Positions 1 through 34,718 of a stretch of DNA of 34,718 nucleotides are shown here, one piece after another. Each line of letters opens with the position of its first letter. Positions within the stretch are counted from its first letter, which is position 1. The translations under genes were made by a program, and so were the position numbers. Location: IMG/VR virus record IMGVR_UViG_3300037327_000007, positions 1 through 34,718 of that record; one strand, written 5' to 3'. A model generated the notes under the pieces. That model saw nothing but the letters and a program-made list of their open reading frames with translations. It ran no database searches and was not told the DNA's origin. Source of the stretch: a virus (taxonomy: Duplodnaviria > Caudoviricetes).

Positions 1-127
1 TGAAGGGGGTGCGGGTAAATATGAATAAAACCCCCTCACCCCCCTCATCTCCATAGGAGAGGGGGGGGATGGGTTTTAATGAATCCGATGATTTTTTAAG
101 AAAAAATATGTTAGTGACTACTAACTT
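1..127. repeat. 127-bp exact terminal direct repeat (second copy at 34592-34718); most likely a circular-assembly overlap
   Basis: tgaagggggt...gactactaactt is identical at both ends; 127 is a common assembler k-mer size. Confidence 0.9.
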
Positions 128-145
128 AAAAAAGGGAAATTTTAT

Positions 146-349
146 ATGAAGATAAAAAGTGTGAAACAAGGCCATATGTATGAATACAAGGGCAAGCAAG
201 TCATGAGTTTAGAAAATGCGGAAGGAGTAGCTAAAGTGGCCAGAGTGGACACAAAAAGAACCTACCCACTGGGCTATGCTTTCTACGCATGTGTGAATGA
301 CCTTACGCCGCTTCCTATGGCCTATTTTTTCAATGAGATACCTGAGTGA
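146..349 (+). CDS. hypothetical phage protein (67 aa)
   Basis: ATG with AAGGGA upstream; GTGA overlap with the next ORF. Confidence 0.65.
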   Translation: MKIKSVKQGHMYEYKGKQVMSLENAEGVAKVARVDTKRTYPLGYAFYACVNDLTPLPMAYFFNEIPE

Positions 350-555
350 CAGCGATAGATGCTATGGCCGCATATCGCCTTAAATTACTGGCGAATGGCC
401 GGATGCTTGAGGCAAGAGCAGTGGAGCGCTGCATAAAAATAACAAAAGACAAAAAACAAGAAAAAGACGATGCCATTAAAAATTTAGAAGTTCTTTTATT
501 AAAACGAAAAATGATTGATAATCAAGATACACCCCGATTATTCATTGAAACCTAA
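346..555 (+). CDS. hypothetical phage protein (69 aa)
   Basis: GTG start overlapping the previous stop; basic, helical-looking sequence. Confidence 0.55.
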   Translation: MTAIDAMAAYRLKLLANGRMLEARAVERCIKITKDKKQEKDDAIKNLEVLLLKRKMIDNQDTPRLFIET

Positions 556-561
556 TCGATG

Positions 562-659
562 ACTGCGACGGGTAAATCGCAGTGTTTATTCTCCGCCGGG
601 CGCACGGCGGAATTAGGAAGTGACGCAAGGGCAACACTCAGGCCAATTGGCTAGTCCTA
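562..659 (+). promoter_or_regulatory. structured intergenic leader upstream of the late operon (two 7-bp hairpins plus a possible 3-way junction)
   Basis: ACTGCGA/TCGCAGT (562-583), TCCGCCG/CGGCGGA (592-611), and TAGGA...TCCTA enclosing AGTG/CACT and GGCC/GGCT stems. Confidence 0.35.
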
Positions 660-692
660 TGGGTGGTTTCTTAACTTAATAAGGATTTAAAT

Positions 693-788
693 ATGAAAAC
701 ACCAATGCCTAAAATGCCAGCAAAAAAAGCGCCTGCGAAGCCAGGGTACGTTATGCCTTCTAAGGCTCCCATGAAGAAGACAAAATGA
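693..788 (+). CDS. small Lys/Pro/Met-rich basic peptide (31 aa, MKTPMPKMPAKKAPAKPGYVMPSKAPMKKTK); not in the ORF track
   Basis: TAAGGA RBS upstream of ATG 693; ATGA overlap with the next ORF. Confidence 0.65.
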   Translation: MKTPMPKMPAKKAPAKPGYVMPSKAPMKKTK

Positions 789-943
789 AACCCGGTCTAT
801 ACGCTAATATCGCAGCCAAAAAAGAACGCATTGCTGAACAAAAGTCCAGCGGTGCTAAAGTTGAGCGTATGCGCTCTCCTGGCGCTAAAGGTGCTCCGAC
901 CGCTGCAAACTTTAAACAAGCAGCTAAAACAGCTAAGAAATAA
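785..943 (+). CDS. small basic phage protein (52 aa, MKPGLYANIAAKKERIAEQKSSGAKVERMRSPGAKGAPTAANFKQAAKTAKK); not in the ORF track
   Basis: coupled at both ends (ATGA, TAATG); the GLYANI..K and PG.KGAPT pattern resembles small basic proteins I recall near terminase genes of aquatic phages. Confidence 0.8.
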   Translation: MKPGLYANIAAKKERIAEQKSSGAKVERMRSPGAKGAPTAANFKQAAKTAKK

Positions 944-1281
944 TGGAAGATTTAACAATGAACTACGAAATTTTAGAACACAATATTCTTTTTCAAGCAA
1001 AAATAAATGGTCCTATTACTAAAGAATATAATACAGCAGCAATTGAAGGCGCTGTTGAGTTGTTGCAATATCTTAGTGAGATAGGTAATAAGACTTCAAC
1101 AAAAAAGGAAGAAATAGAGTCAGCAGTAGGAGCAACTACTGCTCTATTAATTGTTTATTGTGAATCTAAAGGTTTAAGCCTAACTAAATGTTTGGAAATT
1201 GGTCTTAAGAACATGGAAGAAGCTTTGCATGAAGATATGCCAGAAAGTATGCAAACTCCTAAATCGGAATTAATAAAGTAA
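943..1281 (+). CDS. hypothetical protein, possibly a degenerate MazG-like all-alpha NTP pyrophosphatase fold
   Basis: EEIESAVG....LIVYCESKGLSLTKCLE resembles the phage MazG-like C-terminal helix pattern but lacks the usual acidic residues; AT-rich. Confidence 0.5.
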   Translation: MEDLTMNYEILEHNILFQAKINGPITKEYNTAAIEGAVELLQYLSEIGNKTSTKKEEIESAVGATTALLIVYCESKGLSLTKCLEIGLKNMEEALHEDMPESMQTPKSELIK

Positions 1282-1300
1282 TGAAAGGTTGGAACGGTTA

Positions 1301-1684
1301 ATGGCACTCACAGGTAAACAAGAAGCATTCGCGCAAGGCATGGCGAATGGCGCAACTCAAACCAGCGCTTATCGCAAAGCATACGGCTGTGAAAAGATGC
1401 TGCCTGCAACAATTCAAAACAACGCTTACAAGCTAACAATCCGTAACGACATAAAAACGAGGATTGCCGAACTTCAATCTGCCCTCACTTCAAAATCCCT
1501 TTGGACGCGCGAGAAGAGCGTTCTAGCGCTTGCAATGATTGCGGACAATGGTGAGGGTAGGTCAAGCGATATAGTCGCTGCAATCAAGGAATTAAACGCT
1601 ATGCACGGATTCAACGCTCCGACAAAGCAAGAGCTAACGCACACGTTCCCACGCGCAATTCATGTCGTCGCAGGACGAATTTAG
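1301..1684 (+). CDS. terS: terminase small subunit
   Basis: LTGKQEAFAQ...ATQTSAYRKAY N-terminal HTH pattern; directly upstream of and overlapping TerL (alternative TTG start at 1289). Confidence 0.85.
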   Translation: MALTGKQEAFAQGMANGATQTSAYRKAYGCEKMLPATIQNNAYKLTIRNDIKTRIAELQSALTSKSLWTREKSVLALAMIADNGEGRSSDIVAAIKELNAMHGFNAPTKQELTHTFPRAIHVVAGRI

Positions 1685-2948
1685 CGTTGAGTTTCCGCCT
1701 AAGCTGGCGGAAATGCTATTTAAGCCTAGCCGCTATAAATTCATACGCGGCGGCAGGGGCTCGTCTAAGTCTTGGTCAGTCGCTAGGGCTTTAATCATTA
1801 AAGCCTTTTCAAAGCCAGAGCGTATCCTTTGCACTCGAGAAGTGCAAAAGTCAATCAAGCAATCAGTTCACCAGTTGCTCAAAGACCAAATCGAGCAGCT
1901 AGGACTTCAAAGCTTCTTTACGATATTAGAGAACGAGATTAAAGGCCTCAATGGCTCGGCTTTTTACTTCTCAGGTCTTAGCGACCAGACAACTACTTCT
2001 ATTAAGTCTTTTGAGGGCTGCACTCTGGTTTGGTGCGAAGAAGCGCAAGCAATCTCTAATACGTCCTGGGAAATTCTCAAGCCAACGATTCGCGTTAACA
2101 ATTCGGAAATATGGGTTACTTACAATCCGCAGCTTGACACAGATGCAACTCACATAATGGCAGTAGTTAATCCAGCACCTGACACTTTAAGCATAGAACT
2201 TAACTACGGTGACAACCCTTGGTTCCCTGAAGTGCTAGAGAAAGAGCGACTACACGCAATGGCGACTATGAAGCCAGAGGACTACGCGCATATCTGGGAA
2301 GGCCAATGTAAACCCGCAGTCGAGGGCGCTATTTACTTTGACGCTATGAGCGCGACAATAAGCGGCAATCGCATTAGAGAAGTGCCTCACGATGCGTCAC
2401 TAAAAACTCACGTAGTCTTTGACCTTGGCATGAGTGATGCTATGACGTTAATTTTGGTGCAAAAGGTAGCTTCTGAGATTCGAGTAATTCACTACATCGA
2501 AGGCACTCAGCGTATCCTTGCTGACTACAGTGCAGAGCTTCGAAGCTTAAAGCTTGACGACCAGCCTATGAATTGGGGAAATCTCTACCTGCCTCATGAC
2601 GGCTTTCATGTGCGGCATCAAAGCGGCAAGGATGATGCGTCAATCCTTCGCGGTCTGGGATGGGATGTTCAGCCAGTGCCTAATACTGGCATTAATACTG
2701 GCATTGACCGTGCGCGTGAGATGTTCCCTCGGGTTTACTTCAACAAGGATAGAACTCAGCGTTTGGTAGAATGCTTAAAACGCTATCGCTGGAATATCAA
2801 CAGCAAGACAGGCGAAGCTGTAGCGCCATTGCATGACTCTTTCTCGCACGGTGCAGATGCTTTCAGATACCTTGCATTGACAGAGGGCATGATGTCAAAC
2901 GACACTTACGGGGGTGTCTTGAATTACCCAAAATCTAATAATGCATAG
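1662..2948 (+). CDS. terL: terminase large subunit (PBSX/Terminase_3 type)
   Basis: Walker A GGRGSSKS, Walker B WCEEA, YNP motif, nuclease residues in FDLG, LPHD and SHGADAFRY. Confidence 0.95.
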   Translation: MSSQDEFSVEFPPKLAEMLFKPSRYKFIRGGRGSSKSWSVARALIIKAFSKPERILCTREVQKSIKQSVHQLLKDQIEQLGLQSFFTILENEIKGLNGSAFYFSGLSDQTTTSIKSFEGCTLVWCEEAQAISNTSWEILKPTIRVNNSEIWVTYNPQLDTDATHIMAVVNPAPDTLSIELNYGDNPWFPEVLEKERLHAMATMKPEDYAHIWEGQCKPAVEGAIYFDAMSATISGNRIREVPHDASLKTHVVFDLGMSDAMTLILVQKVASEIRVIHYIEGTQRILADYSAELRSLKLDDQPMNWGNLYLPHDGFHVRHQSGKDDASILRGLGWDVQPVPNTGINTGIDRAREMFPRVYFNKDRTQRLVECLKRYRWNINSKTGEAVAPLHDSFSHGADAFRYLALTEGMMSNDTYGGVLNYPKSNNA

Positions 2949-2954
2949 GTTTAC

Positions 2955-3152
2955 ATGAAACACGATCAAATAGGTGAGTACGAGATACCTGTTGAGGTAT
3001 TAGAAAAAGCTTCCGCTATTAACCATGGCATGGGTATTTCGGACGGCAGAACAAAAGGCGCTAAATACGTAAAGCAATGGTGCTTAAACCAAAATGCTAC
3101 AAAAGAAACCGTAGAAGCGTTAACCCGATACCTAAATAACGAAATTAAATAG
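2955..3152 (+). CDS. hypothetical protein between TerL and portal
   Basis: 65-aa ORF filling the gap, TAGG upstream. Confidence 0.6.
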   Translation: MKHDQIGEYEIPVEVLEKASAINHGMGISDGRTKGAKYVKQWCLNQNATKETVEALTRYLNNEIK

Positions 3153-3163
3153 TCAAGACAAAA

Positions 3164-5638
3164 ATGGCAAAATCAAAACCGCTAACTGAAGAAGAATTAA
3201 AAGCACTTGTTAGCAGCGAGATGCGATCCTCACTCGGCTACACATCGTCAAAGCTAAGTCATAGCCGCGAGAAGGCCATATATTACTATCTTGGCTTGCC
3301 AGTCGGTGACTTGTCAGCGCCAGAGGTCGATGGCCGCTCAAGCGTCATAAGCACTGATGTGCGCGACACCATCGAAGCCATACTGCCTCAGTTAATGGTA
3401 ACGTTTACAGGCTCTGACAAAGTAGCAGAATTTGAGGCTCAAAAGCCCGAGGATGAGGAGAAAGCCCGTCTTGCTACTGAGTACATGAATTATCTTTTCT
3501 TCAAGAAGAACGCTGGCCACAAGCTGTCGCTGACTTGGATGAAAGATGCGCTCATGCAAAAGAATGGCATTGTCAAGGTTTGGTGGGACACTCGGCACGA
3601 GGAAAAGAAGGAAGAATATCGCGCACTGACTGACGTAGAGTTGGCTCAGGTAATGGACGACGAGGAAGTTGAGGTAACAGAGCAGACAGCCTACCCTGAC
3701 GAGAACGACGTTAAACAGCGTGAGCAAGCTATTGCACAGCTTAACGCACAGATGTCTACGGTCATGGAGGCAATGCAGCAGGGCGACCCCAAGGCTCAGC
3801 AAGCACACATGCAGATTGAGCAGCAGATAGCGCAGATTAATGACACACCTCCAGTCATGTTGTACGACATTACTTGCAAGCGCATTAAGACGGAAGGCAA
3901 GATAAGCATTGAGAACGTGCCGCCGGAAGAATTTCTCATCGACCGCCAGGCTAAGAATATTCAAGACGCTAAGTTTGTAGGACACCGCGTACAGCGTACT
4001 GTCTCAGAGCTTAAATCAATGGGTTATAAAAACGTCGATGACATTAGCGGCGAAGACCAGAGCCAAGCTAACAACGCAGAGCGCATACAACGTCTGAGCT
4101 ACAACGATGAAAACGCTTACATGTCAGACGAGATTAATACCTCGGATGAATCGCAGCGCAATATCTGGTTAACTGAATGCTACTTGCGTACTGACTTCGA
4201 CGGCGACGGAATCTCAGAATTGCGCAAAGTGACAATAGCTGGAGACCGCTTGCTTGACAATGAGGAAGTTGATTTCATCCCGTTTGTTAGTATTTGCCCG
4301 ACACCTTTGCCGCATACGTTCTTTGGTCTGTCAATCGCTGACTTGGCAATGGAGAAACAAAAGTCTAAGACCAGTTTGCTACGTGCTATGCACGATAACG
4401 TTTACCTTGAGGCAAACGGTCGTTACTTTGCGCTAGAAGGCCAAGTAAACCTAGACGACTTGATGACCTCGCGCCCAGGCGGTATTGTGCGCATCAAGTC
4501 ACCGGGCGCAGTCGGACGACTTGACCAAGGGGCGACTAACTCGGCCGGCACAATGGCCTTGATGGAGTTTACTACTCAGCAGCTTGAGAACTCTACCGGC
4601 TGGTCGAGGCAAAGCATGGGTAACGATTCGTCTGGCTTGGCGACAACGGCAACAGCAGCCAACATCGTCACTAACAAAGCTGATATGCGCATCGACTTGA
4701 TTGCACGCAACTTTGCTGAGGGCTTTTCTGAACTGTTCTTGTTCATGCTCAAGCTTACGTGCCAGCACCAGAACAAGAAAGTAATCGCCAAGATTGCGGG
4801 CGACTGGAAAGACATTGACCCGCGCGAGTGGCGCAATCAGTTTGATGTCAGCATTAATGTAGGCATTGGCCTTGGCAACAAAGACCAAAAGATTCAGCAA
4901 GCAATGATGCTAATGGCGCAGCAGGAAAAGGTATTCCCACTAGGCGTGTCTAATGCTCAAGTAATTTACCAAGCCAGCACTGAGATGGCGCGCCTACTGG
5001 GTTACAAGAATGCAGAAAAGTTCTTCACTGACCCAAGCAAGCAACCACCACAGCCGCCGCGCCCCGACCCTGAGCAGATTAAGATGCAAGGTGCGATGCA
5101 GCTTGAACAGATGAAGATGCAAGCAGATGCGCAGGGCAAGCAGTTTCAGGCCCAAGCCACTGCCCAAGTTGAGCAAATGAAGTTGCAATTCCAAGCACAA
5201 GCAAACGACGCAGCACGCAATCACGAAGCGCAACTAACTCAACTCAAAATGCAGATGCAGGCTGAGGTTGATAACAATGCGCAGCTAGCGCAGGAACGAC
5301 AACGCACGGTCGAGCAGCAAAACGAAGCGCAACTCAATCAAATGAAGTTTGACGCTGAGCAGGCTAAAACAGTTGTTGAATATGAGCATAAGCTTCGTGA
5401 GCAAGACTTTGCGCGATTTAAAGCCCAACTGGAAGCTGAGACCCGCATTCTTGTTGCTCAGATTGGCGCTGAGAAAGGCGAATCAGCTACCGCTGGCGGT
5501 GCTGAGGAAGTGGGCGAACCCAATATGAACAACGCGCTAGCGCTTGCTATGCAGGGCTTTACGCAGGCCATATCTAATATGAACCAGCCGCGTACTATTG
5601 TTCGTGGGCCTGATGGACGCGCTCAGGGGATTATGTAA
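3164..5638 (+). CDS. portal protein (P22-like, with long Gln-rich C-terminal coiled coil)
   Basis: follows TerL; GRSSVIS.DV.D, GIVKVWW, ENVPPEEF, D.DGDG..E.R and RPGGIVR motifs; 824 aa. Confidence 0.92.
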   Translation: MAKSKPLTEEELKALVSSEMRSSLGYTSSKLSHSREKAIYYYLGLPVGDLSAPEVDGRSSVISTDVRDTIEAILPQLMVTFTGSDKVAEFEAQKPEDEEKARLATEYMNYLFFKKNAGHKLSLTWMKDALMQKNGIVKVWWDTRHEEKKEEYRALTDVELAQVMDDEEVEVTEQTAYPDENDVKQREQAIAQLNAQMSTVMEAMQQGDPKAQQAHMQIEQQIAQINDTPPVMLYDITCKRIKTEGKISIENVPPEEFLIDRQAKNIQDAKFVGHRVQRTVSELKSMGYKNVDDISGEDQSQANNAERIQRLSYNDENAYMSDEINTSDESQRNIWLTECYLRTDFDGDGISELRKVTIAGDRLLDNEEVDFIPFVSICPTPLPHTFFGLSIADLAMEKQKSKTSLLRAMHDNVYLEANGRYFALEGQVNLDDLMTSRPGGIVRIKSPGAVGRLDQGATNSAGTMALMEFTTQQLENSTGWSRQSMGNDSSGLATTATAANIVTNKADMRIDLIARNFAEGFSELFLFMLKLTCQHQNKKVIAKIAGDWKDIDPREWRNQFDVSINVGIGLGNKDQKIQQAMMLMAQQEKVFPLGVSNAQVIYQASTEMARLLGYKNAEKFFTDPSKQPPQPPRPDPEQIKMQGAMQLEQMKMQADAQGKQFQAQATAQVEQMKLQFQAQANDAARNHEAQLTQLKMQMQAEVDNNAQLAQERQRTVEQQNEAQLNQMKFDAEQAKTVVEYEHKLREQDFARFKAQLEAETRILVAQIGAEKGESATAGGAEEVGEPNMNNALALAMQGFTQAISNMNQPRTIVRGPDGRAQGIM

Positions 5639-5916
5639 TGGCAGTTACAACTAGCATAATTAATTTTGGCCCGGTTAGTGCTAGACGAGCTACGTCTTTT
5701 GTAGACGTAGATATTGTTGACAATATTAATGAATCTAGTTACCTTGAAGCATTCTCAATGGTAGAGTCCACAGACGATCACAAAGCAGATGTATCTCGTT
5801 TATGCACGATAGAATACATTGCACAATATCTTTCCCCGACAAAAGTACGAATATTCGGAACTGTTACTCGGGGTCACACTTATGGCGACAGAAAAGTAAG
5901 GTTGGTAACATTATGA
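5638..5916 (+). CDS. hypothetical protein (92 aa)
   Basis: TAATG-coupled to the portal gene; ATGA-coupled to the next gene. Confidence 0.7.
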   Translation: MAVTTSIINFGPVSARRATSFVDVDIVDNINESSYLEAFSMVESTDDHKADVSRLCTIEYIAQYLSPTKVRIFGTVTRGHTYGDRKVRLVTL

Positions 5917-6836
5917 GCGTAGACATAATTTCAGGTAGCGGGACATCATTGTTATCAATTGACTCGTTTAGCAACGCCGCCCGTGTCACGCAATACGACA
6001 GCGCAGGGGTTGAAGTTACTCCGTCAGTCCCCGTCAGCCTCGCGGTGTCGAACGTAACAGTGGTCAATAATGATTTGATCGCCTCATTTGACGCATCCGC
6101 CTTTAAATTTATCTCGATGCAACTTACTGGCACATGGTCGGGCTCAGTTCAATTCCAAGGGTCAAATGACAATGGCACTTTTGTACCAATTGTTGTCCAG
6201 AAATTAGGCGTTGTTCTCGACCCGTACGCCTTGAATGAGATTGAAAACGGCGTTATCAAGATTCCAGTTATGTACAAATTCCTGCGTGTGCGGGTAACGG
6301 CTTACACTTCTGGCACCGTTGAAGGTTTTGCGTTCGGGTTTAAAGAATCGAACGACACTGGGCAGATTTCAGCAACTGGCACAATTAATGTTGCGGCTGG
6401 GCAAACAATTAACGTTGGTAACTTTCCTGCTGCCACTTCTATACCAACAGGGAACAACACAATAGGCACTGTAAAAGTAATTGGTGCAAATACTAGCGGC
6501 GTACAGTATCAAAAATTTATTTCTGCTGTCGGAGTTAACTCTACATTAGTAAAAGCAACTCCAGCAAACCTGAATATTTTACATATAGTAAATGGCGCTG
6601 CAACACTACGTTACTTTAAGCTTTATAACAAAGCTTCTGCCCCCACAGTTGGTGTTGACGTTCCTTTAATAACTATAACGCTACCCACTGGTTCTAGTAA
6701 CTTTACATTGCCTGCATTAGTTGGTATTGATTTCTCAATCGGTTTAAGTTTTGCGGTTACTTTAGGCGTATCAGATGCAGACTCAACACCCTTTACTGTA
6801 GTCGGTGAAGTTACAGCAATGATTGCTTACATTTAA
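5913..6836 (+). CDS. beta-rich two-domain putative virion/decoration protein (about 307 aa)
   Basis: likely start is ATG 5913 (ATGA overlap); Ser/Thr/Gly/Val-rich with GTWSGSVQFQGSND...LRVRVTAYTSG and LVKATPA...YFKLYNKASAP.VG modules. Confidence 0.7.
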   Translation: MSVDIISGSGTSLLSIDSFSNAARVTQYDSAGVEVTPSVPVSLAVSNVTVVNNDLIASFDASAFKFISMQLTGTWSGSVQFQGSNDNGTFVPIVVQKLGVVLDPYALNEIENGVIKIPVMYKFLRVRVTAYTSGTVEGFAFGFKESNDTGQISATGTINVAAGQTINVGNFPAATSIPTGNNTIGTVKVIGANTSGVQYQKFISAVGVNSTLVKATPANLNILHIVNGAATLRYFKLYNKASAPTVGVDVPLITITLPTGSSNFTLPALVGIDFSIGLSFAVTLGVSDADSTPFTVVGEVTAMIAYI

Positions 6837-7151
6837 ATGTCTTTACTTTTAGCCTTTCAAGTTGTTAAGAAAGGCGCTAGCTACGAGACTAAGAAAAAGT
6901 ATGTAGTAAAAGCTGGCAATAAGCTATTAACGTTTTACACCGCGCAAGCTGCAATCGATGCGCTGGATAAAACGCTGATGGTGAAACCTAAGCCGGTCGA
7001 GCAAGTTGTGCCGCTATCTAATATAAAAGCGCTAATTGCAAAGCAAAGTTATATAGACTTTTTGAAAGCAAAAGAGTACGATAAAATGCTATCAATGTAT
7101 TTAGATGCTCAGGACGAGCAAGACATTGAAGACTTACTATTAATGGCGTAA
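6837..7151 (+). CDS. hypothetical protein with acidic D-E-D-E-LL C-terminus
   Basis: abuts both neighbouring ORFs; ends DEQDIEDLLLMA. Confidence 0.7.
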   Translation: MSLLLAFQVVKKGASYETKKKYVVKAGNKLLTFYTAQAAIDALDKTLMVKPKPVEQVVPLSNIKALIAKQSYIDFLKAKEYDKMLSMYLDAQDEQDIEDLLLMA

Positions 7152-7430
7152 ATGACTGACACACAAATTTATGATGCAAATCGCTGCGCTGAGGTTTTAG
7201 ACAATGAAGCTTTTATCGCAGTGTTTAATGACATCGAACAAGAGGTAACGGAACAATGGAAGAATTCACCAGCCCGCGACGAGGAAGGCCGCCAAAAACT
7301 TTGGGTCTATCTAACAGTGCTTCGGAAGGTCAAAGCGCAACTAACGCAGACTTTCGAGAACGGCAAGATGGCGCAGATCGAATTGGAGCACAAGAGGACG
7401 CTCTTGGATCGGATTGGGAAGCGTTGGTAG
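7152..7430 (+). CDS. conserved small head-region protein
   Basis: W..SPARD.EGR.KLW pattern; position between portal and scaffold. Confidence 0.8.
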   Translation: MTDTQIYDANRCAEVLDNEAFIAVFNDIEQEVTEQWKNSPARDEEGRQKLWVYLTVLRKVKAQLTQTFENGKMAQIELEHKRTLLDRIGKRW

Positions 7431-7588
7431 AAGCGCTTAAATCTAATCGCAGTCACAAGCGTAGTGTAGCTATGGCTTATCACCCAAAACCAGTGGATAA
7501 TTGGGTGTCAACTGTAACAGGATGGGTGCGTGTAACTGTCGGCGAAACCGGTTACACTTTAAACACTGGCGAGACAGTAAGAATATGA
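7256..7588 (+). CDS. hypothetical protein overlapping the previous gene, with an AT-hook-like PRRGRPPK (true start could be later, near 7424)
   Basis: AGAGGT 9 nt upstream of ATG 7256; its stop overlaps the next ATG. Confidence 0.5.
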   Translation: MEEFTSPRRGRPPKTLGLSNSASEGQSATNADFRERQDGADRIGAQEDALGSDWEALVEALKSNRSHKRSVAMAYHPKPVDNWVSTVTGWVRVTVGETGYTLNTGETVRI

Positions 7589-7917
7589 AAATCGTAAACC
7601 TGAAACAATTTTTAGAGTTGCCAGACAATGTGCTTTATGCAAAATATGAGCCTTGTTTTTTTGGGCATTTAGAAATAAAAGTTGAATCCCTAGAAAATGA
7701 TTTTGTTTCACAAGCAATCGCCGATTCTGTGTTGGCGCATGATAGCGAAGAATTCTCTAATGCTTTAGAAAATTCTTTAGTAAACGGCACTACTGTCGCA
7801 ATGGATTTTAATAATCCTAGCCGGGATGGTTGTTTTGAAGACGATCAATTGTTTGCGGTTTACGATAAAGAAGATGTTTTTCTGCTGATTGAGAGATTGA
7901 AAAGCTGTATTGAGTAA
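7585..7917 (+). CDS. acidic hypothetical phage protein (about 110 aa), AT-rich
   Basis: likely start is ATG 7585 (ATGA overlap), MKIVNLKQFLELP... Confidence 0.7.
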   Translation: MKIVNLKQFLELPDNVLYAKYEPCFFGHLEIKVESLENDFVSQAIADSVLAHDSEEFSNALENSLVNGTTVAMDFNNPSRDGCFEDDQLFAVYDKEDVFLLIERLKSCIE

Positions 7918-7957
7918 GTTAGCGTAACGGCCCCGCGCTTTGATTGGGGCTAGCATC

Positions 7958-7969
7958 CGTCGCGAGACG
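7958..7969 (+). promoter_or_regulatory. GNRA-tetraloop hairpin motif 1 (CGTC-GCGA-GACG) before the scaffold gene
   Basis: one of three related hairpins upstream of head genes. Confidence 0.5.
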
Positions 7970-7987
7970 CTGCAAGAAAGTAACAAC

Positions 7988-8944
7988 ATGGATAATCCTT
8001 CATCGGAACCCAGCGCACTAAACGTAAACACTGGCGCTGAGGCTTTTGCTAGTTTTTTGGAGCCTTCAGAGCCGGTAGAAAAGACAGCAGAGGCTGTAGA
8101 AGCCGAAGTCGTAGATGAACTACGTCAAGACCTTGACAATGCCGAACCAGAAGCCTTAGATGCCGAATCCGTCGATGCAGGTGATGACAACATCACCATC
8201 CGGGTAGATGGAAAAGACGTTGTACTAAGCAAAGCCGAACTGGCTGACAATTACAAAAATGGTCTGCGACAAGCAGATTACACTAAAAAGACTATGGCTA
8301 CGGCTGAAGCGCTAAAGAGCGCAGAAGCTGAGACAGTCAAAGCACAGCAAGACCGCCAAAACTACGCAAACAACTTGCAGCGCATGGCAGCGCAGCTAGA
8401 AGGCGGTTTGCAGCAACAGCAAAACATTGATTGGAACGCACTCTTAGAAGCAGACCCGGTCGAGTTCATGCGACAACAGCACCTCCAGAATCAGAGGCAA
8501 GCAGCGTATCGTGAGAACATGGGCCAGCAGCAGCAACTAAAAGCGCAATATGACGCTGAACAGGCAACTAGCCAGCGGTCTTTTTTATCGGCGCAGCAAG
8601 ATGAACTTCTTGCCAAGCTTCCCGATTGGAAAGACCCGACGAAAGCCACAGAAGGCAAAGCAGCGCTCAAAAGTTACTTGATTAATCAAGGCTTCAACGA
8701 GCAAAACATTGACAACATTCAAGACCACAAAGCCGTCCTTCTTGGCCGTAAAGCAATGCTCTACGATCAAATGATGGACAAAGCACGGGCAGCATCCAAG
8801 AAAGTTCAGACCCTCCCTAATCGGGTGGTACGTCCGGGCGTCACGGGTAACGCTAGTACTGATGGTAGGAATTCGGCAATGCAAAAGCTTAACAAGACAG
8901 GCAAAGTAGAAGACGCAGCGGCAGCGTTTGCGAGCTTTATTTAA
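7988..8944 (+). CDS. capsid scaffolding protein
   Basis: acidic N-terminus, IRVDGKDVV.S..EL...Y.....DYTKKT motif, coiled coil, directly upstream of the capsid gene; likely start is ATG 7988. Confidence 0.88.
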   Translation: MDNPSSEPSALNVNTGAEAFASFLEPSEPVEKTAEAVEAEVVDELRQDLDNAEPEALDAESVDAGDDNITIRVDGKDVVLSKAELADNYKNGLRQADYTKKTMATAEALKSAEAETVKAQQDRQNYANNLQRMAAQLEGGLQQQQNIDWNALLEADPVEFMRQQHLQNQRQAAYRENMGQQQQLKAQYDAEQATSQRSFLSAQQDELLAKLPDWKDPTKATEGKAALKSYLINQGFNEQNIDNIQDHKAVLLGRKAMLYDQMMDKARAASKKVQTLPNRVVRPGVTGNASTDGRNSAMQKLNKTGKVEDAAAAFASFI

Positions 8945-8955
8945 ATTAATCTAAT

Positions 8956-8969
8956 GCGTCGAGAGACGC
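8956..8969 (+). promoter_or_regulatory. GNRA-tetraloop hairpin motif 2 (GCGTC-GAGA-GACGC) before the major capsid gene
   Basis: perfect 5-bp stem ending 12 nt before the ATG. Confidence 0.55.
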
Positions 8970-8981
8970 CGGAACTATATC

Positions 8982-9905
8982 ATGGCAGCACCTACAAGCA
9001 CATTCCTTTCGACCGCCGCAATCGGCAACCGTGAGGACTTGACAGACCTTATCTTCCGAATTTCCCCGACCACGACACCGCTTTTGAGTATGTCTTCTAA
9101 GTCAAAAGCGACTAACACATTGCACGAGTGGCAAACCCAAGAGTTGGCTGTCGCGGTTAACAACGCGCAGGCTGAGGGCGACAACGCAACTGCTAAAACC
9201 GTGACACCAACGGTTCGTTTGAACAACCGTACTCAAATCTCCACTAAAACGGTTATCGTGTCTGGCACGCAGCAGGCCATGAACCCGGCCGGTCGTAAAG
9301 ATGAGATGGCATATCAACTGTCTATGGCCTCGCTTGAACTCAAGCGTGACATGGAAACAGCGCTCACACAAAATGCTGTTACTGCTGCTGCCCCGCGCCA
9401 GTCGCGCGGCTTGGTAGGCTGGATTGTTGATAACGTTAATACTGGCGCAGGCTACGTTGCCGCTAACTACATCAACAACACAGCGCAGACTGACGGCACA
9501 CCGCGTGCATTTACTGAGGCACAACTAAAAGACGTGCTACAGAAAATATACACAAATGGCGGCGAGCCGGATACTATCATGGTCGGCCCTTCGCAGAAGC
9601 AAACTTTCTCAACTTTTAGCGGTAACTCTACACGTTTTGACAAAGGCGAAGATGCTAAGTTGTTTGCAGCCATTGACGTTTACGTCTCTGACTTCAACAC
9701 CTTGACAGTCGTGCCTAACCGCTTCCAGCGCACTCGTGACGCGTTCGTAGTTCAGTCTGACCGTATCTGTGTTTCATATCTGCGCCCATTCAGCACCATC
9801 GAGTTGGCAATGACAGGCGACTCTATGCAGCGTGAGCTGGTGGTTGAGTACACGCTAGAGATGCGCAATCCAAAATCCGCTGGCGCTATTTACGACTTGC
9901 TGTAA
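8982..9905 (+). CDS. major capsid protein (DUF5309-like, HK97 fold)
   Basis: GNREDL.D.I..ISP..TP, HEWQT, N.TQI..K, ELKRDME and Y.SDF motifs; follows the scaffold gene. Confidence 0.92.
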   Translation: MAAPTSTFLSTAAIGNREDLTDLIFRISPTTTPLLSMSSKSKATNTLHEWQTQELAVAVNNAQAEGDNATAKTVTPTVRLNNRTQISTKTVIVSGTQQAMNPAGRKDEMAYQLSMASLELKRDMETALTQNAVTAAAPRQSRGLVGWIVDNVNTGAGYVAANYINNTAQTDGTPRAFTEAQLKDVLQKIYTNGGEPDTIMVGPSQKQTFSTFSGNSTRFDKGEDAKLFAAIDVYVSDFNTLTVVPNRFQRTRDAFVVQSDRICVSYLRPFSTIELAMTGDSMQRELVVEYTLEMRNPKSAGAIYDLL

Positions 9906-9951
9906 TCGGCAATTGACTAGCGTGTTTTATCTCTTGTAAAATAGAGACAAT

Positions 9952-9976
9952 GGGGGTGCAAAGCCCCCTTCTTTTT
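9952..9976 (+). terminator. rho-independent terminator after the major capsid gene
   Basis: GGGGG-TGCAAAG-CCCCC followed by TTCTTTTT. Confidence 0.7.
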
Positions 9977-9985
9977 AACTCTTAA

Positions 9986-9997
9986 CGCTGAGAAGCG
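9986..9997 (+). promoter_or_regulatory. GNRA-tetraloop hairpin motif 3 (CGCT-GAGA-AGCG)
   Basis: compensatory stem changes relative to motifs 1 and 2; followed by CCGGAGG RBS. Confidence 0.5.
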
Positions 9998-10011
9998 CCG
10001 GAGGTTTTTGT

Positions 10012-10314
10012 ATGGACGGTGGATACATCACGGCGACAGTAACTGGCATAAAAATTGCTACGTCTGCTGTTTCTTCAAATCAAGTGTTGCCCAATATGTC
10101 GAGCGGTGAAAAACCCCGCTTTATTCGTATTGCAGCGACACAGCCAGCTTGCATCCGAATTGGCGCAGGCACACAAACCGCAGTTACTACAGACTTGCAA
10201 GTCCAGCCTGGCGATGCTGTAATTCTTCAAGTACCAACTGGCGTTACTAATATTGCTGCTGTCCAAGTGACTACTGCTGGCATTGTGCAGGTCAGCCCGC
10301 TGGAAAACATGTGA
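10012..10314 (+). CDS. small beta-rich putative head decoration/structural protein
   Basis: GGAGG RBS; Thr/Val/Ala-rich; follows the capsid gene. Confidence 0.7.
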   Translation: MDGGYITATVTGIKIATSAVSSNQVLPNMSSGEKPRFIRIAATQPACIRIGAGTQTAVTTDLQVQPGDAVILQVPTGVTNIAAVQVTTAGIVQVSPLENM

Positions 10315-10604
10315 TGAGTGATTTAAAGCTTAATGTTCACCGCGAAGACGGACATACGATTTTTCAATCGGTGCAAGACTGTACACCCGTCTTGGAGCGT
10401 GCTCAGATGCTGCATAAGTCAGGCCAGCACGGTAGCAAGGATGTTAAGCACGCAGCGCACTTGCCAGCTATTTTGGTTGAGAAATATTGCAACGACAAGG
10501 GCATTACCTTTGCTGAGTTTTTAAACCGCAAAGAAGGTCACGTCCGGGCAATGCTTAACGACAAGTCGCTTGAAGGCTTTAGAGTCTGGAAAGGCGCTGT
10601 ATAA
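10311..10604 (+). CDS. conserved hypothetical head-region protein
   Basis: coupled ORF; Q.C.P.LE...H.A..P...VE.Y...LND.....FR.W.G pattern. Confidence 0.75.
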   Translation: MMSDLKLNVHREDGHTIFQSVQDCTPVLERAQMLHKSGQHGSKDVKHAAHLPAILVEKYCNDKGITFAEFLNRKEGHVRAMLNDKSLEGFRVWKGAV

Positions 10605-11219
10605 ATGGCTCTCGCTAACTACTCTGATTTAGTTGCATCAGTAGGCGCTTGGCTGCACCGCGACGACTTGGCCGCGAATATCCCTGACTTCATTGCGTTA
10701 GCTGAAGCGCGTATATCACGCGACTTGCGTATTCGTAAACAGATTGTCACAACTACGCTTACCGCAATACCGGGTAATCAGTATCTTGCTTTGCCAGCAG
10801 ACTGGATAGAGCTTGAGAACTTATCGGTGCAAGGCTCACCAACAACTAATTTGAGTTATGTCACTGTAGAGCAGCTTAACGTTAACTACCCAGACAAAGG
10901 CTTTGTTGGCAAACCTAGTTTGTACACCATCGAAGGTGACAACTTAATCTTAGGTGCAACACCAGACAGTACGTACCCTATTATCTTGACTTATTACGCC
11001 AAGTTCCCAGCCTTGGCTACTGCGTCAACCAATGCGTTAATGACGCTTGCGCCAAGTATTTACCTATTTGCTGCATTGTCAGAGGCCGCTCCATTTATAT
11101 CTGATGACGTAAGGGTTCAGTTGTGGGACACAAAATATCGCGCTGACATGAACGCGTTACAAGCGCAAGACGACAAAGCAACGCATAGCGGCTCTATGCT
11201 ACGCGTTAAAATAATTTAA
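10605..11219 (+). CDS. head-tail adaptor (P22 gp4 / tail tubular protein A-like)
   Basis: YSDL...V..WL.R.DL...IPDFI.LAE.RI.R.LR and YLF.AL.EA.PF..DD.R...W motifs. Confidence 0.8.
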   Translation: MALANYSDLVASVGAWLHRDDLAANIPDFIALAEARISRDLRIRKQIVTTTLTAIPGNQYLALPADWIELENLSVQGSPTTNLSYVTVEQLNVNYPDKGFVGKPSLYTIEGDNLILGATPDSTYPIILTYYAKFPALATASTNALMTLAPSIYLFAALSEAAPFISDDVRVQLWDTKYRADMNALQAQDDKATHSGSMLRVKII

Positions 11220-11228
11220 AGGACAAGC

Positions 11229-11927
11229 ATGTCTCTAGAATCAGGCACGTTTATTAGTGACTTAGTTGTCACGAACCCACTAAACACCGATCAAAAAGCG
11301 CAGGGCGCGGGTCACTTGCGTTTGCTTAAATCAACGGTAAAAGCGACGTTTCCCGCTATTACAGGCGCAGTTAGTGCTACGCACACTGAACTTAACTTTG
11401 TGGCTGGCGTTACCTCGTCTATCCAAACGCAGCTAGCAAATGAGATTGCGCGAGCAGCACCTTTGATTTCTCCTTCCCTTACTGGTATTCCTACCGCGCC
11501 AACAGCAACGGCAGGAACTAACACAACGCAACTGGCAACTACAGCATTTAACGCGGCAGCGGTGCTGGTTGAAACTAACCGGGCAACGGCAGCGGAAGCA
11601 CTAAAAGCTAACATTGCTTCACCCACCTTTACGGGCACGGTAAATATACCAACTGGCGCAGTTATAGCGGATTACGCTTTACTTGCTTCTCCTGCGTTTA
11701 CAGGCGTTCCCACAGCCCCTACGGCTTCTGTCGGCGTTAGTACTACACAGATAGCCTCAACGGCTTTTGTAAGCGCTACGGCCTTCCAAACAGCCTTACC
11801 GGGGCAAGCTGGCAATGCCGGTAAGTTTCTTACCACGGATGGTACGAATGCAAGCTTTGTTGCACTTGTAATACCGGCAGCGACCGGTTCTACTTTATTT
11901 CTAGCCTCTAACTTTGGAGCATTTTAA
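11229..11927 (+). CDS. tail fibre-like protein
   Basis: two SP.(L/F)TG.PTAPTA..G..TTQ(L/I)A.TAF fibre repeats plus a partial copy; GKFLTTDG motif. Confidence 0.75.
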   Translation: MSLESGTFISDLVVTNPLNTDQKAQGAGHLRLLKSTVKATFPAITGAVSATHTELNFVAGVTSSIQTQLANEIARAAPLISPSLTGIPTAPTATAGTNTTQLATTAFNAAAVLVETNRATAAEALKANIASPTFTGTVNIPTGAVIADYALLASPAFTGVPTAPTASVGVSTTQIASTAFVSATAFQTALPGQAGNAGKFLTTDGTNASFVALVIPAATGSTLFLASNFGAF

Positions 11928-12374
11928 ATGGCAGCAAACACCGCGCCCATATTTCCGCTAGTACCTTTCGCGTCACTGGCTAACTTTTCAAATCAAACAT
12001 CTTGCACTACGAGAGGCCCTACGGCTACAGCCAATCTCGCAGCGGCTAATATTGTCGTTCTTGTCGCGCCGGGTTCAACAAATGGGCGCAAGATTGACTC
12101 AATTCGCATTCAATCGGCCAGCACTTCTGTGACTGCTCCTACCGCAAGCCAGATAGTTACTGTGTGGTATTTCGACGGCACGCTGGCATATCCTTTTGCG
12201 GACATTCAAGTTGATCTAATCACGCCTTCTACAACATCGGCAGGCTTTAACCGCTTGACTCAGTTTACGGATTTAGTGCTACCCACTGCGCACGGCTTGT
12301 ACGTGTCTACCACAATCACAACGACAGCCGCTACTACAGCGCTAGTCATCAAAGCAACCGGAGGTGACTTCTAA
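11928..12374 (+). CDS. putative tail-associated structural protein
   Basis: MAANTAPIF start, GGDF end; Thr/Ala-rich; coupled to both neighbours. Confidence 0.7.
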   Translation: MAANTAPIFPLVPFASLANFSNQTSCTTRGPTATANLAAANIVVLVAPGSTNGRKIDSIRIQSASTSVTAPTASQIVTVWYFDGTLAYPFADIQVDLITPSTTSAGFNRLTQFTDLVLPTAHGLYVSTTITTTAATTALVIKATGGDF

Positions 12375-13477
12375 TGACCGCTTTTAACTATGGTGCAGAT
12401 GCACCAGCTAACAAGGGTACTTACGGATTTCCTTTGCCGCCTAATGCTGCGACGAGAGTTCAACCTTCGGAGTGGAGAGTAGGCCGTTTAATAACGGATA
12501 CAACCAGCGGGGTTATCGTCCCCCAAAACGTGTATCAAATTGGTGTTGCGGTTTGCGGCGGCGGCGGCGGCGGTGCTGGTGGCAGCGTCAGCGGCAGCGG
12601 CGGCGGCGGCGGCGGGTTCGCTTATGGAATTATTGACGTTATCCCCGGGCAAATACTTCCTACTATAACAATCGGCGCTGGTGGTGTGGCAAACGTAACA
12701 GGACAAGCCGGAACATCGTCTTTTGGAGCATTGCTAAGTGGCACAGGTGGGTTTTCAACAGCAAATAGTACAGCCTCAAACGCTGGTGGTGTTGGCAGTG
12801 CAGCCAACGGGGGCCGTGGTGTTTTTACGGCATCGGGCGGCGCTGCGGCGGGATTCGCTTTTTGCGGCGGCGGCGGTGGCGGATCCATGTACGGCACTGG
12901 TGGTTCTCAAAACAGTACTAATAGCGGCGGCGGCGGCGCTGGGCCTAATGCTATCGGTAGCAGCACCGCTGGCAGAGGCGGTAACGGTTCGTGCGGCGGC
13001 GGGGGCGGCGGCAGCTTTGGCGGCGGCGGCACCTCAGGTAATGGTTCCGGCAGTAATGGAGGGCCCGGCATATTTGGTATAGGTGGTACAAACACCAGTA
13101 GTTCGACTTTTGTATACAGCGCTACAAGCGGCCCGGCATATAAAGACGCAATTATTCGATTTATTGAAAAAACATTAGATGGCGGCGGTGGTGGCGGCAG
13201 CAGCGGCAGCTTCGGCGGCAGCGGCGGTTTAGGCGGCGGTGGTGGCGGCGCTCCTGGCAGCGGCGGCCCCGGCGGCTCCGGTGGCTTAGGTGGCGGGGGT
13301 GGCGGCGGCGGCGGCCCCGGCGGCTCCGGTGGCTTAGGTGGCGGGGGTGGCGGCGGCGGGACTTTCGGCGGAGCTGGTGGATTAGGCGGCGGCGGCGGCG
13401 GGGGCGGCGGCGGCGGCGGCGGCGGCGGCGCTGGCGGCGGTGGCTACTGCATCCTAGTTTGGACTGAAGGCTATTAA
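12374..13477 (+). CDS. glycine-rich putative adhesin/tail protein (polyglycine-II type)
   Basis: many GGGGG runs separated by short loops; ends GGGYCILVW. Confidence 0.75.
   Translation: MTAFNYGADAPANKGTYGFPLPPNAATRVQPSEWRVGRLITDTTSGVIVPQNVYQIGVAVCGGGGGGAGGSVSGSGGGGGGFAYGIIDVIPGQILPTITIGAGGVANVTGQAGTSSFGALLSGTGGFSTANSTASNAGGVGSAANGGRGVFTASGGAAAGFAFCGGGGGGSMYGTGGSQNSTNSGGGGAGPNAIGSSTAGRGGNGSCGGGGGGSFGGGGTSGNGSGSNGGPGIFGIGGTNTSSSTFVYSATSGPAYKDAIIRFIEKTLDGGGGGGSSGSFGGSGGLGGGGGGAPGSGGPGGSGGLGGGGGGGGGPGGSGGLGGGGGGGGTFGGAGGLGGGGGGGGGGGGGGGAGGGGYCILVWTEGY
13261..13359 (+). repeat. tandem duplication of a 48-bp unit, with (GGC)n tracts nearby, inside the Gly-rich gene
   Basis: cggcggccccggcggctccggtggcttaggtggcgggggtggcggcgg occurs at 13261 and 13309. 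Confidence 0.85.
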
Positions 13478-13479
13478 TT

Positions 13480-13941
13480 ATGAAATACGCCCGCATAGTT
13501 AACAGCACTGCGGTAGATACCCGCAGCGATTCGCCGTTAGGTTTTTACACCGAAAACATTGCCAATGAGTTTGTCGTAGTACCCGATGAGGTGCTTGACG
13601 GCTGGTCTAATGCAAGCGGCGCATGGCTAGCCCCAGTACCGCCACCAGAGCCAACAGTAGAGGAAATAGCAGCGCGTGAGGCGGCAGCAGCAGAATCGGC
13701 ACGGCTAGCAGCAGTACCGCGAGAGATAAGCCCTCGCCAAATACGGCAAGCACTTACCGCATTGGGATTGCGCGATCAAGTTGAAAGCGCAGTAGCTGCA
13801 AGTTCAACAGACATAAAAGACTGGTGGGAATTTTCTACTAGCGTTGAGCGCGATAATGAGCACGTCATAGGTATGGCTGCTAAGCTTGGCGTTACTGATC
13901 GACAGCTTGACGACTTATTCACTTTAGCCGGAACCCTTTAA
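13480..13941 (+). CDS. putative tail fibre assembly/chaperone-like protein
   Basis: follows the Gly-rich gene; ISPRQ.R.AL...GL...V...W.....R....LG.T..QLD.LF pattern. Confidence 0.65.
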   Translation: MKYARIVNSTAVDTRSDSPLGFYTENIANEFVVVPDEVLDGWSNASGAWLAPVPPPEPTVEEIAAREAAAAESARLAAVPREISPRQIRQALTALGLRDQVESAVAASSTDIKDWWEFSTSVERDNEHVIGMAAKLGVTDRQLDDLFTLAGTL

Positions 13942-15707
13942 TGCTCTCAACAATTCAAAAGTGCGGTAATGGCGTTAATAAAGATTTACTGCCTTCTGAA
14001 TTACTGCCGGGCCAATGGAGTGATGCGCTTAATATTCGCTTTCGTAATGACTTTGCGGAAAAGTTTAAAGGCATAAAGGCGGCTTATGCAGTGCCAGCAG
14101 TCGTTCCTTACTATATTGATTTATACACGGCCAATAGTTCGCGCTTTATTATTGAAGCGAGCACGGCTAAAGTATTTTGTGATGACGGTGTAACGGCTAC
14201 CGATATTACGCGTTTTGGTGAAGGCTTACCGATAAACTCAATAACCTTTGCTACGACTACGGCAACGCTCACAACGGGCAGGCCGCACGGTTTGACAACT
14301 GGCGCAACGGTGATTGTTTACTTAGCCTTTCCAGCCGTCTACAACGGTACTTTCGTCATTACAGTTACCAGCACAACAGCATTCACTTACGCGCTGCCTA
14401 GCACGCCTGCAAGCGTTGCTACCACCCTTGGAGCATACTCAACCAACATTAATAGCGACTTTACCGGCGCTATAGATGATCGATGGACAGGCGGTGCGCT
14501 TAATGGGGTATTAATATTAAACAGCCCTACAGATGGTCTTCACTTTTGGTCTGGAACACCAGCGGATAAAGTTCGCAAAGTGCCAACTTCTACCAACATT
14601 GCCGACTCTGCGAGAATGTTTAAGAATTACATTGTCTCGCTTGGCACTACCGTATCTGGTGTCAAACGGCCTCACAATGTTGCTTGGTCAAGTGCGGCAG
14701 AGCCTGGCTCTATTCCTTCGTCGTTTACGTCCAATTTGGCTAACGATGCGGGTAATCAAGACTTGGCTGAAACCACTGGGGAGATGGTTGATAGCTTAAC
14801 GCTAGGTGACGTTAATATTATTTACAAGTCAGACGCACGCTATGCCATGCAGTATATCGGCGGAAACTTTGTTTTTAGGTTCCAGCGCTTACCCGGAAAC
14901 GATGGCTTGCTAGCCCGTGGTTGTGTAGTTAATACACCTAAGGGGCACGTATTCCTAACCAATGGTGATGTCAAGATTCACAACGGCGGCGAGGCAAATA
15001 GCATATGTGACGGAAGAATCCGCAAATGGCTTTTTTCAACAATGGACAGCAATTTCGCACAAAGAAGTTTTTTAGCTTTAAATCCCCAAAAGAAAGAAGT
15101 TTGGGTAGTATTTCCTAGCTTTGCTCAAACAACATGCGACACAGCCGCTGTTTGGAATTGGGAAACGGACACTTGGGGCATTAGATCATTAAGTAATGTT
15201 ACTTATGCCGCGGCAGGCTTAATATCTGGAAACCTTGTTTTAGATACTTGGGTTTCAGATACTGACTCTTGGAATACTGACGCGTCTGCTTGGTTTGAGA
15301 ATGAATTCTCTCAAAATGAATCTAGAATGGTTATTTCAACGTCCACGCCTAGAATCGGATTAGTCGATACTGGTACGCTAGATTTTGGTGTAGCTTTTAG
15401 CTGGCTGTTAGAAAAACGCGGTATCCAGCTTGATGACTCGGATTCCGTTAAAACCCTATCTGCAAGCCGTCCACAATTTAGCGCATTACCCGGGACTGTT
15501 GTTTCAGTCTTTCACGGCTCTGCGCAAACTACTGACGGCACGCCTAACTATGCGCAGCCTGTAACTTACACTATTGGCACGTCCAATATGGCTAACAGGT
15601 TTGCAAGCGGTGGCCGCTACATGGCTTACAAGCTAACTAGCAGTGACCCGCAGCCGGTGACAATCCGCTCCTACGACTTAGATTACACAAAGCAAGGCAG
15701 ATTTTGA
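13941..15707 (+). CDS. tail nozzle / DNA stabilization protein (P22 gp10 / tail tubular B-like) with an inserted beta domain
   Basis: 588 aa; W....N.RF near the N-terminus, V.WS, IIYK, EVW..FP and YNW-like propeller motifs; position after the adaptor and fibre genes. Confidence 0.75.
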   Translation: MLSTIQKCGNGVNKDLLPSELLPGQWSDALNIRFRNDFAEKFKGIKAAYAVPAVVPYYIDLYTANSSRFIIEASTAKVFCDDGVTATDITRFGEGLPINSITFATTTATLTTGRPHGLTTGATVIVYLAFPAVYNGTFVITVTSTTAFTYALPSTPASVATTLGAYSTNINSDFTGAIDDRWTGGALNGVLILNSPTDGLHFWSGTPADKVRKVPTSTNIADSARMFKNYIVSLGTTVSGVKRPHNVAWSSAAEPGSIPSSFTSNLANDAGNQDLAETTGEMVDSLTLGDVNIIYKSDARYAMQYIGGNFVFRFQRLPGNDGLLARGCVVNTPKGHVFLTNGDVKIHNGGEANSICDGRIRKWLFSTMDSNFAQRSFLALNPQKKEVWVVFPSFAQTTCDTAAVWNWETDTWGIRSLSNVTYAAAGLISGNLVLDTWVSDTDSWNTDASAWFENEFSQNESRMVISTSTPRIGLVDTGTLDFGVAFSWLLEKRGIQLDDSDSVKTLSASRPQFSALPGTVVSVFHGSAQTTDGTPNYAQPVTYTIGTSNMANRFASGGRYMAYKLTSSDPQPVTIRSYDLDYTKQGRF

Positions 15708-15955
15708 GTACCTACCAACCCGGCTACGTGCCAGACGATACGTCCATGATGGCCAACTTCTTGCGCCAAGAACTTATCGGTATCAAGCAAGCGTTAGAGA
15801 CAGGCTCCGATGCGCTTTACTTAACAACTATATATGCCAGCCCCGTAAAAGTCAGGGAGGGCATGTTAATACTCGCAGACGGTACGCAATTTAATCCGGG
15901 CTCTGGCGGCGGTGTTTATGTATACCGCGCTGGTGCATTCAGGTTTCTAGGATGA
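15704..15955 (+). CDS. small virion-region protein
   Basis: TTG start overlapping the upstream stop; P.K.REGM..ADGT..NPGSG.G.Y.Y pattern. Confidence 0.7.
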   Translation: MSTYQPGYVPDDTSMMANFLRQELIGIKQALETGSDALYLTTIYASPVKVREGMLILADGTQFNPGSGGGVYVYRAGAFRFLG

Positions 15956-16782
15956 CAGAATTAAAACCAAAAGACAAAGTAATGCACTTGCAAGAAATGT
16001 TAAATAAAGTTCCGCAAGTTGATTGCCCTATAAAACATTATTTTGCACCTGGGGTATTTGCGCGTGAAATAACAATCCCAAAAGGCACTTGTTTAATTGG
16101 TGCTGTGCACAAAACAGATAACTTAGCAATACTGTCCAGCGGTCGCTTGCTGATTGTTGTAGATACTGGGACAATGGAGATGTCAGCCCCTTACGTTATA
16201 AATGTCAAAGCGGGACAAAAAAATGCAGCAGTGGCTTTAGAAACCTCGACTTGGACTAACTTCTTCCCTAACCCGGAAAATGAAACTGATATTGACGTTT
16301 TTATAGAACGTTTTACTGAATCAAAAGCCAGCGAGTTAATAGGTGGCGCAGACAATAAACAACTTAAAAGTAATCATATAACTAACGACCGAGAAGATTA
16401 CAAGCTTTTTTTGTCTGAATATGGTTTGTCAGAACCTATAGTTTTATTGCTTGTGCATAACGATAACGACCTTATAAACATTAATTTACCTAAAGTTGAA
16501 AAGTTTGACTCTTTAATTGAGGGTAAAGGTCTGAGAGCTTTAGCGGATATTAAAAATGGTGAATCAATAGGGCTTGCGAGATTATCAGGAAACCGCACGC
16601 AATTAGGTAGATTTTTAAACCATTCGGTAGAGCCCAATGTAAAATTCACATTATGCGAAAATAACGATTTAATGGCTTATTCAATTAAAGATATAAAACA
16701 TGGTGAAGAATTAACAAATTGTTACAGACAGGCCATGAGCGTAAACAACGCTGGCTTTTCTCCTTTGAAAGGTAAATTATGA
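15952..16782 (+). CDS. cupin-like domain fused to a C-terminal SET-domain protein-lysine methyltransferase
   Basis: N-terminal HYFAPGVFAREITIPKG...G.VHK cupin-like pattern; C-terminal SET motifs S.IEGKGL.A, RFLNHS..PN and I..GEELT..Y. Confidence 0.8.
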   Translation: MTELKPKDKVMHLQEMLNKVPQVDCPIKHYFAPGVFAREITIPKGTCLIGAVHKTDNLAILSSGRLLIVVDTGTMEMSAPYVINVKAGQKNAAVALETSTWTNFFPNPENETDIDVFIERFTESKASELIGGADNKQLKSNHITNDREDYKLFLSEYGLSEPIVLLLVHNDNDLININLPKVEKFDSLIEGKGLRALADIKNGESIGLARLSGNRTQLGRFLNHSVEPNVKFTLCENNDLMAYSIKDIKHGEELTNCYRQAMSVNNAGFSPLKGKL

Positions 16783-17399
16783 GCGCAGGATTATCAGCAG
16801 GTGCAATCGGTCTAATCGGTGCAGTAGCCCCCTCAGTCGTAGGCGGTATTTTAGGCGGCCAGTCTTCGGGTAATACCCAGACGTCACAGCAGTCGTTAGA
16901 CCCGCGTATGCAGGAAATACTGTACGGCAGCGGTGCAGATAAGGGCTTGCTCGGCGATGCTAACGCATTGCGTAAGCAGCAGTTAGCGCAAGGCGGTTTA
17001 AACGACACACAACGCGCCGGTCTTGAGATGCAGCGCCAAACACTTATGTCTCCACAGTACACGCAAGGCTATGACCAAATGCGTAATGCAGGCAGCCAAT
17101 TGCTTGGCGCTGGTGTAGCAGGCAATCCATTTAATAACGGCGGCAATGGCTCTATTGGCATGGGCAGTATGCCAAACAATCAAGCTGTTCGAAGCCAGCA
17201 AATGCCATTTATGCCAGCTTTTAGATACGATCAAAACTCAGCTATGCAGGGCGCTAATAACCCGATGGCTAAGCCTGAAGCGGTTACTCAGCCTATGGAG
17301 CAAGCAAATGAGCAAACCCCGTTGCAGCAATATATTGCTGATTTAGAGCGACAGCAAGCTATGCAAATGGCGGAAGCTAATCGCGGCACATCTTCTTAA
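16779..17399 (+). CDS. putative DNA ejection/pilot protein 1
   Basis: hydrophobic Gly/Ala-rich N-terminus then Gln/Met-rich body; position matches P22 gp7-like genes. Confidence 0.6.
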   Translation: MSAGLSAGAIGLIGAVAPSVVGGILGGQSSGNTQTSQQSLDPRMQEILYGSGADKGLLGDANALRKQQLAQGGLNDTQRAGLEMQRQTLMSPQYTQGYDQMRNAGSQLLGAGVAGNPFNNGGNGSIGMGSMPNNQAVRSQQMPFMPAFRYDQNSAMQGANNPMAKPEAVTQPMEQANEQTPLQQYIADLERQQAMQMAEANRGTSS

Positions 17400-17409
17400 A
17401 GGTAAAAAA

Positions 17410-18471
17410 ATGGCTACGTTTCAAGAACAAGCACAGCAGCTTTACCAAAACAATTTGGGCCGGCAGGGCGACGCTGAAGGCGTTAATTACTTTGCTAATC
17501 AATTAGCTAGTGGCGCTAGCCCTGAGTCTGTCCAGAAATTATTTCAAGGCTCTGCTAAAAGTGTTTATCAAGACTATCTCAGCAACCCAAATAGTGCCAA
17601 CTCGAAAAACCCTGAAATATCGGCGCTATTAAATAGCGACTTGCAAAGTGGTATTGCTCCCCCAGGCACTCAAACAGGCTCAGCGCAATCAAATGCACAA
17701 CAGTCTTTAAATCCAAATATATACAAAAACTTGTATGGCGGCAACACTCCTGCTCCAATGCAGCCTGCTCCAATGCAAAATTTTGAAGAAGACACCAATG
17801 CACAGAATGCTAGGTTGTCTCAGTATCAAGGCAACCCATACTTAGACAATATTGCTAACGATGTGCAGCGCAGGTCAGGCCAAGCGCTTGATTTAGGCTT
17901 GCAGGGCATTCGCAGTAACGCGGTGGGCATTGGTGGTCTAGGCGGCTCACGTCAAGGTGTTGCGGAGGGTTTAGCAATTGGACAAGCTAACGACAACTTG
18001 TCCGGCAACTTGTCAAATTTATATGGCCAAGATTTCACCAATAGTCAAAACCGCAACTTACAAAAGTACGGCATTGATACGAATGCAGATCTTACAAGAC
18101 AAGGCCAGCAACAGAATTTCTATACTGCAAACCGTGGCTTAGATCAACAGGGTTTGCAAATTGGCGCTAACCTTTTTAATCAGGGAAATCAGGGTAGGAT
18201 TAATCAGGGTCAAGGCATTTACGGAATAGGTAACACCGAACAGCAAGCCCCGTTTAACGTTTTCAATAACGCTAACCAAACAATCAGCCCCTACGCTGGT
18301 GCAGGCTCTAGCAACACATCCAGCAGCTCACAAGGAGGCGGTTTAAGCGGCATAGCAGGCGGTGCTTTTGCAGGCGCACAGATAGGCCGCAACTTAGGCT
18401 TTGGCGGTGGCTCAGACCCTTACAATGTGGGTCAAGGCTCATCGTATAACGGCAATTATTCAAGGATGTAA
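17410..18471 (+). CDS. putative DNA ejection protein 2 with an N-terminal DUF4214-like helix bundle
   Basis: LYQNNLGRQGDAEGVNYF at the N-terminus; NPYL and GGSRQG motifs; Gln/Asn/Gly-rich. Confidence 0.65.
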   Translation: MATFQEQAQQLYQNNLGRQGDAEGVNYFANQLASGASPESVQKLFQGSAKSVYQDYLSNPNSANSKNPEISALLNSDLQSGIAPPGTQTGSAQSNAQQSLNPNIYKNLYGGNTPAPMQPAPMQNFEEDTNAQNARLSQYQGNPYLDNIANDVQRRSGQALDLGLQGIRSNAVGIGGLGGSRQGVAEGLAIGQANDNLSGNLSNLYGQDFTNSQNRNLQKYGIDTNADLTRQGQQQNFYTANRGLDQQGLQIGANLFNQGNQGRINQGQGIYGIGNTEQQAPFNVFNNANQTISPYAGAGSSNTSSSSQGGGLSGIAGGAFAGAQIGRNLGFGGGSDPYNVGQGSSYNGNYSRM

Positions 18472-18473
18472 TT

Positions 18474-20072
18474 ATGGCTGGTTTATTAGGTAATTCATTC
18501 GACGACCCGCAAAGCCAGATGATTCTTGGCCTAGCGCAGGGTTTGCTATCTGCCCAAGGTGGGCAAGGCTTGGCGGCTGGGCTTGGAAATATGCAAGCCG
18601 TTCAGCAAAATCAGATTAAAAACAAGCTTATAAATGCTCAGCTTGCAAATTATCAGAGCGAGATTGACGCTCGGAGTTTGGCGGCGCGAAAGTATCAAGA
18701 CTTGCAAGACATGACCGGTAAGTTTTTCGGCACAGGCCAAGCGGCTAACCCTGACTTGTTACCTGCTAGTGCATACAAAGTAAACACTGATGGCTATGGC
18801 CCTTCTGTGCCCCCTTCAATGGCTCCACAAGCGCGTCCTAATGGCCTTGCCGGTAAAACAATAGACGAAGTTGTACAGTTTGGAAATTTAATTGGTAAGG
18901 ATTTATTACCCGCGTTTAAGTTTGCTAAAGAAGGTATTGAGAGAAAACCCGGTATGTTCTACGAAGGTCTTGACGGTATGCAGAAATACCAAGTAGACCC
19001 GACCAAGGGTTTAAATTATAAAGACGGTGCTGTTAGCGCAATCCCGGGGTTCGCAGACGCTCAAGCGGGAATTGCAGGCGCTGCTACAGCGGCAACCGAA
19101 AGTGCTAAGGCAGCTTTTGAGTTAGTAAAAGTAATGGGCGTTGGCGCTGACGGCTCACCACAAGAAAAATTAGCTTCTAAATCTTCATTACTCTCTGCTG
19201 GTCAAGGACAAAACCCTACGGGACAATCTGCGCCAAATGTTCAGCCACCTCCAGCAAGCGGTTTGCAATTTAGAACTGAAGCAAATATGCGTGATGCAAT
19301 GCAAGGTGAAAATGCTTCTAGCCCTTCATATCTCAAACGCGAAATAGCATCAATATCAAAAAGCATATTAAACCCAACAGTTGATAGTGCTTCAAGAGAC
19401 ATGATGAAGAATTATCTAACAGATTTAAAAACTCAATTAGCAAATTCTGGAAGCCAGTCGGCGGCTTTTACTCCTACTGTAAATAATCCACAAAGTAACG
19501 ATTCATTTTCTGCACCTTCTGCTAACCAAGCGGCTACGGCTGAAGCAAGAACTGCGCAGATGACGACTCAGGCCAAAGCCCAAGGCGAAGCTAGAACTGC
19601 GATTATGAATGCAGGAACAGCAGCAGGCGGCAACATTGCTAAGTACAAACAAATAGGTTCTTTGTTATCTAATGTTGACGGCGGCACTTTGACTGCTACA
19701 GGTACAAACTTAGCTAGTGCCATGAACTCGCTAGGCTTTAAGATTGACAAAGACTTGCCCAATAAAGAAGCTGCGTCGGCTTTGGGAAACCAAGCGGCGC
19801 TTGAACTGCGCAACCCTGCAAACGGTGCAGGTATGCCTGGCTCTTTATCAGATTCTGATCGTAACTTCTTAGTTTCACTAATACCTAACGCTAGTCAATC
19901 TGCGCAAGGCCGTAAGCAGTTAATTGACTCTTACGTGGCAACTGAGCAACGTAAACAAGACGTATCCGGTTTTGCTCGTGCATATGAGAAAAAGTACGGA
20001 ATATTAGATAATGGTTTCTATGAGCAGTTGCAAAACTACTCTAATGCAAACCCACTATTTAAAGGTAAATAA
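18474..20072 (+). CDS. putative DNA ejection/internal virion protein 3
   Basis: MAGLLG start; C-terminal G.GMPGSLSDSDR.FL motif; Ala/Gln-rich. Confidence 0.65.
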   Translation: MAGLLGNSFDDPQSQMILGLAQGLLSAQGGQGLAAGLGNMQAVQQNQIKNKLINAQLANYQSEIDARSLAARKYQDLQDMTGKFFGTGQAANPDLLPASAYKVNTDGYGPSVPPSMAPQARPNGLAGKTIDEVVQFGNLIGKDLLPAFKFAKEGIERKPGMFYEGLDGMQKYQVDPTKGLNYKDGAVSAIPGFADAQAGIAGAATAATESAKAAFELVKVMGVGADGSPQEKLASKSSLLSAGQGQNPTGQSAPNVQPPPASGLQFRTEANMRDAMQGENASSPSYLKREIASISKSILNPTVDSASRDMMKNYLTDLKTQLANSGSQSAAFTPTVNNPQSNDSFSAPSANQAATAEARTAQMTTQAKAQGEARTAIMNAGTAAGGNIAKYKQIGSLLSNVDGGTLTATGTNLASAMNSLGFKIDKDLPNKEAASALGNQAALELRNPANGAGMPGSLSDSDRNFLVSLIPNASQSAQGRKQLIDSYVATEQRKQDVSGFARAYEKKYGILDNGFYEQLQNYSNANPLFKGK

Positions 20073-21778
20073 TGGCTGGAAATTACGACCCTGATATTTT
20101 CGGCGCTCCTGCTAGCGCTTCAACGTCTGCGCCTGTTAACGCTGGCTTTGACGCTGACGTTTTTAAAACGGTAAACCGTGAGTCCACCGCAAGTGCCGTT
20201 CCAACAGCGGCGCGCACTGCAATACCTATGCTTTCGCGTACAGAAAAGTTTGCTCAAGGTATTAAAGACCCAATATCAGGCGGTGCGCAGCTACTTACCA
20301 ACTTGCTACCGTCAGGGATTGTCAATGCGGGTAATCGCTTTAACAACTTCTTGGCCGATACCACGGGGTTAGTCGGAAGACTACCTGAAGGAGGTGTTGA
20401 CCAGCAGGTTAGAGAACAAGAAGCCGCGTACCAAGCTGCTAGAGGCCCTGATGCTGGTTTCGATGCATACCGAGTTGCGGGTAACATTTTAAACCCGGCC
20501 AATATTGCGCTTGCGTCAAAGTTACCAGCAGCCGCTTCTATGGCAGGTCGCATGGCGGTAGGATTAGGCGGCGGTGCTGCAACTAGCGCATTTAACCCTG
20601 TTACTGAAGGCGATTTTGCGGAGAATAAAGCAAAGCAAATAGGTATAGGCGCTGTAGCTGGCGGCTTGATACCCGGTCTTACTAGCGGTATAGCTAGAGT
20701 TATTAGCCCTAATGCATCTGTAAACCCTAACTTGCAACTACTAAAAAGTGAAGGAGTTAATCCTACTTTTGGTCAATCTCTTGGCGGCTGGGTTAACGCA
20801 GTAGAAGAAAAACTTTCTAGTCTGCCTATTGTTGGTGACATGATCTCTAGCGCTCGGGGTGATGCGCTTACTCAATTTAACAACGCAGCAATAAACAGAG
20901 CGGCTGGAAAAGTTGGAACTAAGGTTGAAGGCGTAGGACAAGGTGGTGTTGCTGCTGCTGGTAAAGCCATTAGCGATACTTACGATGACGCAATTTCACA
21001 GGTTAAGTATTTAAAATTTGACCAACAGTTTGCAAATGATTTAGGTCAGTTACGGGCAGGAGCACAAAACCTAGTTGGCCCAATGCGGAACAAATTTAAT
21101 ACTACTCTTGACGAAATTGTTGGCAGCAGGATGTCCGGTACTGGGTCTATGCTGGGTACAACATATAAAAAAGTTGATAGTGAAATTGGGCTTTTGGCAA
21201 GTAAATTTGGTAAGTCTTCTGCGGCTAGTGAGGGAGAATTAGGTGATGCTTTTTTACAACTGCAAAACATATTAAAACAGCAAGCCGCAAGAAACAACCC
21301 CGATTTTGCAACTTCTTTAAAAGCTGCTGACACTGGTTATGCAAACCTAGTAAGAGTAGAAGGAGCAGCTAAAGCGGCACAAAACAATAATGGTGTGTTT
21401 ACTCCAGCGCAGTTAAATAGCGCTATTCGCCAAGCCGATCAAAGCGTTAGGGGCCGAGCAGTGGCAAGGGGTACGGCACTAATGCAAGACTTAGGCAATG
21501 CCGGTCAGCAAGTGCTAGGAAACAAGGTTCCCAACAGCGGGACAGCAGACCGATTAATGCTTGGCGGTATGGGCTTAGGGACTGGGATAATTAACCCAAT
21601 GATTCCGGCAGGATTACTAGGAGGCGCAGCACTTTACACATCCCCCGCGCAATCGCTACTTAGGGGTCTTGTTAGCTCTAGACCAGATTATGCCCAGCCT
21701 ATGTCCGAGGCGTTCCGGCAAGTCGCGCCCGGTCTTATTCCTGGCGGCGCTCAAGTAGGACTTGGACTTTTGAATTAG
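20072..21778 (+). CDS. putative DNA ejection/internal virion protein 4
   Basis: Ala/Gly-rich, T.GQ and P.SGTA.R motifs, hydrophobic C-terminus; last gene of the virion block. Confidence 0.65.
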   Translation: MAGNYDPDIFGAPASASTSAPVNAGFDADVFKTVNRESTASAVPTAARTAIPMLSRTEKFAQGIKDPISGGAQLLTNLLPSGIVNAGNRFNNFLADTTGLVGRLPEGGVDQQVREQEAAYQAARGPDAGFDAYRVAGNILNPANIALASKLPAAASMAGRMAVGLGGGAATSAFNPVTEGDFAENKAKQIGIGAVAGGLIPGLTSGIARVISPNASVNPNLQLLKSEGVNPTFGQSLGGWVNAVEEKLSSLPIVGDMISSARGDALTQFNNAAINRAAGKVGTKVEGVGQGGVAAAGKAISDTYDDAISQVKYLKFDQQFANDLGQLRAGAQNLVGPMRNKFNTTLDEIVGSRMSGTGSMLGTTYKKVDSEIGLLASKFGKSSAASEGELGDAFLQLQNILKQQAARNNPDFATSLKAADTGYANLVRVEGAAKAAQNNNGVFTPAQLNSAIRQADQSVRGRAVARGTALMQDLGNAGQQVLGNKVPNSGTADRLMLGGMGLGTGIINPMIPAGLLGGAALYTSPAQSLLRGLVSSRPDYAQPMSEAFRQVAPGLIPGGAQVGLGLLN

Positions 21779-21841
21779 ATAAACGTAAATTGGTATTGAT
21801 GCGGCGGTTAACGCGCCGCGTAGTATTTGGTCTTCAGTCAT
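21656..21841 (-). CDS. candidate small antisense membrane-anchored protein (61 aa, MTEDQILRGALTAASIPIYVYLIQK...)
   Basis: ATG at 21841 lies in the intergenic gap with CATAAT 6 nt upstream; N-terminal hydrophobic segment; overlaps the 3' end of the ejection gene. Confidence 0.4.
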   Translation of the reverse strand: MTEDQILRGALTAASIPIYVYLIQKSKSYLSAARNKTGRDLPERLGHRLGIIWSRANKTPK

Positions 21842-21885
21842 AACACCATTATGTAGTAAAACATAAAACAGAGCACAATTTAAAA

Positions 21886-22092
21886 ATGCAAGAAGATTAT
21901 CAAAGCAATCGCCGCGGCCCTGACGTTTACGAGATGGACAAGCGCCTAGCATTAGTTGAGCAATCACAAAAGGAAATTAAAAATGAACTTTGTGGTATTA
22001 ACGCAAACACCAGCAAGCTTGTTTGGATAGTTATTAGTGCTGTAATAGTTGGTCTTCTTAATATGTATGTAAAGTTTGGGGCATCTTTATGA
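21886..22092 (+). CDS. XhlA-like / holin-like membrane protein
   Basis: short coiled coil (RLALVEQ) plus one C-terminal transmembrane helix; coupled to the lysozyme gene. Confidence 0.65.
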   Translation: MQEDYQSNRRGPDVYEMDKRLALVEQSQKEIKNELCGINANTSKLVWIVISAVIVGLLNMYVKFGASL

Positions 22093-22556
22093 ACTTTGAC
22101 CAAGCTTTTGACAAACTAATTTCCCACGAAGGCGGCTATGTGGATAATCCAAATGACCCGGGAATGGAAACTAAATTCGGAATTTCGAAGCGCAGTTATC
22201 CTGACATCGACATCAAAGCACTCACTTTGGACGCAGCCAAGGGTATTTACAAGCGCGACTACTGGGACAGAGCGCAGTGTGATAGCCTGCCACCCGCTGT
22301 GTCATTCCAAGTCTTTGACTCTGCTGTAAATAGCGGCATAGGGCAGGCGATACGTTTCTTGCAACGCGCTGTCGGTGTAGTTGATGATGGCTCAGTTGGG
22401 CCTCTGACGCTAGCTGCAATCCAGCGCCGGGACAGCTCAGAAGTTGTCGCGCATTTTAATGCTGAGCGCTTGGAATTTATGACTCGCCTTAGCACTTGGG
22501 AAACGTTCGGCAAGGGCTGGGCTCGACGCATTGCTGATAACCTTAGGGAGGCTTGA
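22089..22556 (+). CDS. endolysin, glycoside hydrolase family 108 with C-terminal peptidoglycan-binding domain
   Basis: HEGGYVDNPNDPG.ETKFGI, IY...YW, FD.AVN.G, DG.VGP.TL and FGKGW..R motifs. Confidence 0.93.
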   Translation: MNFDQAFDKLISHEGGYVDNPNDPGMETKFGISKRSYPDIDIKALTLDAAKGIYKRDYWDRAQCDSLPPAVSFQVFDSAVNSGIGQAIRFLQRAVGVVDDGSVGPLTLAAIQRRDSSEVVAHFNAERLEFMTRLSTWETFGKGWARRIADNLREA

Positions 22557-22557
22557 C

Positions 22558-23085
22558 ATGGACTTCACCGCAATCCTAAAGACAGTAGCCCCTTGGATAG
22601 GTGGGGCATTGGGTGGCCCATTAGGTGCAATGGCTGTGAATGCAATTGCTGACAGTTTTGGCTTAAATGACAAAACTACAGACGCAATAAGGCAAGCGAT
22701 TAGCGGAGCCACACCTGAGCAGATGTTAGCACTAAAAACAGCAGACCAGAATTTTGCACTACAAATGCAGGCTTTGGGGTTTAAGCAAGTTGCGGACTTG
22801 GAATCGCTTGCAGCGGGTGACAGAAAAGACGCTAGGGCTATGCAGACAGCCAACAAAAGCTGGGTACCTGCTGCACTGTCAGTAATCATAACAATGGGCT
22901 TCTTGGGGCTTCTAACGGGTATGATGACCGGCAACTTACACGCTAACGACAACCAAGCCATGCTGATAATGCTTGGCGCGCTAGGTGTTGCTTTTGGTCA
23001 AGTTATGAATTTCTGGCTGGGCTCTACTATAGGAAGCTCACGCAAGACTGAAATTATCGCCCAAGCGCCCGGTATCAAGAACTAA
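22558..23085 (+). CDS. holin-like membrane protein
   Basis: GGGAGG RBS; APWIGGALGGPLG, D..DAR.MQ, two C-terminal transmembrane helices and FWLGS..GS..K. Confidence 0.7.
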   Translation: MDFTAILKTVAPWIGGALGGPLGAMAVNAIADSFGLNDKTTDAIRQAISGATPEQMLALKTADQNFALQMQALGFKQVADLESLAAGDRKDARAMQTANKSWVPAALSVIITMGFLGLLTGMMTGNLHANDNQAMLIMLGALGVAFGQVMNFWLGSTIGSSRKTEIIAQAPGIKN

Positions 23086-23274
23086 TTTCCGCCTTGGTAA
23101 TGGCGTCCAATGGGTGTAAAAATCATCCTTTGGCTGGAGTACACCATGGCAAGCTATGCCTCCACGGCTAAGCAATTGAAGCTTAACAAAGCGCGGCGTG
23201 TCTTTGTTAACTTCTTGCCAATAGTATTCTTTGTCTACAGCCACCTCGCTGGCGCTTATTGTGTGATTTGTCAT
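23038..23274 (-). CDS. hypothetical protein (DUF551-like W..LP ending)
   Basis: YYWQ....TP...KLQLL..GG.A..G......YTHW.PLP; ATGA-coupled. Confidence 0.65.
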   Translation of the reverse strand: MTNHTISASEVAVDKEYYWQEVNKDTPRFVKLQLLSRGGIACHGVLQPKDDFYTHWTPLPRRKLVLDTGRLGDNFSLA

Positions 23275-23465
23275 TTCTCTAACTCCTGCATTGCTCGTTT
23301 TAAATAAATAGCTAAATCTAAAGCCTCCTCATACCCGTGCTGTAACCACTGGATATGGCTTAGTTTGTTTCCAGCTACTGTAGTCCTGTACTTTGTAACA
23401 CCTAATAATTGTCTCTCTAATATGTCAGCGCAAACTAGTGTTTCTGTATCTTCTATTGATTTCAT
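23271..23465 (-). CDS. small all-alpha phage protein (MazG/NTP-pyrophosphatase-like pattern)
   Basis: R...G..KY.TT......WL.H..EEALD.AIYL motif. Confidence 0.7.
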   Translation of the reverse strand: MKSIEDTETLVCADILERQLLGVTKYRTTVAGNKLSHIQWLQHGYEEALDLAIYLKRAMQELEK

Positions 23466-23467
23466 AC

Positions 23468-23950
23468 TTAACCCCTTGGTGGAATCATCTCAATTGTTTT
23501 AAAATCTAAAAACGTATTTCTAAAATCGTATCGGTTTGGCATTGCTATCAATGAAATGTCTTTATCCAAGACAATTTTTGTTTTTGTTCTTATGTAATGT
23601 TTTCGATTTATTTCAAAATTAATTTTCTTTTCATGATTAATTTCAGCTAGTAGTTTCGACCTAGCTGTTTGAAAAACCGATGGTCTTTTTGCTTGCTTGC
23701 TTTCATACTCAACAATAGCTTCAATACCTTTTTGCGTAATTTCACAAAAAAGCACTTTTGTCCTGCCAGACTTGAAAGACCTTTCACCTATCGCCCTGGT
23801 AATAAGTTCTTCTCTACTCATCCGTTTGGATCTTTTGTTAACGTTGTTCAAAGGTATATTCAAAGCCTCTGCTAACTCGTCATTAGTCATGGGTTCGCCA
23901 TACTCTTTTATAGCTTTTAACGCTGCTATCGTTTCAATTCTTATATTCAT
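23468..23950 (-). CDS. winged-helix DNA-binding protein
   Basis: MT.DELAEALNIP...V.KR..RM....LI.R and ITQKG wing. Confidence 0.65.
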   Translation of the reverse strand: MNIRIETIAALKAIKEYGEPMTNDELAEALNIPLNNVNKRSKRMSREELITRAIGERSFKSGRTKVLFCEITQKGIEAIVEYESKQAKRPSVFQTARSKLLAEINHEKKINFEINRKHYIRTKTKIVLDKDISLIAMPNRYDFRNTFLDFKTIEMIPPRG

Positions 23951-24048
23951 ATCAACCTCACAATAATTAATGCAACAACCAAACAGGCAATGACTGCAAT
24001 CAATACTCCGGTCACGTCTTTTATAAAGTCAATGAGTGGGTCTTTCAT
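23947..24048 (-). CDS. small single-TM peptide (33 aa, MKDPLIDFIKDVTGVLIAVIACLVVALIIVRLI); not in the ORF track
   Basis: GGAGA RBS; ATGA overlap with the next gene. Confidence 0.55.
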   Translation of the reverse strand: MKDPLIDFIKDVTGVLIAVIACLVVALIIVRLI

Positions 24049-24144
24049 TTAACAATCTCCAAGATAAAAAACAACGATAAGAAAAATACTAAAAAAAAAG
24101 TTAACAAAAATAAAACTGCGGGTTTATAGTTTTTGTTGCAAGTT

Positions 24145-24363
24145 TTAATTGGTTTGTTCATAGTTTTTCACTTCCATGTACATTTTTGCCGCTATGTCAT
24201 CTAAGTCAATAGAGCCGTACTCTATGTAAGACGACTCTGCAATGCAAGCGTGCAGTGTCTCTAAAATTAAAGAACACTGAAGACCAGTTAGAGTTAAGCC
24301 TTTAAGCTTTTCAACAATCAGCGATACATAAATATCACCGGCTGGGATTCTTTTGTCTCTCAT
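24145..24363 (-). CDS. hypothetical protein (72 aa)
   Basis: ORF in the early small-gene cluster. Confidence 0.55.
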   Translation of the reverse strand: MRDKRIPAGDIYVSLIVEKLKGLTLTGLQCSLILETLHACIAESSYIEYGSIDLDDIAAKMYMEVKNYEQTN

Positions 24364-24364
24364 A

Positions 24365-24445
24365 TCATATATTTACAAAAAGTGTATAGGCCAAGGCAGT
24401 TCCAACAGCTATAGCTAGTGTGATGTCAATTATTTTTTCTATCAT
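24365..24445 (-). CDS. small single-TM peptide (26 aa, MIEKIIDITLAIAVGTALAYTLFVNI); not in the ORF track
   Basis: TAATG-coupled to the upstream ORF; abuts the downstream ORF. Confidence 0.5.
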   Translation of the reverse strand: MIEKIIDITLAIAVGTALAYTLFVNI

Positions 24446-24603
24446 TATTTACTTTCTTTAAGAAAATTTTGCAAATTTCTTGCATATGCTTTGAAAAATT
24501 TAACATTTTTTAAGTCTGAATATTTCAAAGCAGACTTAATATTGTTCTTTGCTTGTGCAATTTCATGCACAAGTTGTGTTTTTGCAAATGTTCCTAATTC
24601 CAT
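24445..24603 (-). CDS. hypothetical basic protein (52 aa, MELGTFAKTQLVHEIAQAK...); not in the ORF track
   Basis: TAAGGA RBS upstream of ATG 24603. Confidence 0.55.
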   Translation of the reverse strand: MELGTFAKTQLVHEIAQAKNNIKSALKYSDLKNVKFFKAYARNLQNFLKESK

Positions 24604-24612
24604 TTCGCGTCC

Positions 24613-24768
24613 TTAGATTTGAGCATTAGATGGTGCCCAGCAGTAGCCGTGATGCTTGTAACCGTCCCAGTCTTGGCTGACTGGAAAGGTGCTTGTTATG
24701 CGGCCAAAATCGGCCTTATCTGTCGAATAAGTTGCGCCCATCAGTTGGGTTGTTGTGTTTGTTGTCAT
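24613..24768 (-). CDS. hypothetical protein (51 aa, MTTNTTTQLMGATYSTDKADF...); not in the ORF track
   Basis: first ORF after a candidate promoter; CGGAAG upstream. Confidence 0.5.
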   Translation of the reverse strand: MTTNTTTQLMGATYSTDKADFGRITSTFPVSQDWDGYKHHGYCWAPSNAQI

Positions 24769-24784
24769 TTCGTTTCTTCCGTTT

Positions 24785-24830
24785 GGTTGTTGATGTATTA
24801 ACTATAGCACTATTTCACACAATCAAGTTA
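24785..24830 (-). promoter_or_regulatory. candidate sigma70 extended -10 early promoter
   Basis: TGCTATAGT on the minus strand at 24809-24801 in an AT-rich gap; similar context to the site near 32260. Confidence 0.45.
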
Positions 24831-24843
24831 AATAAATACAACT

Positions 24844-25335
24844 TTACAAAATAACATCTGTAATTTTTCTTTTACCCGACAAAATCGCATGAATTCTACG
24901 CTCGGTAAGTCTGTGGCAGCGGTACATTACACGAGCGGGTAAAGCATTTAGAAGGTCAGAATATGAAGCCAGCACCTCACGCACCGCCTCCATGCCAGGG
25001 CCGTCTAAGCGTATCTGTTTGCCCTCTTGTTTTTTACGTTGTCCAGCTTCGCCCAAAGCCCTGACAGCCTCTTTTAAAGTTCCGTTTTGGTCTTCACAAA
25101 TAGCCATTTCGATAACCATCGTCTCAAGCATATTCACCGCATCTGACACAACAGACCAGTCGTCTGGTGTAGGGTTATCTCCATGCGCCATTGCCTCTAG
25201 GCCGCCATACATGCGCGTTAACTGGTGACGCCTATACTCGGCTGGCATTGGCTCTGTCGGGCTTGCCATCATCTCATCAAGAAGCGTGTATGTCCTGCGG
25301 TTTTTATGCTGTGATTTCTTGCGAACTGTTTTCAT
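24844..25335 (-). CDS. hypothetical phage protein (163 aa)
   Basis: start abuts the methyltransferase stop; helical-looking, DW..VSDAVN..E motif. Confidence 0.75.
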   Translation of the reverse strand: MKTVRKKSQHKNRRTYTLLDEMMASPTEPMPAEYRRHQLTRMYGGLEAMAHGDNPTPDDWSVVSDAVNMLETMVIEMAICEDQNGTLKEAVRALGEAGQRKKQEGKQIRLDGPGMEAVREVLASYSDLLNALPARVMYRCHRLTERRIHAILSGKRKITDVIL

Positions 25336-26141
25336 TTATTTACCTCCAAGGAGTTTCCACGCTGTTGCCGCTTGTAATGGGCACTGAGCGTTACCCAATC
25401 CCTTAAGACGGTGAACCCTATTGGGAACCCCATTAGCCACTCGACCCACGTCGGATTCAACATCCCAGAAGTTGGGTGAACAACCATGCTCAAGTTCAAT
25501 TGTTTCCCAATTTCTTTTCTGCGTTGAATGCTCGGGTTCGACATGTTTCCTCTGTCTCTGTGATCGCTCGCATTCGGTGTCGGCCACAAGTGCATGTTCG
25601 TTGCTTGATCTCTTAAATTCGCTGCGTCCAACGTGTTTGGCGTTGCAAAGCGCGAACCACCTATCTCGGTGATGCGGCGCTCCGACATCGGATGCGCGAA
25701 TGCAGAGCCACCTGCAGTCATACCCCAGCTTGGCCAAGTCCCCGAGTACGATTCCCAATCCGTTACTAAGGATTGCTGATACGTTTTCCAAGAACAACTG
25801 CTTTGGTCGTACCACGCCAGCGATGCGCAGGACTTCTCGGTAAAGACCTGATCTGGTTCCTTCATGTACACCTGATTGCTTTCCAGCGACGCTAATGTCC
25901 TGACAAGGAAATCCTGCATGGATGATGTCCACGACTCCGGCGTATTCGGATGGATCAAACAAGGTGACGTCCCCTTCATGCACTCGCAGTCCGGGAAACC
26001 ACCCATCATAGGCTCGCTCTCTAAGGACTTGGCAGGCATATCTATCCCACTCAACAGCGACAACTGGTCTGTGGCCGAGAATAAGGTCTGCAAGGAGTCC
26101 ACCTCCGTGACCTGCAAAAAGGTGCATTGTCCTGATTTCAT
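25332..26141 (-). CDS. overlapping alternative-frame polypeptide, putative methyltransferase beta subunit carrying motif IX and target-recognition elements
   Basis: 269 open codons overlapping the methyltransferase gene; FATP and WPTP..SD repeats and LNPTWVEWLMGFP.GFT (motif IX-like); true start may be internal. Confidence 0.65.
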   Translation of the reverse strand: MKSGQCTFLQVTEVDSLQTLFSATDQLSLLSGIDMPAKSLESEPMMGGFPDCECMKGTSPCLIHPNTPESWTSSMQDFLVRTLASLESNQVYMKEPDQVFTEKSCASLAWYDQSSCSWKTYQQSLVTDWESYSGTWPSWGMTAGGSAFAHPMSERRITEIGGSRFATPNTLDAANLRDQATNMHLWPTPNASDHRDRGNMSNPSIQRRKEIGKQLNLSMVVHPTSGMLNPTWVEWLMGFPIGFTVLRDWVTLSAHYKRQQRGNSLEVNK

Positions 26142-26145
26142 TCAT
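25336..26145 (-). CDS. DNA (cytosine-5) methyltransferase, catalytic (alpha) polypeptide lacking a clear motif IX
   Basis: motif I LFAG.GG, IV GFPCQD.S.AG, VI LENV, VIII PH.R.RWF, X RLKGLGNA. Confidence 0.92.
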   Translation of the reverse strand: MNEIRTMHLFAGHGGGLLADLILGHRPVVAVEWDRYACQVLRERAYDGWFPGLRVHEGDVTLFDPSEYAGVVDIIHAGFPCQDISVAGKQSGVHEGTRSGLYREVLRIAGVVRPKQLFLENVSAILSNGLGIVLGDLAKLGYDCRWLCIRASDVGAPHHRDRWFALCNAKHVGRSEFKRSSNEHALVADTECERSQRQRKHVEPEHSTQKRNWETIELEHGCSPNFWDVESDVGRVANGVPNRVHRLKGLGNAQCPLQAATAWKLLGGK

Positions 26146-26185
26146 ATCATCACTTTTGTATTTTTTCTGTTTTTCAATTGATTAG

Positions 26186-26347
26186 TCACTTTGATTCACT
26201 CTCTAATCCTATTTTGACGTAATGCAGTACTTGTGCGGCTATCGTCCTAGTATCCCGAACACTGGTTTTTCGAATAGCATTAGCCACATCAGCAGGCAAT
26301 CTAATGCTCATAAAACTTGTCTTAATTTCTTTTTTATCTAATTTCAT
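26186..26347 (-). CDS. ribbon-helix-helix (Arc-like) DNA-binding protein (53 aa, MKLDKKEIKTSFMSIRLPADVANAIRKTSVRDTRTIAAQVLHYVKIGLESESK); not in the ORF track
   Basis: SIRLP..V...IR......R...AQV.HY...GL ribbon-helix-helix pattern. Confidence 0.7.
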   Translation of the reverse strand: MKLDKKEIKTSFMSIRLPADVANAIRKTSVRDTRTIAAQVLHYVKIGLESESK

Positions 26348-26680
26348 GTGTTTTTTTCTTTTAAAAAATCAGTTAGTTTCTGTTTGCTTTGCAATGAATG
26401 CTGCTTGAAAAAATAAAGCTATTTTTTCAAAGTCGTCAATCTTGCATAGGTCGCAATCCTCAATGCCATTTTCTGATTGCCAGATTTTACTAACGTCTGC
26501 ACTTGTCAGCATCACCCACGGCGCAATGACTGGCTGTTCAAGCCTATCTTCCATATCACCGATAGTCTGCATTAAATATAAATTCGTATGATCTAACGGT
26601 CCAAATGCAGTAACAACAGCTTGCATTAATTCTCTATCAGTCATGTGTTTCTCTTCTTTAAAAAATCAGTTACTTTCTGT
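26344..26680. repeat. imperfect 40-bp direct repeats (26344-26383 and 26641-26680, 35/40 identical) flanking ORF 26369-26644
   Basis: tcatgtgttt.....tttaaaaaatcagtta.tttctgt at both positions. Confidence 0.8.
26369..26644 (-). CDS. hypothetical accessory protein (91 aa)
   Basis: MTDRELMQ start and W..LT motif typical of small phage early proteins; ATGA-coupled. Confidence 0.7.
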   Translation of the reverse strand: MTDRELMQAVVTAFGPLDHTNLYLMQTIGDMEDRLEQPVIAPWVMLTSADVSKIWQSENGIEDCDLCKIDDFEKIALFFQAAFIAKQTETN

Positions 26681-26994
26681 CTAGCGTCAATCTCACCAAT
26701 TCCGACTATACAACAATATCCCACACCTTCAAGGTAAAGAATAATCCTTTTTTGATCTTTGCTAACAGAGCCTCCTTTTTGCCTTTTCATTTCTACCCAA
26801 AGCTTGAACTCCGGTATGAACAAATCAGGGACTCCCGCGACTACCCCCTCAACTTTCAATTTCGCAGCAGCTACGGGGCTCCTAACGCCCCCATTGGGCA
26901 CTGCAAAAATCAAAACCCCAGGGTAAGTTTTTCTAAACCACGAGACAAAATTACGCTGCTCAAAATGTTCGCTCGGTGTATCGTTAATTGTCAT
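26641..26994 (-). CDS. VRR-NUC domain nuclease
   Basis: SEH.EQ...V.WF, AVPNGG.R, K.EGV.AGVPDL, VEMK...GG..S..Q. Confidence 0.9.
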   Translation of the reverse strand: MTINDTPSEHFEQRNFVSWFRKTYPGVLIFAVPNGGVRSPVAAAKLKVEGVVAGVPDLFIPEFKLWVEMKRQKGGSVSKDQKRIILYLEGVGYCCIVGIGEIDARQKVTDFLKKRNT

Positions 26995-28589
26995 TTCCAA
27001 ACCCTTTTATTGACTTTAAAAAACTTGCCTTCTTTTATGAAATTTATTTCGCTAGGGCAAACAGAGTGATTCATCACATCTGCCATTTCAGCAATACGAT
27101 CTAATTTATCCATTGCATGGCCTAGCTTTCCCCCTGACTTTTCAGCAATATCGCCAAGAAGTTTTATTGATTTTTCCCCAGCATATCCGCTGTGCAAGAT
27201 ACACAAATACTCAGTTACAGGCGTATCACTTAAACAGCCAAAGTAAGTAACTGCTAACATCTCTTTGCCAGTTGTTTTGCTCATGTGTGACCTCCAAGCC
27301 CATCTAGTAACATCAAAAACAGTAGGGCCACCCATGATGCAAGTCGTACTCAAATTTAAAATAGTTTCTTTTGGTACCGGAAATAAAGTACCACAAGCTG
27401 GGCATACTTTAGCTGATATGTGTACAAGCTCAGAGCACGTATCGCACATCTTTACCGGTGCTTCTCCTCCTCCGCTGCCTTTCTGCTTTGGCGGTGTGAT
27501 GTTAACAATCGGGCCATGAGTTGCGACTACTCCAGCAAAATCCAGCACCAAGCAATTTTCCTTACCTTTAAATGGCCTCATTCCTCTGACAGCCATCTGT
27601 AAATAAAGACCTGGTGACATAGTTGAGCGCAAGAAAACAATGCAATCTAAAGCGGGAAAATCATATCCAGTAGTTAATATTCCAACGTTACACAAAGCAC
27701 GTATCTGACCAGTCTCAAACCGCATTAAAACCTCATCACGCTCCGCGCTAGTCGCGTTGCTGCTAAGAGATGCAGCAGGGATACCGCAATCTATTAACTG
27801 CTGCGCTATCGCCTCGGAATGAGCAATGCCAGAGCAAAAAATCAGCCAGTGTTTTCTGTCGTCTGCCTTTTCAATAATCTCACTAACAACCCTTCCATTG
27901 TTGTTATCAGTGTTGTACGACAACTCCATCTCTTTCAGCTTAAATTCACCAGCTAGCTTATGCAGTTTTGATGCGTCAAGTTTTAAACTTGTTGACTTGC
28001 TTCTGAGCGTGCATAAATGTCCCTTTTCTATCAACTCATTTATCTTTATTGGCTCAATAATCGAAGAAAAAAGCGCATCATCACCCTCTGTAATCATGCC
28101 AGATCCAAGTCGGTAAGGGCTAGCGCTTAAACCTACAATTCGTATTCCCGGATTTATTTCTGTTAGATCAGATATTAACTTGCGATAAGTTCCTGATTCT
28201 GTGTGCGAAACGCAGTGCACTTCGTCAATGATAATTAAGTCTATATGTCCCAACTCTTTGGCTTTTTTACCTATGCTTTGAATTCCAGCGTAAGTAATTG
28301 GTTCGCTTAAATTCTTTTTATTTAAACTGGCGCTGTATATACCCAAGGGCGCATTGGGCCATAGCTTTCTAAGCTTTTCAGCATTTTGTGCAATCAATTC
28401 TTTTGAATGCACCAGCATCAAAACTCTGGTATCTGGCCAAGCCTCGAGAGCGCCTCTCACTAGCTCTGCTATAACCAAAGATTTTCCGCTACCGCCAGGC
28501 ATAGACAAAACTGGATTACCTGTTTCATTTTCATCAAACCAGGCGTATAGCATTTCAATGGCCCGGCGCTGATAATCTCTTAATATCAT
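26991..28589 (-). CDS. superfamily 2 (DEAD/DEAH, RadD/YejH-like) helicase with C-terminal zinc finger
   Basis: LRDYQ, GSGKS, DEVH, SASP, LTTGYD.P, Q..R..R, CxxC...CxxC. Confidence 0.92.
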   Translation of the reverse strand: MILRDYQRRAIEMLYAWFDENETGNPVLSMPGGSGKSLVIAELVRGALEAWPDTRVLMLVHSKELIAQNAEKLRKLWPNAPLGIYSASLNKKNLSEPITYAGIQSIGKKAKELGHIDLIIIDEVHCVSHTESGTYRKLISDLTEINPGIRIVGLSASPYRLGSGMITEGDDALFSSIIEPIKINELIEKGHLCTLRSKSTSLKLDASKLHKLAGEFKLKEMELSYNTDNNNGRVVSEIIEKADDRKHWLIFCSGIAHSEAIAQQLIDCGIPAASLSSNATSAERDEVLMRFETGQIRALCNVGILTTGYDFPALDCIVFLRSTMSPGLYLQMAVRGMRPFKGKENCLVLDFAGVVATHGPIVNITPPKQKGSGGGEAPVKMCDTCSELVHISAKVCPACGTLFPVPKETILNLSTTCIMGGPTVFDVTRWAWRSHMSKTTGKEMLAVTYFGCLSDTPVTEYLCILHSGYAGEKSIKLLGDIAEKSGGKLGHAMDKLDRIAEMADVMNHSVCPSEINFIKEGKFFKVNKRVWK

Positions 28590-29605
28590 CCCACAACCTT
28601 AGCATAAAATATTCTGCGAAGTTCTCTCACTTCTTCATCATCTAAAGTACAACCAGCTGGGTTGGCTAAAATCTCTTTTGATGAGTAGACATTGTCTGAA
28701 AACTCTCCATTAAAAACAATCTTGCCGTTTATCTCATAAGCTGCTGTCATATCGTCCGGGCTTTCAGCTTGTTTCCACGGCACTAAGTCGGGATGCAAAA
28801 CATGACTATCGCATCCGCTAAGCTGAGCCTCAAAGGGTATAATGTCATCCCACTTTTTACAGTGCCAAGTATCATCTGATAAAGATGTTGAGTGCGCGCA
28901 GGTACGGCAATTAACATGCTCAGTTAATTTTGTTTCATGACAGAATTTATGCGCAGAGCAAAACCTGCACTCGAACCATGTGGGGTCTGTAGACAAAGGT
29001 TCGGGCATACGATCAGTCAATGCAATCCGCTGACCTCGAGCAATATATTTCTGTGCTGCATCATGTTCGTATTCTAAAATCTCTGTGTACATTTCATCGG
29101 TATTTTTACAAATAGCTACATACATGGCCTTGTGTATGCCAGTACCTGCCATGTAAATTTGAGTTTGTACCCAGTGCTCGAACTTTGCTTTTTTTACACC
29201 TTCTTTGACAACTTTATCAAAAGACTTTTGACCTTGAGTTTTGAACTCGCTTATGTACTTTGATTTTTCGTCTCCCGGCATTCCGCTATCAATGATTGCA
29301 TCAAGACTACCTGATACGTGAGAGCCAAATGTTACTCTTTCTTGCGCGTTAACTTCTCTGACTTTAAGACCGATTGATCGTAAGTCCTTAATGATATTTG
29401 GCTCCTCTTCTCGTCCTCGCCTAAACAGCCTGAGAATTCTTCCCGGGAACTGTGGCTGTACAGCCCAGCGGAATGAAAGCCATAGCCATCTATCGCAAGC
29501 ATGGCCCAAAGCAGAAGCACCCATGTGCGGCCTCGGCTGCTCTTTAATGGATTCATGTTGGTTGTCAATTAGTGTTTGGATAAGGTCTGGTTTTTTTATT
29601 GTCAT
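28586..29605 (-). CDS. Cas4-like PD-(D/E)XK exonuclease
   Basis: likely start is ATG 29605; G.S.LG..C.R.LW, GSLD, EFK, Q.Q.YM, CRFC.....C and CRTC.H. Confidence 0.85.
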   Translation of the reverse strand: MTIKKPDLIQTLIDNQHESIKEQPRPHMGASALGHACDRWLWLSFRWAVQPQFPGRILRLFRRGREEEPNIIKDLRSIGLKVREVNAQERVTFGSHVSGSLDAIIDSGMPGDEKSKYISEFKTQGQKSFDKVVKEGVKKAKFEHWVQTQIYMAGTGIHKAMYVAICKNTDEMYTEILEYEHDAAQKYIARGQRIALTDRMPEPLSTDPTWFECRFCSAHKFCHETKLTEHVNCRTCAHSTSLSDDTWHCKKWDDIIPFEAQLSGCDSHVLHPDLVPWKQAESPDDMTAAYEINGKIVFNGEFSDNVYSSKEILANPAGCTLDDEEVRELRRIFYAKVVG

Positions 29606-29793
29606 TCTGTATCCTCTGGCTTTGTAATAGCTTTTAAATAAAAAGGGCCTAATCGCTTTTCGTTTCCCGGAAACAATTCCCATTGGCCAGCTTCTATAGA
29701 AAATCCATCTTTTGTTACCACGTCGCAAAACTCTAAAGAATTTTGTATGGAACCAATAAATTGGATATACACGGGTGTTTGTTTGTTAATCAT
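29602..29793 (-). CDS. hypothetical accessory protein (63 aa)
   Basis: AGAGGA RBS; ATGA-coupled at both ends. Confidence 0.65.
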   Translation of the reverse strand: MINKQTPVYIQFIGSIQNSLEFCDVVTKDGFSIEAGQWELFPGNEKRLGPFYLKAITKPEDTE

Positions 29794-29810
29794 TCTGTAT
29801 CCTCTGGCTT
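29602..29810. repeat. 21-bp perfect direct repeats (29602-29622 and 29790-29810) flanking ORF 29602-29793
   Basis: tcattctgtatcctctggctt occurs twice; both adjacent proteins end in KPEDTE. Confidence 0.9.
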
Positions 29811-30026
29811 AAACATTACTTCGCGCATGCTGTATCTCGTTATATCTACGCTATCTGGATTTGTTATAAAAACCATTTTTCCATGTGAGTCATATCCAAT
29901 CCAACCTAATGCTGGCGGCTCTGGCTTTAAAAACTTTATAAATCCTTTTGTTGAACCAACAGTAAATCCGTGTACAAACATTTTTTCTGCAATCTGCTCT
30001 ATCGTGTATGTTGTTTCGGTTGTCAT
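29790..30026 (-). CDS. hypothetical accessory protein (78 aa)
   Basis: ORF in operon orientation, coupled to the downstream gene. Confidence 0.65.
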   Translation of the reverse strand: MTTETTYTIEQIAEKMFVHGFTVGSTKGFIKFLKPEPPALGWIGYDSHGKMVFITNPDSVDITRYSMREVMFKPEDTE

Positions 30027-30035
30027 TCTTTGTCT

Positions 30036-30060
30036 TTTTAAAACCCGGCGTTAACCGGGT
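30036..30060 (-). terminator. candidate terminator/hairpin after the SSB-like gene
   Basis: ACCCGG-TTAACG-CCGGGT followed by TTT on the minus strand. Confidence 0.5.
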
Positions 30061-30070
30061 ATTTGTTTAA

Positions 30071-30553
30071 TTAACGTTTAGCCCAAGGTGCAGCAGATGA
30101 CTTAGCGCCAGTCTGCGGCATAGCTGGCTTTGGCATTGCTGAAGCATTACCTGCTACTGCCTTGAAGCCTTTAATGTCGTTTGAGTCACCGTACTGCTCA
30201 GACTTACGCGTGCTTAATTTAATGCTCAAATTGCCGCCGATAAGCTGGTCTGTATCTGTGATTTTTGGCACACCGATTGACATAAGAATCTGACCCAATT
30301 GCTCACGAGCAATCTCTTCCGCTTTGGGGTTTGGGTTCTTCAAATTAAGATTTCCAAAAACTACACGTCCTTCATGTTTTGGCCCTGTGATGCTGTATTT
30401 AATAGCTACATACTCGCCAGTTCCGGCTTTTGTTTCTTTGATTTCTGCGCCGGTAATTGTTGCGCTATACCATCCGTCGGGTAACACATCAAAGCTTGTC
30501 TGCTGTGATTTCGGAAGGTCTGCAACGTCGTAGGATTGATTTAAAAATGCCAT
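30071..30553 (-). CDS. DUF669-family putative single-stranded DNA-binding protein
   Basis: F..LP.GWY...I...E.K.TK.G.G.Y, GR..F.NLNL.N.N.KA..IA, C-terminal APW. Confidence 0.85.
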   Translation of the reverse strand: MAFLNQSYDVADLPKSQQTSFDVLPDGWYSATITGAEIKETKAGTGEYVAIKYSITGPKHEGRVVFGNLNLKNPNPKAEEIAREQLGQILMSIGVPKITDTDQLIGGNLSIKLSTRKSEQYGDSNDIKGFKAVAGNASAMPKPAMPQTGAKSSAAPWAKR

Positions 30554-30559
30554 GATTAT

Positions 30560-30943
30560 TTACTCTTTAATATTGATTGAAAATGAAGGACGACCGGATT
30601 TTGATGTTATTGCACCCAAAAGCGGTTTTGTTACTGACTCGTCAGTCTTAGACCATGCAGAAGCGTTTATCTCAGCACTCCAGCGAAAAAGTACACTCAA
30701 ATGATCTTCAAGACCAGCCTCTAGGGCTAGCTCTTGCAAAAGGTCTTTGTCAACTTTACGTGTGATTCTTGTTGTTACTTTTATTAATTTTGTTCCGTTT
30801 CCTAATGTTTTAACTCCCTCTTCTAAATTTGTAATTTGTTCTAACTCAATAATTTTGTCTTCTATTTCCCTGCGCTTTGTAGTCGCATAATTTTCTTTGT
30901 CTTTGTAAGAAGACCATTGTTCAATTAATTCGTTAATTGTCAT
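30560..30943 (-). CDS. conserved hypothetical protein of the recombination module
   Basis: W...K..E......RR.IED, RKVD, FRW..EI....W and RPSF motifs; lies between the ATPase and SSB genes. Confidence 0.75.
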   Translation of the reverse strand: MTINELIEQWSSYKDKENYATTKRREIEDKIIELEQITNLEEGVKTLGNGTKLIKVTTRITRKVDKDLLQELALEAGLEDHLSVLFRWSAEINASAWSKTDESVTKPLLGAITSKSGRPSFSINIKE

Positions 30944-31317
30944 TGTTTATTTTCCTATCGAATATTGTTGACTTTCGTAATCTTTGCAATGTAAGCAAAA
31001 CCCACAATTATCACAATCTTCGCAATATGAGCAACCTTGGCAAACTTCGCAACCTTCGCAACCTAAGCAATTATCACAAGCTTCACAATCTTTACAACTT
31101 TTGCAATCTGTGCAATCTAGACATAATTCGCAACCTACGCAAATTATGCAACCTATGCAATTTGTGCAATCTGTGCAATCTTTACAACCAACGCAGTAAA
31201 AGTTATTACCCTCGTCCATTTTCATAGCTTGGTTATCAGCAGCTTCTTGCGATATTTTTGAAGTACCTACATTTCCGTTCTTTGTTTTTTCGCTTGTAAA
31301 CATTGTTTATTTTCCTA
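30941..31317. repeat. 17-bp perfect direct repeats (30941-30957 and 31301-31317) flanking the Cys-rich gene
   Basis: cattgtttattttccta occurs twice (minus strand TAGGAAAATAAACAATG). Confidence 0.9.
30947..31303 (-). CDS. Cys-rich (Cxx)24 repeat protein
   Basis: 24 Cys at exact 3-residue spacing; TAGGA RBS. Confidence 0.75.
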   Translation of the reverse strand: MFTSEKTKNGNVGTSKISQEAADNQAMKMDEGNNFYCVGCKDCTDCTNCIGCIICVGCELCLDCTDCKSCKDCEACDNCLGCEGCEVCQGCSYCEDCDNCGFCLHCKDYESQQYSIGK

Positions 31318-31981
31318 AAATTTTGTTGATAATTAAACCCAAATCTGGCGCTTCCCATTGATCTAATTTTCCGCTTCTGTCCTTTGCTAACCAGAGGCCA
31401 TCACTATCACACATTAAAGCGCGGTGTGACTGACCGTCTTCTGATTTTTCAATCCGAAGCGCCAATACCTCATCAAAAAAGTAAGGCAAGCTCTGACCGG
31501 TTTTATTCCCTGGCATAGAAGGTGCATATAAGATACGACCCATTTCGTCGCTAGTCTTTTCAAGCTTTGCAGACATGTAAACATGCCGGTTTGGCAGGTC
31601 ACGAAACAAACGGATGATGTCAGCCATTTGTTCTTGCATATTGCCATAAGCAGCGCGGGGGTCTTTTGTGGCTTTCTTTTCATAGCTCAAAACCACTTCT
31701 GCAATCTCGCTTATTGAATCAATAGCTACTGACTCAAAGTCCTTGGACTCAGCGCTATCTGCCAGCCAGTTGTAGGCCTCTTTAAGGCTTGCCATGTCCT
31801 TAATTTCAACGAATGGTAGGTCAGCACCTTGGATAGACAATAGACCGCCCTCGGCCGACAATACGATCGGATTAGGCAATGTGGCAATGAGGCTAGTTTT
31901 TCCAGCTCCAGCAGCGCCGTAAGCCAAAAGCTTAACGAAATGTGCTTCTAGCGAGCCCGTTCGTTTTAGATTGATAGCCAT
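31307..31981 (-). CDS. AAA_24 / Sak4-like P-loop NTPase (recombination)
   Basis: YG.AG.GKT, LS.EGG, IDSISE, LPYFFD and AKDRSGKL motifs. Confidence 0.88.
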   Translation of the reverse strand: MAINLKRTGSLEAHFVKLLAYGAAGAGKTSLIATLPNPIVLSAEGGLLSIQGADLPFVEIKDMASLKEAYNWLADSAESKDFESVAIDSISEIAEVVLSYEKKATKDPRAAYGNMQEQMADIIRLFRDLPNRHVYMSAKLEKTSDEMGRILYAPSMPGNKTGQSLPYFFDEVLALRIEKSEDGQSHRALMCDSDGLWLAKDRSGKLDQWEAPDLGLIINKILGK

Positions 31982-32202
31982 TATGTTAAATTCCTTTTTG
32001 TATCATTGTTGCGTTCCCACAAAAACGCTGTCGACGGTTTTGCGCCATTGTTTGTAAGTTGCAGCTCTGTGTATTCAACAGATGAACGCCCAGGCCCTAC
32101 ATACAACCCCGGATTACTGTAATGAGGTAGATACGTTATTTCTCCGAGCCTGAAAACTTTTTGCTTTTCAAGCCGCATTATTTCATTGCCACTGTTACCC
32201 AT
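31981..32202 (-). CDS. hypothetical protein (73 aa)
   Basis: AAGGG upstream; TAATG-coupled to the ATPase gene. Confidence 0.65.
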   Translation of the reverse strand: MGNSGNEIMRLEKQKVFRLGEITYLPHYSNPGLYVGPGRSSVEYTELQLTNNGAKPSTAFLWERNNDTKRNLT

Positions 32203-32239
32203 AATTAACCCTTAAATGATGCGAATATCAGTAAATATG

Positions 32240-32290
32240 TTTGTCGCTGATGAAATCATAGCACCTTATTTATGATAAAGTAAACCCGTT
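32240..32290 (-). promoter_or_regulatory. candidate leftward sigma70 promoter in the divergent control region
   Basis: minus strand TTTACT-18 nt-TATGAT with extended TG (TGCTATGAT at 32263-32255). Confidence 0.45.
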
Positions 32291-32318
32291 CAAGAAAATT
32301 TTTTTTTAAAGGCAAAAA

Positions 32319-32492
32319 ATGTTAAGCGTAGACCAAATTAAGAGCAGATTAAAAGATTCAAATTTAAAGCGTGTAGCTATAGCCTCCGGTGTAGACAAAG
32401 GGGTTGTGTATAGATTTATGGCTGGAAAAACAGAGCCTCTATATAAGACAGTCAAGGCTTTGTCTGACTACTTGCAAGCCGCCAGTGTCTGA
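32319..32492 (+). CDS. Cro/XRE-like helix-turn-helix regulator (57 aa, MLSVDQIKSRLKDSNLKRVAIASGVDKGVVYRFMAGKTEPLYKTVKALSDYLQAASV); not in the ORF track
   Basis: HTH pattern L..VA..SGV....VYRF..G...P...TV..L; AAGG RBS; first gene of the rightward unit. Confidence 0.85.
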   Translation: MLSVDQIKSRLKDSNLKRVAIASGVDKGVVYRFMAGKTEPLYKTVKALSDYLQAASV

Positions 32493-32499
32493 GGTAACT

Positions 32500-34449
32500 A
32501 TGACTATTACTCAAAGGCACTCTAATCTAGAAGCCGCGCTTTTTTACGCGCAAATTGGCTGGAAAGTATTTCCTATAACGCCGGGTCAAAAGTTCCCGCT
32601 TGCCAAATCTCACGGTAAAGATGACGCATCGAATGACCCAGCTGTTATAAATGACTGGTTCAGCGGATACCCAGAGCGTAATGTAGCAGTTGCGATGGGG
32701 CCAGGCTCAGGTGTTATGGCTTTCGACATTGACCCTAAAAATCTTGGAGATATAAGCTGGGACAAGTGGATTGACGAAAACGGGAAAGTTCCGGGCGGCA
32801 TTACTCAAATTTCACCCAGCGGCGGCTTTCATCACATTGCTAAATATGACGATAGATTCAGCTCTGACGACTTTATCCCTGGCGTTGACCTACAGTCAAA
32901 GGATGCTTACCTTCTTGTCTATCCATCCAAAATCAGGGTAGAGGGCGGCGGCTACAAATATTACGAATGGGAAGGCGAAGGAGACCCGTGGGATGGCGTA
33001 ATTCCTTTTGTAGTGCCTGACCCTTGGGTGGTAGCTTACGAAGCTCTTAAAGGCTCTCCTAAACAGCGCGGTGATTCATCTGGTTTCTCTGTCATACCAG
33101 AAGGCGCAAGAGACAAGACATTAACTGCCCTAGCCGGCCACTTGCAGAGAATCGGACTTCCAGAGAACGCTATGCGTGCAGCGCTTGACTCGGTTAATGC
33201 TGATGTATGCAATCCTCCAATGCGCAGCCAGCAGGTAGACAAAATTATCAAGTCCGTAGCAAGGTACGAGCCAGACTTTGATTTCATTGAAGCGCAGCAA
33301 CGCGGTATCTCTTCTGTCGAAGCACTGTTTAATAAGCCGGTGCACATAGAGCAAAACATCATTGACAAGCTGCAAACAGTATGCGGCAGCGACTTATCAG
33401 ACGAGTACGAAGCACCAGATGAACTTGTCGAGGGGCTATTTTGTATCGGAAGCCTAGTTGTTGTCTACGGCGATTCAAACAGCGGTAAAACATTCTGGGC
33501 CTTGTCTGTAGCTACAGCGATAGCGACTGGCGATAGATGCTACGGCCGCCAGACAGACCAAGGCATTGTTATATACCTCGCAAGCGAAGCACCAGGCAGC
33601 ATCAGGTCGCGTATGCAAGCTATTAAAAAACATCGGGGCGTTAGCCTTGAAAATTTATACATGGTTCCGCTGCCACTTAATTTCTTCAATGGCGACGAGC
33701 ACACTGACGACGTTATTAAGCTTGTAAAAGAGATCGAAGAAAAAAGCGGCAAGAAAGTGCAACTAATTATTGGCGATACGCTAGCACGGCTCAGCTCTGG
33801 CGCAAATGAAAACTCGGGCGAAGACATGGGGCCAATCATGGATAAATTTAATCGCATATCGACCGAGATAAAGTCCGCTTTTATGCTCATCCACCACAAT
33901 GGCAAGGACGCGGCAAAAGGCGGTAGGGGTTGGAGCGGTATCCGCGCTTTTATTGACACTGAAATCGAGGTGATAGAAAAGGACGGAGTGAGGTCAGTAA
34001 CGGTCACTAAGCAGCGCGAGATGCCGAGTAAAGGCGAAGTGATCTACTTTAAGCTAGAGGTCGTTGAGATGGGTTTTAGCAAGTTTGGAGAGGTATCTAG
34101 CACCTGCGTTGCTATGCCTGACGACAACCCAGTGCCGGTTAAAAACTCTATCACTAAATCACTTTATGACGACAATGTCAGAAAAATAGAGGACGCATGG
34201 GTTAGCTCTGGAAAAGAGTACATAAATGACATGCCGTACATCACCCGCTCTGCGCTGAAAATGTATTTGGAAACTTTGGGTATGCAGGCCAGAACTATTG
34301 AAAATATGCTACAAAAAAACCGCAAAGGCAGCTTAATTTCAAAGTTGATTGAGGTCAATTACATCCAAGAAACACAGCACGGATGGACGTTTATTGACGA
34401 GAAACAAGTGTCTGCCATGGAGATAAAGTCAAGAATGAAAGCAAAATGA
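32500..34449 (+). CDS. bifunctional primase-polymerase with PriCT and AAA (RepA-like) helicase domains
   Basis: likely start is ATG 32500 (GAGGT RBS); GW.VFP, DID, T/SPSGG.H, G.R...L..LAG, YGDSNSGKT, DT, IHH.GK...RG.S. Confidence 0.9.
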   Translation: MTITQRHSNLEAALFYAQIGWKVFPITPGQKFPLAKSHGKDDASNDPAVINDWFSGYPERNVAVAMGPGSGVMAFDIDPKNLGDISWDKWIDENGKVPGGITQISPSGGFHHIAKYDDRFSSDDFIPGVDLQSKDAYLLVYPSKIRVEGGGYKYYEWEGEGDPWDGVIPFVVPDPWVVAYEALKGSPKQRGDSSGFSVIPEGARDKTLTALAGHLQRIGLPENAMRAALDSVNADVCNPPMRSQQVDKIIKSVARYEPDFDFIEAQQRGISSVEALFNKPVHIEQNIIDKLQTVCGSDLSDEYEAPDELVEGLFCIGSLVVVYGDSNSGKTFWALSVATAIATGDRCYGRQTDQGIVIYLASEAPGSIRSRMQAIKKHRGVSLENLYMVPLPLNFFNGDEHTDDVIKLVKEIEEKSGKKVQLIIGDTLARLSSGANENSGEDMGPIMDKFNRISTEIKSAFMLIHHNGKDAAKGGRGWSGIRAFIDTEIEVIEKDGVRSVTVTKQREMPSKGEVIYFKLEVVEMGFSKFGEVSSTCVAMPDDNPVPVKNSITKSLYDDNVRKIEDAWVSSGKEYINDMPYITRSALKMYLETLGMQARTIENMLQKNRKGSLISKLIEVNYIQETQHGWTFIDEKQVSAMEIKSRMKAK

Positions 34450-34480
34450 AAGGAAAATGAAAGAAATGACTTTTAAAAAG

Positions 34481-34668
34481 CCCCCTTCAATCCCCCTCGC
34501 TTTTTTGAAAGTAGAATCCCCCTCGAAGCCCCCTCGAGCCCCCTCGAAAACGTGTTTCTATAGCTACAGGCGAGGGGGGTTGAAGGGGGGCTGAAGGGGG
34601 TGCGGGTAAATATGAATAAAACCCCCTCACCCCCCTCATCTCCATAGGAGAGGGGGGGGATGGGTTTT
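34481..34668. repeat. iterated CCCCCT(C/T) and inverted (G/A)AGGGGG tracts; probable replication origin
   Basis: at least 7 C5-6 and 4 G5-8 tracts; 18/19 inverted repeat at 34481-34499 and 34571-34589; directly downstream of the primase-helicase. Confidence 0.6.
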
Positions 34669-34718
34669 AATGAATCCGATGATTTTTTAAGAAAAAATAT
34701 GTTAGTGACTACTAACTT
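34592..34718. repeat. second copy of the 127-bp terminal overlap
   Basis: identical to 1-127. Confidence 0.9.

What the first reader, a model, noticed from the sequence alone, without database searches (positions are those of the whole stretch)
15952..16782. SET-domain lysine methyltransferase fused to a cupin inside the virion/DNA-ejection operon
Seen: residues about 184-258 carry the three SET signature motifs in order: S-x-I-E-G-K-G-L (GKG at nt 16522-16530), R-F-L-N-H-S-x-x-P-N (from 16609) and G-E-E-L-T-x-x-Y (Tyr at 16723-16725). They follow a cupin-like domain. The gene is translationally coupled between the tail nozzle region and the first ejection gene, and the SET half is visibly more AT-rich than its neighbours. 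Known: SET domains are SAM-dependent protein-lysine methyltransferases of eukaryotes, chlorovirus vSET and some bacterial effectors; related podoviruses often carry a GNAT acetyltransferase-like gene at this position. Inference: this phage may use lysine methylation to modify its own virion/ejection proteins or a host protein, giving an uncharacterised phage protein-modification system.
Basis: partly seen in the sequence, partly recalled or inferred. Interest (0 to 1): 0.8.

Follow-up and report, generated by a model that had tools for sequence, protein, structure and literature searches.

The report
Phage cupin-SET enzyme tracks ejection-protein start
A short-tailed phage carries a small barrel (cupin) domain fused to a stripped-down SET-type methyltransferase fold, directly in front of the genes for proteins it likely injects into its host; across related phages this fusion goes with small amino acids at the start of the next protein, so it likely methylates that protein's tip during particle assembly, which has not been tested.

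Summary
Confirmed. The 276-aa gene joins a cupin (PHA00672-type) to a SET domain (Pfam E=1.5e-11; fold matches EZH2/SET8). All three motifs sit at the stated coordinates and are invariant in 100 of 100 aligned SET halves. The SET is minimal, about 35 residues shorter than MLL1 between motifs.

The family is large (248 clusters) and occurs as cupin-SET, SET-cupin, cupin alone and SET alone. It sits almost always directly before the first ejection gene, the slot of T7 gp13 and P22 gp14.

New here: a near-identical sister phage has the cupin only, and the next protein's third residue tracks the architecture. It is small (G/A/S) in 144 of 148 cupin-SET loci and bulky in 83 of 85 cupin-only loci. 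Best reading: methylation of that protein's N-terminal Ser during assembly (0.42).

Against: 12 of 15 SET-cupin loci break the rule, hitch-hiking is not excluded, and independent contrasts are not significant (p=0.125). No activity or binding was tested.

The scan found this family before on other DNA (8 notes listed). I found no paper on it.

The parts
15952..16782 (+). Cupin-SET fusion gene, 276 aa, ATGA overlaps at both ends
   Evidence: PHROG 34170 over residues 14-263, E=9e-43
16012..16275 (+). Cupin barrel (aa 21-108), PHA00672 / PHROG 12032 family; Arg38 invariant, canonical metal-ligand positions variable
   Evidence: VIA Z 11.5 to 5j4f; conservation over 172 cupins; PHA00672 label on related genes in GenBank records
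16276..16371 (+). Cupin C-terminal helices with the ELxGGxxNxQL motif, where cupin-only relatives end
16387..16479 (+). Helical extension (aa 146-176) that travels with the SET module in both fusion orders and in stand-alone SET genes
16480..16731 (+). Minimal SET core (aa 177-260) lacking most of the i-SET insert
16522..16530 (+). SET motif GxG (G191-K-G193)
   Evidence: G193 invariant in 100 of 100
16609..16638 (+). SET motif RFLNHSxxPN (N223, H224, N229)
   Evidence: invariant in 100 of 100
16702..16725 (+). SET motif GEELTxxY (E253, Y258)
   Evidence: invariant in 100 of 100
16282..16811 (+). Approximate segment that differs from the cupin-only sister phage L002: cupin tail, SET half and first 11 codons of the next gene
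   Evidence: Identity to L002 is 97% over nt 1-300 of the gene and 66% over nt 330-420; in the next gene it is 70% over the first 33 nt, then 95%
16779..17399 (+). 206-aa gene starting M-S-A-G with a Gly/Ala-rich hydrophobic N-terminal peptide; likely the first ejection protein and the candidate substrate
   Evidence: No family hit. It matches the N-terminal part of a 485-aa protein whose middle matches the window's 353-aa gene. The same slot holds PHROG 598 or T7_gp14 proteins in relatives.
17410..18471 (+). 353-aa DNA ejection protein
   Evidence: PHROG 4287, E=3e-9
15704..15955 (+). 83-aa upstream gene, conserved after the tail-hub gene in relatives
   Evidence: no family hit
13941..15707 (+). 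588-aa virion structural protein, likely tail hub/nozzle; used as anchor for a slot survey independent of the cupin
   Evidence: PHROG 3287, E=4e-94

Best explanation
The gene encodes a cupin fused to a minimal SET-fold domain that is predicted to be a SAM-dependent methyltransferase and that likely acts during particle assembly on the free N-terminus of the protein encoded right after it, likely the first ejection protein. Inferred steps: (1) both proteins are made together from overlapping late genes; (2) the host removes Met1, exposing Ser-Ala-Gly; (3) the cupin half, the constant partner in this slot, holds the hydrophobic N-terminal peptide as a binding module rather than a metal enzyme; (4) the SET half, lacking the i-SET insert, accepts the small-residue N-terminus and methylates it, most likely on the alpha-amine because no lysine is near; (5) the methyl cap would stand in for the aromatic residue that relatives without a transferase encode at position 2 or 3, helping the protein to be packaged, protected or inserted into the host membrane. 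Shown: fold, motifs, synteny and covariation. Not shown: binding, catalysis, substrate and purpose.
For: SET motifs are invariant in 64 of 64 fusions and 100 of 100 SET halves. Slot: the gene at +1 fell in one cluster in 87 of 120 loci, whose representative is PHROG 598 'DNA ejection'. In phiAp1 the cupin sits between tail tubular B and a T7_gp14 homolog, where T7 has gp13. Covariation (272 dereplicated loci): residue 3 of the next gene is G/A/S in 144 of 148 cupin-SET loci (17 more had no call) and bulky in 83 of 85 cupin-only loci (3 had no call; one start set to the GenBank start). Residue 2 is Ser in 90 of 94 cupin-SET but 37 of 65 cupin-only rows. Among peptides with Gly at position 4, cupin-only loci are bulky in 54 of 55 and cupin-SET loci small in 10 of 10. 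Gene overlap does not explain it: with an ATGA overlap, 16 of 16 cupin-only loci are bulky and 33 of 34 cupin-SET loci are small. Sister pair: window MSAG against L002 MAFG, with cupins 94% identical. Tail-hub-anchored survey (44 of 59 distinct loci classified by hand): cupin 15 of 15 bulky at position 3; cupin-SET 3 of 3 small; empty slot 15 of 16 with F/W at position 2 or 3; GNAT-like slot gene 0 of 9 with an aromatic residue there. BPP-1, one of two cupin-only exceptions, has an adjacent GNAT.
Against: SET-cupin loci have a bulky residue 3 in 12 of 15, and loci with a separate SET gene in 3 of 3. Their SET motifs are intact, and none of them (0 of 12, 0 of 3) has another MS[GAS] peptide gene in the DNA fetched. 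This is the pattern expected if the SET 3' end and the first codons of the next gene simply travel together; the window/L002 swap covers exactly that segment. Only 5 independent pairs lie on well-supported branches, median p=0.125. L098 has a cupin alone with MSAG and no recognisable transferase in its 5.8 kb. T7 pairs gp13 with a gp14 that starts MCW. The slot can be empty, so the step is not universal. The window's 206-aa protein has no ejection-family hit. Alpha-amine methylation by a SET domain is not established by any paper I read.
Confidence: 0.42

Rival explanations
1. The SET half methylates a lysine on an ejection or other virion protein during assembly; the N-terminal pattern is hitch-hiking or a side constraint.
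For: Canonical lysine-methyltransferase motifs, with the closest solved folds being histone KMTs. Intact SETs occur beside bulky N-termini. 53 of 94 cupin-SET partner proteins have a Lys within 30 residues. Mature P22 gp7 begins Lys-Gly-Gly-Lys-Gly (PMC8402733, passages).
Against: No conserved lysine position: the first Lys ranges from residue 17 to 415 and is residue 55 in the window. Residue 3 stays small across distantly related cupin-SET loci while positions 8-14 drift.
Confidence: 0.25
2. The SET half methylates a host protein, either in late infection or after being carried in with the ejection proteins, as chlorovirus vSET and bacterial SET effectors do.
For: The module is optional and mobile, as accessory genes are. 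It is also embedded in two much longer proteins, P0326 (548 aa) and P0362 (1549 aa).
Against: It stays in one morphogenesis slot in nearly all phage loci examined and covaries with a phage protein. The two long proteins were not shown to be ejection proteins.
Confidence: 0.13
3. Both halves act as a non-catalytic chaperone that shields the hydrophobic N-terminal peptide until packaging; SAM, if bound, is structural.
For: The cupin's canonical metal positions (51, 53, 57, 91) are all variable. The SET lacks most of the i-SET insert. T7 gp14 is water-insoluble alone (PMC8954989, passages).
Against: N223, H224, N229, E253 and Y258 are invariant in 100 of 100 diverse members, which fits a working active site.
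Confidence: 0.12
4. The SET half methylates a small molecule, as BurB does with free methionine, and the cupin processes or binds the product.
For: BurB is a small bacterial SET protein acting on free Met (PMC12542666) and appears in the fold search (Z 7.8, rmsd 2.6, 81 aligned). R215 and T216 are nearly invariant and could hold a carboxylate (inference).
Against: BurB ranks below the histone enzymes. There are no metabolic neighbours, the gene is locked into the virion operon, and this reading does not explain the covariation.
Confidence: 0.08

Closest known systems
Chlorovirus PBCV-1 vSET (A612L; PDB 1n3j, 3kma)
   Same: Small viral SET; same C-terminal motifs (profile E=2e-7; Foldseek E=3.3e-6)
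   Different: vSET methylates histone H3K27 of a eukaryotic host (PDB molecule names). The phage domain has only 30 residues between the GxG and NH motifs in 99 of 100 members, its own helical extension, a cupin partner and a bacterial host.
Histone KMT SET domains MLL1, EZH2, SET8
   Same: Best structural and profile matches (Z about 10, rmsd 2.0-2.4 A; MLL1 E=7e-12)
   Different: About 35 residues of the insert are missing (7 profile positions against 42 in MLL1); no pre- or post-SET zinc modules.
BurB Met S-methyltransferase (PDB 9l4t; PMC12542666)
   Same: Small bacterial SET fold with a non-lysine substrate (Z 7.8)
   Different: Acts on free methionine in DMSP synthesis; no such context here.
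T7 gp13 (PF11090) and P22 gp14 (DUF2824)
   Same: Same gene slot, between tail genes and the first ejection gene; a slot protein from a relative of this phage resembles both families and GNATs
   Different: Unrelated fold. Their GNAT-like nature is recalled and supported here only by ESM Atlas look-alikes, and their substrates are not given in the passages I read.
PHA00672 / PHROG 12032 and 24280 ('short tail fiber', 'tail fiber adhesin')
   Same: The N-terminal half belongs to this family (E=6e-41; BPP-1 Bbp23, phiAp1 gp43)
   Different: The model is a compact cupin barrel, not a fibre, so the database label looks wrong.

Membership tests
SET domain superfamily | Pfam SET profile above the curated cut-off | tested here: met
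   45.1 bits against 22.4
SET domain superfamily | SET beta-fold | tested here: met
   Model pLDDT 92.5; the top 50 VIA rows are SET/PR-domain entries, best Z 10.2, rmsd 2.2, 84 aligned. The pseudoknot itself was not inspected atom by atom.
SET domain superfamily | GxG, NHxxxxN and E-x(4)-Y motifs | tested here: met
   invariant in 100 of 100
SET protein-lysine methyltransferases | Full i-SET insert forming the peptide groove | tested here: not met
   About 35 residues shorter than MLL1; 83 model residues span 125 of SET8
SET protein-lysine methyltransferases | SAM binding and methyl transfer | not testable with these tools
   needs assay
SET protein-lysine methyltransferases | Lysine epsilon-amine as acceptor | not testable with these tools
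   No conserved Lys in the candidate substrate
Cupin superfamily | Double-stranded beta-helix barrel | tested here: met
   Foldseek E=6e-7; VIA Z 11.5
Metal-dependent cupin enzymes | His-x-His...Glu...His metal ligands | tested here: not met
   The equivalent positions, placed by motif spacing (inference), are A51, H53, N57 and N91 in the window, and none is invariant in 172 members
Short tail fibre (PHROG 12032 label) | Elongated fibre fold | tested here: not met
   The model is a compact cupin barrel
T7 gp13 / P22 gp14 slot proteins | Position directly before the first ejection gene | tested here: met
T7 gp13 / P22 gp14 slot proteins | Sequence family PF11090 or PF11039 | tested here: not met
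   No such Pfam hit for the window protein at E<=0.1

The most novel reading that the evidence does not exclude
Short-tailed phages use an N-terminal code on their first ejection protein. Either an aromatic residue is encoded at position 2 or 3, or a small-residue N-terminus is capped by an interchangeable transferase from the gene slot just upstream: a GNAT acyltransferase or this minimal SET acting as an N-alpha methyltransferase. That would give SET domains a new chemistry in bacterial viruses and suggest a function for the long-unexplained T7 gp13 / P22 gp14 slot.
Probability: 0.3. Interest if true: 0.85.

Novelty: new variant of a known kind. Interest (0 to 1): 0.6.

Why it matters
How ejection proteins are selected, packaged and inserted into the host envelope is still open (PMC8402733, PMC8954989, passages). 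The gene slot before the first ejection gene holds poorly understood proteins in model phages. This family gives a direct, cheap test: look for a methylated N-terminus in virions of two cultured phages that carry the fusion (Rhodoferax phage P26218, Pseudoalteromonas phage PH1). If true, a widespread phage family modifies its own injection machinery with an enzyme type known mainly from chromatin, and the 'short tail fiber' label on its cupin relatives should be dropped.

Tried and rejected

Scans anchored on alignments of ejection proteins or P22 gp10-like hubs could not be run for lack of conserved words. The unbiased slot survey therefore rests on the SU10-like hub alone.

Rejected: the 'short tail fibre' label (fold); a canonical metal cupin enzyme; gene overlap as the cause of the covariation; active-site differences explaining the SET-cupin exceptions, since none was found; a second MS[GAS] substrate gene in those loci, since none was found; the cupin clade as the determinant of residue 3, since the window and L002 cupins are 94% identical yet differ.

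The naive Fisher test (p=6e-38) is not used because the rows are related.

Nine slot proteins were labelled GNAT-like by eye. They have no GNAT-family Pfam hit and no PHROG hit. Only two such proteins were checked in the ESM Atlas, one of them among the nine.

P0362 shows no significant match to the window's 568-aa protein.

No proteomics of cultured carriers was found in PMC4657236, PMC3558961 or PMC5658483.

Full report
Observation. The window is a complete 34,718-base virus record with direct terminal repeats, with SU10-type portal, capsid and adaptor genes. The ORF at 15952-16782 encodes 276 aa. Pfam SET scores 45.1 bits against a cut-off of 22.4. PHROG 34170 (unknown function) covers residues 14-263, and PHROG 12032 ('short tail fiber') covers the N-terminal half. 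GC is 0.336 in the SET half against 0.455 for the genome, lower than any of 2015 windows elsewhere in 1289-23085; the cupin half is also low (0.388).

Structure. AlphaFold2 on a 64-sequence alignment gave pLDDT 90.4. Residues 21-108 match small cupins (Foldseek E=6e-7; VIA Z 11.5, rmsd 2.0 A, 86 aligned), so the fibre label does not fit. The SET half folded alone (pLDDT 92.5) matches EZH2, SET8 and MLL1 at Z about 10 and vSET at Foldseek E=3.3e-6. It is a minimal SET: 7 profile positions span 42 residues of MLL1, and 99 of 100 members have 30 residues between the GxG and NH motifs. S187, G193, G219, N223, H224, N229, E253 and Y258 are invariant in 100 of 100 aligned SET halves. In the cupin, R38 and G64 are invariant over 172 members, while the positions that carry metal ligands in cupin enzymes (placed by motif spacing, my inference) all vary.

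Family. Of 212 proteins from two homolog searches, 123 are cupin alone, 66 cupin-SET and 23 SET-cupin. Fusion in both orders argues for a shared job. A profile of the SET half finds 248 clusters (50% identity) at E<=1e-30; of the best 150, 102 are cupin-SET, 7 SET-cupin and 41 SET without a cupin, some probably fragments. Cultured carriers of the fusion are Rhodoferax phage P26218 and Pseudoalteromonas phage PH1; cupin-only relatives include phiAp1, RSK1, BPP-1 and many vibriophages.

Gene slot. In 120 loci the gene at +1 fell in one cluster 87 times (the greedy gene picker sometimes chose antisense frames, so this is a floor), and its representative is PHROG 598 'DNA ejection'. In phiAp1 the cupin lies between tail tubular B and a T7_gp14 homolog, the place of T7 gp13; P22 has gp14 in the same place before gp7. 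BPP-1 has the cupin next to a Pfam GNAT. A survey anchored on the upstream hub gene, not on the cupin (59 distinct loci printed, 44 classified by hand, 15 truncated or unresolved), found cupin 15, cupin-SET 3, AspH plus a short cupin 1, empty 16 and small GNAT-like genes 9. The GNAT label is weak: no GNAT-family Pfam hit and no PHROG hit for those nine, but two tested proteins resemble GNAT, DUF2824 and T7 Gp13 clusters in the ESM Atlas. The window's own next gene (206 aa) has no family hit. It matches the N-terminal part of a 485-aa relative whose middle matches the window's 353-aa PHROG 4287 gene, so it is likely the front part of a split ejection gene.

Near-isogenic pair. L002 has the same flanking genes and a 147-aa cupin without SET. 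DNA identity is 97% over the first 300 nt of the gene, 66% over nt 330-420, 70% over the first 33 nt of the next gene, then 95%. In a tree of 172 cupins the window and L001 sit with L002 (support 98) inside a 41-row clade (99) in which all other rows are cupin-only. This suggests a recent gain of the SET half by recombination, though the tree is unrooted.

Covariation, the new result. Among 272 dereplicated loci, the next gene was called by a filter for a Gly/Ala-rich, low-charge start. Its third residue is G/A/S in 144 of 148 cupin-SET loci (17 uncalled) and bulky in 83 of 85 cupin-only loci (3 uncalled). After clustering at 85% the counts are 91 of 94 and 63 of 65. Residue 2 is Ser in 90 of 94 cupin-SET rows. 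The pattern holds within one peptide type (Gly at position 4: 54 of 55 bulky against 10 of 10 small) and within each overlap class. In the hub-anchored survey, empty-slot phages have F or W at position 2 or 3 in 15 of 16, and GNAT-like slot phages in 0 of 9.

Results against. SET-cupin loci are bulky in 12 of 15 and separate-SET loci in 3 of 3, with intact motifs and no alternative MS[GAS] gene nearby. Only in the cupin-SET order does the SET abut the next gene's start, so hitch-hiking predicts this split. The tree gives 11 changes of architecture but only 5 well-supported independent pairs; on average 3.5 go the predicted way and 0.0 the other, median p=0.125. L098 and T7, whose gp14 starts MCW, are exceptions. 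What argues for selection over linkage alone is that residue 3 stays small across distant cupin-SET loci while nearby positions drift.

Mechanism. I commit to methylation of the first ejection protein's N-terminus during assembly (0.42). Met removal before a small second residue is established knowledge (recalled). Small residues would let the backbone amine reach an active site built for a lysine side chain, and the window's protein has no lysine before residue 55; both steps are inference. A SET fold can take a non-lysine acceptor: BurB methylates free methionine (PMC12542666, passages). N-termini of ejection proteins are processed and matter for packaging in P22, where mature gp7 begins Lys-Gly-Gly-Lys-Gly after cleavage, although deleting its first 20 residues has little effect (PMC8402733, passages). 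T7 gp14 is the first ejected protein and forms an outer-membrane pore (PMC8954989, passages). Rivals are lysine methylation of a virion protein (0.25), a host target (0.13), a non-catalytic chaperone (0.12) and a small-molecule substrate (0.08).

Literature and earlier notes. Ten full-text searches listed no paper on a phage cupin-SET protein or on modification of ejection-protein N-termini; I judged most from the listings only. The P26218 genome paper has no 'methyltransferase' or 'cupin' in its main text. I saw passages of PMC9728967, PMC4283147 and PMC3558961 and the whole text of PMC5658483. No supplements were read, and virion proteomics tables there or in subscription journals could bear on whether the protein is a virion part. 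Databases already label members 'SET domain'.

Verdict. A real, widespread and apparently unstudied variant of the SET superfamily, not a proven lysine methyltransferase. It now has a specific, testable substrate prediction. Interest 0.6.

Noticed in passing
window 25336-26145 (-) and 25332-26141 (-): Two 269-codon ORFs overlap almost fully on one strand in different frames. One is a C-5 cytosine DNA methylase matching Pfam positions 2-213 of 324; the other has no Pfam hit. It may encode the missing part, as in two-subunit methylases with overlapping frames (recalled).
   Followed up: partly
window 30947-31303 (-): 118-aa ORF with many CxxC repeats and no Pfam hit.
   Followed up: partly
window 16779-18471: The first ejection gene looks split in two (206 aa and 353 aa). 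In several relatives the PHROG 4287-like part lies upstream of the cupin and the peptide-bearing part downstream, so the cupin follows the peptide.
   Followed up: partly
L144:2575-4762: BPP-1-like layout before the portal: cupin, a small protein starting MSMG, two more genes, then a stand-alone SET gene. The gene just before the SET has an N-terminal leader followed by a glycine run, reminiscent of the cleaved P22 gp7 leader.
   Followed up: no
L300:4563-6131 and L442:6820-7733: A SET gene beside a gene that looks like an Asp/Asn beta-hydroxylase in a Variovorax genome (by eye), and a Pfam-confirmed one plus a short cupin in the ejection slot of a phage: more protein-modifying enzymes in this context.
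   Followed up: partly
P0326, P0362, P0239: The mini-SET module is embedded inside 548-aa and 1549-aa proteins of unknown function, and a cupin-SET is fused behind an unidentified 280-aa domain.
   Followed up: partly
L331:2878-3578 (Alteromonas phage H4/4) and L005:8483-9813 (BPP-1): Here the cupin lies before the portal gene, not before the main ejection genes, yet is again followed by a small protein with the same kind of Gly/Ala-rich N-terminal peptide.
   Followed up: partly
L289:4956-5570, L298:4986-5543, L254:1468-2157: Stand-alone mini-SET genes with a distinct C-terminal extension, two of them in betaproteobacterial genome records.
   Followed up: no
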